The notes under the pieces are model-generated. The model saw only the letters and a program-made list of their open reading frames with translations. It had not been told where the DNA came from and did not search any database. Positions 1 through 64,000 of a DNA stretch of 64,000 nt are shown piece by piece. The stretch spans positions 32,001-96,000 of the forward strand of contig JANNVQ010000038.1 of NCBI GenBank assembly GCA_031414535.1, given 5' to 3'. How positions within the stretch are numbered: position 1 is the first letter of the stretch; each line of letters opens with the position of its first letter. The translations under genes and the position numbers were made by a program. This DNA comes from Gemmatimonas sp. Lineage in GTDB: Bacteria; Gemmatimonadota; Gemmatimonadetes; Gemmatimonadales; Gemmatimonadaceae.

Positions 1-295
1 GGAGGCCGTGCGGCGTGTGGTCAGCGCCGTGGACTCAGCGAGCGTGGATAGCACGGTGAAGGCGCTGTCTGGCGCTGCTACGGCCATGGGAGCGTTAGCC
101 ACTGACCTGCGCGCCACCACCCTGCAGCTCAACGGCGTGCTGGCCAAGCTGGAGAGCGGCGAGGGCTCGGCTGGCCTGTTGCTGAATGACCCCGGGATGT
201 ATCGCGACACGCGGGCCCTGCTCGCGCGGCTCGACTCCCTGACGGCGGACTTCCAGCGGAACCCGCGGAAGTACATCAACCTGTCGATCTTCTGA
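1..295 (+). CDS. MlaD/MCE family protein, C-terminal fragment (5' truncated)
   Basis: Typical MlaD C-terminus: GEGSAGLLLNDPGMY...LTADFQRNPRKYINLSIF. Confidence 0.8.
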   Translation, partial: EAVRRVVSAVDSASVDSTVKALSGAATAMGALATDLRATTLQLNGVLAKLESGEGSAGLLLNDPGMYRDTRALLARLDSLTADFQRNPRKYINLSIF

Positions 296-298
296 AGT

Positions 299-447
299 GG
301 ACGGATGACGGATGACGGATGACGGATGACGGAGGGGGGCGTCGCGGTTGGTCAGCGGCGCCCCCTGATTCGTTTTACCGCGGCGCGTCTCGCACGTTCA
401 ACACGCCACGGCTCCGCAGTTCAGCTTTCGTCATCCGTCTTCCGTCC
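299..447. repeat. Heptamer (GACGGAT)n tandem repeat with inverted copy (family B, copy 1)
   Basis: GACGGAT x4 + GACGGAG at 300-334; inverted TCGTCATCCGTCTTCCGTCC at 428-447; encloses a GC hairpin followed by a T-rich tract. Confidence 0.85.
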
Positions 448-455
448 CAAAGCCA

Positions 456-489
456 ACCGCCCCGGCAGCGCGATGGCTGCCGGGGCGGT
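456..489 (-). terminator. Probable terminator of the TonB receptor gene
   Basis: Perfect 14-bp stem ACCGCCCCGGCAGC/GCTGCCGGGGCGGT about 25 nt after the stop. Confidence 0.7.
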
Positions 490-514
490 CTGTCCTTCTG
501 GATCTAGACTCGGC

Positions 515-3500
515 TCAGTTAAAGATGTAGCGGAGGCCGAGCTGCATACGCCAGACGTCGCTCGTATTCGCGTTCTTCTGGAACGTGCGGCTGAGGAGCT
601 GACCGTTCACAACGCGCATGCGGTACTGCGGCTGGCCGCCGCCCGTTGCACCGGCCGGGATGAGCGGTTGGTTGTTGATCACCTGCTGGGAAAGACCCCA
701 GTCGGCGTTGATCATGTTGGTGAAGTTCAGGATGTCGAGACGCACCTGCAGGGAGTTTTTCTTCCCGGCGAACAGCGCGCTCAAGTCCTGCGAGACGCTG
801 AGGTCCATACGCGTCACGTTCGGGAGTACCACTCCGCCGCGCAGCGCGTACTGGCCGCGACGGGTGCTGAGGTGCGGATCCTGATTGATGTAGGCATCCC
901 AAGCGGCCTGCTGCTGCGCGACCGTAAAGGGCGCGGCACCCGTGATCGGCAGGAAGTTCATCTGGGCCTGAGTCTGGGGGACCCAGATCAGGTCGTTGGA
1001 CGTGCCGCCGTCGCCGTTCAAGTCACCGCCGGTGGTGTAGCTCGTCTGACCCGTGGTGAAGTTCTCGAGGAAGGCTGCGATGGTGGTGTTGCCGAAGCCA
1101 AACCAGTCGCGCGAGTAGCTCGAGACGAGGAAGGAACGACGACCCTGGTAGCCAGCGGCGTTACCGATGGCTGGGTTGTTCGGGTCACCGGTGTGCTGGT
1201 TGCCGTTCCACGAGCCGAAGGCGATGGAGCCGGCATCAACCGTGTTGCTGGCGGTGCCGTAAGCCGTCGCCATCTTGGTGAAGAAGCCGTTGCGGAACGC
1301 GCGCTCAAGGGAGACGGAGGCGTTGTAGGTCTCGCCGACGTTCTGATTCTTGAGTACGATGGCGCTCGTGATGTTGCAATTCAGGCGGTTAGACTGCGTG
1401 CCGGTGACGGTCGGGCACTTGTCGGAGACCCAACGCGGGCGGGCATCGGGGCCGGTGAAGGCCGCGTCGGCTGCCGGCAGATTGGCGTTGATGTAGTACA
1501 CGCCGTTCACGTCGCGGCCCCACAGGAACTCGACCGTGGTGAGCCAGCCGTTAGAGAAGCGGTGGTCAAGGGCGAGGTTGGAGCGCCACACCTGCGGGAA
1601 CTTGAAGCCCTTATCCGTCAGGGCGAGCTCGTATGAAGCGGCCGGAGCCCCGGTCACCGTCGCCGGCTTGTAGAAATCGGTGTTCGGGTGGAACGGACGG
1701 TTCGTGAGTTCCGGACCGTTGTTGTTGTCGTCAATGAAGCCGGTCAGGATGCCGTTGTTGCCGATCTGGTTGGAAATCCAGACGTAGGCCGGACGGCCGG
1801 TGAAGATACCAGTACCGCCGCGAATGATGGTCTGGCCGTTGCCGCGGGCGTCGTAGTTGAAGCCGAGGCGGGGCGAGACGAGCGGTGTGGCATCCGGCAG
1901 CTGGGCAGTGTTGTACTGCACCTGCAGGCCGTCTTCGTCGCGGAAGGTGAGGCCGTTGACCTGCGTGTTCTCTTCAGCGGTGTTGCCGAAGGTGACGATG
2001 TCAACGCGAACGCCGCCGGTGATGGTGAGTCCGCGACCGGCGCGGAACTCGTCCTGCAAATAGGCGCCCATGAAGTTCACTTCGAGCGGCTGCACCGGCT
2101 TGATCTGGCCAGGCACGTTGGCGTAGCGAACCTGGAAGCGACGCGGACCGACGCCGGCCGGCGAAGCGGTGTATGCCGAGCACCCGAGTTGCGTGGCCGT
2201 CGTTCCGCAGGCGTTCGCGAAGCCGCGAGCGTCAGCATAGAAGTCCGAGAGCGTGTTGTAGACGTACGCGCTCTGCTTGCCGGGGAAGAACACGTTCTCT
2301 GACTCGTAGCCCTCGATGTTGAAGCCGAGGGTCAGGTCGTTGCGGTTGCCGTAGATCGTGAAGTTGTTCTGCAGCTGCCAGTTGCTGTAGCGCAGTTCGT
2401 TGTTCGGCGTGAACGGCTCCGAGCCGAACGAGATGTAGGTCTGGCCGGCGCCGTCGAGGATGTCCACGAAGGGGAACAGGTTGCTGATCTGGCCGCGGGA
2501 CTCGTCCTGCGCGGTGTAGGTGAACAGCAGCTGGTTGGACATACGATCGGTGAGGAGCGAGTTCCACTCCGCGGCGTACGAATCGATGTTCTCTGTAATG
2601 GTATAGTTCGAGCCGTCGTAGCCCATCGAGTTGTTCCGCACGCGACCGTTGCCCAGCGAGGCCGACGTGGACATCAACACGTCCGTCTCGGACTCGAGGT
2701 TGGTGTAGCGGAACGAGAACTTGTTGCGGTCGCTGAGGGCGAAGTCCACGCGCGCGGTGAGGCGCTGTGAAGGCGTGAGGCCAGGATAGCCCTCGTACTC
2801 GCCGGGATTGAAGTTGAACAGCGTCCGCAGCGTGTCGCGCACGCTATTCAAGTCAGAGCGCAGAACGCGGGTGATGTTGCCACCCGCGGTCTGGGTCGCC
2901 TCGCGCGGAAGGAAGGTGTTGCCGGGGCCTTCATTCTCGTCGGTCTCATACGAGACGAAGAAGAAGAGCTTGTCCTTGAGGATCGGGCCGCCGAGGCGGA
3001 AGCCGATCTGGTCGAAGGAGAAGGTGCCGGGGTTGAAGGTACGGGTACCGGCCTGGCGCCCGACGTACTCCTGGTCGCGGACGTTGTAGTAGACGGAGCC
3101 GGAGAACTCGTTGGTGCCTGAGCGCGTCACCGTGTTGATCGCGGCGCCGACGAAGCCACCCTGGCGCACGTCAAACGGCGCGATGTTCACCTGCACCGCT
3201 TCGACGGCATCGAGCGAAATCGGGGCGACACCGGTACGGTCACCGGGCTGGCCACCGAGGCCGAAGGAGTTGTTGAAGGCCGCACCGTCAATCGTGATGT
3301 TGTTGAGACGATTGTCTTGGCCGGCGAAGTTGTTGCCGCTCGCCTGCGGGGTGAGGCGAGTGAAGTCGGAGAGACGACGCGAAATCGTCGGGAGCTGCTC
3401 AAGCGCCTCGCGGCGCACGCTGGTGGCGGCACCGGTGCGCGTGGTGCTCAGTTCACCGCCTTCAGAGGTCACGGTCACCGCATTCAGCTGCGTGGCGACG

Positions 3501-3844
3501 GCATCCATCTTGAAGATCAGGTCGGCAGCCGCACCGAGTGAGACGTTGATGTCGTCACGGTTCTGGCGGGCGAAGCCGATGGACGTAGCAGCGACGCTGT
3601 ACGGGCCACCGACGCGCATACCGGGGATGTTGAATCGACCGTCAGCGCGCGAGGCGCCGACATACTGGGTGCCAGAAGGCAAGTGCACCGCGATAATGCG
3701 GGCGCCTTCGAGCGGCCTGTTCTCGCCGTCCGTCACGAGACCACGAATCGAACCCGTGGTCACCTGTGCGGAGGCGATGGTGGTAGACGCAGCGACGGCC
3801 ATGGCGGCCAAGGCAAACGTCAACCGAAGGATCCAACGCTTCAT
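515..3844 (-). CDS. TonB-dependent receptor, Oar-type, with N-terminal carboxypeptidase-regulatory-like domain
   Basis: Signal peptide MKRWILRL...ASAQ, LPTISRR plug region, INTVTRSGTNEFSGS motif, C-terminal MQLGLRYIFN; start moved to ATG 3844. Confidence 0.92.
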   Translation of the reverse strand: MKRWILRLTFALAAMAVAASTTIASAQVTTGSIRGLVTDGENRPLEGARIIAVHLPSGTQYVGASRADGRFNIPGMRVGGPYSVAATSIGFARQNRDDINVSLGAAADLIFKMDAVATQLNAVTVTSEGGELSTTRTGAATSVRREALEQLPTISRRLSDFTRLTPQASGNNFAGQDNRLNNITIDGAAFNNSFGLGGQPGDRTGVAPISLDAVEAVQVNIAPFDVRQGGFVGAAINTVTRSGTNEFSGSVYYNVRDQEYVGRQAGTRTFNPGTFSFDQIGFRLGGPILKDKLFFFVSYETDENEGPGNTFLPREATQTAGGNITRVLRSDLNSVRDTLRTLFNFNPGEYEGYPGLTPSQRLTARVDFALSDRNKFSFRYTNLESETDVLMSTSASLGNGRVRNNSMGYDGSNYTITENIDSYAAEWNSLLTDRMSNQLLFTYTAQDESRGQISNLFPFVDILDGAGQTYISFGSEPFTPNNELRYSNWQLQNNFTIYGNRNDLTLGFNIEGYESENVFFPGKQSAYVYNTLSDFYADARGFANACGTTATQLGCSAYTASPAGVGPRRFQVRYANVPGQIKPVQPLEVNFMGAYLQDEFRAGRGLTITGGVRVDIVTFGNTAEENTQVNGLTFRDEDGLQVQYNTAQLPDATPLVSPRLGFNYDARGNGQTIIRGGTGIFTGRPAYVWISNQIGNNGILTGFIDDNNNGPELTNRPFHPNTDFYKPATVTGAPAASYELALTDKGFKFPQVWRSNLALDHRFSNGWLTTVEFLWGRDVNGVYYINANLPAADAAFTGPDARPRWVSDKCPTVTGTQSNRLNCNITSAIVLKNQNVGETYNASVSLERAFRNGFFTKMATAYGTASNTVDAGSIAFGSWNGNQHTGDPNNPAIGNAAGYQGRRSFLVSSYSRDWFGFGNTTIAAFLENFTTGQTSYTTGGDLNGDGGTSNDLIWVPQTQAQMNFLPITGAAPFTVAQQQAAWDAYINQDPHLSTRRGQYALRGGVVLPNVTRMDLSVSQDLSALFAGKKNSLQVRLDILNFTNMINADWGLSQQVINNQPLIPAGATGGGQPQYRMRVVNGQLLSRTFQKNANTSDVWRMQLGLRYIFN

Positions 3845-3995
3845 TGGGCTTTCCTCTATCGGGGTGGGAACCAACAACGCGCTCCACGGGGCCGTTACAA
3901 ACCCAAGAGCGGCGGCGTAGCCAAGCAGAATGTAACGAAAAATCGCCCTCGTGGCGTCCCTACGTCAACCGAGACCACCGGAGGTTACCGAACCG

Positions 3996-5366
3996 TTATT
4001 TCCGGCGCCCCACGGTCATGGAAAATACGGGCACCCCCACGAGGCAGACGCCCAGCACGGCCGCGGTCTGCCAGCGGCTCGATTCATTGACCAGCGCGTT
4101 CCCAAGCAGGTACAGGACCGCCACCATGAACAGGCCTGGCACGATGGGGTAACCGGGGACGCGGAACGCCGGTTTGTAGTCGGGCCGCTTGCGGAGGCGG
4201 AAAATCGAGGCCACCGCCAGAAAATAGAAGGGCAGAAAGGCCGTCACGAAGGAGTCGGCCAGCTGCTCAAAGGTCCGCATCAGGACGAACAGGGCCCCGA
4301 GCGTGGCAGTCATGAGAATGGAGACCCAAGGGGTGCCCCAGGTGGGGTGCACCGCGGCCACTTGCTTGAAGAACAGCCCGTCCGCCGCCATGGCGAAGAA
4401 GATGCGGGGGCTCGTGAAAAGCACCGCATTCAGGGTCCCGAAGGTCGAGATCATCACCGTGACAGATACGAACACCACGCCGGCAGGACCAATGACCCGC
4501 TCCGCCACATCGGCCGCCACGAGGCGGGACACGCGCATCTCTTCAATGGAGAGCACCGAGAGGTAGGCCAGATTCGCCGCCAAATAGATGGCGAGTACCA
4601 AGATGGTGCCGCCGATGAGTGCCCTGGGCAGATTCTTCTGGGGATCTTTGACCTCACCACCATTGTACGAGATGTCCGCCCAGCCGTCGAACGCCCACAG
4701 CGTGCTCACCAGCGCGAGGCCAAACGCGGACACGCTGAGACTGCCCGGCGGCATGGCTGGTGTGAAGTTCGAGAGCCCGTTGGCGGGTAATCCCACCGCA
4801 AAGGCCACGACGACGATGAACATCAACCCGCCGTACTTGGCCAGCACCGTGAAGTTGGTGAAGGCCGCGCCAACCTTGGCCCCACGCACATTGAAGCTGG
4901 CCGTGAGCAGGATGGCGGTGGCCGCCGCATAGCGCACCGGCATCGCCTCCTCGAGGCTCCAACCCATCACTCGGAAGAAATACTCGGCGCAGGTGATGGC
5001 GATGGCGCCCAGCGACGCGGCGCGGATCATGACCAGCTGGGCCCAGCCGAAGGTGAAGGCCGTACGATCACCCCAGCCCTCCTTCAAAAAGACGTAAATG
5101 CCGCCCGTCTTTGGGTAGGCGCTCGCGAGCTCAGCGATGGTCAGGGCACCGCACATCGCGAAAATGCCACCGGCCGCCCACGCGAGCAGCATGGGGAAGG
5201 GACCCGGGAGCTTGTCGGCGATGCCCGCGGGGGAGCGAAAGATGCCAGAGCCGATGGTGGAGCCGATGACTACAGCCATGGCGCTCCACAGGCCAATGCT
5301 GCGGGCCAAGGTGGGCTGCTGCGCAGGTTGAGCTGTGGACGGAGTCTGATCTGTTGTGGAAGCCAT
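3996..5366 (-). CDS. APC-family amino acid permease
   Basis: IGSGIF, GGIYVFL and WAFDGW motifs; about 12 TM segments. Confidence 0.92.
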   Translation of the reverse strand: MASTTDQTPSTAQPAQQPTLARSIGLWSAMAVVIGSTIGSGIFRSPAGIADKLPGPFPMLLAWAAGGIFAMCGALTIAELASAYPKTGGIYVFLKEGWGDRTAFTFGWAQLVMIRAASLGAIAITCAEYFFRVMGWSLEEAMPVRYAAATAILLTASFNVRGAKVGAAFTNFTVLAKYGGLMFIVVVAFAVGLPANGLSNFTPAMPPGSLSVSAFGLALVSTLWAFDGWADISYNGGEVKDPQKNLPRALIGGTILVLAIYLAANLAYLSVLSIEEMRVSRLVAADVAERVIGPAGVVFVSVTVMISTFGTLNAVLFTSPRIFFAMAADGLFFKQVAAVHPTWGTPWVSILMTATLGALFVLMRTFEQLADSFVTAFLPFYFLAVASIFRLRKRPDYKPAFRVPGYPIVPGLFMVAVLYLLGNALVNESSRWQTAAVLGVCLVGVPVFSMTVGRRK

Positions 5367-5426
5367 AGGGCGAAGCTACGCGTTGCCACTCCCTGCGGGG
5401 AGTGTCTCCAGCGATAATTCCTTCAG

Positions 5427-5684
5427 ATGATTCCGAACGTTTTTCTGACCGTGCTCTTCTGGTCCGCCGCGCTCGCCGTGGTGCTGGGCCAAGTGGCAAT
5501 CCTGCGCTCCACTTCGCGCGCTTGGCGGTACACGGGCGCGGGCGTGCCCCTCACCGAGCGCCTATTCGCTTGGGGACCGGCCTTGGCCCTAATCGTGGTG
5601 CTGTTCTTTGCATGGAAAGCGGCCACGAGGCCCCCGGTGGTGGAGGTCCAGTTCGACCCGGCCACGCAGAGCATCACACTATGA
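5427..5684 (+). CDS. Small 2-TM membrane protein resembling the cytochrome c oxidase subunit II TM hairpin
   Basis: 85 aa, two hydrophobic helices, ATGA overlap with heme o synthase start. Confidence 0.7.
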   Translation: MIPNVFLTVLFWSAALAVVLGQVAILRSTSRAWRYTGAGVPLTERLFAWGPALALIVVLFFAWKAATRPPVVEVQFDPATQSITL

Positions 5685-6571
5685 GCGCGGAGTCCCTAGC
5701 CGCGACTCCGCTCGCGAAGGATTTCATCGCGCTCACCAAGCCACGAATCATCTCGTTGCTGTTGGTGACCACGCTCGCGCCCATGTACGTGGCGGGGGTG
5801 CCGACGCTGGCCACGGTGGCCATCGTGATGCTGGGCGGGTACCTGATGGCGGGTGGTGCCAACGCCGTGAACATGTACTTGGACCGCGACATTGACGACG
5901 TGATGGCGCGGACCAAGCTGCGGCCGATTCCGAGCGGGCGCATGCACGCCACCGCGGTGCTGGCCTTCGGAGTCGGCATTGCCACGGCCGCGACCTGGAT
6001 GCTGGCGAGCTTCGTGAACGTGCTGACGGCCGCGCTGGCTCTCGCGGGCTTCTACTTCTATGTCTTCATCTACACGCGCTGGCTCAAGCGCACGTCCCCT
6101 CAGAACATCGTGATTGGCGGGGCGGCCGGTGCGTTTCCCCCACTGGTGGGCTGGGCGGCGGTCACGGGCTCGCTGGACCTCACCGCGTGGTTTCTGTTCT
6201 TGATCGTGTTCTACTGGACCCCGCCCCACTTCTGGGCGCTCGCGCTCAATAAACAGAAGGACTACGGCAACGCCGGTGTGCCGATGGCGCCGCTGGTCTG
6301 GGGCGAGGACGAGACCATCGCGCAGATGTGGTGGTACACGGTGCTACTCGTGGGACTCACGGTGTTACCGGCAACCTTCGGCGCGTTTGGATTGATCTAT
6401 TTGATCTCCGCGCTCGTGCTCGGCGGGCTTCTTCTCTGGGGCGTGTGGCGCGTTCGCGTAGCGCCACCTGATCAGCGTGCGAAGCCGTCTTGGTGGGTGT
6501 ATGGGTACTCGCTGCTGTACTTGGCTTTGCTGTTCGTAGCGATGGCGGCGGATCGGCGGTTGGTCTTTTAA
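5681..6571 (+). CDS. ctaB: Protoheme IX farnesyltransferase (heme o synthase)
   Basis: LTKPRII, NMYLDRDIDDVMARTKLRPIPSG and FYWTPPHFWALA motifs; start at ATG 5681. Confidence 0.95.
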   Translation: MSAESLAATPLAKDFIALTKPRIISLLLVTTLAPMYVAGVPTLATVAIVMLGGYLMAGGANAVNMYLDRDIDDVMARTKLRPIPSGRMHATAVLAFGVGIATAATWMLASFVNVLTAALALAGFYFYVFIYTRWLKRTSPQNIVIGGAAGAFPPLVGWAAVTGSLDLTAWFLFLIVFYWTPPHFWALALNKQKDYGNAGVPMAPLVWGEDETIAQMWWYTVLLVGLTVLPATFGAFGLIYLISALVLGGLLLWGVWRVRVAPPDQRAKPSWWVYGYSLLYLALLFVAMAADRRLVF

Positions 6572-6576
6572 CTGCT

Positions 6577-6703
6577 ATTCACCACAGAGGCACGGAGTCA
6601 CGGAGACTGCTGGAGATTCTTTGGGGGGCCGCGCCGATGCTTCGGTGCGAGCCCCCCAATTTTCCTTTGCCGTTCTCCGAGCCTCTGTGCCTCCGTGGTC
6701 AAC
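6577..6703. repeat. REP/MITE-like palindromic element (family A, copy 1)
   Basis: Arms TTCACCACAGAGGCACGGAG / CTCTGTGCCTCCGTGGTCAA with inner TTGGGGGG...CCCCCCAA hairpin, between convergent genes. Confidence 0.8.
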
Positions 6704-6707
6704 GCCG

Positions 6708-7892
6708 TTAGATGATCACAAGCTCGCGCTGATACTCGGCAGGCGTCACGACCAACCCGGCTGAGGTCACGTACGCATTGACCTCGGTGCGCATGCCGAA
6801 TTCGCCGGCGATGTAAATCCCCGGCTCAATCGAGAACCCCACGCCCGTGATCAACTCTCGCTCGTCGCGCGATTCGAGGTCATCGAGGTTCGGGCCCATG
6901 CCGTGCAATCCACGCGCGTCAATGGAATGGCCCGTACGATGCGTGAAGTACTTGCCGTAGCCGCGCTGCTCAATCACGGCGCGTGAGGCAGCGTCGGCCT
7001 CACGGCCTTGGACGGTCTCCCCTGCACCGAGCTTCTTCGCGAGGAGGGCGATGGCCGCATCACGCGCATCGCGAAGGGCGGCCCAAACGTCCTGCTGCTT
7101 GGCCGCGGGGGTGCCGACGACCGCCATGTAGGTCTGGTCGGCCCACATCGCGCCGGGCAGCTGCTTGGTCGCCCAGAGATCAATGAGCACGACGTCCCCA
7201 GTCACGATGCGCCGAGGATGCTTGGCTGAGGGCTCATAGTGGGGGTTCGCGGCATTCTCGCTCGCCGACACGTTGGGACCGTGGTCGGTGAACAGGCCAT
7301 GCGCCGCGAACTGGCCCTGAATCCACTCCATCACCTCATGCTCGTGGATGGGCGTGCCCGCCTTGATGTGCGCACCGATCCGCGCAAAGGCGGCGTGCGC
7401 GAACCCACGCAGCAACTCCGCGTGATGACGATGCGACGCGATTTCCGCCTCGCTCCACACGGCGAAGAACTTGGTCACCAAGGCCCCGCTGGTCAGCACC
7501 TCGGCGCCGGCGCCGCGCACCATCTCGATGACCCCCGCGGGCACACGATCCACCACCGGCACCGCGTCGTCAGGGGAATACTCCATGGCGATGCGCTTGC
7601 CCTTCACCATGGTTGGCAACAAGGCTTCGAGTTCGCGCCACGCCGAGTAGACGTGCTTGGGCCACGCGGCTGGCCACGCAGCCCAAGGACCCGGCTCAAT
7701 GGCGTGCGTAATTGCCTGCGGGATGCCCTCGGTGGGGATCCAAGCGAAGATACGCCGCGTGACCATCCCCTTGATGCCAAGCACACCGGCGGCCACCGGA
7801 TTGAGGCCACGGAAGTCGTAGACGAGCCAGCCGTCGAGACCGGCCTCTTTCAGGGCCGTCTGTACTTGAGCGAGCGTGTGCGTGTTGAGCAT
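6708..7892 (-). CDS. Xaa-Pro aminopeptidase family (M24) metallopeptidase
   Basis: NAANPHY, LIDLWA, WADQT, HRTGHSI, FSIEPGIY and GMRTE metal-ligand motifs. Confidence 0.92.
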   Translation of the reverse strand: MLNTHTLAQVQTALKEAGLDGWLVYDFRGLNPVAAGVLGIKGMVTRRIFAWIPTEGIPQAITHAIEPGPWAAWPAAWPKHVYSAWRELEALLPTMVKGKRIAMEYSPDDAVPVVDRVPAGVIEMVRGAGAEVLTSGALVTKFFAVWSEAEIASHRHHAELLRGFAHAAFARIGAHIKAGTPIHEHEVMEWIQGQFAAHGLFTDHGPNVSASENAANPHYEPSAKHPRRIVTGDVVLIDLWATKQLPGAMWADQTYMAVVGTPAAKQQDVWAALRDARDAAIALLAKKLGAGETVQGREADAASRAVIEQRGYGKYFTHRTGHSIDARGLHGMGPNLDDLESRDERELITGVGFSIEPGIYIAGEFGMRTEVNAYVTSAGLVVTPAEYQRELVII

Positions 7893-7894
7893 GG

Positions 7895-8515
7895 TCAGCG
7901 CACCGCTCGCCACTGAGCGCGCCATTCACAGGTTCCCTCGCCGCGCGACGCGCAGCGCACGTGTTCCACTGCTCCCACACCATCGACCAACTGCTGCATG
8001 AGTTCGCGCAGGGCGGCTTCGTAAAATGTGCAGCCGGCGAGCTTTGGCGCGGCATCGAGTGTGACGGAGTTTTGGATGTCTAAATGAATACTCGCGCCAA
8101 CGCGCCGCACGTCGCCACCGAGGTAGCGCTCGCCGATGCGGCGGATTTGCCGCAGGGCCAAGGGACGGGCCACGAGCGCGGGCAAGACGTGCGTGAGTTT
8201 CCGTACCGGCCCCGAGACGCGGTCGTAGGTCCGCCGCGCGATGTTGCGGCCGGCTTCGCGGAACACGGCCTCGGCGTCCGGGCGGCGTCCGATGAGCCGC
8301 GCGATGCCAGCGGCCTCCTCCAGGCTCGGCCGCTGCCCGCGCTTCACCGCCTCATGGTAGCGGCGGATCTGGGCGTGGACGGTGTCGCTCAGGCCGAAGC
8401 GCTTGGTGCGCAGCTCCTCGACGAACTCCGTCTCCAATTCCTCGTCTGGCAGGTCTACCATACGCACGGCTTCGAGGAGGGCGAGCGGGACCAACGGGTC
8501 GACGGTGGCAGACAC
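7895..8515 (-). CDS. Hypothetical protein with V4R-like Cys-containing C-terminus
   Basis: Likely GTG start at 8515; C-terminal GCTFYEAAL...VEHVRCASRGEGTCEWRAQW resembles V4R; stop lies 2 nt before the M24 start. Confidence 0.65.
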   Translation of the reverse strand: MSATVDPLVPLALLEAVRMVDLPDEELETEFVEELRTKRFGLSDTVHAQIRRYHEAVKRGQRPSLEEAAGIARLIGRRPDAEAVFREAGRNIARRTYDRVSGPVRKLTHVLPALVARPLALRQIRRIGERYLGGDVRRVGASIHLDIQNSVTLDAAPKLAGCTFYEAALRELMQQLVDGVGAVEHVRCASRGEGTCEWRAQWRAVR

Positions 8516-8596
8516 GAGACGGGGGTGGGAGACTGGCTTGGAACTGTGGAAGAAGTTAATGGTTGAGTCAGTGTTGGTGGCACCTCTTGTCTGCGA

Positions 8597-8872
8597 ATGG
8601 CCATAGAAACTCCCCTCTCGTTGGACCACACGCAGCCCTGCGCTGAGTATCGCCGCGTCCTCGACGACTTCGCGGCGGACGAGGTTGACGCCGTGGTGAT
8701 GGTTCGCGCCGAGGCGCACATGGCCCGATGCCAAGATTGCCGCTTTGCACTAGCGCAGGCCCGTTCGTACCGGCGGATGATGCGGCGCGTGGGTCAGGGG
8801 GTGCGCGCGCCGAGTGTGATGCGCGATCGAGCAGTGGCGCTTCTTCGCGGACCGCGCCCACCGCAATCGTGA
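8597..8872 (+). CDS. Zinc-finger (zf-HC2/ZAS) anti-sigma-factor-like protein
   Basis: C-x25-HMARCQDC (HxxxCxxC) motif. Confidence 0.8.
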   Translation: MAIETPLSLDHTQPCAEYRRVLDDFAADEVDAVVMVRAEAHMARCQDCRFALAQARSYRRMMRRVGQGVRAPSVMRDRAVALLRGPRPPQS

Positions 8873-8879
8873 CCGACCG

Positions 8880-9662
8880 GTGATCCTGCGTCTCGTCATC
8901 GGACTCGCTGTTGCGGGACTCGTGGCCTGGGCGGGTAAACGAGCGGGTTCGCTGAACGCATCCGGTGCTCGCGCCGCGACCATCGTGGGCGGCATGGCAG
9001 TAGGCGCCGGCTGGGGCTGGGGAGTCCTGCTGATTGGGTGGTTTGTAGCCTCGAGCGGGCTCACGCGGCTGGGTAGCATCAAGAAGTCTGCCCGCACGCG
9101 GGCCACGCTCACGCCGGCTTCGGCGCGAAACGCGACGCAGGTGTGGGCAAACGGCGGCGTGTTTGCAGGCGCCGCGCTTCTCGGTACCGCGACGGGTGCG
9201 TCGGGTTGGACACTCGTCGCCGTCGGCGCGCTTGCCGCGGCCGCCGCGGATACTTGGAGTTCGGAGATTGGACTTTTGCTGGGCGGGGCGCCTCGCTCGA
9301 TTGTGACGTGGCGGCGCGTCGAGCCAGGGCTCTCCGGTGGCATCACATTGGCTGGCTCGCTGGGCGGCGCGCTGGGGTCCACGTTTGTAGCGCTCGCCGT
9401 AGGACTGATCGTGCCAGGCGCCTCTATTTTGCGCATTGCGCTCGCCGGCATGATTGGCGGTGTGGGCGATTCGTTACTGGGTGCCACGGTTCAGGTGGTG
9501 CGTCGCTGCGCGCGCTGCGGGGCGTTCACGGAACGGGCCATCCACGACTGCGGCACGGCCACCGATCACGCTCGCGGATGGCGCTGGATGACCAATGACA
9601 CTGTTAACCTTGCTGCGACGTTGATTGGGGCGGGGGCGGCGTTGCTGCTCCCCATTCCTTAA
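8880..9662 (+). CDS. DUF92/TMEM19 family membrane protein
   Basis: RNATQVWANGG, ADTWSSEIG, SGGITLAG, DSLLGATVQ and NDTVN motifs; CxxC..H.C insert. Confidence 0.9.
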   Translation: MILRLVIGLAVAGLVAWAGKRAGSLNASGARAATIVGGMAVGAGWGWGVLLIGWFVASSGLTRLGSIKKSARTRATLTPASARNATQVWANGGVFAGAALLGTATGASGWTLVAVGALAAAAADTWSSEIGLLLGGAPRSIVTWRRVEPGLSGGITLAGSLGGALGSTFVALAVGLIVPGASILRIALAGMIGGVGDSLLGATVQVVRRCARCGAFTERAIHDCGTATDHARGWRWMTNDTVNLAATLIGAGAALLLPIP

Positions 9663-9674
9663 GCTCATGAAGCA

Positions 9675-10151
9675 ATGACTCTCGATCCCGCCACGTACCG
9701 TTCCACGCTCGGACGCTTTGCGTCTGGCATCACCATCATCACTGCCCGCGACGCCGAAGGTCGCGACGTGGGGATGACGGTCAGCGCGTTCTCCTCGCTC
9801 TCGCTCACGCCGCCGCTGGTCCTGATCTGCATTGACAACGCGGCCTCCGTTGCGCCGGTGCTGGAACACTGCGAGACCTTCGCCGTCAACATCCTCGCGG
9901 ACGATCAGGAAGAACTGTCGCGCCGTTTCGCCAAGCGGGAGTTGAATCGCTTTGAGGGAGTGCCCATCGCGCGCGGCGAGTTGGGAGTGGCCTTGCTCGA
10001 TGGCGCGCTTGCCAACCTCGAATGCCGCGTGAGTGCCCGTCAGCCCGGCGGCGACCACACCATCCTGATCGGCGAAGTGAAGGCGGCCAACCTGCGCGAG
10101 GGGCATCCCCTGCTCTACTACCGTGGTGGCTACGGACGGCTCGAACGCTAA
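9675..10151 (+). CDS. Flavin reductase family protein (HpaC/RutF-like)
   Basis: GRFASGITII, SLSLTPPLV, GGDHTILIGEV and PLLYYRGGY motifs. Confidence 0.93.
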   Translation: MTLDPATYRSTLGRFASGITIITARDAEGRDVGMTVSAFSSLSLTPPLVLICIDNAASVAPVLEHCETFAVNILADDQEELSRRFAKRELNRFEGVPIARGELGVALLDGALANLECRVSARQPGGDHTILIGEVKAANLREGHPLLYYRGGYGRLER

Positions 10152-10160
10152 GTTTGTGGA

Positions 10161-10829
10161 ATGACCCTCGAGTTTGAACGCGAAGACGCGGTCCAGAAAC
10201 TCTGCGCGGCCTACGCGCGGGACCACATCACGACTGGCGAACTTGAGTCGCGGTTGGAGCGCGTGTACAAGGCATCCGACCAAGCGCAGCTGACCACCCT
10301 GCTCGAAGGTCTACCTGCCGTGCAACTGCAGCGGCTGGGTGACGCACAGGTGGTCGCACCAAGCCTCCCGCCCCGCACACCATTGCCCCCTTTGCCGGCC
10401 GCAACGCTGCGCCGTCATGGCCCTGGTGCCCCCGGTGAGAAGCGCTACGCCGCGTTCATGAGTGAGATTCGCAAGGAAGGCGCGTGGTCGCCGAGCCCAG
10501 TAATTCTCGCCAAAACCATCATGGGCAGTGTCTTGCTCGATTTCCGGGAGGCGCACATTCCGGCAGAGGGCATCGAGATCTATGCCGACGTCTTCATGGG
10601 CGACCTCAAGATCATTCTGCCACCCGGACTGCCGGCCGAGGTGGATTGCTCCACCTTCATGGGCTCCGTCAACGACAAGTCCAAGGCTGGAGTGTCGGGT
10701 GCGCCGTTGGTTCGCGTCGGGGGCTCCACCTTTATGGGCGGCATCAGCGTCGTAACCAAGGCGCCACGTCGAGAAGGTGAAAGCGCGTTTCGCGCGCAGA
10801 TGCGAAGCTGGCTCGGCAGCGGAGAATAA
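10161..10829 (+). CDS. DUF1707 (SHOCT-like) plus LiaF/DUF2154-like domain protein
   Basis: EREDAVQKLCAAYARDHIT..ELESRL N-domain; MGSVLLDFREA...MGGISV beta-repeat C-domain. Confidence 0.82.
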   Translation: MTLEFEREDAVQKLCAAYARDHITTGELESRLERVYKASDQAQLTTLLEGLPAVQLQRLGDAQVVAPSLPPRTPLPPLPAATLRRHGPGAPGEKRYAAFMSEIRKEGAWSPSPVILAKTIMGSVLLDFREAHIPAEGIEIYADVFMGDLKIILPPGLPAEVDCSTFMGSVNDKSKAGVSGAPLVRVGGSTFMGGISVVTKAPRREGESAFRAQMRSWLGSGE

Positions 10830-10833
10830 ACTG

Positions 10834-10866
10834 AAGCGGGGCCGGTCAACCTGACCGGCCCCGCTT
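10834..10866. terminator. Hairpin, probable bidirectional terminator
   Basis: Perfect 15-bp stem AAGCGGGGCCGGTCA/TGACCGGCCCCGCTT between convergent genes. Confidence 0.8.
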
Positions 10867-10889
10867 GGCTTTCTGCGTCACCACCGAAC

Positions 10890-11432
10890 TTAGGGTCCTT
10901 GGGAGAGGTACTGCTCAGAGTAGCGCACAATGCTCTCGTCAACGATTCGCATGGCCTCGTCACTCTTGCCCCAGCCGATGATCTCAACGCGCTTACCCTC
11001 TAGGTCCTTGTAGATCGCGAAAAAGTGCTCAATCTCCCGTAGGTAATGGTGGGGGAGATCTGCGATGTCGAAGTACTCGTCGTGCATTGGGTCATCCACG
11101 GGCACCGCGAGAATCTTGTCGTCGGGCTCGCCCTTGTCGAGCATCTTCAGCACACCAACGGGACGGACGTCAATCAAGCATCCCGTGAAGGTGGGCTCCT
11201 TGATCATCACGAGAACGTCGAGCGGATCGTTGTCCTCGTGCAGGGTGCGTGGAATGAGTCCGTAATCGCCGGGATAGTGCACCGCCGAATACAAGACGCG
11301 ATCGAGGCGAAAGAGTCCGGATTCTTTATCGAGTTCGTACTTGTTGCGCGATCCGCGCGGGATCTCAATGACCGCGGTAACGACCTCAGGCGCGGAGCGG
11401 CCGGGGGGGAGATCCTTCCAGGGATGAATCAC
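10890..11432 (-). CDS. ppa: Inorganic pyrophosphatase, family I
   Basis: EIPRGSRNKYELDK, YPGDYG, DNDPLDVLV and DDKILAV motifs. Confidence 0.96.
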   Translation of the reverse strand: MIHPWKDLPPGRSAPEVVTAVIEIPRGSRNKYELDKESGLFRLDRVLYSAVHYPGDYGLIPRTLHEDNDPLDVLVMIKEPTFTGCLIDVRPVGVLKMLDKGEPDDKILAVPVDDPMHDEYFDIADLPHHYLREIEHFFAIYKDLEGKRVEIIGWGKSDEAMRIVDESIVRYSEQYLSQGP

Positions 11433-11563
11433 GAGCCACGCTCGGCGGCGGCGCGCTTGCGGGCCACGGTATTACGTCGCACGCGGATGGAAATCCCGTA
11501 CACGACGAAGAGTCCAATGATGGCGCCGTAGGCCACCTGGAAGTAGATCGCGTTGTCGGGCAT
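11429..11563 (-). CDS. ccmD: Heme exporter protein CcmD (44 aa, absent from the ORF track)
   Basis: MPDNAIYFQVAYGAIIGLFVVYGISIRVRRNTVARKRAAAERGS: single TM with AYG and basic tail; start overlaps ccmC stop, stop overlaps ppa start. Confidence 0.8.
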   Translation of the reverse strand: MPDNAIYFQVAYGAIIGLFVVYGISIRVRRNTVARKRAAAERGS

Positions 11564-12261
11564 TAGCGCTCCGCAGTGGAAAGGTCGTGCAGCGCATCAC
11601 GCTCAGCCGCCAGTGCCATGCGCTGACGCACAAGAGCCAAGTACAGCACGGTGAACGCGCCTAGCGAGAGGAAGAGCGTCTTGATCATCACCGCCGGCAT
11701 CTGGATGCCCGCCGTGTTGGCCACGATGGGCGTAGGATGCTGTGTGCGAAACAGGTACACACTCAAGTGAATGAACGGAATGAGTAGCGCGCCAAGAATG
11801 CCGACCACGGCGGAGTAGCGCGCGCGCGCTTCGGGATCATCCACCGCCGACCGCAACACTAGGTAGCCGAGGTAGAGGAACCAGAGGAAGAGCGTCAGGG
11901 TGAGCCGCGCATCCCACACCCACCAGGCGCCCCAAATCGGCCTACCCCAGAGCGGACCCGAGACGAGTACGCCGGTGGTGAAGATTACGCCGACCTCCGC
12001 CGAGGACTCGGCAAAGCGGTCAAGACGCGCATCCTTGATGAACAACCAGACGCCGCCGGCGATGGCGGTGAGACCAAAGGCGAGAAAGGCCACCCAGGCC
12101 GACGGGAGATGCACATAGAAAATCTTCTGCGCCAATCCCTGCAGGCGCTCAGCCGGCGTGAACCAAATGGCACGCGTGAGCGCGGTGGCCATGAGGAGCA
12201 CCGCCGCGAGCATCAGCCAATCAATACCGCGCGTGCGCGCGGATGAAACAGTAGCGGTCAC
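11563..12261 (-). CDS. ccmC: Heme exporter/cytochrome c biogenesis protein CcmC
   Basis: WWD motif WGRPIWGAWWVWDARLT; conserved His in FYVHLP and RTQHP. Confidence 0.95.
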   Translation of the reverse strand: MTATVSSARTRGIDWLMLAAVLLMATALTRAIWFTPAERLQGLAQKIFYVHLPSAWVAFLAFGLTAIAGGVWLFIKDARLDRFAESSAEVGVIFTTGVLVSGPLWGRPIWGAWWVWDARLTLTLFLWFLYLGYLVLRSAVDDPEARARYSAVVGILGALLIPFIHLSVYLFRTQHPTPIVANTAGIQMPAVMIKTLFLSLGAFTVLYLALVRQRMALAAERDALHDLSTAER

Positions 12262-12264
12262 AGG

Positions 12265-12960
12265 TCAGTCTTCAAGCGTGAAGGGGAACGCCAAGGTACA
12301 GGCATACACAAAGACGAGGTCAAACGCGAGCAGGATACGAATCCAGCCCAAGGATTCGTCGAGCGGGCGCCCGGCGAGCAACTTGGCCGTCACCTGCGCG
12401 GCCGGCAGCACGATGGGCACGAAAAACGGTAGCGCGAGCACTGGCAAGAGCAGTTCCGCCATTCGCGTGTTGGACGTGATGCCGGCGAACAGGGTCCCGA
12501 CGCAGGTCAGGCCGATGGCCGCGAGCACCATCACGAGCGCGAGCGGCCCTATGATCGAGCTGAAAGGCAGATTGTAGAACAGCGAGACTGCGGGCAACGC
12601 TACGAGTTGAACGCCGATGACGAACACGAGGTTCGCCATTGCCTTGCCCAAAAAGATCGCCTCCCGTGAGATGGGCGCCACGAGCAGCGCATCCATGGCG
12701 CGCTCTGCGGCTTCCACGCCGAAGGAGCGATGGAGGCCGAGGAGTCCCGAGTAGGTGAAGGTCACCCAGAGAATGCCCGGTGCCACATCCACCGCCGCAA
12801 CGGCGGTCGGATCCCACGCAAAGTAGAAGATGACGAGGGAGAGCAGCGAGAGCACCATCGCGGAGAGAAACGCAGAGCGGGTGCGGAACTCGATGGCGAG
12901 GTCCTTCTGCGCAACAATCAAGGCGGAGGCGAACATGCCCGGCGGCGTGGCACGACTCAC
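12265..12960 (-). CDS. ccmB: Heme exporter permease CcmB
   Basis: KDLAIEFRT, APGILWV and ELLLPVLALPFFVPIV; lies between ccmA and ccmC. Confidence 0.93.
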   Translation of the reverse strand: MSRATPPGMFASALIVAQKDLAIEFRTRSAFLSAMVLSLLSLVIFYFAWDPTAVAAVDVAPGILWVTFTYSGLLGLHRSFGVEAAERAMDALLVAPISREAIFLGKAMANLVFVIGVQLVALPAVSLFYNLPFSSIIGPLALVMVLAAIGLTCVGTLFAGITSNTRMAELLLPVLALPFFVPIVLPAAQVTAKLLAGRPLDESLGWIRILLAFDLVFVYACTLAFPFTLED

Positions 12961-13655
12961 GAAAACAGCTCCCGGTACTCGGCGGCGTAGCGTGTGAGGT
13001 CGAGCTCACGCGTGGGCTCGTGACGGAGAAAGCGACCGGCTCGCATCACGGCAGCCTGCGAAGCCACGGCGAGGCCCTCACTGAGCTGGTGCGTGACGAC
13101 CACGAGCGCGGCGCCAGCGGCGCGACGCTCGAGGAGCAAGCCGGTGAGGGCCGCGCTGCCTTGTTCATCAAGACCGGTATACGGCTCGTCGGCGAGGAGC
13201 ACGTCGGGCTGGTGCACGATGGCACGGGCAATCGCAACGCGCTGCTGCAGGCCGCGCGAGAGCGCCCGCACGGGCACGTCGGAGCGGTCCGCGACGCGCA
13301 GTGCCTCGAGTGCCCGCTGGGTGGCGGCATCCAGGTCGGCGATGCCGTGCAACTGCGCGGCGAAGCGCACGTTTTCGCGAGCACTGAGCGCGTCGTAGAG
13401 CATCGTGCGGTGCGATATGAGTCCCACGCGGGCGCGAGCGGAGACAGCGGGCAACGCATCGCCGCCGATTCTCGCGACTCCGCCGGCGGGCTTGAGCAGG
13501 CCAGCGAGCAGCCTCAGCAGCGTGGTCTTGCCGGCACCGTTGGGCCCGAAGAGGGCGAGCGCGTCACCAGCCGCCACCGTGAACGAGACGTCATCCACAG
13601 CTCGACGCGTGCCGAAGCTGCGCACGAGGCCCGTAGCTTCGAGAAGCGCGGTCAC
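12957..13655 (-). CDS. ccmA: Heme ABC exporter ATPase CcmA
   Basis: Walker A GPNGAGKT, LSRGLQQR, ADEPYTGLD; coupled to ccmB. Confidence 0.92.
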   Translation of the reverse strand: MTALLEATGLVRSFGTRRAVDDVSFTVAAGDALALFGPNGAGKTTLLRLLAGLLKPAGGVARIGGDALPAVSARARVGLISHRTMLYDALSARENVRFAAQLHGIADLDAATQRALEALRVADRSDVPVRALSRGLQQRVAIARAIVHQPDVLLADEPYTGLDEQGSAALTGLLLERRAAGAALVVVTHQLSEGLAVASQAAVMRAGRFLRHEPTRELDLTRYAAEYRELFS

Positions 13656-13700
13656 GACCTGAGGACTCTGGGGGGCTGCATCCTCAGAAAACTACCAACG

Positions 13701-13726
13701 GAGGCGCCGTCGCGGGACGGTGCCTT
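13701..13726 (-). terminator. Hairpin immediately after the STAS stop (possible terminator/attenuator)
   Basis: 11-bp imperfect stem GAGGCGCCGTC/GACGGTGCCTT; weak U tract on the minus strand. Confidence 0.45.
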
Positions 13727-14074
13727 TTAGTTGCTCGGTCGTGAGTCCGAACGATCGATGTCGAATAGCGCGCCCATATGCGTCTCCGTGAGGAGCCGCT
13801 GCACGAGGGAGGGCACCGAGAGGAGTCGCGTGCGAAGCCCACGTTCACGCGCGCGCTTCTGGAGGAGAATGAGGACGCCGAGTCCCGAGGCATCGAGCTC
13901 GACGACACCGGAAAGATCGAGATTCACCGAACTCTCACCGGCGGCCGAGGCCGACTCGAGGGCGTTGAGCACGTCTTGACGGAATTCAAGGCGGTAGTCC
14001 GCCGTGAGACGCGCGGGGCAAACGAGGGGAGTCATTGGATCGCCAGGGATATACAGGTAAGGCAGCGCGGTCAT
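13727..14074 (-). CDS. STAS-domain (anti-anti-sigma-like) protein
   Basis: VNLDLSGVVELDASGLGVLILLQKRARERG motif; ATG 14074 has GGAGG upstream (alternative start 14035). Confidence 0.85.
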   Translation of the reverse strand: MTALPYLYIPGDPMTPLVCPARLTADYRLEFRQDVLNALESASAAGESSVNLDLSGVVELDASGLGVLILLQKRARERGLRTRLLSVPSLVQRLLTETHMGALFDIDRSDSRPSN

Positions 14075-14155
14075 GCGACCTCCGAGAGGAAGCCCCTCCC
14101 CACAGCGACCCAGAACTGCTCCTGCTGCCCGATGGGCACCTGGCCCATCCCTCTT

Positions 14156-14240
14156 CACTTCGGCAACCGGACGATCTCGGTAATCCGAGATTCCTGGCTT
14201 TGCGTCCCCGCCTCGCAGCGAGTTTGCTCTTGTCGGTGTG
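14156..14240 (-). ncRNA. GEMM-I (cyclic di-GMP-I class) riboswitch, A20 variant; predicted c-AMP-GMP responsive
   Basis: Minus strand CACACCGACAAGAGCAAACUCGCU-GCGA-GGCGGGGACGCAAAGCCAGGAAUCUCGG-AUUA-CCGAGAUCGUCCGGUUGCCGAAGUG: GCAAA, GNRA-capped P2, GACGCAAAGCC junction, P3, UGCCGAA. Confidence 0.9.
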
Positions 14241-14268
14241 GCGAATTGCTTTGCACTGCTAAAGTATG

Positions 14269-14283
14269 GCGAGATGCGTGCCA
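14269..14283 (-). promoter_or_regulatory. Sigma54 (-24/-12) promoter
   Basis: TGGCACG-CATC-TCGC vs consensus TGGCACG-N4-TTGC, with exact GG/GC spacing; predicted start about 17 nt before the riboswitch. Confidence 0.65.
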
Positions 14284-14298
14284 AGTTATGGCGCGACG

Positions 14299-14311
14299 TA
14301 ACCCGTTGTTG
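14299..14311 (-). promoter_or_regulatory. Possible IHF-binding site
   Basis: CAACAA-CGGG-TTA vs WATCAA-N4-TTR, in an AT-rich patch just upstream of the -24 box. Confidence 0.35.
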
Positions 14312-14430
14312 TTGAGCAGTTTAAGTCATTATCACAACGTGATTTTAGGGAAAAGAGGCGCGGCCTGCGGCGGTAGTGGCGCAATGCGCGTCGCTGTCTG
14401 GTTTCTATTCGCCTTTCCGGTTTAAACGGC

Positions 14431-14563
14431 ATTCACCACGGAGGCACGGAGGCACAGAGGGTGCACGGAGCTTCTTTTGGGGGTCTTGCACCGATGCTTT
14501 CTCTCTCAGCGGACGGCTATGGCTGCTCTCGCAGTCTCCGAGCCTCCGTGTCTCCGTGGTGAA
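14431..14563. repeat. REP/MITE-like palindromic element (family A, copy 2)
   Basis: TTCACCACGGAGGCACGGAGGCACAGAGG ... CTCCGAGCCTCCGTGTCTCCGTGGTGAA. Confidence 0.8.
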
Positions 14564-14648
14564 ACGCACTTCCGTCAGTTGATCAGCACTGCCTTGGCGA
14601 ATATGGTCACCACGCGCCAAACTGTCCTTCGTCGTTTAGGATGATGGG

Positions 14649-16613
14649 ATGAACGACATCCGCGATTTGCTCGTCGAGAACCGCTCATTCCCGCCGGCGC
14701 CCGAGTTCAGCGCCAAGGCCCATGTTCGCGACCGCTCGCTGCACGAGGCCGCTGAGCGCGATTACTTGGCGTATTGGGCCGACCAGGCCCGCACGCTCAA
14801 GTGGACGAAGCCATGGTCGAGCGTGCTCGAATGGAAGGCGCCGCACGCCAAGTGGTTTTTGGGCGGTCAACTGAACGTCAGTGAGAACTGCCTTGACCGG
14901 CATCTCGACTCGGCGCGCCGCAACAAGGCGGCTATCGTTTGGGAGGGAGAGCCTGGCGACCGTCGCACATTGACGTACTGGGAGCTGGCGCGTGAGGTGC
15001 GCACCTTCGCCAACGTGCTCAAGTCGCTCGGCGTGGAGAAGGGCGACCGCGTGGGCCTCTATTTACCGCTTGTACCGGAAGCAGCCATCGCGATGCTCGC
15101 CTGCGCGCGCATTGGCGCCATTCACTCCGTGGTGTTTGGTGGATTCTCCCCGGAGTCATTGCGCGACCGCATGAACGACGCCGAGGCCAAGGTGGTTATT
15201 ACGGCCGACGGCGGATATCGCCGCGGGCAGATTGTGCCCCTGAAGCGCAACACTGACAAGGCGCTCGAGGGATGCCCGACGGTGAAGCACGTGGTGGTAG
15301 TGCAGCGCCGTACCTCGGGACCGATCTCGGAAGCGCACGTGGACATGCAGGAAGGCCGCGACCACTGGTATCACCGCCTCATGCAGCACGCCAGCGATGT
15401 GTGCCCACCCGAGCCGATGGACGCCGAGGACGTGCTCTTCATCCTCTACACCTCTGGCACGACGGGAAAGCCCAAGGGCATCGTGCACAGCACCGGCGGC
15501 TACCTCACCGGCGTGGCGAGTTCTACGAAGCTCGTGTTCGACTTGAAGGAAGAAGACGTGTTCTGGTGCACCGCCGATGTGGGTTGGATTACCGGGCACA
15601 GCTATCTCGTGTACGGACCGCTCGCCAACGGCGCGACCTGCGTGATGTACGAAGGCGCGCCCGACTGGCCGGAGCGCGATCGCTTTTGGAGCATCATCGC
15701 TCGGCACGGCGTGACGATTCTGTACACGGCACCGACGGCTATCCGCGCCTTCATGAAGTGGGGCGTGGAGCATCCGCAGCGGCATAACCTCTCTTCGCTG
15801 CGCTTGTTAGGATCGGTGGGCGAGCCGATCAATCCCGAAGCGTGGATGTGGTATCAGGAGCACATCGGTGGTTTGCGCTGCCCCATCGTGGATACCTGGT
15901 GGCAGACGGAGACCGGCTCCATCGTGATTTCTCCACTGCCTGGCCTCACCGCCACCAAGCCTGGCTCGGCGACCACTGCCCTCCCCGGCTACTCCGCCAC
16001 GCTCCTCGACAACGAAGCCAAGGAACTCACGAGCGGCGGGGGATTGCTGGTCCTCACAAAGCCTTGGCCCTCAATGCTACGCACCATTTGGGGCGACGAT
16101 GCTCGCTACGTGGAGACCTACTTCTCCAAGTGGGCTGGGCGGCCCGACATCTACTTCGCCGGCGACGGCGCCAAACGCGATGCCGACGGGTTCTTCTGGC
16201 TCCTCGGCCGCGTGGATGACGTGCTCAATGTTGCAGGGCACCGCATTGGGACCATGGAAGTGGAATCCGCGCTCGTGGAGCACCCGGCGGTCGCCGAGGC
16301 GGCGGTGGTTGGCAAGACGCACGAACTGAAGGGTCAGGCCGTGGCGGCCTTCGTCACGCTACGGGACGGATTCCACAAGAGTTCGTCGCTGCGGGATGAA
16401 CTGCGGGAGTTCGTGGCGATGAAGATCGGCGCACTCGCGCGGCCGGACGACATTCTCTTTTCGGCGGATCTTCCCAAGACACGCTCGGGCAAGATCATGC
16501 GGCGCCTGTTGCGCGACATCGCTGAGGGACGGGCCCTCGGGGACACCACCACGCTGGCTGACCCCAGCGTGGTGGCATCGCTCAAATCACAGTACGAGGA
16601 TCAAGAAGGCTAG
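14649..16613 (+). CDS. acs: Acetyl-CoA synthetase (AMP-forming)
   Basis: [20 protein letters not shown] and [12 protein letters not shown] motifs. Confidence 0.97.
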
Positions 16614-16615
16614 GC

Positions 16616-17323
16616 TCAGTTCCGGACGGGTGCCGGAACCGCCGGGGTGGCGGCGGCTTTGGCCTCGTCCACGTACTTCTTGAAATTGTCGTAGGTGATG
16701 CTGCCTTCCACGAGCTGACCGCCAATGACAAACGACGGCGTGGAGCGCACCCTCAGACGCACCGCTTCGTCGCGGTTGGCCATGATCTGCGGCAGCATTC
16801 GCCCGGAGTCAAAGCAGTCGTTCCACTTGGCCATATCGAGTCCAATCTGTTTGACGTAGCCCTCGAGCACGCGCTTGGGGCTACGAGTGGCCTGCGAGTT
16901 CCAATCGAACTGGCCGGCGAAGATGAGATCATGCATTTCCCAGAACTTTCCCTGTTCGTTGGCACAATGTGCGGCATTGTGCGCCGGGATGGCGTTGGGA
17001 TGGATTTCGAGCGGAAGGTCAAAGAAGCGGATGGCGACTTCGCCGGTGGCGACGAGGCGTTGCATGACGTCGGGGCCGGTGACCGTGGCGAAGTTGCCGC
17101 AGGCCGGGCATTCGAAGTCCGCAAACTCCATGACCTGCACGGGCGCGTTGGGATTGCCCTTGAGGATACCGGCAGCCGCAACGCGCGGCAGCGTCGTGGG
17201 ATCGAGCGTGATGGCCTGACGGGGACGTGACATCACGTAGCCGAGCGTAGCGACGCCGACCACCGCAACGACGGCGACGATGGCAGTGAAGGGACTCTTG
17301 GAACTAGACGACTTTCGGGCCAC
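16616..17323 (-). CDS. DsbA/BdbD-family thiol-disulfide oxidoreductase, membrane anchored
   Basis: EFADFECPAC, QGKFWEMHD and STPSF; N-terminal TM. Confidence 0.9.
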   Translation of the reverse strand: MARKSSSSKSPFTAIVAVVAVVGVATLGYVMSRPRQAITLDPTTLPRVAAAGILKGNPNAPVQVMEFADFECPACGNFATVTGPDVMQRLVATGEVAIRFFDLPLEIHPNAIPAHNAAHCANEQGKFWEMHDLIFAGQFDWNSQATRSPKRVLEGYVKQIGLDMAKWNDCFDSGRMLPQIMANRDEAVRLRVRSTPSFVIGGQLVEGSITYDNFKKYVDEAKAAATPAVPAPVRN

Positions 17324-17466
17324 GGGATTTGCTCCGGGAGGGGCTTCAGAGGAGGGAGAACTCTGGGAAGGTATCTGGCTTGGTGGGGTATGAGAATGGC
17401 CAAGCTCCGATTAGCTTTCGGACGTGGGCGGAACCGACCGTCCACACGCAACTCACACGGGAAGAG

Positions 17467-17745
17467 ATGAGTAGACAGAAGAGTCGTAGCCGGCCCTCGG
17501 CTGCTGCGCCGTCAGCAATGGACGAAGCGCGTAACGAGCTGTTCCAGCACATCATGAGCTGCGGCGTCATTGGTTCGCAGCCTGAGCACCAGGTCGAGTG
17601 GTTTAACGAGACGATGAACTATTTCTCGGAACGCTACCACGAGCTGAGCAAGCAACAGATTGCAGACCTGCGGGTTCTCGGAGAGCGGTTCGCTGCGCCT
17701 CCGGTGAAGAAGTCGGCCTCGGCCGACGCGGTCAGCGCCGCCTGA
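17467..17745 (+). CDS. Hypothetical helical protein (92 aa)
   Basis: ATG 17467, protein-like composition, followed by a terminator hairpin. Confidence 0.7.
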   Translation: MSRQKSRSRPSAAAPSAMDEARNELFQHIMSCGVIGSQPEHQVEWFNETMNYFSERYHELSKQQIADLRVLGERFAAPPVKKSASADAVSAA

Positions 17746-17752
17746 AGCACCC

Positions 17753-17779
17753 GAAGCCCCGACCTCGCGTCGGGGCTTC
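17753..17779 (+). terminator. Probable terminator
   Basis: 11-bp stem GAAGCCCCGAC/GTCGGGGCTTC followed by TTGCGTT. Confidence 0.65.
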
Positions 17780-17804
17780 TTGCGTTCAGGCCTAGCCAGC
17801 TAGG

Positions 17805-18353
17805 TCAGCGGGACCCGTCGCCGCGACTCCGGCGCCAAGTTGCGCCTAGGCGGAGTCCACTGCCAATTCCGAGCTCGAGGGCCCAGACGCCGGCGCTTCT
17901 GCGGCGGCCTTCGATGCCGAGAATGAACAGCATCGCGGGATCGTCAGCACCGATGCCGGATCCGAGAAATCGTTGGCTTAGGCCCACGCCGCCGTAGATG
18001 CCTTTGCAGAGGGTGCCGACCTCCGGGCGACGGCAGCCCGGAGCCTCAAAAAATGGATCGAGGTGAAAGCGCACGGCGCCTTCGACTCGGGCCAGGCCGA
18101 CGGTGGCCGCGTCCCGACGTAGGGCGCCTCCGAGGACGGCCAGCGAAGCGCGAACGTACCAACCAGCGCGGATGTTGACGCCCGGCCCAAACTGGAACTC
18201 TGGGTCATCGCCCACAGGCAGGACGGCGCGCATCTCAAGGACTGGCGAGGGCGCCACGTAGCGCGGATCCGCGCGCGGATCTGCGCCGGGTGCGCGCTGC
18301 GCGGCCAGGGCTGGAGCCCAGATTAGAGCAAGGGCGATGAGGAGTACCTGCAT
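17805..18353 (-). CDS. Hypothetical secreted protein, possible small beta-barrel
   Basis: Signal peptide MQVLLIALALIWAPALAA; alternating beta-strand-like segments. Confidence 0.55.
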   Translation of the reverse strand: MQVLLIALALIWAPALAAQRAPGADPRADPRYVAPSPVLEMRAVLPVGDDPEFQFGPGVNIRAGWYVRASLAVLGGALRRDAATVGLARVEGAVRFHLDPFFEAPGCRRPEVGTLCKGIYGGVGLSQRFLGSGIGADDPAMLFILGIEGRRRSAGVWALELGIGSGLRLGATWRRSRGDGSR

Positions 18354-18479
18354 TCCGCAAAGCTAGCGGGGCAAGCGTATGCGACACCACAGCTTGCGAC
18401 GCCCGCCGCCTCTGGGGTAGCTTCGCTAAGTACCCTTCAGGATTCACTGGGTACCTTACTCGCACTACCAGAGGCTCCG

Positions 18480-18944
18480 ATGACGGACACAGTCGCGCTG
18501 CTGCGCGGCGTCGCCATCTTCAAAGATCTCGACGACGGGGAGTTAGCCCGCGTCGCAGAAGTATGTCGCACCAAGGAGTTCGTCTCCGGTGAGTACATCT
18601 TTAAGGAAGGCGAGGCCGGTAGCCGCTTGTATTTGATCGTGGAAGGCGACGTGCGCATCTCGCGCGTGGTCCCGGGCAGCGGTGAGGAAGCCTTGGCCGT
18701 CTTGAAGCCTGGCGCGCTGTTTGGCGAGATGTCCGTGTTTGATCGCAGCGAGCGCTCCACCGACGCCATCTCCAACGGCGGCACCAAGGTGCTGACCATC
18801 TCACGCAGCGACTTCGAGTTGTTGCTCGATTTCAATCGCGAAATCGCGTACAAGGTACTCTGGAGCTGCACTCGGCTACTCTCGGGGCGACTCAGAGCCA
18901 CGAATGACTCGCTGAGATCTTTCCTCGCGATGTCAATGTTCTAA
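18480..18944 (+). CDS. Stand-alone cyclic nucleotide-binding domain protein
   Basis: IFKEGEAGSRLYLIVEGDVRI and FGEMSVFDRSERST; no HTH. Confidence 0.9.
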   Translation: MTDTVALLRGVAIFKDLDDGELARVAEVCRTKEFVSGEYIFKEGEAGSRLYLIVEGDVRISRVVPGSGEEALAVLKPGALFGEMSVFDRSERSTDAISNGGTKVLTISRSDFELLLDFNREIAYKVLWSCTRLLSGRLRATNDSLRSFLAMSMF

Positions 18945-18949
18945 GGGCG

Positions 18950-19070
18950 AACAGATGACGGAAGACGGATGACGGAAGGGAACCTCACCTTTCCCCCTCA
19001 TCCCTTCTTCCCTTCACCTTTCGCTCTTCATTACTTCGCTTTTCTCTTTCGCTCTTCGCTCCTCGCTCTT
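18950..19070. repeat. Composite heptamer element: GACGGA(A/T) run (family B) plus (TTCGCTC)-type pyrimidine run (family C)
   Basis: GACGGAA GACGGAT GACGGAA at 18957-18977; TTCGCTCTTCATTACTTCGC...CTCCTCGCTC at 19020-19068, nearly identical to 40149-40210. Confidence 0.75.
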
Positions 19071-19073
19071 CTT

Positions 19074-20405
19074 ATGCGCCTTTTCCTTTGCGCTGCGGCG
19101 CTGATCCCGTCCGTCCTCTTCGCCCAAGCCCCCAGCACCATGGGCTTGCAGCGTGATCCGAAGATTGCCGCCGCGCTCGCCGACATCTCCCCGGCTCGCC
19201 TGCGCGCGCTCGACTCTGTGCTCGTGACCTTCGGCACGCGACACACGATGAGCGACACGGTATCGAACACGCGCGGCGTGGGTGCGGCGCGGCGTTGGAT
19301 CTACTCGCAGCTGCAGCAGGCTTCGCGCGATTGCAACGGCTGCCTTCGCGTGGAATACGACACAGGCTCCGCCGTCATCACGCGGCACATCGAGCGGCCC
19401 ACGTGGCCAATCGTGAACGTGGTGGCGTGGCTGCCCGGCAGAGACACAAACCGCGTGGTGGTGATTGGCGGACACTTTGACTCCTGCGTCTGCTCTTCAC
19501 CGAATCCGATGGACGCCACCGGCGATGCGCCGGGTGCCGATGACGACGGCTCGGGCACGGTTGCCGTGATGGAGCTCGCGCGCGTGGTGGGGAAGCACTT
19601 CCCGCAGGGTGTGGACGCGACCATCGCCTTCGTGCTCTACACGGGTGAGGAGCAGGGCCTGCTTGGCTCCACGCAATTCGCCGAGCGTTTGCAGCGCGAG
19701 GGCAAGACGGTGACCGCCGCCTTCACCGATGACATCATTGGCAATGTGGTGGCCGACGATGGACGCGTGGACTCCAGCTCGGTCCGCGTGTTTGCCGTGG
19801 ACTCACTCGCAGTAGGAGGCGGCGAACTCGCGCGCTACGTGTGGGCCGTGGGCGCGGTGTACCAACCGAACTTTGAAGTGCTACCCGTGCTGCGCCTCGA
19901 CCGACTCGGCCGCGGTGGCGATCACGCACCATTTCATCGTCTGGGCGTGCCCGCACTCCGCTTCTCGGAACGTCTTGAGAACTACAAGCGGCAGCATTTG
20001 GTGACAGACGTCTTTGAACACGTGAACTTTGGGTACATCGCCAAGGTGGCGCGCTTGAACTTGGCCACCGTGGTGTCGCTGGCATCTGCGCCCTCCCGCC
20101 CCGTGCGCACCGCCTATGGCCGCGATCGTGAGTCGGGAGGGCAGAGCTTTCAGATTCGCTGGGATACCGTGCCTGGGGTGGCCGGTTATGAGTTGCTCGT
20201 GCGTCGCACCACAGCGCCCACCTACACGCGCATTGTGCCGACGGGCAACCTCACGCAGTTCCTGCTCGACGAGCAGTTAGATGATGTGTGGGTGGGCGTG
20301 CGCGCGATTGGACCCAACGGACACCGCTCGCTCACCACGGTCGTCGGCGCGCCCAATGGCCCGCGTCTTCCGAACTTGCCGCGGCGTAGCGAGCCGCAGC
20401 CCTGA
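19074..20405 (+). CDS. Secreted M28-family metallopeptidase with C-terminal Fn3-like domain
   Basis: GGHFDS, PGADDDGSGT, GEEQGLLGS and GGDH motifs; signal peptide from ATG 19074. Confidence 0.92.
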   Translation: MRLFLCAAALIPSVLFAQAPSTMGLQRDPKIAAALADISPARLRALDSVLVTFGTRHTMSDTVSNTRGVGAARRWIYSQLQQASRDCNGCLRVEYDTGSAVITRHIERPTWPIVNVVAWLPGRDTNRVVVIGGHFDSCVCSSPNPMDATGDAPGADDDGSGTVAVMELARVVGKHFPQGVDATIAFVLYTGEEQGLLGSTQFAERLQREGKTVTAAFTDDIIGNVVADDGRVDSSSVRVFAVDSLAVGGGELARYVWAVGAVYQPNFEVLPVLRLDRLGRGGDHAPFHRLGVPALRFSERLENYKRQHLVTDVFEHVNFGYIAKVARLNLATVVSLASAPSRPVRTAYGRDRESGGQSFQIRWDTVPGVAGYELLVRRTTAPTYTRIVPTGNLTQFLLDEQLDDVWVGVRAIGPNGHRSLTTVVGAPNGPRLPNLPRRSEPQP

Positions 20406-20423
20406 GCAGGTGTTGAGTAGCCA

Positions 20424-21149
20424 GTGAGCGCGTTCGCGGGCTTTCGGCCTGAGTCCCTGAAGTTTTTAAAGGGACTCAAGCGACATAACGACAAGCCGTG
20501 GTTCGAGGCCAATCGGCCGGTGTACGAACGCGCGGTGAAGCAGCCCTTGCTGCACCTCGCAGAAGAACTGGATATCCGCTTTGCGAAGCTCGCGCCTGAA
20601 TTCGTGGCGCCCCCGAAGCGCGCCTTGTTTCGAATTCACCGGGACGTGCGCTTCTCGAAGGACAAGTCGCCGTACAAGACGCACGCGGCGCTCTGGGTCT
20701 TTCATCGGGATGCTGGGCGTGGGGTGGGGAGCGAAGCACACGGCGGCGCGGGCTTCTATTTCCACTTGGAGCCGGGGGCGTCGTTGGTCGCCGCGGGATA
20801 CTGGATGCCGCCGCGGCCCGCTCTGAATATCATTCGCGAACGACTCGCCGAGGACTATGCGTCCTTCGCGAAGCTCGTGAATGCCAGCCCATTCAAGAAG
20901 CGCTTTGGTGGACTCACGGATGATGAAGCCGGTGTACGACTGACCCGCGTCCCGCGCGGATTTTCGCCAGATCATCCCGCCGCGGACTGGCTGCGCTTCG
21001 CGTCATTTACCGCGTCACGAGCTCTCACGGACGCTGAAGCGCTCTCACCAAAACTGGTGGACGCAATCCTCAAGGATTACGCGCTGATGCTTCCGATGGT
21101 GCGCTGGCTAAACGGTACCCTCGGGCACGCCGCGGCCACGCGGCGCTAG
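20424..21149 (+). CDS. DUF2461 family protein
   Basis: NDKPWFEANRPVYE and FRIHRDVRFSKDKSPYKT motifs. Confidence 0.92.
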   Translation: MSAFAGFRPESLKFLKGLKRHNDKPWFEANRPVYERAVKQPLLHLAEELDIRFAKLAPEFVAPPKRALFRIHRDVRFSKDKSPYKTHAALWVFHRDAGRGVGSEAHGGAGFYFHLEPGASLVAAGYWMPPRPALNIIRERLAEDYASFAKLVNASPFKKRFGGLTDDEAGVRLTRVPRGFSPDHPAADWLRFASFTASRALTDAEALSPKLVDAILKDYALMLPMVRWLNGTLGHAAATRR

Positions 21150-23764
21150 ACCCGGCCGCGTACCACGCCTTCCACTCGCCGCGACGGGTCAAACAAGCGC
21201 TGGGCGAGTGCCTGCATCGTCTCTGGCGTCACCTTCGCTAGCTCATGAGGGTAGCGCGCGATCTCCTCAAGCTCTCCAAACAGGAATGCATCGGCGAGCT
21301 CGCTGAGCAAAGCAGCGCCGCTGGCCTGCCGAATCTGCCAAGCTCCCACTGAGTACTGGCGCGCCCGCTCCAACTCCTCGGGCCCGACCGCATGCAAGCA
21401 AAGCTTCTCGAACTCGGCGAGGAGTGCCTGACGTGCGGTGTCTTCTTTGGCAGGTGATGTCGCGATGTAGGCGGCAAAGGTCCCGCCTGCCGCGCGCGCG
21501 TAGGGCCGAGCGATCACGGTGTACGCGAGCGACTGCCGATCACGCAGTTCCTCAAAGAACCGGCCACCCAAGCCACTGGCAACACCGCCAATCATCTCGG
21601 CGTCGAAGCGTGCGGGATTATCGCGCGAGGGCCCATCGAAGAATATCGAGAGTGCGGTCTGCTGCTTCTCACGGGGTTCCACGCGCACTGCGACTTCGCG
21701 AGGCCAATCGGGACGAGGCACCTTGGGACGAGCAGCGAGCTGCAACGCGCCAAACACGGTGGCGAGTTGATCTGCGGTGCTCTGCGGATCAACATCCCCG
21801 ACCACGGCAATGACGGCGGCGGAGCGCAACACCCGCTGGGCGTGCCAGTCCTTTAGCACGCCGGTCGTGAGCAAGTTGAGGCTCTCTTCGGTACCGATGG
21901 TAGAGCGACCGTAGGGATGATTGGGCCACGCAACCTCCGCCGCGAGGCGCATCGGCTGGCGATACATGTCGTCGCGCAGCGCACCAAGCGAAGCGAGCGC
22001 CACGGCGCGTTCTGCCTCGAGTCCCTCTTCGGGGAAGGTGGGTTCGAGCAGTACTTCTGCGAGCAGGGTGGATGCTTCGGCCAGTCTCGCCGTGGGTACG
22101 CCGATCGTCCACTGCACGGCCTCGGTGCCCACGGAAGTGGACATCGAGCCACCGAGTCGCTCAGCATCCTCGGCGAGCTGTGTGGCGCTGCGCTTGGCGG
22201 TGCCGCGGAGCATTGTGCGTGCCATCACGGTGGACACGCCGCCGCGCTCAAGCAGTTCTTCCACCACGCCACCAGCAATGAAGCACCCCACGTGCGCGAG
22301 CCCAGCGCCTCGGCGCGGCTTGACGAGAATCGGAACACCGCCTGCCGTGCGAAACACGTGGACGCCATCTACGACGCGTTCCTTGATTGCAGGTGTGGGC
22401 GTGACGCGAACGATCGCCTCGCGACGCGGGGATTGCGGCAGCGCGGCGATGCCGGGCGCCTCGAGTAGCGCCCGCACTTCGTCGGCGTTCGCGCCTAGCG
22501 CAGTTGCATCGCGCGGGCGGTAGGCGACGATGGAGGCGTGCTCGGGGTCCAGCCAGCGCTGGGCTACCGCCGTGAGTCCGGCGGCATCGGTGCTGAGCAG
22601 TGCCTTCTGGTACGCGATGCCGTCTTCCCAGCCGCCGCTCAACTCCCACGAGCCAAGGAAGTTGGCTTGGCCTTCGGCGCTTTCGAGGCGGCGCAGCCAC
22701 TGGGCTTCCACGAGTTGGCGCGCGCGATCCACTTCGTCGCCGCTAATCTCACCGGCCCGGACACGGCGCAACTGATCATGAATGGTGCGCGCGGCCTCAG
22801 CGGCCTTGTCGGCCGGCGCTGAGGCGTGCACCACGAAGACGCCAACTTCCGTGGGCGTGTAGTTGTAGGCGCTGATGCTGGAGACGAGGCGCCGATCGCG
22901 CGTGGCGCGGACGAGTCGCGCCGCCCGTCCGGAGGAGAGCACTGTACCCAGCAGGTCGAGCGCCGGTGCATCCGGATGATTCGCCGCGGGTGTGCGCCAG
23001 CCGAATACGAGTTCCGTCTGCGAGATGTCACCGGCCCATTCGCGGACGCGGAATCCTGGAAGCGCATCCTCCTGCGGCCCCGGCGTACGCGTCACCGGCG
23101 CATCCGCGAGGTGAGCGTATCGCTTGGTCGCCTCGGCAATAGCAAGGTCGGGGTCTACGTCGCCGACGATGGCGACCACTGTGTTGGATGGCCGGTAGTA
23201 ATTGCGATAGAACGCGACGAGCTGTTCGCGCGTGAAGGTCCGCAGTGGGGCTTCACGTCCCATGCGCCAGCGGCGGATGCGATGCTTATCGTGAAGTAAT
23301 TCGAACATCGTCTCCAGCGCCAGCGGTCCAGCGGAGTCGGCCTTGCGCTTGGTTTCCTCGATGATGACTTCGAGCTCACGCCGCAGTTCGTCCGCATCAA
23401 TCACGGAGTTGGCATAGGCGTCAGCCTGCACTTCGAGGCCCGCGAGGAAGCCGCTGGCGGGCAGCACCGCGTAGTAGTGCGTGCGGTCGTAGATGGTGCC
23501 GGCGTTGAGGTAACCGCCGGCCATCTTGGTGGCGCGCGCGATCTCGCCCACCCCGCGTGTGGGCGTGCCCTTGAAGTACATGTGCTCCAGGACATGCGCG
23601 ATGCCCACGAGGTCGTCTGGCTCGTCGAAGTAGCCGGCGTTCACCCACGTGACAATGGCCACCACCGGCGCCGTGGTATCACGGCGCGCGAGTAGTGTCA
23701 GGCCGTTGGAAAGACGGACGCGCCTGACACTTTCAGGAGGCAGCAGTGAGGTGACGCTCGACAT
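21146..23764 (-). CDS. M16 (pitrilysin/PqqF-like) zinc peptidase, fused two-subunit type
   Basis: HxxEH in AHVLEHMYFKG; RFFEELRDRQSLAY in C-half; no signal peptide. Confidence 0.93.
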   Translation of the reverse strand: MSSVTSLLPPESVRRVRLSNGLTLLARRDTTAPVVAIVTWVNAGYFDEPDDLVGIAHVLEHMYFKGTPTRGVGEIARATKMAGGYLNAGTIYDRTHYYAVLPASGFLAGLEVQADAYANSVIDADELRRELEVIIEETKRKADSAGPLALETMFELLHDKHRIRRWRMGREAPLRTFTREQLVAFYRNYYRPSNTVVAIVGDVDPDLAIAEATKRYAHLADAPVTRTPGPQEDALPGFRVREWAGDISQTELVFGWRTPAANHPDAPALDLLGTVLSSGRAARLVRATRDRRLVSSISAYNYTPTEVGVFVVHASAPADKAAEAARTIHDQLRRVRAGEISGDEVDRARQLVEAQWLRRLESAEGQANFLGSWELSGGWEDGIAYQKALLSTDAAGLTAVAQRWLDPEHASIVAYRPRDATALGANADEVRALLEAPGIAALPQSPRREAIVRVTPTPAIKERVVDGVHVFRTAGGVPILVKPRRGAGLAHVGCFIAGGVVEELLERGGVSTVMARTMLRGTAKRSATQLAEDAERLGGSMSTSVGTEAVQWTIGVPTARLAEASTLLAEVLLEPTFPEEGLEAERAVALASLGALRDDMYRQPMRLAAEVAWPNHPYGRSTIGTEESLNLLTTGVLKDWHAQRVLRSAAVIAVVGDVDPQSTADQLATVFGALQLAARPKVPRPDWPREVAVRVEPREKQQTALSIFFDGPSRDNPARFDAEMIGGVASGLGGRFFEELRDRQSLAYTVIARPYARAAGGTFAAYIATSPAKEDTARQALLAEFEKLCLHAVGPEELERARQYSVGAWQIRQASGAALLSELADAFLFGELEEIARYPHELAKVTPETMQALAQRLFDPSRRVEGVVRGRV

Positions 23765-23770
23765 TCCTGC

Positions 23771-24514
23771 TCAACGCACCAGGGCTGAGCGGCGCATGAC
23801 GATCAGGCCTGCGACCAGCAAACCGAGACCATAGCCGACGACGTGAATGAGGTCGGTGGTCTGGAAGGTGTTGCCTTCCACAAGGGCCTTGGAGAGCTGC
23901 GCCATCGTCTCGATGGGCGGCAGGCCACGGGCCACGGGCTCCATCCAGTCGGGCAGCAGGTCCTGCGTCGACAACTGCTGCAGCGTACGAATGATGACAA
24001 AGGACAGAATGAGCGCGAGCCCATCGCGATTCGTGAGTGCGGCGGCGAGAACCGTCAGACCACCAATCAGCACGAGGGAGATAGCGAACGCTCCGATTGA
24101 GCCAAGTACGTTCACATCCGTCATGAACAACTCAATGGCCCCGGGCACAATACCGAACAAGGCCAAAAAGAGCAGCATCCCGACAACGAATCGTTGCAGG
24201 TAATAGTTGACCGGATTGACTTGGCGCGAAAAGAAGAACCGAACGTGTTGCTTGTCACGATCCAAAGCCACGCTCGACGACATGAACAGGAAGGCCCCGA
24301 GCGTGATGGCCAGCGAGGCCACGCTCTGGTAAATGGCCTTCACCGTATCCGCCTGCGTCGAATTGTTGGCCAGATCCACCACGTCCTGGCCATTTAAGAA
24401 GGCATATGTGGGAATGCCGCCCACGACGAGAAGAATGGCGAGCGGTGCGAGCCCTCGGACGGCCATTTCGCGGGCTTGCCAGGGGAGATACGCCAATAAG
24501 GGTCGTAGCGTCAT
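23771..24514 (-). CDS. ABC-2-type exporter permease
   Basis: Six TM segments; overlaps the ABC ATPase stop. Confidence 0.75.
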   Translation of the reverse strand: MTLRPLLAYLPWQAREMAVRGLAPLAILLVVGGIPTYAFLNGQDVVDLANNSTQADTVKAIYQSVASLAITLGAFLFMSSSVALDRDKQHVRFFFSRQVNPVNYYLQRFVVGMLLFLALFGIVPGAIELFMTDVNVLGSIGAFAISLVLIGGLTVLAAALTNRDGLALILSFVIIRTLQQLSTQDLLPDWMEPVARGLPPIETMAQLSKALVEGNTFQTTDLIHVVGYGLGLLVAGLIVMRRSALVR

Positions 24515-25413
24515 CGGAGCGTCACCGCCGAGCGGAAGGCTTCTTCAAGCGAGGACTCCGCGGGTGCAACGGCGACAATCAGTGTGCCCTGCGCGATTGC
24601 CGCTGCCAGTCCTGCGTTGAGCGCCGCCACATCCGCCGTACATTCCACGTCCGGTCCGTTCATGGTGGCACCCGGCAAATGTTCGATGAGCGCGTCAGGC
24701 ACCTGGGCGACCCGGATACGCCACCGACGCGCCGTGCCCTGCCCGGCCGACTCGCGCACGCTGACGATGCGCTGAATGTGGCCGCGATCAATGATGGCCA
24801 CGCGGTCACACAGGCGCTCGAGTTCGTCGAGATTGTGCGAGGCGATGATGATGGCGCGCTCCGGGCGCCTCAGCCCCGCGACGATATCGCGGAACCGCGC
24901 GGTCCACACGGGATCGAGTCCATGCGTGGGTTCATCGAAAATCACGAGATCGCGCTCGGCCAGTAGCGCCTGCGCGAGACCGACGCGCTGCAGATTGCCC
25001 TTGCTGAGGGCCTTCAGTTTCTTCTTGCGGTGCTCGTCGATGCCCACCGCCTCGATGACGCGCTCGACGGCCGCCCGACGCTCTGCCGCCGGCACACCGG
25101 ATAGTGCGGCGAGGCGCAGCAGCGCATCATCGGTGCGCCATTCGAGCGGGAAAGTCATCAGTTCGGGCAAGTAGGCCACGCCGGAGCGCTCCGCGAAACC
25201 GCGCGGCGAGAGCCCATCGATGCTCATCTCACCGGCGTCGGGCGTGAGCAAGCCCAGCAGCATGGCAATCAGCGTGCTCTTCCCTGCGCCGTTGGGGCCG
25301 GCGATGCCGACGACTTCCCCTCGTGTCACTTCTAGCGTGACATCTGAGACGGCGCGGACCGGCGAACCGAAGATGGTGCGGTAGGTCTTCCCGACGTTGT
25401 TCAGTACAATCAC
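24511..25413 (-). CDS. ABC transporter ATP-binding protein (exporter type)
   Basis: GPNGAGKS, LSKGNLQR, FDEPTHGLD and SHNL motifs. Confidence 0.93.
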   Translation of the reverse strand: MIVLNNVGKTYRTIFGSPVRAVSDVTLEVTRGEVVGIAGPNGAGKSTLIAMLLGLLTPDAGEMSIDGLSPRGFAERSGVAYLPELMTFPLEWRTDDALLRLAALSGVPAAERRAAVERVIEAVGIDEHRKKKLKALSKGNLQRVGLAQALLAERDLVIFDEPTHGLDPVWTARFRDIVAGLRRPERAIIIASHNLDELERLCDRVAIIDRGHIQRIVSVRESAGQGTARRWRIRVAQVPDALIEHLPGATMNGPDVECTADVAALNAGLAAAIAQGTLIVAVAPAESSLEEAFRSAVTLR

Positions 25414-26522
25414 TGCACAATTCGTAAAAGGCCTGCATCCGCGCTTCCGCGGAGAAAGCTCTCCGCATCACGCGTGGGAATCAGCATCCCGGTCAGCGAG
25501 AAGCCGCGACGAGCCTCTGACTGCATGAACTCTTCGAGCGTGCGCATCAGTTGCCCCGGCGTCGCATCGCGCATGGCCATCACAATCTCCTCCCAGCTGC
25601 CTTCATAGGGACGTCCGTCTCGGCCCACCACCTTGTGGTGAACAGGTCCGCCGCGCTGCTCGCTCAGATCGCTGAGCAGCGCTCCGAACAGCTCCAGCTG
25701 CGAACGCGCCTCTTCCTGCTCCTGTTCCACGGCGCGCTGCTCAATCTCACTGAGCATTTCCTCGAGCGGATCGCTGGGCGGCGTGAGCTCGACAAGTCGC
25801 TCTTCCCAGATTTTGAGCGAGGAATCGTCGTCGCGCAGGCGGAGGTGCGACTTCTTGAGTTCGAGCAGGCGCCAAATGCCGAGTTCGTCCCAGTGATCTT
25901 CGGGCTTGGTGCGATCGAGTTGGAACAGCGCGCCCTCGTACTCGCCCTGATCATAGAGGAGATTGCCGAGATAGATGCGCGCTTCGCTGTGCTCAGGATC
26001 GAGTTGCAGCGCCTTGCGCAGGGTCTCCACGGCTGCGGGTTCGTCGCCCAGGCGATGTTGCGTGTAGCCCACCATCGCGATGGCCTCGGCGTTCTCCGGC
26101 GTCTGCTGCACGGCGACATCAAAGAAGTCCTTGGCGTCTTCCATGAAGCCTTCGCGAAACAGCGCCCGACCCACCTGCAGCATCAACTCGATATCGTCGC
26201 TGTAGCCGAGCTCGAGGATGCGCCGAAAACTCCTGAGGCCGGCGTCGGTCTGACCGAACTTGATGAGCACCTCGCCGAGCCCGGCAAGCGCATCCTCGTG
26301 CTCGGGATCGAGGACTAGGGCCTCCTCGAAGGACCGACGCGCCCAGGCGAATTCCTCGCGGGCCAAGCGCGCGTATCCCACACCGACGTGCAATTCTACG
26401 GCGTTCGGATATAAACCGAGGCCCTCGCGCAGCAGCGTGAGTGCCTCGTCAAAGCTGCCTTCGTTGTAGAGCTGGTGCGCGCGCTCGTCGTACTCCTCAG
26501 AACTCAGGAACGGAGAGGGCAT
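25410..26522 (-). CDS. Tetratricopeptide repeat protein with uncharacterised C-terminal domain
   Basis: About 6 TPR units (ALVLDPEHEDALAGLG, ALQLDPEHSEARIYLGNLL). Confidence 0.88.
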   Translation of the reverse strand: MPSPFLSSEEYDERAHQLYNEGSFDEALTLLREGLGLYPNAVELHVGVGYARLAREEFAWARRSFEEALVLDPEHEDALAGLGEVLIKFGQTDAGLRSFRRILELGYSDDIELMLQVGRALFREGFMEDAKDFFDVAVQQTPENAEAIAMVGYTQHRLGDEPAAVETLRKALQLDPEHSEARIYLGNLLYDQGEYEGALFQLDRTKPEDHWDELGIWRLLELKKSHLRLRDDDSSLKIWEERLVELTPPSDPLEEMLSEIEQRAVEQEQEEARSQLELFGALLSDLSEQRGGPVHHKVVGRDGRPYEGSWEEIVMAMRDATPGQLMRTLEEFMQSEARRGFSLTGMLIPTRDAESFLRGSADAGLLRIVQ

Positions 26523-26623
26523 CTTGGGTCTGACCTCCAGCTCACAAGGTGGATACGACTAAGGTATCGCGCGGACCAACATGTCAACAGCCACCACCGC
26601 CGTCACAGATGCGGCCAAAAAGG

Positions 26624-27166
26624 CTAGGTCGGCGGCGTTCCTCGGGTACCCCGCGCCGGCCCGTCTGGATGCACCCGACACGCCGGTGGCTGCTCGATGC
26701 TGTACGTGAGGTTGGCGATGCGCCAACGCTCGCCGATGAGCACGAGCGTAAAGACATCCACGCCACAATGCGACCAGGTGTCGTCCACATAGAGGTCGTA
26801 CGGCAGCCACACCACGGCGATGGTGCCCGCGATGCGCAGGTCGGGCTCGAACCCGCGCTCGATGATCGGGTCTCGGCGACCGGCGGCGCGCTGCGATTCT
26901 GCGGTTCGCATCCGATAGTCGGGACGACCACTGCGCGTGCTTGCGGCGTACACCTGAGCCTCGGGTGTCATGAGGTCGCTCAGGCGTGCGACCTCACCGG
27001 TGTTGATGAACCGCATCGCGGAATCAACAACAGCCATCACGGCCGCTCGCTGCTCCTGGGCCTGCGCTGCGCCGGGAGCCGCGAGATGGAGAGCAAGCAC
27101 GAGCGCCAGGCAAAAGTGGCGGGGCAAACGGCGGGGCATCCGGAACTCCGAAAGGAGAGGGTTCAT
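26624..27166 (-). CDS. Secreted NTF2-like (putative lumazine-binding/SnoaL) protein
   Basis: Signal peptide ...AAQAQ; IAVVWLPYDLYVDDTWSHCGVDVFTLV...WRIANLTY; start 27166 or 27139. Confidence 0.8.
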   Translation of the reverse strand: MNPLLSEFRMPRRLPRHFCLALVLALHLAAPGAAQAQEQRAAVMAVVDSAMRFINTGEVARLSDLMTPEAQVYAASTRSGRPDYRMRTAESQRAAGRRDPIIERGFEPDLRIAGTIAVVWLPYDLYVDDTWSHCGVDVFTLVLIGERWRIANLTYSIEQPPACRVHPDGPARGTRGTPPT

Positions 27167-28089
27167 GCGGGGCGCTCGGCTAGCGATCGCGCGACCGCCG
27201 CGGCAAGGGCGGCGTTGGCCTCGAGTAGCGCGAGATTGGCCTGCAGCGAGCGCCCGTGCGTGGCCCGCTGCACAGCGGCGAGCAAATACGGCGTCACGGC
27301 CGCACCGCGCACGCCGGCCTCGCGGGCGGATGCGAGAGCCGCGTCTACTGCCGCATTCACGAGCGCGTCGTCGAGCGCCTCGGGTTCCGGCACCGGCTGG
27401 ACCAGCAACACCGCGCCCGGATGCCCCGTGCGCCACGACGCCCGTGCGATGGCGGCCACTTCGTCAGGGGATTCCGCACGCGAGGAGACTTTCAGCCCCG
27501 TTCGTCTCGTAAAAAACCCCGGAAACTCATCCGTGCCGAATCCGACGACGCTTACGCCGTACGTCTCGAGCCGCTCGAGCGTGGCGGGCAGATCGAGAAT
27601 AGACTTGGCTCCAGCGCAGACTACGACGACCGGCGAGCGCGAGAGCTCGAGGAGATCTGCCGACTCATCAAAGGCAGGTTCGCGATGCACGCCACCGATG
27701 CCTCCAGTGGCGAACACCGGGATGCCAGCAGCGCGGCAGATGGTGAGCGTGGCCGCCACCGTGGTGGCGCCGTCGGCGCGTTGGGCCATGGCGAGCCCCA
27801 AGTCCCGCGAAGAAACCTTGCGCACCCCGTCGCGCTGAAGGAAGCGCGCGTGCTCGCTCTCGCTCAGCCCAACGCTGAGCTCGCCTGCCACAACCGCTGT
27901 AATTGCGGGAACGGCACCGCCTGCGCGAACGGCGGCCTGCATACGCGCTGAGGCCTCCCCGTTGCTAGGAACGGGGAGGCCTTGTGCCAGCACAGAACTT
28001 TCGAGGGCGACAATCGGGCGACCAGCATCGCGGGCTGCGGCGACTTCAGTGGTCCAGCGGACCCAACCGTCGCTCTGCCCAAACGCCAC
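27163..28089 (-). CDS. psuG: Pseudouridine-5'-phosphate glycosidase
   Basis: VALESSVLAQGLP, GATTVAAT, FATGGIGGVHR, DESADL, AGAKSILD and VTPYLL motifs. Confidence 0.93.
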   Translation of the reverse strand: MAFGQSDGWVRWTTEVAAARDAGRPIVALESSVLAQGLPVPSNGEASARMQAAVRAGGAVPAITAVVAGELSVGLSESEHARFLQRDGVRKVSSRDLGLAMAQRADGATTVAATLTICRAAGIPVFATGGIGGVHREPAFDESADLLELSRSPVVVVCAGAKSILDLPATLERLETYGVSVVGFGTDEFPGFFTRRTGLKVSSRAESPDEVAAIARASWRTGHPGAVLLVQPVPEPEALDDALVNAAVDAALASAREAGVRGAAVTPYLLAAVQRATHGRSLQANLALLEANAALAAAVARSLAERPA

Positions 28090-28317
28090 TTAGGCGTCGT
28101 CGAAATCGTCGGCGCGACGCGTGTCCATGAGATCGCGTTCGCGAGCGTCCGGATCGAAGACCGCGAGGATCTTCACGTTCTCGCCAGCATAGCAATCGAA
28201 GGCCTTGCCAGTGCCGCGCTTGATCGAGATTTCGTGCCCGTCCTCGAAACGGAGGACAGCGGTCGGGAACTCGTTGTTGACGTACTGCTTGCGGAGCTTT
28301 TTCGCGGGCGTGGGCAT
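28090..28317 (-). CDS. Hypothetical small beta-rich protein (75 aa)
   Basis: Typical codon usage; stop abuts the psuG start. Confidence 0.7.
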   Translation of the reverse strand: MPTPAKKLRKQYVNNEFPTAVLRFEDGHEISIKRGTGKAFDCYAGENVKILAVFDPDARERDLMDTRRADDFDDA

Positions 28318-28403
28318 CGGAGTAGGCTAGGCGTTCAAGTGGGACCACGTCTCTCAAGCGAAGCTATCCCAGCAACGCTCACGGCGAAAGGGTCAGGACG
28401 GGG

Positions 28404-29594
28404 TCAAGTGACGGTCGGTCGGGAGTTTTCGAAGGCCTTCCAGGCCCCCGCCGTGAGGATGTCGTCAATCTCCTCCACCACGCGCGCCACCTCGTCGTCC
28501 GTTGAATAGAAGTGCGGAGCCACGCGGATGCCAGCGCCGGGGCGGTAGTCAATGACGACATCGCGCTTGAGCAGGGCTTGCGCCACTTCTGCGCCATGCG
28601 GGACGTCAAAGGCCACCGTTCCACCGCGGCGAGCGGGGTCGCGGGGTGCGTGCACGCGGTAGCCGCGGGCATCGGCCATGGCCACGAGCGCGGCGGTCTG
28701 GCGCATGCTCTTTTCGCGCAGGGCGCCCATCCCCACCTCACCTAGGATGCGCGGGCCCTCGGTGGCGGCGTAGAGCGAGGGCACCGTGGGCGTGCCGCCC
28801 AGCCAACGCCAGATGCCATCGGCCGGCTCCATCTGCTGATCAAACGCGAAGGGCCGCTTGTGAGCCTGCCAGCCGGTCAGCGCGGGCGCAAAGCGCGCGC
28901 TCGCGGATGGGCTGGCGTACACAAAGCAGCCGCCGGGCCCGCCGCAGAGCCATTTAAGCACACCACCAGCGAGGAAGTCCACGCCGCTCTTCTTCACGTC
29001 CACAGGAATCACTCCGACGGAGTGATAGGCATCGAGGGAAACCACGGCACCCTGCGTGTGCGCGTGCGCCACCAGCGCGTCGGCATCCATGATGTACGCA
29101 GACTTGAACAGCACGTGGCTGACGCAGACAAGCGCCGTGCGCTCCGTGATGGCCGCGTGCAGCGTGGCTTGGTCAATCGTGATGCCATCGCTGCTGGGAA
29201 CAACGACCACGCGCGCACCAAATTTTGGCGCGAGCTGCTCGATGGCATAGCGCACACTCGGGAAGTCGAGCTCCGTCATCACCACCGTGTCGCGATCCTT
29301 GGTGAACGGAATCGCCGAGAGGATGGTGGCCTGCGCCAGGGTCACAGTTGGCACGATGCCGACCTCGTGCGGCGCGGCACCGATAAGTGGCGCGACCATA
29401 TCACCCACCGTAACGGGCATCTCCCACCAACCCTTGGCCCAAGCCCGAACGCCGTGGGTGCGCCAGGCGTCCGTGTACTCCTGCAGGCGCGCGGGAACCC
29501 CGCGAGGCATGGCGCCAAGGGAGTTTGATACGAGATAGGTGCAGGTGTCGAGGATGGGGAACTCCTCTCGAAATCGCAGCAAAGTATCAGACAC
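28404..29594 (-). CDS. Kynureninase-like PLP-dependent aminotransferase class V
   Basis: YLVSNSLGAMP, DAYHSVG, GVLKWLCGGPG and IRVAPHFY motifs; GTG start 29594. Confidence 0.85.
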   Translation of the reverse strand: MSDTLLRFREEFPILDTCTYLVSNSLGAMPRGVPARLQEYTDAWRTHGVRAWAKGWWEMPVTVGDMVAPLIGAAPHEVGIVPTVTLAQATILSAIPFTKDRDTVVMTELDFPSVRYAIEQLAPKFGARVVVVPSSDGITIDQATLHAAITERTALVCVSHVLFKSAYIMDADALVAHAHTQGAVVSLDAYHSVGVIPVDVKKSGVDFLAGGVLKWLCGGPGGCFVYASPSASARFAPALTGWQAHKRPFAFDQQMEPADGIWRWLGGTPTVPSLYAATEGPRILGEVGMGALREKSMRQTAALVAMADARGYRVHAPRDPARRGGTVAFDVPHGAEVAQALLKRDVVIDYRPGAGIRVAPHFYSTDDEVARVVEEIDDILTAGAWKAFENSRPTVT

Positions 29595-29666
29595 GGGGAC
29601 GGATAAAGGAAGAGGACACAACTATTACGGTGGCGACGCTGCTGCGTTGGCGCGCTGCGAACGAGT

Positions 29667-32600
29667 TCACACGTCCTCACGGGCTGGGTCCGGCCAGCGT
29701 CGCTCGAGCCAAGTGAACAACACGGGCAGTACAAGCAGCGTCAGCAGCGTAGACGTAATGAGTCCACCAATCACCACGGTGGCTAGGGGGCGCTGCACTT
29801 CGGCGCCGGTGCCCGTGGAGAGAGCAACCGGCAAGAATCCAATGCTAGCCACGAGGGCAGTCATGAGCACTGGCCGTAAGCGTTGGATGGATCCCTCGCG
29901 CGCGGCAACTTCTGGCTCGTATCCCTCACGGCGGAATCGCTGCACTGTCGTGAGGAGCACAAGGCCGTTCAGCACCGCCACGCCGGAGAGCGCAATGAAT
30001 CCGATGGACGCGGACACCGAGAGATGCAGCCCACGCAGCCACAGCGCGAGCACTCCACCGACGGCCGCAAAGGGAAGATTCACGAGCACGAGAGTCGCCA
30101 GCCTCCAGCTGCGTAGCGCGGCAGTAAGCAGCAACGCGATGAGTGCAATCGCGGCCGGAACCACGAAGCGAAGTCGACTCATCGCACGGCGTTGATTCTC
30201 AAACTGTCCCCCGTACTCGAGGAACACGCCTGGCGGCAGCTTGACCTCGCGCGCGATTGCTGCCTGCGCCTCTTCCACGAATCCGCCGAGGTCGCGACCC
30301 ACGACGTTGGCCTGCGCAAGGACGAATCGCTGGGCCCGCTCGCGGCTGACTTGCACCGGCCCCGGTTCCTCGCGAATGCTCGCGAGTTGGCCAAGCGGTA
30401 CGCGGGCGCCCGAGGGGGAGGGCACCGCGATGGAGGCAATCGCTTCGGCCGACGCGCGAAGTTCGTCTGGGTAGTACACGGCAATGTCTACCGCATAGTT
30501 GCCCTCGACAATGCTCGCCAATGGGCGCCCTCCGACAGCCGTCTCCAAGGCCTCTTGCACTTCAGCAACGGGAATCCCGTAGCGGGCCATGGCGCCGCGA
30601 TCAATGTGAACATTGAGGTAGCCCTGCCCTTCCGTTGCTTCGACCAACACATTCGCTGCGCCCGGCACGCGTCGCATCACCGTTGCGACGCGCTCAGCGA
30701 CTTCGAGATCCACCGTCGGATCGTCACCGAATACCTTTACCGCGAGATCTGCGCGCACACCGGAGATGAGTTCATCGAGGCGCATCGCCATCGGCTGCGT
30801 CATGCCGATAGCAATGCCAGGCACGCGGGCTGCCACGCGCGCTTCGAGTTCGGCGATGAGACTGTCCTTCGACACGCCATCGCGCCACTCGGCGCGCGGC
30901 TTCAGCATCACAAAGACGTCCGCTTGGTGCACGCCCATGGCGTCGGAACCGATCTCCGGGCGCCCAACACGGCTCACGGCGATGCTGACCTCAGGAGACT
31001 CGCGGACCGCGAGCTCGACTTCCTTCTGCATGTTCAGTGATGCCGAAAGCGCGATGGCCGGGTCACGCACCACTTCAATGAGAATCGAGCCCTCGTCGAG
31101 TTCAGGAACGAACTCCGTGCCGAGTTGCGGCACGAGTAGCATCGTCGAGGCAAAGACGGCAACTGCGGCGGCCACCGTGCGTCCGGGGCGCGGCAGCACC
31201 ACCGCCAGCACGCGTCCGTAGACGCCTTCGAGCCAGGTGGCCAAGCGGCGCGCAAACGCCGACTCCGTAGCGCCACGACGAAACACCCAGGTGGCGAGCG
31301 CGGGTACTGCCACCAGCGCCAACAGCAAACTGCCGAACAACGCCATCGCAATGGTCAGCGCCATCGGGCGGAACATCCGCGCCTCGAGTCCCTGCAAACT
31401 CAGGACCGGCAGATACACGATGAGAATGATCAGCACGCCGAACGCAATCGGGCGCCCCACATCGTGCGCCGCCTCGAGAATACGTCGCCGTAACGATGCC
31501 GGCGTGGTGGTGGCATTGGCTTCCCCGTCCGCGTGCAGCGAGCGCACAAACTGCTCCGCCATTACCACGGCGCCGTCGACAATCATGCCGAAGTCAATGG
31601 CCCCAAGGCTCATCAAGTTGGCCGAGAGCCCCAACCATCGCATGCCGAGCAGCGCAAACAGGAGCGAGAGTGGAATCGTGATGGCGACTAACAGGGCCGC
31701 GCGCACATTACCAAGGAAAAGCAACAGCACCGCGACGACGAGCAGCCCGCCCTCCACCAAGTTGGTACGCACGGTGCCGAGCGTGGCGTTTACGACGTCG
31801 GATTGGTCGTAGTAGCTGACCACGCGAACGCCCGGCGGCATGGCCGAGTTGATGACGTCCAGTCGGTCGCGAAGGCGCTGCGCCACCTCACGGCTATTCT
31901 CGCCGCGCAGCATCATCACGATGCCACTGACAATCTCTCCCTCGCCATCCTTGGACACTGCCCCTTGCCGTACCTCGGCGCCAAAGCGTACCTCGGCTAC
32001 GTCTCCAATCAGTACCGGAACGCCGCCAGCACTCGCGCGCACGACCGTGCGCCGCAGGTCGTCTAGCGAGGTCGCTTGGCCGAGTCCGCGCAAGATGAAC
32101 TGCTCGTCGTTGTGCTCGAGATAACCGCCCGCTGCCACCGCGCTGTTGGACTCCACCGCCGTGACGATGTCGTGCAGCGTCAGCCCAAAGCTCACGAGGC
32201 GCTCGGGGTTGACCACCACCTGCGCCTGCCGCACAAGCCCGCCGAACGAATTGATTTCGGTCACGCCCGGCACGTTGCGCAGTTGGGGCCGCACGAGGCG
32301 GTCGTGCAGCGTACGCGCATCCATGAGGCTGAGGTCGGGCGCGTCGAGATAGTACATGAACATCTCGGAGCTGGCCGAGGCCAGAGGTCCGAGCTGTGCT
32401 TCGGCACTCGGCGGCAACTGATCGCGCACAGACTGCACTCGCTCGCTAACGAGCGTGCGCATGCGCTGCAGGTCCACGCCGTCACGGAAGACGATGGTGA
32501 CGGCCGAGAAGCCGTACTTACTCAGCGACCGTACGACCTCAACGTCTGCCATACCACCCATCGCCACTTCAATGGGGAAGGTGACAAGTCGTTCCATCTC

Positions 32601-32837
32601 GACGGGCGAAAGTCCGGGCGCCTCGGTGAGCACCGAGACCTGTGCGTCGGTGAGATCTGGGAACGCGTCCATGCGCACGGTGGCGGCAGCCCATGCGCCG
32701 GCCGCCACGAGCACGGCGAGCATCGCAACGACTGCGCCACGGTTCCACACGCCCCACGCGATTAGACGATCAATGAACGAGGGCCCGCGCGGCGGCGGGG
32801 CTTCGGCTTCCGCGGCAATGTCATCCCCGTCGCGCAT
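29667..32837 (-). CDS. czcA: Heavy-metal efflux RND permease, CusA/CzcA family
   Basis: DAFPDLT, GAIDFGMIVDGAVVMAE, RLRPVLMTALVA and EVQRPLATVVIGG motifs. Confidence 0.93.
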   Translation of the reverse strand: MRDGDDIAAEAEAPPPRGPSFIDRLIAWGVWNRGAVVAMLAVLVAAGAWAAATVRMDAFPDLTDAQVSVLTEAPGLSPVEMERLVTFPIEVAMGGMADVEVVRSLSKYGFSAVTIVFRDGVDLQRMRTLVSERVQSVRDQLPPSAEAQLGPLASASSEMFMYYLDAPDLSLMDARTLHDRLVRPQLRNVPGVTEINSFGGLVRQAQVVVNPERLVSFGLTLHDIVTAVESNSAVAAGGYLEHNDEQFILRGLGQATSLDDLRRTVVRASAGGVPVLIGDVAEVRFGAEVRQGAVSKDGEGEIVSGIVMMLRGENSREVAQRLRDRLDVINSAMPPGVRVVSYYDQSDVVNATLGTVRTNLVEGGLLVVAVLLLFLGNVRAALLVAITIPLSLLFALLGMRWLGLSANLMSLGAIDFGMIVDGAVVMAEQFVRSLHADGEANATTTPASLRRRILEAAHDVGRPIAFGVLIILIVYLPVLSLQGLEARMFRPMALTIAMALFGSLLLALVAVPALATWVFRRGATESAFARRLATWLEGVYGRVLAVVLPRPGRTVAAAVAVFASTMLLVPQLGTEFVPELDEGSILIEVVRDPAIALSASLNMQKEVELAVRESPEVSIAVSRVGRPEIGSDAMGVHQADVFVMLKPRAEWRDGVSKDSLIAELEARVAARVPGIAIGMTQPMAMRLDELISGVRADLAVKVFGDDPTVDLEVAERVATVMRRVPGAANVLVEATEGQGYLNVHIDRGAMARYGIPVAEVQEALETAVGGRPLASIVEGNYAVDIAVYYPDELRASAEAIASIAVPSPSGARVPLGQLASIREEPGPVQVSRERAQRFVLAQANVVGRDLGGFVEEAQAAIAREVKLPPGVFLEYGGQFENQRRAMSRLRFVVPAAIALIALLLTAALRSWRLATLVLVNLPFAAVGGVLALWLRGLHLSVSASIGFIALSGVAVLNGLVLLTTVQRFRREGYEPEVAAREGSIQRLRPVLMTALVASIGFLPVALSTGTGAEVQRPLATVVIGGLITSTLLTLLVLPVLFTWLERRWPDPAREDV

Positions 32838-34000
32838 CAGTGTGAGTCTCCCAGCGCGGCCTTGGAGAGCTCAGACTTGAGCGTAAACGCGCCGCGAATC
32901 ACAACGCGCTCCCCGACGCTGAGGCCTTCGGTGACGCGTACGCGCTCGCCCACGGCACGCATGGAACCAGCCGGCGCCAAGCTTTCGATGCGTACCTCGC
33001 GGCGCTCAAACGTGTTGGAGTCCACTTGCACGAACACGACGCGAGCTTCACCGTCGGTGACGACGGCACTCGACGCGATGATGACGCCGCGATCAGCCGC
33101 GCGCGCGCCAGACACCGAGAAGCGCACAGACGCATACATGCCCGGCCGTAATGTGCGCGAAGGATTCTGCACGTGGAGCACGGCGCGCGCGGTACGCGTC
33201 ACTGGGTTCAGTACGTCGTGCAGGCGCTCCACCGCGCCTGTGAACCGCAGGTTGGGATAGGCCGGCACTTCGATGGTGGCGCGCTGACCAACGCGCACCG
33301 TGGGCAGGGATGCCTCGGGCACTTCCGCGACGACGTCCAGCTCTGTGAGGTCGGCTACCGTGAAGATGGGTGCACCAACCGCTACCGCCGATCCCGCGAG
33401 TACATGTGACTCAAGAATCGTCCCGGCAATTGGGGCGCGAATGGGCAGATGCGCGAGCGGCTCTTGGGTACGCCGCAGCGTTGCGAGGTCTTCCTCCAAC
33501 GCACCCATCAACGTCAGGCGCCGTGCTGCGCCGCGAGCGAGGCGCTGGGCGCCCGTGGAATCCGGGGTTGCCGCGAGCTCTGTGGCGCGCCGTTCAGCGA
33601 GCAAGAGATCTTCCTGCGCGTTTAAGAAGTCCACGCTGAACACGCGCGCCACCACGTCATGAACGGCCACCGCATCGCCGGCGACGGCGGTGAGTCGTTC
33701 AAGCCGCCCGTCCACACGCGCCGAGATGACTTCGACGCGGCGTGGATCGAGTTCTACCGAGCCGGGTGCCACGAGCGAGCCTTCTGCATCAACAATGCCC
33801 GCCTCGACAAGAGCAGTGCGCACGTCGGCAGCGCGTGCGGCGGCGGCGGTAAGTGTCACCCGACCGTCGCCCATCGGAAGCTCGGTGTGCTCCTCTTCGG
33901 GAACTGGAACGGACTTGCCGCAGGCGATGGCCAGGAGGAGTACGGCGGAGCCGCGCAGTGCGGTGCGGGCACAGGAGAGCATGAGATGTCCGTGGGTCAT
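32837..34000 (-). CDS. czcB: Efflux RND periplasmic adaptor (CzcB-like)
   Basis: Lipobox IAC, IRAPIAGTI, LRPGMYA and VTEGLSVGERVV. Confidence 0.88.
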   Translation of the reverse strand: MTHGHLMLSCARTALRGSAVLLLAIACGKSVPVPEEEHTELPMGDGRVTLTAAAARAADVRTALVEAGIVDAEGSLVAPGSVELDPRRVEVISARVDGRLERLTAVAGDAVAVHDVVARVFSVDFLNAQEDLLLAERRATELAATPDSTGAQRLARGAARRLTLMGALEEDLATLRRTQEPLAHLPIRAPIAGTILESHVLAGSAVAVGAPIFTVADLTELDVVAEVPEASLPTVRVGQRATIEVPAYPNLRFTGAVERLHDVLNPVTRTARAVLHVQNPSRTLRPGMYASVRFSVSGARAADRGVIIASSAVVTDGEARVVFVQVDSNTFERREVRIESLAPAGSMRAVGERVRVTEGLSVGERVVIRGAFTLKSELSKAALGDSH

Positions 34001-35283
34001 CGGTTGAGTCCGAACAGCGCCGCGCGCGCGGAGGCGGCGGCGGCAATGGCGCGGGCACGCTCAATCTCCACGCGGAGGAGCGCGCGTTCAAAGTCCAAAA
34101 GCTCGAGTAGCGAGAGTGAGCCGTTGCGGTAGTGCGTGAGCGCGGCGTCGCGCTCGCTCGCAGAGGCGGCGCCGAGGACGCCGGCGTAGAGCTGTAGCAA
34201 CTCCATCGCGGAGTCATCGCGGGCTAACGCAGACTCGAGCGCGGCAGCGGCTGAAGCGCGCGCCACGGCGGTCGCGACACCAGCCGCCGCGACGTCCGCG
34301 TCGGCCGCCGCTTGCGTCAAGGCAATTCCTCGCGCCGCCGTAAAGGGCAGCGTGGTGCTAAGACCCAAGACGATGCCGATTGACGGACCGCCATTGTCGG
34401 GACCGATTCGCTGCAGACCCGCGAGCCCGCTCCACTGCGCCCGTTGCTCGGCCACTTGCTGTGCGCGCAGGGCTACCGTGCGCTGCTCGGCGCCGCGCGC
34501 CTCACGCAGCGCGTCGCTCAAGTCGAGTAGCGAGTCGGTGGACGGCCGCGCGCCGAGGAGCGCGAGCCACGGTGTCGTGTCATCGCTCGACGCGAGATGC
34601 TGCACCAGGGCCCCGAGCGAATCGTCAGCCCCGGCGGAGCCAACGCGTAGCCTGAGCGCTGCGAGTGCCATCCGTCGTGCGCCAAGCTCCGATGCGCGTT
34701 CTGCGGCCAGCTGTAGTCGTTCAGTGCGCACGCGAAGTACGTCGAGATACCGTGCCTCGCCGTTGGCATAGCGGGCGGTCAATGAGCGCTCCGCGTCGGC
34801 GAGCCAGGCGTCACTGGCTTCTAGGCGCCGCACAATGCGCGTGGACCCCACGGACGCGGCGAGATCACTGGTCAACTGGAGCGCCAGCGCCCGCTCGAGA
34901 GCGAGAATCTCGCGGTCCAGCGCTTGGACGTCTGCCGCGGCAAGGTCGCGTGCGGCGCGCCGGCGGACGCTCCCCACGAAGGGTCGGCTCGCGGTCAGCG
35001 TGAGATTTCCCGTCGCGATGTTGCCACCGAGTCCATCTGCGAACTCCGCGTCGAGGCCCGTCACCGGGCCGATGTCCGCAAGCCTGGCGCGAGCACGCTC
35101 CGCAGCGAGCCGCGCCCGCGCGGCGCGCAGGGTGGGATCGCTGATCTGTGCGGCGCGCAGCAACTGCGCATGCACCGCTGCGACGTCCGTGGGCGGCGCC
35201 TGCTGGGCGGACAGCGCCTGCGGCGCGAACGTTGTACAGAGCGCAGCGAGCAGCACCGTACCTCGATGCAGTGGACCAATCAT
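33997..35283 (-). CDS. czcC: TolC-family outer membrane efflux protein (CzcC-like)
   Basis: Signal peptide; RYANGEARYLDVL and HYRNGSLSLLELLDFER repeats. Confidence 0.82.
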   Translation of the reverse strand: MIGPLHRGTVLLAALCTTFAPQALSAQQAPPTDVAAVHAQLLRAAQISDPTLRAARARLAAERARARLADIGPVTGLDAEFADGLGGNIATGNLTLTASRPFVGSVRRRAARDLAAADVQALDREILALERALALQLTSDLAASVGSTRIVRRLEASDAWLADAERSLTARYANGEARYLDVLRVRTERLQLAAERASELGARRMALAALRLRVGSAGADDSLGALVQHLASSDDTTPWLALLGARPSTDSLLDLSDALREARGAEQRTVALRAQQVAEQRAQWSGLAGLQRIGPDNGGPSIGIVLGLSTTLPFTAARGIALTQAAADADVAAAGVATAVARASAAAALESALARDDSAMELLQLYAGVLGAASASERDAALTHYRNGSLSLLELLDFERALLRVEIERARAIAAAASARAALFGLNR

Positions 35284-35346
35284 GCAGACCTCACCGAGCA
35301 GTGACTCGATTGAATAGGGACCCAATTCGGCCCGACAATGGCGCCG

Positions 35347-35847
35347 CTAGCGGGTCAGCGGCTCGAATACGCCAAGCTCGCGATTCTTGCGGACGTCGTT
35401 CCACGGGAAGAAGTGCCCGTTCATGGCGAGATACACGCCAGCCGGCAGCACTTGGGCGAATGAGAGGGCCGAGCCCAAATTGAACAGTCCGTCTGAGCTG
35501 CCGAAGACGTAGGGAACCATTGCGCCAGTGAGGACAATGGTCTTCTCGAGCTTCGCGTTCGCCAGCTCCCGCGCCGACTCGACCATTGTGTCCGTGCCAT
35601 GCGTGATGACAATCCGGGACTCGGCGCTCGCCGCAGCCGCCGCGACGATGCGCGCGCGATCGGCGGGGGTGAGATCGAGGGAGTCCTTCAACATCAACAC
35701 CTCAATTGCTAACGCGAGGTTGCAGCGCCCGCGTGCCAGCACGTCCTCCACGTGCGTCTCGCTAAAGGCGAGCGTGCCGTGGAGTTCGTCGTAGCGCTTG
35801 TCAAAGGTGCCGCCGGTGACGAGGAGGCGGAGGTTTGGACTACTCAT
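35347..35847 (-). CDS. Short asparaginase-domain protein (N-terminal domain only)
   Basis: TGGT, KDSLD, HGTDT and LTGAM motifs. Confidence 0.88.
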   Translation of the reverse strand: MSSPNLRLLVTGGTFDKRYDELHGTLAFSETHVEDVLARGRCNLALAIEVLMLKDSLDLTPADRARIVAAAAASAESRIVITHGTDTMVESARELANAKLEKTIVLTGAMVPYVFGSSDGLFNLGSALSFAQVLPAGVYLAMNGHFFPWNDVRKNRELGVFEPLTR

Positions 35848-35933
35848 GGGAAGGATCGGAAGAGGACGCTGAAAAGATACTCTGCGGCCACCTCTATTGA
35901 TGAATGTGCCAACGGGGTCCAACTTCAACCTCC

Positions 35934-37058
35934 ATGAACGATGCCCATCGGTCCACCCTCGTGCTTCCCCCGCGGGTCTCCCTCGTCCTTGGCGGCGGCG
36001 GCCTCAAGGGTTTCGCGCACATCGGGGTGCTCAAGGCCTTTGAGGAACGCGGTATCACGCCGACCGTGGTGGCAGGCACGAGCATCGGTTCGCTCATCGC
36101 CGCCGCGTATGTGGGTGGAATGCCCATCCCGGAGATGATCACGCGCGCCAAGTCCCTCACCAAGAACGACCTGTTCAAGATCAACCACGTGGGGATGGTG
36201 ACGCGGCGCATGCTTTCGCCATCGCTGTACTTGGCGCGGCCGCTGCACAAGCTCATTGACGACATCGTGCCCAAAGGCACGTTCCGCGATCTCAAGCGCC
36301 GCTTGCTTGTGAACGTCGTGGATTTGGAGAGCGCGTCGCAGGTGCTGTTCGGCCTGCCGGGCCTCGAGGACGTCCAAGTAGCCGACGCCGTGTACGCGTC
36401 CTGCGCGCTACCCGGATTCTTCCCGCCAGCCAAGATTGCTGGACGTACCTGCGCCGACGGCGGCATCGCCGACAACGTGCCCGCGATGGCGGCCTCATAC
36501 GGGATGGACGCCGTGATTGCCGTGGACGTGGGCTCAAGCAACATCGCGCGGGCCAGGCGCGTGGGCGAGAAGGGTTTCGCCGCCATCTATGTGCGCAGCG
36601 CGCAGATCATGATGAAGAGCCTGCAGTCCCAGCAATTGGCGAACTGGAGCGGGCCGCCCCTGCTACTCGTACGGCCCGCGGTGTGGCACTACAACTGGTT
36701 CAGCTTCGGTCACGTGGAGCGGATCATCCAGCTTGGCTACGAAGCCGCCGTGGATTCGCTTGACCGCGTGGGCACCTCCCTTCTGCTCGGTGGCGTCTGG
36801 CCCCGCCGGATGGTGGAGGTCCAGGTGGACCGAGACAAGTGCACCGGCTGCACCATGTGCGCGACCATCGCCCCGAGCATGATGACCATGGGGCGGGACG
36901 GAAAAGCGTCCGTGCTCCATAGCCCAGTGGAGTGGTCCCGGGCTGATGGGGATTTCGTGCACCAATGCCCCACGGGGGCAATTGCTGTGGAGGCGGTGAG
37001 TGGGGAGGACCGGCACTACACCATGGAAATGCCAATCCTCGAGGACGGCTCTGACTGA
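35934..37058 (+). CDS. Patatin-like phospholipase fused to a C-terminal ferredoxin domain
   Basis: GGGGLKG, GTSIG and DGG catalytic motifs; C-terminal CTGCTMC...CPTGAI. Confidence 0.88.
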   Translation: MNDAHRSTLVLPPRVSLVLGGGGLKGFAHIGVLKAFEERGITPTVVAGTSIGSLIAAAYVGGMPIPEMITRAKSLTKNDLFKINHVGMVTRRMLSPSLYLARPLHKLIDDIVPKGTFRDLKRRLLVNVVDLESASQVLFGLPGLEDVQVADAVYASCALPGFFPPAKIAGRTCADGGIADNVPAMAASYGMDAVIAVDVGSSNIARARRVGEKGFAAIYVRSAQIMMKSLQSQQLANWSGPPLLLVRPAVWHYNWFSFGHVERIIQLGYEAAVDSLDRVGTSLLLGGVWPRRMVEVQVDRDKCTGCTMCATIAPSMMTMGRDGKASVLHSPVEWSRADGDFVHQCPTGAIAVEAVSGEDRHYTMEMPILEDGSD

Positions 37059-37070
37059 GGATCTGGGTGG

Positions 37071-37137
37071 GGACGGAAGACGGATGACGGAAGCTCGAAC
37101 CGCGCGCGACCGCCGTTCGCGTCCGTCATCCGTCTTT
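37071..37137. repeat. Heptamer inverted-repeat element (family B, copy 3)
   Basis: GGACGGAAGACGGATGACGGA ... TCCGTCATCCGTCTT. Confidence 0.75.
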
Positions 37138-37240
37138 TGTCCTGCAATTGAGCGCTCCGAGCCTTAGATTGCACTTCAGCCTGGCGAGCGGGCGTAGCCC
37201 GCCGCCAGTGGCTCAGGCCGAACTCCCCCTAGGACTCAGC

Positions 37241-39991
<2,751 letters not shown>

Positions 39992-39993
39992 CG

Positions 39994-40210
39994 GCGAGGA
40001 GCGAACGAGAAGAGCGAAGTATTGAAGAGCGAGGTTTGAAGGCCTGAAGGCATGAAGGGGAGGAGCCGGAAACGGCTGCTCCCCTTCGTTCTTCCCCCAA
40101 GCCCACTCCTGACCATATCTTCTTCTTCGGACCTTGGTACCTTCTCCCCTCGCTCTTCGCTACTTCGCTCTTCTCTTTCGCTCTTCTCTTTCGCTCTTCG
40201 CTCCTCGCTC
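39994..40210. repeat. Heptamer (GAAGAGC/GCTCTTC) inverted element enclosing the acnA terminator (family C)
   Basis: GCGAGGAGCGAA...GAAGAGCGAGG at 39994-40034 is complementary to CCTCGCTCTTCG...GCTCCTCGC at 40148-40208. Confidence 0.75.
40054..40093 (+). terminator. acnA terminator
   Basis: GAAGGGGAGGAGCCG-GAAA-CGGCTGCTCCCCTTC followed by GTTCTT. Confidence 0.7.
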
Positions 40211-40211
40211 T

Positions 40212-40922
40212 TTGCTCCAGCTCTCCTTACTGGGCGCCATAACCCTCACGGGTTCTGAGACCGCCCCCGCCTTCCTCTCGCAGACCAAGCGCGTGGCGCT
40301 GCTGGCCTATTTGGCGGCTGCCCAGCCCTTTGGGAGCCACACGCGCGACAAAGTGGCGACGCTGTTCTGGCCTGAGGTAGATCAGAGCGGAGCGCGCGAT
40401 GCGCTGCGCAAGGCGTTGCATGCTATTCGCGAAGCCTTGGGCAAGGACGTCATCGTCAACGTCGGCGACGAGAACTTCGAGCTGAACCGCAGCCTGGTGT
40501 GGACGGACGTCCAAGCCTTGCACGTGGCTGGAGAGGCCGGGCAGTATCTGCGCGTGCTCGAGTTGTACAAAGGCGCGCTCATGCCGGGGTTCTTCGCCGA
40601 CGCGCCTGGCTTTGAGCAGTGGCTCGAGGACGAGCGCGAGAGCATTCGCCAGACCGCGCTCGGCTACGCGATGAAGTTCCTCGATCAGCTGGAAGCCGAG
40701 TCCAACCTCACCATCGCTACGCAGTGGGTGCGCAAGATTGTGCGGCTCGTGCACTTCGAGGAGCGCATCATTCGCAAGCTGATGAATTTTCTCGTGCGCG
40801 TGGGCGCGCGCGCGGACGCGCTCAAGATCTACGACGACTTCGCCAAGAAGCTCTTGGCCGAGTTGGGCACCGCGCCGGACACCGAGACACAGGCGCTCGC
40901 CGCCAGCATTCGCGGTAAGTAA
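40212..40922 (+). CDS. AfsR/SARP-family regulator (winged HTH + BTAD), no C-terminal sensor
   Basis: LSLLGAITL, KRVALLAYL, RDKVATLFWPE, LRKALHAIREALG, LELYKGALMPGF and FEQWLEDER; probable TTG start 40212. Confidence 0.88.
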   Translation: MLQLSLLGAITLTGSETAPAFLSQTKRVALLAYLAAAQPFGSHTRDKVATLFWPEVDQSGARDALRKALHAIREALGKDVIVNVGDENFELNRSLVWTDVQALHVAGEAGQYLRVLELYKGALMPGFFADAPGFEQWLEDERESIRQTALGYAMKFLDQLEAESNLTIATQWVRKIVRLVHFEERIIRKLMNFLVRVGARADALKIYDDFAKKLLAELGTAPDTETQALAASIRGK

Positions 40923-40974
40923 ACCGACTCTCGTAAACCGACTCTCGTGATCCAGCGCCCGTGATTCGCCCTTC

Positions 40975-41913
40975 ATGATTCGCGTCATTTGGAATCCGGC
41001 TTCGGGTCGCGGCCGCGGCGCGCGGATGCACGCTGCCGTGAGGACGGCTTTTGCAAAACATGGCATCACGGACTTTCAGGCTACCACGGCCCCCGGTGAC
41101 GAAGTACGCCTCGTGCACCAAGCGCTGGACGACGGCGCCGAGACAATCGTAGCCATTGGTGGTGACGGGACCTGGGGCAAATGTGCGGTGGCCCTAGCCA
41201 AAGCCGGCTCCCCAGCACGCATGGCGTTTGTGGCGGCTGGAACGGGAAATGACTTTGCCAAGAACCTGCGTGCTCCGGCCGGCGACCTGCATGCGATGGC
41301 ACAGCTCATTGCCAGCGGAGGCGTGGAACGCCGCGTGGATCTGGGCCGCGTGGATGATGCGTGGTTTGCCAACGTCGCCGGATTGGGGTTCGACGTCGCA
41401 GTATTGCACGCCACCAAGCGGGTGCGATGGCTCCGCGGCCCGTCGGTGTATGTGGTGGCGGCGCTCCGAGAACTGATGGAGTTTCATGGCCTCGAGGCCC
41501 GCGTTCAAGGTATGCTCGGCGTGGACCCCGCTCCGATGCGCAGGCGGCTCATGCTGGTGATCGCCAACGGGAAGGAATTCGGCGGTGCGTTTCGCATCGC
41601 CCCTCACGCCCTCGTGGACGACGGTCGGCTCGATGCAGTGCTCTTCGAAGACGGCATTCGCGCCGGCCGCCTTCCCCTCCTCGCCCGCGCACTCGCGGGC
41701 ACGCATCTCAAGCATCCCGCGGTTTCGCATACGGCTGCGGCGAGCTTCACCATCACCTGTCGTAGCCGTCCGTGGCTGGAACTTGACGGCGAGTTGCATC
41801 AGGCCGCAGGAGAGCGCATCACTGTGGCCTGCGTGCCCGGCGCCCTACGAGTGCTCGACGCAGAAGCGGCGCGCGGTAGCAGTAGCGATAGCGCGCCGCC
41901 CCTGCGGAACTAG
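40975..41913 (+). CDS. Diacylglycerol kinase-family (YegS/BmrU-like) lipid kinase
   Basis: NPASGRG, GGDGT, GTGNDFA, GLGFD, FGG and LDGE motifs. Confidence 0.92.
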   Translation: MIRVIWNPASGRGRGARMHAAVRTAFAKHGITDFQATTAPGDEVRLVHQALDDGAETIVAIGGDGTWGKCAVALAKAGSPARMAFVAAGTGNDFAKNLRAPAGDLHAMAQLIASGGVERRVDLGRVDDAWFANVAGLGFDVAVLHATKRVRWLRGPSVYVVAALRELMEFHGLEARVQGMLGVDPAPMRRRLMLVIANGKEFGGAFRIAPHALVDDGRLDAVLFEDGIRAGRLPLLARALAGTHLKHPAVSHTAAASFTITCRSRPWLELDGELHQAAGERITVACVPGALRVLDAEAARGSSSDSAPPLRN

Positions 41914-41940
41914 GCCCCTGCGGACTCGGCCCGTGCGGAA

Positions 41941-42438
41941 CTAGGCCGCGCGGTGGGGCGAGGAAACAGCTTCGTGGTGAAGCGCCTCTCGCAGCAGCAC
42001 CGCCGCGGCCGCACGCGTGGGCACGCCGAGCCGCTTGAGCAGGGCCTCCACGTGGCGCCGCACGGTGTGCAAGGAAATACCGAGCTGCTGGGCAATCTCC
42101 CGGTTCCTCAGGCCCTGGGCAATCAACTCGACCACCACGCGTTGACGCGGCGTGAGATCGAGCTGCACCTCATTTTGGCCCCGCTTGGCGAGCACCACTC
42201 GGAACGACTGCCCGCAGAGGCGAACCTCCACACCGACTTTAGACGGCTGGCCCTGCCATGCTAGGGCCTTTGCCCCTTCAGGCGTCGCCGCGAGCAGCGT
42301 ACCGTTGGGGTCAGTGACGGCGGCGTTCACTCCGAGCGAACGCAGGAGTGCGGCCAACTCCGTACCGAGCGCACGGGGCGTGGACGGCAGGGGGCGGCCG
42401 GCGAGGGCGAGCGAATTCCTGGACTGCGATGCGATCAT
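41941..42438 (-). CDS. LuxR-type HTH regulator with short PAS-like N-domain
   Basis: LTPRQRVVVELIAQGLRNREIAQQLGISLHTVRRHV. Confidence 0.88.
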   Translation of the reverse strand: MIASQSRNSLALAGRPLPSTPRALGTELAALLRSLGVNAAVTDPNGTLLAATPEGAKALAWQGQPSKVGVEVRLCGQSFRVVLAKRGQNEVQLDLTPRQRVVVELIAQGLRNREIAQQLGISLHTVRRHVEALLKRLGVPTRAAAAVLLREALHHEAVSSPHRAA

Positions 42439-42503
42439 GTGGCGCTCCGGTGGAGGTTACGCCTGAAGGCTACGAGGGTAGAGTTCCCCCTCCGTCCGAC
42501 GGT

Positions 42504-42525
42504 CGTCCCGGGAGCGTCCCGGGAG
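42504..42525. promoter_or_regulatory. 11-bp tandem direct repeat, candidate regulator binding site
   Basis: CGTCCCGGGAG x2, between the two LuxR genes. Confidence 0.5.
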
Positions 42526-42552
42526 TGTTTCGTCAGCTTTTTGCAGCTTCCG

Positions 42553-42990
42553 TCAGCTACGACGTCCGTACTTTTGCATCACGGCCACCGCGCCGGCGCG
42601 ATTTCGCACGCCGAGTCGGCGGAACATCTGCTCCAAGTGCCGGCGCACCGTGTGCGTGCTGATCTTGAGGGCCGATGCAATGTCCTTGTTGCGCTTGCCC
42701 TGCTCTAGCAGCTTGGCTACGGATAGCTGCCTCGGGGTTAGATCCAGCGCCCCCGTGCGCCGCAGCACGACTTCCACGCGCAACGAGACGCCGGCCACGC
42801 GTGCGGCCGCGACCCGGACGTCTCCCGGCTCGGCCGCGATCAGTTCGGTCTCGGCGCCCGGGGAGTGGGCGATGACATCCGCCGAGCTGGGATCGCGAAT
42901 CACGACGTCAAAACCCAAGCGATGCAGAAGGGCTGAGAGGTCGCTGGCCACCGCCGGCAGGTTGGCCGGATTCAAATTGGTCGGTTGCAT
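42553..42990 (-). CDS. LuxR-type HTH regulator, paralog of the neighbouring gene
   Basis: LTPRQLSVAKLLEQGKRNKDIASALKISTHTVRRHL. Confidence 0.88.
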   Translation of the reverse strand: MQPTNLNPANLPAVASDLSALLHRLGFDVVIRDPSSADVIAHSPGAETELIAAEPGDVRVAAARVAGVSLRVEVVLRRTGALDLTPRQLSVAKLLEQGKRNKDIASALKISTHTVRRHLEQMFRRLGVRNRAGAVAVMQKYGRRS

Positions 42991-43126
42991 CGAGAACTAT
43001 TCCGAGAGCAAAGTGTTCCACCTATGGACCTCCTAGGCCCACCTCGTGGTTGGTACATTGGAGTGGGCGCTGTTGCCCACTTTGTGGTGGCAGCGCTCTC
43101 CCTTCCCAAAAATTCAGACTCCGACT

Positions 43127-43696
43127 ATGTCCACACTTTCCTTCCGTGCTCTGACAGCGGCATCGGCCCTGGTCATTTCGACTGCCCTTGGCGCGCAACA
43201 AACAGCTGGTACAGGCCTGAACGTCGGCGACCTTGCACCCGACTTCACGCTTCCGGCGGCAACTATGGTTGGGGTGAGTCAAAACCCCGTCAAACTGTCT
43301 GACTTAAGGGGCCAAACCGTTGTCATTGCGTTCTATCCACGCGCTCGGACCCGCGGCTGCACGGTCCAGATGCAGACGTATCGGGACCAGTACGCCAACG
43401 TGTTTAACGGTGGCAGCGGCGTGACGGTCCTAGCCGTGTCCACCGATCCCGTGGACACCATTGCGGCCTGGGCGAAGGACGAAAAGTTCCCGATGACCTT
43501 CCTGAGTGACCGGGAAGCGACCGTGGGCGCGCTGTACGATGTGAAGTACCCGGCGGCCAACGTGCTTCGGCGCGTGCTCTTTGTTGTGGGCCCGGATGGC
43601 CGCATTGCCCACGTGATGCGTCCGTTCTCCGAACTTTCGGCGGAGTCGTATACCGAGCTCACTGAAGCAGTGCGCAAGACGCGCAGCGGAAACTGA
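43127..43696 (+). CDS. Exported 1-Cys peroxiredoxin (BCP/PrxQ-like)
   Basis: VGDLAPDFTL, FYPRARTRGC (PxxxTxxC); signal peptide from ATG 43127. Confidence 0.85.
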   Translation: MSTLSFRALTAASALVISTALGAQQTAGTGLNVGDLAPDFTLPAATMVGVSQNPVKLSDLRGQTVVIAFYPRARTRGCTVQMQTYRDQYANVFNGGSGVTVLAVSTDPVDTIAAWAKDEKFPMTFLSDREATVGALYDVKYPAANVLRRVLFVVGPDGRIAHVMRPFSELSAESYTELTEAVRKTRSGN

Positions 43697-43757
43697 GCTG
43701 CGGGCGCTGCTCGATCTCTACGAGGCTGCGCTCAACGCAGCGGACCCTGCGCTCGCG

Positions 43758-44990
43758 GTGAGGCGTGGCCTCGCAGAGCGCGAGGTCACTCTGGAGCTGG
43801 GGCGCGACCGGCCGCATTGGATTATTGCTTGCGGTAAGGCAGCGAATGCCATGGCCGCTGCGGCCGTGGAGCATTGCAAGAGCAAGGGACTGACCGTTGC
43901 TGGGGGGCTTGTCGTGAGCGTTGCTGCCACGCCGAGCCCCTCGTTTCCTTCAACAATGGAGTCGCTGGTCGGAGACCACCCCGTACCCGGCTTCAGGTCG
44001 CATTACGCGGCGGACCGCTTGGGTGCCCTGCTCGAGGGCATCGGCCGCGACGACGTGGTGATTGTTTGCATCTCCGGCGGAACGTCGAGCCTCATCGGAT
44101 CCGCAATCTCCGGCGTGCGCGAGGAAGACCTCGCCCAATTGCACGCCTTGTTGCTCGGTGCCGGCGTGCCAATCAATCGCATCAACGCCGTGCGCAAGCG
44201 CTTCTCGAGATGGGGCGCCGGGCGGTTGGCCGCCGCACTCGAGTGCGCACGCGTCATTCCCATCCTGTTGGCGGACGTGCCCAACGAAGATCCCTCGATG
44301 ATCGGGTCAGGCCCGGTCTCACCGGACCCGCTCAGCGCTTGGCACGTGGAGCGTATTCTGCGAGACGCAGGACTCGCCAGACAAATCCCGCTCTCGCTCG
44401 CCTCTACACTTGGCGCCATGCGCGCTGGCGCCGTGCCCGAGACGCCGAAGCCTGGCAGTGAAGTCTTTGCCCGAGTTGAAGAGCCCTTCGTTGTTGGCAA
44501 CTCCGCCGCACTCGACGGCGCCGCGGCCGCGGCGCAGCGCATGGGCTACGCTCCGGTTCTGTTATCGCTGACGAGTCTCACCGGCGATGCCACCGCGGCC
44601 GGCCGCGTACTCGCACACACGCTCGCGCGCGCGGCGCCGGGGACTTGCCTTATCTGGGGCGGCGAGACCACCGTGCGGCTTCCCGAGAATCACGGGCTCG
44701 GTGGGCGCTGCCAGCAGCTCGCGCTCTCTGCGGCAGAGACATTGGCCGATCTTGGCACCAAGGCTTCCCTCCTCGCCGCTGGCAGCGATGGGCAGGATGG
44801 ACCAGCGCCTGCGGCAGGCGCCCTTGTGAGCCACTCGACTTGGGCCTTCAGCAAGGCGCAGGGTGCCGAGCCCCAGCGCGCACTCGAACGCTGCGATGCG
44901 TTCGGCGCGCTCGACGCCGCCAAGGCCATTTTACCGAGTCGCCTGACCGGTACAAACGTGATGGATATCGTGGTAGCGATACGAGAGTAA
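43758..44990 (+). CDS. Glycerate 2-kinase (DUF4147 + MOFRL)
   Basis: GKAA, DHPVPG, ISGGTSSL, GGETTV, GGRCQQ, SDGQDG and TGTNVMD; frame is open and homolog-like back to about 43698, so the true start may be earlier. Confidence 0.9.
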   Translation: MRRGLAEREVTLELGRDRPHWIIACGKAANAMAAAAVEHCKSKGLTVAGGLVVSVAATPSPSFPSTMESLVGDHPVPGFRSHYAADRLGALLEGIGRDDVVIVCISGGTSSLIGSAISGVREEDLAQLHALLLGAGVPINRINAVRKRFSRWGAGRLAAALECARVIPILLADVPNEDPSMIGSGPVSPDPLSAWHVERILRDAGLARQIPLSLASTLGAMRAGAVPETPKPGSEVFARVEEPFVVGNSAALDGAAAAAQRMGYAPVLLSLTSLTGDATAAGRVLAHTLARAAPGTCLIWGGETTVRLPENHGLGGRCQQLALSAAETLADLGTKASLLAAGSDGQDGPAPAAGALVSHSTWAFSKAQGAEPQRALERCDAFGALDAAKAILPSRLTGTNVMDIVVAIRE

Positions 44991-45009
44991 TCGGGCGAAA
45001 TTCCGCTCC

Positions 45010-45954
45010 ATGAGCCAGGAAACCCGCGCCCCGTTTACCGTCGCCGTCATTCAGGACGGCGTGCTGGAGACCGCCGAGAAAACTCTCGCCGCCACGATGG
45101 TCCGTATCCGTGATGCGGCCGCGAAAGGCGCGCAGATCATTTGTCTGAAGGAGCTGTTCAACGCACCCTACTTCTGCAAGAAGCTCGACTCCTCGCGCTT
45201 TGATCTCGCGGAACCAGTAGGCGGCGCGACGGTCACCTCCTTGCAGAAGCTCGCGCAGGAACTGGCCGTCGTGCTCGTGGTGCCCATCTATGAGAAGCAG
45301 GGCCCGGGCGTGTACCGCAACTCTGCCGTGGTGATTGATGCCGACGGCACGTCTCTCGGTGTGTATCGCAAGATGCACATCCCGCACGATCCGATGTTTG
45401 AGGAGAAGTACTACTTCGCACCGGGGGAGAGTGACGCACCGGTGCAGCCGCCTGGCCTGCGTGGCCCCGATGGCGAGGCCGGCGGCTTTATGGTCTGGAA
45501 GACGCGCTACGCCACCATTGGCGTGCTCATCTGCTGGGACCAGTGGTACCCTGAGGGCGCGCGCATCACCTCATTGCTGGGCGCCGACATTCTGTTTTAT
45601 CCCACGGCCATCGGTTGGCATCCGGCGGAGAAGGCTGAGTGGGGCGCCGCTCAGGTGGATGCCTGGCGCACGGCGCAGCGTGCACACGCGATCGCCAACG
45701 GCGTGTTCGTGGCGGCACCAAACCGCGTGGGCCTCGAGCCCGAAGCCGGCACGGATGGCATCGAGTTCTTTGGCCATTCGTTCATCGTAGATCCGTACGG
45801 GCGCTATCTCGCGCAGGCGGAGACGGGCGAGCACACCCTGATTGCGACGTGCGATCCGGCGCTCATCGAATACACGCGTCGCAACTGGCCGTTTTTGCGC
45901 GACCGGCGCGTGGATGCCTACGAGCCGATTCTTTCACGTTGGATTGGAAGTTGA
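45010..45954 (+). CDS. aguB: N-carbamoylputrescine amidohydrolase (nitrilase superfamily)
   Basis: ELFNAPYFC, YRKMHIP, ICWDQWYPE and YPTAIG; adjacent to agmatine deiminase. Confidence 0.9.
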   Translation: MSQETRAPFTVAVIQDGVLETAEKTLAATMVRIRDAAAKGAQIICLKELFNAPYFCKKLDSSRFDLAEPVGGATVTSLQKLAQELAVVLVVPIYEKQGPGVYRNSAVVIDADGTSLGVYRKMHIPHDPMFEEKYYFAPGESDAPVQPPGLRGPDGEAGGFMVWKTRYATIGVLICWDQWYPEGARITSLLGADILFYPTAIGWHPAEKAEWGAAQVDAWRTAQRAHAIANGVFVAAPNRVGLEPEAGTDGIEFFGHSFIVDPYGRYLAQAETGEHTLIATCDPALIEYTRRNWPFLRDRRVDAYEPILSRWIGS

Positions 45955-47057
45955 GCGCGTCGAAGAAAGCAGCCCCGCAGGCGCCATCTGTTGGTGTGCG
46001 TTGGCCGGCCGAGTGGGAGCGGCACGACGCGACCTGGATTTCTTGGCCGCATCACGAGCCAGATTGGCCCGGTAAGTTCGGTCCAATCCCTTGGGTCTAT
46101 GCGGAGATTGCGCGCACGCTGGCCGAGCACGAACGCGTGCACATCCTCGTCAACGACGAGAAGACCGAAGAGGAAGCCTGGCATGCGCTGCGCATGCATG
46201 AGGTGAAGCAGGGCCGCATCCATCTGCACCTCTGCCCCAGCGACCGCGTGTGGTTGCGCGACTCGGCGCCCACCTTCGTGCACAATCACGATGGGGAGGT
46301 GCAGGCCGTGAACTGGGGATTCAACGCCTGGGCCAAGTACGACAACTACCACCGCGACGCGGAGATTGGGGCGTTTGTCGCTGCGCACACAGGCCTGCCG
46401 CTCATTGAGCCGCAGCGCCACGACGGCAAGGGCCGCGTGATCCTTGAGGGTGGCGGCATCGAAACGGATGGCCGCGGCACGATGCTCGTCACTGAAGAGT
46501 GGTTGCTCACAGACGTGCAGGTGCGGAACCCGGGGTTCTCGCGCGCCGATTACGAACAGATGTTCGCCGAGACCTTGGGCATTTCCAAGACTATCTGGCT
46601 GGGCGAAGGTTGCGTGGGCGACGACACCCACGGCCACGTGGATGACATCGCGCGGTTCGTCGCACCGGGCGTGATGGTGCTCGCGCACGAGGAAGACCCA
46701 GCCGACGAGAATCACGCCCGTTCTCTGGACAACGTCCGACGCCTCCAAAGCGCGACCGACGCCGAAGGCAATCCCATGCGCGTCGTCACGCTGCCGTACC
46801 CGCGACCCGTGGTGATGGATGGCACGCGTTTGCCGGCGAGCTACGCCAACTTCTACATCGCGAACGGGGTAGTCATCGTGCCCACGTTCAACGATGCCAA
46901 CGACCGCATCGCCCTGAACACCCTCGCGGAGCTTATGCCCGAGCGGCAAATTGTGGGCATCCACGCCGTGGACCTGGTTTGGGGACTCGGCACCCTGCAC
47001 TGCCTCACGCAACAGCAGCCCGCGGCTCGCCACGGCCGCGGCAAGGCGAAGGGATGA
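45951..47057 (+). CDS. aguA: Agmatine deiminase / PPAD family
   Basis: PAEWERH, WLRD, EGG, DDTHGHVDD, ASYANF and GTLHCLTQQ; TTG start overlaps aguB stop. Confidence 0.93.
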   Translation: MSASKKAAPQAPSVGVRWPAEWERHDATWISWPHHEPDWPGKFGPIPWVYAEIARTLAEHERVHILVNDEKTEEEAWHALRMHEVKQGRIHLHLCPSDRVWLRDSAPTFVHNHDGEVQAVNWGFNAWAKYDNYHRDAEIGAFVAAHTGLPLIEPQRHDGKGRVILEGGGIETDGRGTMLVTEEWLLTDVQVRNPGFSRADYEQMFAETLGISKTIWLGEGCVGDDTHGHVDDIARFVAPGVMVLAHEEDPADENHARSLDNVRRLQSATDAEGNPMRVVTLPYPRPVVMDGTRLPASYANFYIANGVVIVPTFNDANDRIALNTLAELMPERQIVGIHAVDLVWGLGTLHCLTQQQPAARHGRGKAKG

Positions 47058-50000
47058 CCAGCGACGCACTCCGTTCCGCACTCGAAGCTCGACTCGGCAC
47101 GCAGTACCAAATCGAATCGTTGCTCGGCCAAGGCGGGATGGGGAGCGTATTCCGCGCGACCGACCGCACGCTGCATCGCGCGGTGGCCATTAAGGTCATC
47201 AGCGGCGACGTCGCGCTGAATCCGGAGTTGAAGGGCCGCTTCCTAATGGAAGCGCGCACCGTGGCCAAGCTGCGGCATCCGAATATCGTCGCGGTGTACA
47301 GCGCGGGCGAGGCCGACGGCCTGCTCTACTTCGTGATGGAGTTGGTGCCGGGCGAATCGCTGCGCGACTTACTCGCGCGCGAAGGCAACGTGGAGCCCGC
47401 TCGCGCCGAGAAAATCCTGCATGAGCTGGCGATGGCGTTGGACTACGCGCACGCCAACGGGATCGTGCACCGCGACGTGAAGCCGGAGAACATCCTGCTT
47501 GACCGCGAGACCGGCCGCGCGATGCTCACGGACTTTGGCGTGGCGCGCGCGCTGGAGAATAGCGGCAACATGACGGGGACCGGCATGATTCTCGGGAGCC
47601 CCCGTTACATGAGCCCGGAGCAGGCCACGGGCGAGAGCACGATTGACGGACGCAGCGATCTCTACGCGCTGGCGCTGGTAGGCTACGAGATGTTCACCGG
47701 CAAGCCGGTGGTGGACAGTGGCAACGTGGCGGGCATGCTGGTGAAGCATTTGACCGAAACGCCGAAGCCCTTGGCCGATGCGGTAGCCGGCGTGCCGGAG
47801 GGCTCGGCCGTAGCGATTGACCGTGCGCTCACGAAGGATCGCGACAAGCGCTGGGCGACCGGGCGCGAGATGGCTGAGGTGGTCGCCGCCTCGTGGACAC
47901 CGACGCCGGGCAGCGGGGCCACGCGGGCCATTGGTGCGATGAAGGCCAAGAAGGCACCACCCAAGGCCGCGATGGGCGGCGCCCTAGTGGCAATCTTCGC
48001 CTCGCTGGTCACGATCTTCATCGCCACAAGCGACAAGGGCGGCGGCAAGGGCGACCCGCGGAAGAGTTATGCGGTGGTGCCCTTTGAAATCCAGAGCGGA
48101 AACCCCGAAGTGCAATGGCTGCGTGACGGCGCCGTGAATATGCTGACGATGGCGCTCACCCAGTGGACCGACCTGCAGGTGATGGATTACGAACGCACGC
48201 TCAAGTACGTGGCCGACGCAGGGGTGGAAACGCGGCGCGTGGACTTGGACCGCGCGCAGGAGATTGCGCGGCGCGGTAACGCTGGCACGCTGGTGATGGG
48301 CCAGATTTCCACGACGCAGGATTCACTCGTGGTGGTGGCGAGACTATACGACGTACGGAGCGGACGCTCGCTTAACACGGTCACGCGCGCCGCGGCCCTG
48401 AGCGCTGATCCTCGCCCGCTGTTTGATGATTTGGCGCGATACCTCCTCGACGTCGCTGGCGGCCAAACCTCAGCCAGCGTTGACGTGGCGCGCCAGACCA
48501 CGACTTCGATCACGGCGTACCGCTCGTACCTCGACGGCGTGCGCTTTTTGAATTCGTGGCGCTTGGCCGAGGCCGACTCCGCGCTGCGAGTGGCAATCGA
48601 GGCCGACTCGACGTTTGCACTCGCCTGGCACAAGCGCGCACTGGCCCTCGGTTGGGGCGCTGGACAGGGGCCTGTCTACATCAGCACGGCACAGCGCGCC
48701 GTGGATCTCTCGGATCGGCTGCCGCCTCGCCAACAAGCGCTGGTGCGTGGCCACCTCGCGTTGGCGCAGGGCATGCTGGGCTCCGAAGACGGAGGCGGTC
48801 CTGCCGCGCGCGCGCAGCTCATGGAAGCGGCGCGCATCTACGAAGCGTTGCTCGCCTCCGATTCCTTGGTGGCGGAGGGATGGTACGGGCTCGGCGACGC
48901 GTACTTCCACATGCAGCGAGACTCCACGGATTCCGTCGCGGAGGTCTCACGGCGCTACAACAGATCGGTGGCGAGCTTCCGTCGCGCTATTGAGATCGAC
49001 TCCAGCTTCCACCTCGCGTACAGCCATCTCGTCACGCAGTACCAGGGGATGTCTAATCCACAGTCCGGCGGAGTCCTCGATGGCGATACGGTCCTGCTCT
49101 TCACGAGCGTGGCACAGCGCGACGCGTATGGCGTTGAGCGGATTGCCCGTGCGCGCGATCGCGCGCGCGATGTGGGTCTCGAGATGGCACGTGGCTGGAC
49201 GCGTGCAGATCCAGACGCCGGCGCGGGTTACACCGCGCTTGCCACGGGCTTCTTTGCAGCAGGTAAGGTGGACTCCGCGCTCGCGACGCTCGACCGCGCG
49301 CTGCAACGTCCGGCCTTGCGCGGCCCTGGCCTGCAGTTGCAAAAGGTGTCCTTCCTGACGCTCGCGGACTCGTCGCTGGCCTTCACCTTGATGCGCGATG
49401 TCTATGCCAAGGCTACCGCGACTGAGCTTCGACGCGTCCCGGCGAACGAGCGCATCTCCTCGCTCGCGATGTCCGTCAACGCCGCGGGCAGCGTAGGCAA
49501 TGCGTCCGAGCTGGATAAAATCCTAGCCGTCGCGGCAACGGTGGACAGCGTGTTCCCGTTCACGAACTCACCATTCCAGCAGGTCATGGGCTGGTACGCA
49601 ACCGGAATGAAGGCTGGCATCACCGGAACCGTGAGCGCCGCAGAGCGACGGCAGCTCGCCGAGGGCGCACGCCGTATCGCCTCGGGCAGTCAGGGCATCC
49701 TCGCGCAACTGGCCGCTACGGCGGGCGGCGTCATCTACACGTCATATCTAGTGACGGGCGACACCTTGTTCTCCAACACGCTGCGTCGCCTGCCGGGACT
49801 CGTAAACGTCCCGCAAACTGACCTCGACGCGCTCGAAGCCTTAGCCCGCGGCGACACCGCTCGGGCTCGCGAGATCGCCGCGGCGTTTCCGCCACCGGAT
49901 TCCCTCAAGGACGCGCGCCTCTCCTTTGCAGGGCAGCGGGCCTACGCGCGCGCGCTTGTGTTGGACGCCGTCGGCAATACAGCGTGGGCCGTTGGTTACC

Positions 50001-50239
50001 TCGAGGCGCTGGAGCCCTCGCGATTCATCTCGCAGGGACTCGCCGAACCTGGCTTCGCGCTGTACACGCGCTCATTCGCGACGCGGGCTGAGCTATACGA
50101 GAAGCTCGGGGACAAGCGGAAGGCCATCGCAGCGTACGAAGAGTTCCTGCGGCGCACCGAACTCGGCGACGCGGCCATCGAACCGCAGCGCCGTAGCGCC
50201 CGCGCGAACCTCGCCAGGCTCCGCGACGGTGGCCGGTAG
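47054..50239 (+). CDS. Hanks-type Ser/Thr kinase with TM, TolB-N-like and TPR domains
   Basis: GQGGMG, AIK, HRDVKPEN, DFG and YMSPE; AVVPFE domain; TPRs. Confidence 0.93.
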   Translation: MTSDALRSALEARLGTQYQIESLLGQGGMGSVFRATDRTLHRAVAIKVISGDVALNPELKGRFLMEARTVAKLRHPNIVAVYSAGEADGLLYFVMELVPGESLRDLLAREGNVEPARAEKILHELAMALDYAHANGIVHRDVKPENILLDRETGRAMLTDFGVARALENSGNMTGTGMILGSPRYMSPEQATGESTIDGRSDLYALALVGYEMFTGKPVVDSGNVAGMLVKHLTETPKPLADAVAGVPEGSAVAIDRALTKDRDKRWATGREMAEVVAASWTPTPGSGATRAIGAMKAKKAPPKAAMGGALVAIFASLVTIFIATSDKGGGKGDPRKSYAVVPFEIQSGNPEVQWLRDGAVNMLTMALTQWTDLQVMDYERTLKYVADAGVETRRVDLDRAQEIARRGNAGTLVMGQISTTQDSLVVVARLYDVRSGRSLNTVTRAAALSADPRPLFDDLARYLLDVAGGQTSASVDVARQTTTSITAYRSYLDGVRFLNSWRLAEADSALRVAIEADSTFALAWHKRALALGWGAGQGPVYISTAQRAVDLSDRLPPRQQALVRGHLALAQGMLGSEDGGGPAARAQLMEAARIYEALLASDSLVAEGWYGLGDAYFHMQRDSTDSVAEVSRRYNRSVASFRRAIEIDSSFHLAYSHLVTQYQGMSNPQSGGVLDGDTVLLFTSVAQRDAYGVERIARARDRARDVGLEMARGWTRADPDAGAGYTALATGFFAAGKVDSALATLDRALQRPALRGPGLQLQKVSFLTLADSSLAFTLMRDVYAKATATELRRVPANERISSLAMSVNAAGSVGNASELDKILAVAATVDSVFPFTNSPFQQVMGWYATGMKAGITGTVSAAERRQLAEGARRIASGSQGILAQLAATAGGVIYTSYLVTGDTLFSNTLRRLPGLVNVPQTDLDALEALARGDTARAREIAAAFPPPDSLKDARLSFAGQRAYARALVLDAVGNTAWAVGYLEALEPSRFISQGLAEPGFALYTRSFATRAELYEKLGDKRKAIAAYEEFLRRTELGDAAIEPQRRSARANLARLRDGGR

Positions 50240-50378
50240 GGATTCGCGTCCAATCGCGAAACCGCATCAAATCGCTGGCTTTACCTGTTCCCACACGCCC
50301 CGCGACTGTCCAGATTACTGACAGTACGGGGCGCAATCATACAGGTTGGCGCTCCATCCCACACCGATGACCTAGGCC

Positions 50379-51470
50379 GTGCTCCCACTCAGCCGCATTT
50401 CGCTCACGCTTCTCGTCGCCGCACTCGGATGCGGAGACGCCGCGTCCGAGTACCGCTTGGGAATGGCTGGACCCTTCACGGAAGCCTTCGGCATTGCCAA
50501 CAAGCGTGGCGCCGAACTCGCGGTCGCGGAGATCAACGCAGCCGGCGGAATTAACGGTCAACCGCTCACTATCGATTATCTCGACGATCAAGGTGACGGC
50601 TCACGAGCCGCGCAGGTTGCACAGGCCTACGTGGACGATGCGCGGATCAGCGGCGTCGTCGGCCATGTGACATCGGGGGCGATGGTTGCGGCCGCCAAGA
50701 TCTACGATGGCCAGCTCACGGCCCTCGCCACCACCGCTTCATCTGCCGAGCTCACGGGTATTTCGCCGTGGGTGTTTCGCGTCATCTCCAGCGATTCGGC
50801 AAATGGTGTGGACCTCGCAGGTTTCGCCGAGCGCATTGGCAAACGTCGCGCCATGGTGCTCTACGAAAACGATGCCTATGGGCGCGGGCTCGCCGACGCG
50901 TTCCGCCGCACCTTCACGGGTCAGGTGCTGGGCTTTGACCCAATTGACGCCGATGGCCGCGACGCCGAAGTGCACGTCGCATGGGCAAAGCAACAGCAAG
51001 CCGATCTCGTGTTCGTCGCGGGCACCGAGCGCTCGGGTATCGCCCTGCTACGCGAGGCTCGTCGGCAAGAGTTCACGGCTGAGTTCCTTGGTGGTGATGG
51101 GTGGACGGGCGTGGTGTCGGACGTCGCTGCCAGCGAGGGTGCGCTGGTGGGCGCACCATTCACGGCAATGGACCCACGCGCCGAGGCGCAGAAGTTCGTC
51201 GCGAACTTCCGGGCCAAGTACAACGAAAGTCCCGACGGCAACGCGGCTCTCGCCTACGACGCCGTGCAAGTGATGGCGGCGGGCCTGCGGGCCGTGGGTC
51301 CCAACCGGGTGAAGCTCCGCGAGTGGCTTGCATCGCGCGGCACGCAGAACGCGATCGGCGGCGTCACGGGGCAAATCGCCTTCCTTCCCACCGGCGATCC
51401 CGTCGGCAAATCCTTCGTGATGACGCGCGTACGAGCTGGCGCGCTCGTTCCCGCTGAGGACGGCCGCTAA
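50379..51470 (+). CDS. LivJ/LivK-like periplasmic binding lipoprotein
   Basis: Lipobox [27 protein letters not shown] and AYDAV. Confidence 0.9.
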
Positions 51471-53164
51471 TGCGATTCACATCCATTCGTATGTTACTCG
51501 TCGCCGGACTCGGCAGCGTCGTCGCATTGGTGATGGTCGCCGGCGCCTTTGGCCGTTCGGCAATCGCCACTCTGAGCGAGGAGATGGGCAGTGCACTCGG
51601 TACGGTGCGAGGCGAGACCACGCTTAATGCCTCGCTCACCAGCAGCATCGCCGCCGAGATCGCGGCGGGGCGGCGGTACTTAGATCGCGGATTGGCCGAG
51701 GATCTCACCACTTTTCGTGAGGCCGGTTGGAGGGCGCATGAGGCTCAGCGGGCGCTCAATGGGAGCACAGGCCTGAACTCCGCTGAAGTCGCGCTCGTCG
51801 CCACGATTGATGAGCGCCTCTCGGCCGTGGAGACCGCCTTCGCAGCGGCGCATCGCCTCCGTGATCTCGGACGCATCGCTGAAGCGGACGCGCGCGCGGC
51901 GCTCACACGCGACCTCGAGGCTGCACTCTCCACCGACATCGAACGATTGGGCAACCTGCGCTCGGCGCAGCTCGCTCGCACCACAGAAGCGCTACAGGAC
52001 GAAGCCGCACAACGTCAACGCTTCCTTCTCATGGTGGTAATCGGCGCAATTGTGCTTGGGCTCGTAATCGTGAGTAGCGTGGCGCGCGCCATTGACCACC
52101 CGCTTTCCGCCCTCGTGGCGCACGCTCGCGCGCTGAGCCGCGGAGAGTTGGACATTCGCACGGATACCGACCTTCCCGGCGAGTTTAAGGAACTGGCCGA
52201 GGCCATGAACAGCTCGGCGGCAAATCTCGCGCGCGTTGCCTCGGTGGCAAGCACCACGTCGGAGGAAGTCGCGACCTCAGCCCATCAACTGACGTCTGCC
52301 GCGGAACAGGTGTCCTTGGCCGCGACCCAAACCGCGACGGCGATGTCGGAAGTCACCGAGGGCGCGGAGGTGCAAGTGGCCGCGCTGCGCGACGCCGACA
52401 CCGCCCTCGCCAGTGTACGGCTGCGTGCCCACGAAGTCCGCGCCGGTGCCGAGGAAGTGGCCGACCTTGCGAACGAAATTGAGCGCCTCTCGCGCGAGAA
52501 GCGTCAGGAGATTGCGCGCGCGCGCACCTTGCTCGCCGAAATTCGCTCGTCCGTCGACCACGCCGCGCTCGAAGTGAAGGAGCTCAACGCGACGGCGGAG
52601 AGCATCAACCAGTTCGTCGGCATCGTGAGCCGCATTGCGGAGCAGACCAACCTGCTCTCGCTCAACGCCGCCATCGAGGCGGCCCGAGCGGGAAGCGCGG
52701 GACGCGGCTTCGCGGTCGTAGCAGACGAAGTGCGAAAGCTTGCGGATCAGGCGCAGAAAGCCGCCGAGGATGTGATACAGCTGACGGCCGTCGTGACGCG
52801 CCGAGTGAGCACCACGACGCAGGCGATGGCCACGGGTGCGGCCCGAGTGGCTGACATCGAGCAGGCATCACAGGGCATTGATATCGCGCTCGGTGAGATC
52901 TCGAGCTCCGCCGAGCAGACGCGTAGCGCGGCCGTTGGATTGGGTTCGGCGGCCGATCAGAATGTGGCGGCGGTGAACACCGCAGCGGGTAACATTTCGG
53001 CCGCTGCTCGCGCGGCTGAGGGACACGCGGCAGCGGCGCAGGAGGTCTCGGCGTCCACCGAAGAGCAGAGCGCTGCCTGTGAACAGATGTCCGGCGCGGC
53101 CAACGCGCTGCTGTCTGGTTCGGTGCGCTTGAAGGAGATTGTCGCCAGCCTGCGGACGGCGTGA
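51470..53164 (+). CDS. Methyl-accepting chemotaxis protein
   Basis: TM-sensor-TM-HAMP layout; [37 protein letters not shown]. Confidence 0.95.
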
Positions 53165-53865
53165 TGGTGAGCGAGGCACTGGCTTCCGTTGCTCCGGGCA
53201 CGCCGGCCGTGGTGCTCTTGAGCGGCGGATTGGATTCCGCCACCGTACTCGCACTGGCCACGAAAGCCGGGTACGCCGTCAATGCGCTGACGTTTCGCTA
53301 CGGCCAGCGCCACGGCGTGGAAATCGAGAGAGCGCGAGCGCTGGCCGAGCACTGGAAGGTGGCGCGGCACGTGGTGGCGGATATTGACCTCCGGGTTTTC
53401 GGCGGCAGCGCGCTCACAGCAGACATCGACGTGCCCAAGCACGATGACGTGGCGTCAGTGGGCGGAGGCATTCCCGTCACCTATGTACCGGCGCGCAACA
53501 CAATCTTCTTGTCGTTTGCATTGGCGTGGGCCGAGACGCTCACGAGCGAGCATATCTTGATTGGCGTGAACGCGCTGGATTACTCGGGCTATCCCGATTG
53601 CCGGCCCGAGTACATCGAAGCCTTTGAGCGCATGGCCAATCTCGCGACCAAGACGGGCGTTGAGGGTGCAACCAAGTTGCGCGTGCTCACGCCGCTGATT
53701 GCGATGACCAAGGCGCAGATTATTCGTACGGGCCAAGCGCTGGGCGTGGACTATTCGATGACGGTGTCGTGCTATGATCCGAGCATGGACGGTGCGCCTT
53801 GTGGTAGGTGTGATGCCTGCTTACTCCGGGAGAAGGGATTTCTTGAGGCAGGCACGGACGGATGA
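53161..53865 (+). CDS. queC: 7-cyano-7-deazaguanine synthase
   Basis: SGGLDS, YVPARN, YPDCRPE and SCY..CGRCDAC motifs. Confidence 0.96.
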
Positions 53866-53918
53866 CGGATGACGGATGCTAGATTTGCCTTTGCGCATCC
53901 GTCATCCGTCATCCGTCC
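53856..53918. repeat. Perfect 24-bp heptamer inverted repeat (family B, copy 4)
   Basis: GGACGGATGACGGATGACGGATGC / GCATCCGTCATCCGTCATCCGTCC, 15-nt loop. Confidence 0.9.
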
Positions 53919-53919
53919 C

Positions 53920-54546
53920 ATGTACTCAGTCAAAGAAATTTTTTACACCCTCCAAGGCGAAGGCTTCCACGCCGGTCGCCCGGCCGTGTTCTGCCGTTTT
54001 TCGGGGTGTAACCTCTGGACGGGCCGGGAGCAGGATCGGGCGACGGCCGTGTGCAGCTTCTGCGACACGGACTTCGTAGGAGTGGGGCCGGATGGGGGGA
54101 AGTTCGCGACGGCCGGGGAACTCGCCAATGCGATTGCCGCGCGTTGGCCGGCCGCGGGCGGAAAGCCCTTTGTGGTGTGCACGGGAGGGGAGCCGCTGCT
54201 GCAACTGGACGCGCCGGCTGTGGCCGCGCTGCACGCGCGCGGGTTCGAGGTGGCGGTGGAGACCAACGGCACGCAGCCCGTTCCGGCGGGCATTGATTGG
54301 GTGTGCGTGAGTCCCAAGGCCGATGCCGCGCTGGCGGTGGGGGGCGGCAACGAGCTCAAACTCGTGTTCCCCCAGGAGCGGGCCATGCCGGAGCGGTTTG
54401 CCGGGCTCGCCTTTGAGCACTTCTACTTGCAGCCGATGGACGGCCCAAGCGCCGCGGAGACGACGGCGGCGACGCTGGCCTACTGCCTGGCGCATCCGCA
54501 GTGGCATATGTCCGTCCAGACACACAAGGCGCTGGGCATCCGCTAG
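53920..54546 (+). CDS. queE: 7-carboxy-7-deazaguanine synthase (radical SAM, Cx14CxxC type)
   Basis: EIFYTLQGEG, CNLWTGREQDRATAVCSFCDT, TGGEP, ETNG and QTHK motifs. Confidence 0.95.
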   Translation: MYSVKEIFYTLQGEGFHAGRPAVFCRFSGCNLWTGREQDRATAVCSFCDTDFVGVGPDGGKFATAGELANAIAARWPAAGGKPFVVCTGGEPLLQLDAPAVAALHARGFEVAVETNGTQPVPAGIDWVCVSPKADAALAVGGGNELKLVFPQERAMPERFAGLAFEHFYLQPMDGPSAAETTAATLAYCLAHPQWHMSVQTHKALGIR

Positions 54547-54645
54547 GGCTGCAACGGACGGCTGGCGGGGGGAAAAGGCAACCATCCAAAAGGCCGGAAT
54601 TGCACCCCCCAGTTTAGGCCTAGGTCAAGTGGCCCTCTATAGAGG

Positions 54646-54707
54646 TTGACGGGACGGCCTTCCGAGAGGAAGTTAGGGGGTCCTTTGCGAGCGTGACATC
54701 GGTCACG
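54646..54707 (+). promoter_or_regulatory. Candidate sigma70 promoter with downstream CRP/FNR-like palindrome
   Basis: TTGACG-17nt-GAAGTT; CGTGA-CATCGG-TCACG at 54692-54707. Confidence 0.45.
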
Positions 54708-54755
54708 TTCACCAGGCGGAGTCCGTCCGGGCTCAATATCCCACCGCTTCGAGGT

Positions 54756-57659
54756 ATGTCTCGTATGCGTATCCGTTTCGTCAGCAGGTTGCTTGCAGTT
54801 CTCGGCTTCTTCGCGGCCGCAGGCGCCGCCGACGCTCAATCCGGCACGATCGCCGGCCGGGTCACTCAGTCCGACGGCGGCGCGCCGGTTGAGGCGGCTG
54901 AAGTCCTTGTCGTCTCCGGCAACTCCACCGTTGCGGCAGTGCGCACCGGAGCCGACGGCAGCTATCGCCTCGCCGCGCCTGCGGGCACCTACGCGGTTGT
55001 CGCGCGTCAGGGCGGCTACCAGCAGAAGCGCACCGAAGGCGTGGTCGTGACCGCCGGTCAGACCACGACGCTCAACATCTCGATGGCGCAGATGGTCTCG
55101 CGCCTCGATGCCGTCGTGAGCACCGCGACGCGCGGCGTGCCCGAGAAGATTCTCGACTCGCCGAACTCCATCTCGATGGTGACCTCGGAGCGCATCGCTG
55201 AGCGTGCCGGTGCCATCGGCGTGACGGACCACCTCAAGCAGACGCCCGGTCTCTCCATCTCCAACGGTGGCATCGTTCAGGCCAACATCGTCTCGCGCGG
55301 GTTCAACAACGCCTTCTCCACCTCGATGCTGATGCTGCAGGACTACCGCTTTGCCGGTGTCCCCTCGCTCCGCGTCAACGTGCCCTTCCTCTTCACCGGC
55401 ACGGGCGAAGACATCGAGCGCATCGAAGTCCTGCAGGGTCCGGCCTCGGCGCTCTACGGCCCGAACTCCGGCGCTGGCGTGCTCCACGTGATCACCAAGT
55501 CGCCGTTCGATCCCGTAGCGCAGGGCACGACGTTGACGTTGGATGGCGGTGAGCGCTCGATGTTCCGCCTCGCCGGCCGCCACGCCCAGCAGCTCGGCGA
55601 GCAGCTGGCGTTTAAGGTCTCGGGCGAGTACTTCAAGGCCGACGACTGGCAGTACAACGATCCGAACGAACTCGGCTGCGCCACGACCACAGTTGGTGTA
55701 TACACCGGCAACTACTGCAACGAAGCCCGCGTCCCGGCTTCCCGTCGGAACCAGCCGTTGGCCCGTGACTTTAGCCTTGAGCGCTACTCTGGCGAGGCTC
55801 GCCTCGACTGGCGCCCAGGCCCGAATACCGAAGCCATCACCACCTTTGGCTACACGATGGCCGCTAGCGCCATGGAAATCACCACGACCTTCGGCGCCTC
55901 GCAGGTGAAGAACTGGAGCTACACCAACTTCCAGCAGCGCTTCCGTCATAAGGATTTCTTCGCGCAGGTCTTCTACAACGCGTCCAATTCCGGCAACGCC
56001 GACGCGATGGATGACAACGGCACCTTCTACCTCCGTTCCGGCATCCCCGTGGTGGACCAATCCACGGTGCTGGTCGGACAGCTGCAGCAGGGCTACACGC
56101 TCGGCAACACCAAGCTCACTGGTGGCTTGGACTACATCGCGACCACCCCGGAAACCAAGGGGACGATTAACGGTCGCAACGATGGCGACGACAACATCAC
56201 CGAGATCGGCGGCTACCTGCAGTTCACCACCCGCCTCACCGACCGTCTCGACCTGATGGGCGCCGCCCGCGGCGACATGAACTCACGCATCGAAGGCACC
56301 CAGTTCTCGCCGCGCGCCGCGCTGCTCTACAAGCTCTCGGCCACGCAGAACTTCCGCTTCACGTTTAACCGCGCCTTCAACTCACCGGCGTCGTTCGCGA
56401 TGTTCCTCGACCAGTGGTCGGGCCAGTCGGCGAACCTGGGACCGGCCATCAACAACCCGGCCACGAACGCCACCGAAATCCGCATCTTCGGTAATCCGGC
56501 CAAGGAAGGCTGGCAGTACTCGCGTACCTGCGCCACCGGCCAGGCGGATGCGGGCGGCCTCTGCATGCAGTCCAACTTCACCGGCAACACGCGCTCGGCC
56601 GTTGGCGGTGCCACGATGCTCCCGGCCGTGATGAACGGCGGTCTGTCCACGCAGCTCGTTGCGGCAATTGCCGGCACGTTCGGCCTTAACGCCACGCAGC
56701 AGACCAACATCCGCAACGCACTCAACGGCCTGTTGCCAAACAACACGCAGGTGCCACTCATCCTGCGGAACGTGCTCGCTGGCAACGCCGTCACGCCGTT
56801 CAGCTCGGTGACGGACTACTCTCCTCTCGGCGCCAACTTCTCCAACACCTGGGAAGTGGGCTACAAGGGCGTGATTGGCAACAAGCTGTCCGTCGCGGTG
56901 GACTACTGGTATCAGATCCGCCCGGCGGATCCGACCACGCAGGTCATCAATGGTGACGACGTGGTGTTCTTCAATCCGGCCACGCTCGGCGCCTACCTCG
57001 GCGCTCCGGGTACGGGCGTGACGGCAGCCCTCGCCGGTAACGGCGTCCCGGGCCCCGCTATCGGCACGGTAATCACCAACTGGACCACCGCGCTGGCGGG
57101 CCTGCCCACGGGTACGCTGGCCTTCAACAACGATCTCTACGATCGCAGCTACCTGGTGTTCACCTACCAGAACGCCGACGGCCAGGTTGACGTCCGCGGT
57201 ATTGACGTTGCGCTCGACTACCAGATTAACCCGATGTGGTCGGTGGCCTCGACCTACTCGACGCTCAGCCGCAACGTGTTCACGGATGCCGTCGGCGCCA
57301 CGCCGACCAATCCGCTGGTTGCCAACACCCCGCGTCATCGCGCCTCGCTCACCTTCCGCCGTGCTGACGACGCGAAGGGCATGAGCATGGAGCTCCGCGG
57401 CCGTTATGCGGATGCCTTCGACGTGAACTCGGGCGTCTTCAATAACTACAACCAGAGCGTGCCAGCTGGTGGCACGGCGTACACCCGCGTGCCGGTCAAC
57501 GCCTTCATGGACGCGGGCTTCTCTTGGAAGCTCCCGGTCGCGCAGAACGTCCGCTGGTCGCTCAACGTCCAGAATTTGCTCGACAACCAGGTGCCGTCGT
57601 TTATCGGCGTCGCCCCGGTGGGCCGCTTCGCCACGACCCGCGTTTCGTACAACTTCTAA
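54756..57659 (+). CDS. TonB-dependent receptor
   Basis: GAGG + ATG 54756, signal peptide, IERIEVLQGPASALYG..GVLHVITK plug motif, C-terminal SYNF. Confidence 0.93.
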   Translation: MSRMRIRFVSRLLAVLGFFAAAGAADAQSGTIAGRVTQSDGGAPVEAAEVLVVSGNSTVAAVRTGADGSYRLAAPAGTYAVVARQGGYQQKRTEGVVVTAGQTTTLNISMAQMVSRLDAVVSTATRGVPEKILDSPNSISMVTSERIAERAGAIGVTDHLKQTPGLSISNGGIVQANIVSRGFNNAFSTSMLMLQDYRFAGVPSLRVNVPFLFTGTGEDIERIEVLQGPASALYGPNSGAGVLHVITKSPFDPVAQGTTLTLDGGERSMFRLAGRHAQQLGEQLAFKVSGEYFKADDWQYNDPNELGCATTTVGVYTGNYCNEARVPASRRNQPLARDFSLERYSGEARLDWRPGPNTEAITTFGYTMAASAMEITTTFGASQVKNWSYTNFQQRFRHKDFFAQVFYNASNSGNADAMDDNGTFYLRSGIPVVDQSTVLVGQLQQGYTLGNTKLTGGLDYIATTPETKGTINGRNDGDDNITEIGGYLQFTTRLTDRLDLMGAARGDMNSRIEGTQFSPRAALLYKLSATQNFRFTFNRAFNSPASFAMFLDQWSGQSANLGPAINNPATNATEIRIFGNPAKEGWQYSRTCATGQADAGGLCMQSNFTGNTRSAVGGATMLPAVMNGGLSTQLVAAIAGTFGLNATQQTNIRNALNGLLPNNTQVPLILRNVLAGNAVTPFSSVTDYSPLGANFSNTWEVGYKGVIGNKLSVAVDYWYQIRPADPTTQVINGDDVVFFNPATLGAYLGAPGTGVTAALAGNGVPGPAIGTVITNWTTALAGLPTGTLAFNNDLYDRSYLVFTYQNADGQVDVRGIDVALDYQINPMWSVASTYSTLSRNVFTDAVGATPTNPLVANTPRHRASLTFRRADDAKGMSMELRGRYADAFDVNSGVFNNYNQSVPAGGTAYTRVPVNAFMDAGFSWKLPVAQNVRWSLNVQNLLDNQVPSFIGVAPVGRFATTRVSYNF

Positions 57660-57688
57660 GCTCCTTGTAGGCAGCAATTCAGCAGGAC

Positions 57689-57732
57689 CGGCGGGGGGTG
57701 GGCCAAACGGCCTACCCCCCGCTGTGTATTTT
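57689..57732 (+). terminator. Probable terminator
   Basis: CGGCGGGGGGTGGGCC-AAAC-GGCCTACCCCCCGCTG followed by TGTATTTT. Confidence 0.65.
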
Positions 57733-57737
57733 GCAGG

Positions 57738-58514
57738 GTGATTTTGCTCGATCCCACCAAGCGACTCGTCATCGGCCACCGCGGCGCCCGCGCCGTGCGG
57801 CCGGAGAACACCCTGCAGTCTCTGCTGCACGCGGTGGAGCTGGGCGTGGACGCGCTGGAGTTTGACCTGCACTTAGCCAAGGATGGCGTGCCCGTGGTGC
57901 ACCACGACGCCACGCTCGAGCGCACCACGGATGCCTCGGGACCCATCCGGGAGCGCTCGTCCCTAGAGCTAGGGCGCGTGAGTGCTAGCCAGCACTTCAC
58001 ATCCGATGGCGGACGTAGCTTTCCCTTCCGCGCGGCCCGCTTCGCCATCCCCACGCTCTGGGAAGTGCTGGAGGCCTGCCGCGGCCTTCCGCTCATTATC
58101 GAGCTGAAGTCGGTGGAGGTCGCCGAGCCGGCGCTCAAGGTGTTGCGTGAGACCGGCAGCCTGGATCGTGTGCTCGTCGGGAGCTTTCTCGACGAGGCCT
58201 TGATTCCTTTTATGCGGGCCGGCGTACCGATTAGTCCTGGCTCGCGCACGCTTACTTCCCTGTACGCGCGAGCCGCTCTCGGAGTAGGCTCCAAACAGCT
58301 GCCGTTTCAAGCCCTCTGTATTCCCCGCTTTCATTACGTGATTCCGCTACCGGTTGCAGGCTTTGCGCGCATGATGCGCGTCGCCGGTGGCCCCACGCAC
58401 ATCTGGACCATCAATGACCCCGCGCGCGCCGTTGAGCTCTGGCGCGCTGGCATCAACGGCATCATTTCCGACGACCCGGCACTGATGCTCCGCACACGAG
58501 AGAGTCTGCATTGA
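57738..58514 (+). CDS. Glycerophosphodiester phosphodiesterase
   Basis: GHRG, PENT, EFD, HD, IELK, WTIND and IISDDP motifs. Confidence 0.93.
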   Translation: MILLDPTKRLVIGHRGARAVRPENTLQSLLHAVELGVDALEFDLHLAKDGVPVVHHDATLERTTDASGPIRERSSLELGRVSASQHFTSDGGRSFPFRAARFAIPTLWEVLEACRGLPLIIELKSVEVAEPALKVLRETGSLDRVLVGSFLDEALIPFMRAGVPISPGSRTLTSLYARAALGVGSKQLPFQALCIPRFHYVIPLPVAGFARMMRVAGGPTHIWTINDPARAVELWRAGINGIISDDPALMLRTRESLH

Positions 58515-60346
58515 CCGCACCAACGACCGTTCAAGCCAGCAAGCCGGGCGACAAGCCCGCCAAGAAGCCCACGAACTACAAGGCCGCCTGGGCAGAAACC
58601 CGGCGCCTGATGTGGCAGCACCGTAAGTCGCTGGGCATTGGCCTCGTGCTGATGCTGATCAATCGCCTCTCGGGCCTCGTGCTGCCAGGCAGCGTGAAGT
58701 GGATCATTGACGAGGTGCTCACCAAGCAGCGGATGGAGTTGCTACAGCCAATCGCCATCGCGGCGGCGCTGGCCACGCTGCTGCAAGCCTCAAGCTCGTT
58801 CGCGCTCTCGCAGGTGATCTCGGTCGCGGCGCAGCGCGCCATCACGGAGCTGCGTCGTAAGGTGCAAGCGCGCATCCTCCGCCTGCCGGTGAGCTTCTTT
58901 GACGCCACGCAGAGCGGCATCCTGATCAATCGCGTGATGAACGACGCGGAAGGCATCCGCAATCTCATCGGCACGGGCATCGTGCAGTTGGTGGGCGGCG
59001 TGCTCACGGCAGGCATCGCGCTCGCCTACCTGTTCTACCTGAACTGGTTCCTCACGGTGATGACGCTGGTGCTGCTCGCGGTGTTCGGCGGCGGCATGGC
59101 CTACGCCTTCATGAAGCTGCGACCGATTTTTCGCGAGCGCTCCAAGATTCAAGCCGAAGTGAGTGGACGCCTTGGCCAGGCGATGGGCGGAGCCCGCGTG
59201 GTGAAGGTGTACACCGCGGAGAAGCGTGAGGAGATTGTCTTCACCAAGGGCGCGAATCGCCTGTTTCGCAACATCGCGAGCACCATCACGGGCACCTCAG
59301 CCGTGGGGGCGCTCGCGACGGTCATCATCGGCCTCGTGGGTGTGCTGATCCTCACGGTAGGTGGTCGCGCGGTCGTGCAGGGCTCGATGACGCTCGGTGA
59401 CCTCATCAGCTACATATTCTTCGTGGGTCTGGTGAGCTTTCCCGTGGTGCAGATGGCCAACATCGGCACGCAGATTACCGAGGCCTTCGCCGGCCTTGAC
59501 CGCATCCGCGAGATCTTCGAGACGCCCACCGAGGACGAAGATGACCACCAGCGCCAGCGCCTGAACAACGCCAACGGCGACGTGGTCTTCGAGAAGGTGT
59601 GGTTTGAGTACCGCGAGGGCATTCCTGTCCTGAAGGATATCTCCTTCGTCTCCAAGTCGGGCAGCACTACCGCACTCGTCGGCTCGAGCGGCTCGGGCAA
59701 GAGCACGCTGATTTCTATCATCCTCGCGTTCAACCGTCCCAACCAGGGCCGCGTGACGATTGGCGGGCAGGATCTGAACACGCTGCGCCTGCGCGATTAT
59801 CGCAGCACACTTGGCGTGGTGCTCCAAGACAACTTCCTCTTTGATGGCACAGTGGCGGAGAACATCGCGTTCTCGCGTCCCGGAGCGACGCGCGACGAAG
59901 TGATTGCGGCGGCACGTGTGGCCAACTGCGATGATTTCGTGCGCGGCTTCCCGGATGGGTACGAGACCATCGTCGGCGAGCGTGGCGTGAAGCTCTCCGG
60001 TGGCCAGCGCCAGCGCGTGGCGATTGCGCGGGCCATTCTCGCCGACCCGCAGGTGCTCATCCTCGACGAGGCGACCTCGTCACTGGATTCGGAGAGCGAG
60101 AAGGAAATCCGCGAGGCGCTGCGGCATCTGCGGGCGGGGCGCACGACTTTCGTCATTGCGCACCGCCTCTCGACCATTCGCTCGGCGGATCAGATTCTCG
60201 TGCTCGAGAACGGTGCAATCGTGGAGCGTGGTTCGCATCGCGAGCTGATGGCGCTCGGCGGGCGGTATAAAGTCTTGCACGATACGCAGCACGCGGTGGA
60301 AACGGATTTGTTTATCAATCCGGGTGAGGAGCCAGCGCCGGTTTAG
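58511..60346 (+). CDS. ABC exporter, fused permease/ATPase (MsbA/MdlB-like)
   Basis: 6-TM domain; GSSGSGKS, LSGGQRQR, LDEATSSLD and AHRLST. Confidence 0.95.
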   Translation: MTAPTTVQASKPGDKPAKKPTNYKAAWAETRRLMWQHRKSLGIGLVLMLINRLSGLVLPGSVKWIIDEVLTKQRMELLQPIAIAAALATLLQASSSFALSQVISVAAQRAITELRRKVQARILRLPVSFFDATQSGILINRVMNDAEGIRNLIGTGIVQLVGGVLTAGIALAYLFYLNWFLTVMTLVLLAVFGGGMAYAFMKLRPIFRERSKIQAEVSGRLGQAMGGARVVKVYTAEKREEIVFTKGANRLFRNIASTITGTSAVGALATVIIGLVGVLILTVGGRAVVQGSMTLGDLISYIFFVGLVSFPVVQMANIGTQITEAFAGLDRIREIFETPTEDEDDHQRQRLNNANGDVVFEKVWFEYREGIPVLKDISFVSKSGSTTALVGSSGSGKSTLISIILAFNRPNQGRVTIGGQDLNTLRLRDYRSTLGVVLQDNFLFDGTVAENIAFSRPGATRDEVIAAARVANCDDFVRGFPDGYETIVGERGVKLSGGQRQRVAIARAILADPQVLILDEATSSLDSESEKEIREALRHLRAGRTTFVIAHRLSTIRSADQILVLENGAIVERGSHRELMALGGRYKVLHDTQHAVETDLFINPGEEPAPV

Positions 60347-60351
60347 CGGGT

Positions 60352-60477
60352 ATTCACCACGAAGGCACGAAGGGCTCGCTGCAAATCTGAAGGTGCGCGC
60401 GCCCCCCAAGCTCCGAGAGTTTGGGGGGCGCGCCTTTGCCTATTCTTACCGTAAACCCTTCGTGCCTTCGTAGTGAA
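60352..60477. repeat. REP/MITE-like palindromic element (family A, copy 3)
   Basis: TTCACCACGAAGGCACGAAGGG ... CCCTTCGTGCCTTCGTAGTGAA with inner CCCCCCAA/TTGGGGGG hairpin. Confidence 0.8.
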
Positions 60478-60482
60478 GAGGC

Positions 60483-60914
60483 CTACTGCACAATCCGCCG
60501 ACCACTCACGCGCGAGCCGTCACCAGGCATGGACCAATCGCCGGAGAAGGTGTCGCCTTCGAACGTGATATTGATGGTGCCTTCATCGCCCGTGGGCACG
60601 GCGATCTTGATGACCATCGAGTTGCCGGTGCGCGTGGCCTTGCTGATGGGAATCTCCCCGAAGGCCTGACTCATGATTGATCCCGTAAACTCGTTGCCCT
60701 CGACTGCTCGGAGTTGCATCACCATGTCAAAGGCCTGACCCTGCGCCGTGAGGGCCACGGTCCAGCGACCCACCGGGTTCACGAGAGCGGGAGCCGCCGG
60801 CATGACGGCGGCGGGCATGGGCGCGGCACCCGCCGTAGAGCCAGTGCTCGACTTGGCGCAGGCGGTGGAGAGGACAAGAACGCCCGCAAGGGCGGCTACG
60901 GCACGAAAATGCAT
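60483..60914 (-). CDS. Hypothetical beta-rich lipoprotein
   Basis: Lipobox STAC; PVGRWTV...FSGDWS...VSGRR. Confidence 0.75.
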   Translation of the reverse strand: MHFRAVAALAGVLVLSTACAKSSTGSTAGAAPMPAAVMPAAPALVNPVGRWTVALTAQGQAFDMVMQLRAVEGNEFTGSIMSQAFGEIPISKATRTGNSMVIKIAVPTGDEGTINITFEGDTFSGDWSMPGDGSRVSGRRIVQ

Positions 60915-61012
60915 GACATATCTCGGGGAGGAGGGTGAAAGGGACTGCACCGCACTACGATACCAGCGAACTCGCGGATTCGACAGGCAGGCAAGGCGAA
61001 TGGTTTGTAGCG

Positions 61013-62500
61013 TCAGTCCGCCGCCACCGTGCGCGTGGAGGCCCATTCCCGGAGCTCGGAGATCTTCTCCCACATGGTGCCCGAGAGGGGCCGTGTGGAC
61101 TGGATCTCCGTGATGAGCATCGCGGTGCTCAGGGCCGAACCCGCAGAGAAGGCCCCGTAGAGGCCGCCCACCACCACCTGTTCGATCTCCGCGCCGCTGA
61201 AACCATCGCTGGCGGCGGCGAGCGCCGCACAATCGAACTTCTTGGTGTCCTGGTTTCGCTTGGTGAGGTGAATCTGGAAAATCTCAGCCCTCGCCTCGGC
61301 TTTGGGCAGGTCCACAAAGAACACTTCGTCAAAGCGTCCCTTCCGGATGAACTCCGGCGGCAGCGCGGCGATGTCGTTGGACGTGGCCATTACAAACACA
61401 TCGCCTTTGCGCTCCTGCAGCCAACTCAGGAAGGTTCCAAACACGCGCTTGGACACGCCGCCATCCGCATCTCCGCCGCTGGCGAAAGCCTTCTCCAGTT
61501 CATCAATCCACAGTACGATGGGCGCCATTCGCTCGGCCGTGCGCATGGCGCGCTTGAAGTTCTTTTCACTGTCGCCGATGTACTTGTCGTAGAGATTGGC
61601 GGGGTCGAGCTTGAGCAGCGGCAGGCCCCACTCGCTGGCGACGGCCTTGGCGCAGAGTGACTTGCCGCAGCCAGGCACGCCGAGCAACAGCACCCCGCGC
61701 GGAAATCCCAATCCGAACTGCGCGGCCCGCTGCGGATCGTGCACCACCGCGCGGCGCTTGCTGAGCCAGGCCTTGAAGCCCGCGAGTCCAGCAACTTGTC
61801 CTAAGGATTCTTCGGCGGGCCAGTACTCCAGCAGGCCGTCCTGCTCCACGACTTGCCGTTTTGCCGCCGCCACGCGCTGCACGTCGGAGCCGCGCACCGC
61901 ACCGTCTTCCATGATCAGCTTCGTCACCACCTTCTCGGCTTCGGTGGACGTGAGGCCCACGAGGTTGTTCACGAGACGGGTGCGCTCTTCGTGCGTCAGC
62001 TCAACTTTCACCGGCATCTTGGCCGAGTACTCGCGGATGACGCGTTCCAGCAGCAGGCGGTGGTCATTGAAATCCGGCGTCGGCAACTCGAGGGTCACCG
62101 CATGCGGGCGCAGCGAGTCGGGCAGCTGGATGCCGTGGCCGGAAATAACAATCGCACCGCGTCGCGCGCCAAAGTGCGCCACGCAATCGAGGACGTGACT
62201 CGCGACCACGGCGTCGTCAAGAAAGGGACCCAGACCCTTGAAGTGGAACACCCCCACGCCCTCCTGCGGAACGCGTGCCAACGCGGCCGTGGGCTCTGCC
62301 GTCTTTTCGATATAGGGGTCGCCTGGCTGGACCCCGCGGCGAATCCCACGTGAACGGCTCCACGAGAAGAACAGCAGCGACAGTCGTGAGGCGATGAGTG
62401 CAAGCATTTCGTCAGCGCGCTCGGGCTCGGGGGTATCGAGCAGGAGCAGGGCGTACTTGGACCGGATGAGCAGTTCGAGTTCGGTCGCCGTATCTTTCAC
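61013..62500 (-). CDS. Ycf46-like AAA+ ATPase
   Basis: LLIRSKYALL N-terminus, GVPGCGKS, WIDELEK, RKGRFDEVFFVDLP and LREWA. Confidence 0.9.
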   Translation of the reverse strand: MKDTATELELLIRSKYALLLLDTPEPERADEMLALIASRLSLLFFSWSRSRGIRRGVQPGDPYIEKTAEPTAALARVPQEGVGVFHFKGLGPFLDDAVVASHVLDCVAHFGARRGAIVISGHGIQLPDSLRPHAVTLELPTPDFNDHRLLLERVIREYSAKMPVKVELTHEERTRLVNNLVGLTSTEAEKVVTKLIMEDGAVRGSDVQRVAAAKRQVVEQDGLLEYWPAEESLGQVAGLAGFKAWLSKRRAVVHDPQRAAQFGLGFPRGVLLLGVPGCGKSLCAKAVASEWGLPLLKLDPANLYDKYIGDSEKNFKRAMRTAERMAPIVLWIDELEKAFASGGDADGGVSKRVFGTFLSWLQERKGDVFVMATSNDIAALPPEFIRKGRFDEVFFVDLPKAEARAEIFQIHLTKRNQDTKKFDCAALAAASDGFSGAEIEQVVVGGLYGAFSAGSALSTAMLITEIQSTRPLSGTMWEKISELREWASTRTVAAD

Positions 62501-62503
62501 GCG

Positions 62504-63745
62504 ATGCAGGCCTCAGAGAGGGATGCGCGCGAAGATACTGCTCCGGGCGGCGCTCCGCATCGGGCGCTACTGCTCATCGCCTTCGCCGAACTGCTGGGGA
62601 TGTCGTTGTGGTTTGCCGGCTCGGCGGTGTCACCACAGCTCACGGCCCGCTGGGGCCTCTCTCCCGCTCAGGTGGGCGGACTCGCCACGGCAGTACAACT
62701 GGGCTTCGTGCTCGGCACTGCCATCTCTGCCTTGCTCAACCTGGCCGATGTGGTCCCGGCGCGGCGCTTGTTTGCAGTGTCGGCCGTGTGCGGCGCGGCC
62801 GCGAACGCGCTCCTGCTGTGGAGCCCGAGTTATGAATGGGCGCTCGCGGGGCGTGTGCTCACCGGCGCGTTTCTCGCGGGCGTGTATCCGCCAGCGATGA
62901 AGATGGCGGCCACTTGGTTTAAGGCGCGGCGCGGGCTCGCCGTCGCCGTGGTTGTTGGTGCCCTCACCGTCGGGAAAGCGTCGCCGTACGTGTGGCAGGC
63001 ATTCGTTGGCATGCCGTTCGAATGGCCTGTCATTGCGGCATCGGCGTCAGCGCTGCTCGCGGCGCTCATGATCGCGCTGTGGTACGAGGACGGACCCTTC
63101 GCCTTCCCGGCGCGCCCGTTCTCGTGGGGACTCATCGGCGAAGTCGCGCGCGCGCCGCAGTGGCGGCGTGCGCTCGGCGGATACCTCGGACACATGGCGG
63201 AGCTGTACTCGTACTGGACTTGGATTCCCGCGTTCTTGGCCGCGAGTGCCATGGCGCATGCAGGCGCTGATGCCGCGAAGTCGCCCTGGATTGCAGTGCT
63301 CGCCTTCGCCACAATTGCCATCGGCGGCATTGGATGTATTTGGGGTGGCGTGATGGGCGATCGCATTGGCCGCGCGCGCATCGCCTCGCGCTCGATGCTG
63401 TTGAGCGGTGCAATCGCACTCGTGATTGGCTTCAGTTTTGGACGCAGTCCGTGGCTTGTGGGAGTACTGGCCCTGGCGTGGGGATTTTTTGTCATCGCCG
63501 ACTCGGCGCAGTTCTCCGTGTTGGCCGCCGAGGCCGTGCCGCCCCACGCCGTGGGCACCGCGCTCACGGTGCAGACGTGTTTCGGGTTCTTGCTCACCAC
63601 GCTGACCATTCAGTTGATTCCGCCGATGGTGGAGCGCGTGGGTTGGGACGGCGCCTTTATGATTCTGGCAATCGGACCAGCGCTCGGCGTGTTGGCGCTA
63701 CGTCCGCTCGTAGCCGCCGAGCGTCGCGCGAGGATGAGTACGTGA
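62504..63745 (+). CDS. MFS transporter
   Basis: 12 TM; AVQLGFVLGT, AGVYPPAMK and IADSAQFS. Confidence 0.9.
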   Translation: MQASERDAREDTAPGGAPHRALLLIAFAELLGMSLWFAGSAVSPQLTARWGLSPAQVGGLATAVQLGFVLGTAISALLNLADVVPARRLFAVSAVCGAAANALLLWSPSYEWALAGRVLTGAFLAGVYPPAMKMAATWFKARRGLAVAVVVGALTVGKASPYVWQAFVGMPFEWPVIAASASALLAALMIALWYEDGPFAFPARPFSWGLIGEVARAPQWRRALGGYLGHMAELYSYWTWIPAFLAASAMAHAGADAAKSPWIAVLAFATIAIGGIGCIWGGVMGDRIGRARIASRSMLLSGAIALVIGFSFGRSPWLVGVLALAWGFFVIADSAQFSVLAAEAVPPHAVGTALTVQTCFGFLLTTLTIQLIPPMVERVGWDGAFMILAIGPALGVLALRPLVAAERRARMST

Positions 63746-64000
63746 ACAGCGGCATACTCGCGCTCCTCAAGAGCTTCGATGACGGCCGCGACCGCGCGGA
63801 GTTCTATCGGGGATGGCGCATGGGGCTCGCGGCGGGGTTCTCGCACCCGATGATTCTGTCCAAGTCCATCGCGCGTGGTGGATTGGTTGGCGCCATTCGT
63901 GATCACCTGCTTGAGGGCACGAGCAAGGGCCAGGACATCGCGGCACTGGTGCGGAGTGGGGGGCGCTTCTTTGAGCCCTTCGAAGCCGCCCTTCTCGCAA
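63742..64000 (+). CDS. Type II secretion/type IV pilus F-family (PilC-like) protein, 3' truncated; absent from the ORF track
   Basis: GTG overlapping the MFS stop; RAEFYRGWRMGLAAG...LLEGTSKGQDIAALVRSGGRFFEPFEAALLA. Confidence 0.55.
   Translation, partial: MNSGILALLKSFDDGRDRAEFYRGWRMGLAAGFSHPMILSKSIARGGLVGAIRDHLLEGTSKGQDIAALVRSGGRFFEPFEAALLA

Follow-up and report, generated by a model that had tools for sequence, protein, structure and literature searches.

An A20-variant GEMM-I riboswitch in Gemmatimonas that may read c-di-GMP, and candidate cGAMP-signalling components elsewhere in Gemmatimonadales

The window analysed here is a stretch of 64,000 nucleotides from the genome of a Gemmatimonas sp. 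(G000, 98.4% complete). A cmscan of the whole window returned a single Rfam match, to the c-di-GMP-I (GEMM-I) model RF01051, covering the full model at 66.2 bits (gathering score 35, E 9.4e-11) and lying on the minus strand, where a sequence-only reading had placed a GEMM-I aptamer. The aptamer sits in the 5' leader of a STAS gene, is oriented to it, and lies 84 nt upstream of its start. The earlier reading had also called for a search for further A20 GEMM copies in the genome, and the window aptamer proved to be the only one. Its guess that the organism belongs to Gemmatimonadota was borne out by STAS relatives with the window's aptamer, which are titled Gemmatimonas sp. or Gemmatimonadaceae.

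Table 1 Features of the riboswitch locus and of related loci discussed in the text.
Feature	Position	Strand	Basis or remark
GEMM-I (c-di-GMP-I, RF01051) aptamer, A20 variant	14159..14238	-	cmscan and covariation
A20, ligand-selecting base 5' of GCAAA	14228	-	sequence; A in 28/29 same-subtype genus aptamers
C92	14163	-	sequence; invariant in 17/17 aligned relatives
Downstream partners of both strands of P1 in the predicted ligand-free fold	14099..14130	-	folding, 26 orthologues
Short hairpin over GGAGG ribosome-binding site	14079..14089	-	sequence; closed in either state by prediction
STAS protein, 115 aa, anti-sigma-antagonist-like, DASGLG serine S63	13727..14074	-	PF13466, PF01740 over cut-off
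ccmA, haem export ATPase	12957..13655	-	TIGR01189 142.7 bits, over cut-off
ccmB-like, single copy	12265..12960	-	TIGR01190 E 3e-17, below cut-off
ccmC-like, single copy	11563..12261	-	TIGR01191 E 9e-44, below cut-off
Divergent acetyl-CoA synthetase gene, conserved neighbour	14649..16613	+	outside switch control
HEAT-repeat and HD-GYP pair, an insertion separating trpB from trpA	L199:3100-6377 (G000 C37)		
Asn348 GGDEF with 4Fe-4S and [FeFe]-hydrogenase C-terminal domains	L193:247-1989	+	
Asn348 GGDEF with 4Fe-4S and [FeFe]-hydrogenase C-terminal domains	L188:1492-3183	-	
Asn348 GGDEF with 4Fe-4S and [FeFe]-hydrogenase C-terminal domains	L191:1492-3210	-	

The match of the STAS protein to TIGR00377 falls below cut-off, and S63 is presumably its phosphorylation site. 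The gene next after STAS is ccmA at 25/27 loci of the genus, at 9/9 STAS-linked loci of a sister family (f2), and at 1/5 loci in the window's own family (f1) outside the genus. The aptamer–STAS–ccmA unit is common to both families, from which we infer a shared ancestry of the switch. Co-transcription of STAS with ccmABC is no more than presumed, given a weak hairpin resembling a terminator in the interval from STAS to ccmA. Gly takes the place of the STAS serine at two loci, L028 (genome G010) and L077 (G442), and G010 carries the single G20 aptamer of the genus. Some 4 kb from the riboswitch, at window positions 18480-18944 on the plus strand, is a gene for a small stand-alone protein that by eye has the look of a cyclic-nucleotide-binding domain.

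The RNA is a member of the known c-di-GMP-I (GEMM-I) structural class. Over 17 relatives picked by hand, pairing in the fold reaches 95.8%, and 13 of the 21 pairs show changes in both partners, compared with at most 48.9% and at most four pairs in slid controls. The lower P2 pairs, G21-C46 and C22-G45, are found in all 17 aligned relatives. The third pocket base is an A at 14201, which we take to be the equivalent of A47 in Vc2. Likeness to Vc2 and RF01051 extends over the full-length model match, C92, the base of P2 and a GNRA loop, whereas A20, a short P3 stem closed by CUC/GAG and the lack of a downstream terminator set the window aptamer apart from Vc2. In Vc2, G20 and C92 are ligand contacts, with C92 pairing to a ligand guanine (Keller 2018, PMC6140456). 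The base immediately 5' of GCAAA, which is G20 in canonical Vc2-type c-di-GMP-I aptamers, is A here (T14228 on the plus strand), as the sequence-only reading had seen, and A20 together with C92 is the combination found in GEMM-Ib cGAMP riboswitches. The CGACAA...GCCGAA flanks that it had likened to those of Geobacter are present; as a marker of cGAMP sensing they are ruled out, because G20 aptamers in the same order carry the same flanks (L011).

An A20 aptamer outside Deltaproteobacteria holds as an observation for this Gemmatimonadota genome but not as a novelty, given the precedent of Cbe 1-2, a natural c-GAMP-class aptamer from Clostridium beijerinckii (PMC6140456). Cbe 1-2 binds c-di-GMP with a KD of 30 nM and cGAMP with 463 nM, and the Vc2 G20A variant binds them at 53 nM and 120 nM, respectively (Keller 2018, PMC6140456). 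With a natural aptamer of the A20 kind from Clostridium favouring c-di-GMP 15-fold, A20 alone, by analogy, does not fix the ligand and is not a sufficient ground for calling cGAMP signalling. Elsewhere, the Geobacter pgcA switch is ~1200-fold selective for cGAMP (PMC6456294), and an A-variant from Desulfobacca shows improved cGAMP binding with c-di-GMP binding only slightly weaker (Sherlock 2022, PMC9481103). Changes in lower P2 also alter selectivity (Landgraf 2022, PMC9262584); the aptamer of pilM, which senses cGAMP, carries U.G there (U15.G38), where the window aptamer, at the same spacing and on an inferred mapping, has C22-G45. The window aptamer resembles Geobacter GEMM-Ib (Gs1761, pilM) in having A20 and in lying upstream of cytochrome c-related genes, but its host is without a Hypr synthase, it has no intrinsic terminator, and it is the one GEMM-I copy in its genome compared with 17 in G. 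sulfurreducens. Cbe 1-2 is likewise a non-deltaproteobacterial aptamer with a protonatable pocket adenine. It belongs to another phylum and another gene and has measured KD values, whereas the window aptamer is known from its sequence and is likened to Cbe 1-2 by description.

The proposal that the source organism uses cGAMP finds no support in its genome. No recognisable synthase turned up in any of the classes searched for, one of the outcomes that the sequence-only reading had named as counting against it. The GGDEF specificity position was anchored on GacA (6d9m), in which a Ser lies nine residues after a conserved Asn and where diguanylate cyclases have Asp. A six-frame search of the source genome gave nine GGDEF domains, seven with Asp and two degenerate, and 0/9 were of the Hypr type (Ser/Thr348). 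SMODS and DAC domains were not found in the source genome with one Pfam model each, which detected them in controls and which cover only part of the CD-NTase clades. By tblastn the genome has no orthologue of the MASE1-GGDEF or Fe-S-sensor-GGDEF proteins described below, and a crude scan for nucleotidyltransferase motifs gave five unconvincing matches. Among five A20-bearing genomes of the genus that are 95–100% complete, 0/41 GGDEF domains have Ser, Thr or Asn. DNA patterns, which use fixed spacing and may miss variants, placed a non-Asp GGDEF in 1/55 genus genomes (absent in 54/55) and in 0/26 of those at least 90% complete. A GGDDF enzyme on contig C7 was considered as a synthase resembling GSU1937, which joins a GGDDF motif to Ser (PMC8835794), and was ruled out because it has Asp348, likewise its orthologues in 10/10 other genomes. 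This receiver-GGDDF protein (L009, G000 C7:84421-85461, minus strand) has an unusual NDRYSYY motif and is single copy in 11/11 genomes examined. Isolated Hypr-type GGDEF genes, possibly retained or re-acquired, are present elsewhere in f1 at L070 (G452) and L149 (G312).

Folding predictions suggest that the switch acts on translation, since no terminator was found downstream of the aptamer and an alternative fold is predicted to compete with P1. This alternative pairing exceeds the shuffled control for the 3' strand of P1 in 23/26 leaders and for the 5' strand in 21/26, with compensatory changes in G004, G009 and G443. In the source genome only the 5'-strand pairing is clearly above its own control (0.75 vs 0.41, compared with 0.44 vs 0.42 for the 3' strand). 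Access to the ribosome site is predicted to be greater in the bound state in just 10/26 leaders. With ligand bound, P1 would be locked at the expense of the conserved alternative fold, and translation of the anti-sigma-antagonist-like STAS protein, and possibly of ccmABC behind it, would change. A protonated-adenine contact of the kind described by Keller would let the aptamer bind both ligands. The likely input in the source organism would be c-di-GMP from four or five intact Asp cyclases.

Aptamers were found in 31/55 genomes of the genus, with ~25 giving no match, and 48 of the 49 aptamers have A20. They fall into two subtypes, the STAS type with 29 members and a second one with 20 (U13, C17, G48). 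A20 is kept in 23/24 STAS-type orthologues, whereas 0/22 synonymous sites of STAS are as much as 95% identical (the mean is 63%) and G is the preferred base at two-fold A/G sites. By this comparison of sequences A20 is under purifying selection in the genus and is not decaying, which rules out its reading as a decaying relic. At the STAS locus G20 occurs in two f1 genomes, G010 and G132, neither with a non-Asp GGDEF match. Among 19 genomes from other f1 genera without an A20 match, three have a close STAS homologue and one of the three has an aptamer, with G20; STAS loci of f2 were picked by the A20 pattern and cannot show absence of G20 in that family. Order-wide counts from one draw of 200 genomes placed a non-Asp GGDEF in 5/87 genomes of f1, 78/86 of f2 and 12/27 of f3, and A20 aptamers in 16/87, 60/86 and 2/27, respectively. 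Only two of the 16 A20-bearing f1 genomes have a non-Asp GGDEF.

The second A20 subtype (U13-A94, C17, G48; seen in L018, L022, L031 and L033) occurs in 66/401 genomes of the phylum; where loci were read, it precedes genes for lipoproteins or Ig-like surface proteins. In f2 the A20/G48 subtype is enriched with Hypr (25/14/25/102, odds ratio 7.3), a ratio from non-independent kin and from a Hypr pattern that under-counts through codon restriction and missed G037. As a strict Hypr partner this subtype (B) was ruled out by its presence in G007, G028 and G032 without a non-Asp GGDEF. Tandems of an A20 (subtype B) aptamer then a G20 aptamer, 160-200 nt apart, were seen in L141, L142, L143, L144, L145, L146 and L148, and triple A20 tandems in G039 (C3, C36). 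The A20-then-G20 order held in 7/7 f2 regions, which were chosen for adjacent aptamers. Large Ig-like repeat surface proteins follow the tandem in the one region with genes read, and in another tandem region a hairpin resembling a terminator closes the A20 unit. Of the mixed tandems that Sherlock 2022 (PMC9481103) lists in Table 2, none joins a cGAMP-type aptamer to one for c-di-GMP. Several of the aptamers in L144, L146, L147, L148 and L150-L153 score over the RF03167 (c-di-GMP-I-GGC) cut-off, a label that is misleading for them because position 47 is A.

Candidate cGAMP machinery does appear in the order, in the sister family f2. Among the matches listed, its non-Asp GGDEFs are of a Ser type in 23 genomes and of an Asn type in ~75/86. 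The Ser type is a MASE1-GGDEF protein, with members named Gemmatimonadales. Ser348 and the GGDEF motif are present in 29/30 loci, the remaining one being a chance match, and position 304 is Tyr or His, with one locus ending before it. These proteins combine the three published Hypr features (Ser348, GGDEF motif, non-Arg 304; after Hallberg 2019) and are candidate synthases on that basis. They are like GacA at these positions, with a MASE1 sensor replacing the receiver domain. The Asn type differs from GacA in Asn348 and in its fusion to Fer4/Fe_hyd_lg_C/FeS domains, found in 3/3 proteins scanned (Table 1). In 4/5 genomes examined (52/55 domains covered), Asn348 goes with Tyr, Phe or Leu as residue 304. 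By its residues this protein is outside the published Hypr rule of Ser/Thr348; it may work like Hypr, and it is a candidate for a cyclase under redox control with a new type of specificity.

RxxQ is a signature of cGAMP-specific phosphodiesterases (bioRxiv 10.1101/600031), and the corresponding HD-GYP position was set by ungapped alignment to PmGH R314/K317. The single-copy trp-operon HD-GYP has RxxQ, in common with the GAP phosphodiesterase PmxA, in 79/79 f2 genomes (39 Hypr-positive and 40 pattern-negative, chosen). In the window's genus the position is M in 18 genomes, T in 17, Q in three, N in two, and A, V and S in one each (n=43), so that Q or N occurs in only 5/43 and the c-di-GMP-type K/R never. 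The source genome has T there, and 0/5 of its HD-GYP domains are Rxx(Q/N) (four K/R, one T). G452, the sole Hypr-bearing genome of the genus, has M. RxxQ is kept in G045, where 0/9 GGDEFs have Ser or Asn, and RxxQ may therefore not track cGAMP. Two further active-site-proximal Glu changes accompany the drift of the genus HD-GYP.

The reading we prefer, with confidence that is evenly poised, is of a probably bispecific switch that came down from an order-wide Gemmatimonadales cGAMP regulon and now reads c-di-GMP. Here c-di-GMP is the likely ligand because the source bacterium is without a recognisable cGAMP-making enzyme. The precedents of Cbe 1-2 and Vc2 G20A, both tighter on c-di-GMP than on cGAMP, point by analogy in the same direction, and the C-G lower P2 and the G20 aptamers at the STAS locus of G010 and G132 are consistent with it. 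A cGAMP ancestry is suggested by the contrast in the trp-operon eraser (RxxQ throughout the f2 genomes, Q/N rare in the genus) and by the shared aptamer–STAS–ccmA unit. The predicted synthases and eraser of the ancestral regulon would survive in f2, and in the presumed order of events the window's family would have lost the synthases. Against c-di-GMP reading after cGAMP ancestry stand the conservation of A20 in the genus though G20 would bind c-di-GMP more tightly, an HD-GYP that never went back to K/R, the M of Hypr-bearing G452, the RxxQ of G045, and family f3, which has Ser enzymes but few A20 aptamers. Selection on A20 can be explained by tuning of c-di-GMP affinity and also by a synthase not yet recognised, which stays a rival because A20 is still under selection.

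Such a synthase would make the switch a true cGAMP sensor, in a genus that makes cGAMP by a signature-less enzyme or takes it up from neighbours, and we regard this as possible though unlikely. Purifying selection on A20, its near-uniformity among genus aptamers and the HD-GYP that never reverted to K/R all fit a cGAMP sensor, and a switch before cytochrome c maturation genes echoes the Geobacter cytochrome regulon. Erasers of the cGAMP type are also more widespread than known synthases (Wright et al., bioRxiv 10.1101/600031). The lack of any Ser/Thr/Asn GGDEF, SMODS, DAC, MASE1-GGDEF or Fe-S-sensor match argues against it, as do the Asp of the GGDDF enzyme, unlike GSU1937, the unconvincing nucleotidyltransferase scan and the single aptamer in the genome. 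Somewhat less probable again is that A20 has always been affinity tuning for c-di-GMP in Gemmatimonadales, with the Ser, Asn and RxxQ signatures of f2 unrelated to riboswitches. The scarcity of non-Asp GGDEFs among A20-bearing f1 genomes and of A20 in f3, where Ser-type GGDEFs are common, would suit such tuning, as would the location of RxxQ in a housekeeping-like trp-operon gene and the putative status of the Asn348 cyclase. It sits poorly with MASE1 enzymes that fit the Hypr features at nearly every locus, with the enrichment of A20/G48 alongside Hypr in f2 (subject to the kinship and under-counting noted above), and with the fixed A20-then-G20 order of the tandems, which suggests two different ligands. 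A non-functional relic, at which the genus genomes without a match and the aptamer-less close STAS homologues (L154-L156, L158) might hint, is highly improbable in view of the near-invariant pocket, covarying stems and conserved alternative fold with its compensatory changes.

The RNA class itself and A20-type aptamers outside Deltaproteobacteria are already in print. What may be new is the set of parts across the order, together with the fusion that carries Asn348 and the tandems of mixed aptamers. Among the matches listed in literature searches, none on Gemmatimonad- with Hypr GGDEF or cGAMP had both Gemmatimonad- and Hypr GGDEF, those on Gemmatimonad- with c-di-GMP riboswitch or GGDEF/cyclic dinucleotide held no description of the system, and nothing on FeFe/GGDEF, Fe-S-fused or Asn348 synthases was evident. 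The main text of McCown 2017 (PMC5473149) does not mention the phylum.

The f2 set looks like a complete and apparently undescribed cGAMP circuit. More tentatively, and with something short of even confidence, we propose an undescribed Gemmatimonadales cGAMP network of MASE1 Hypr and Asn348 synthases, an RxxQ eraser, A20 switches and A20-G20 gates. If this is true, the Asn348 GGDEF would be a new synthase class driven by a [FeFe]-hydrogenase-like Fe-S redox sensor, STAS-ccmABC and Ig-like lipoproteins of the surface would be under A20 switches, and each A20-G20 tandem would act as a gate with two inputs, cGAMP and c-di-GMP. In that case the window's genus would be a natural experiment in which readers outlived the known writers or are served by an unrecognised one. 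One orthologous switch with and without a predicted synthase offers a testable case of the evolution of riboswitch ligand specificity, to which the natural G20 variants at the same STAS locus add. Gemmatimonadota are an abundant environmental phylum, to which the f2 enzymes would bring regulatory cGAMP signalling, besides naming a specific candidate for a new synthase class.
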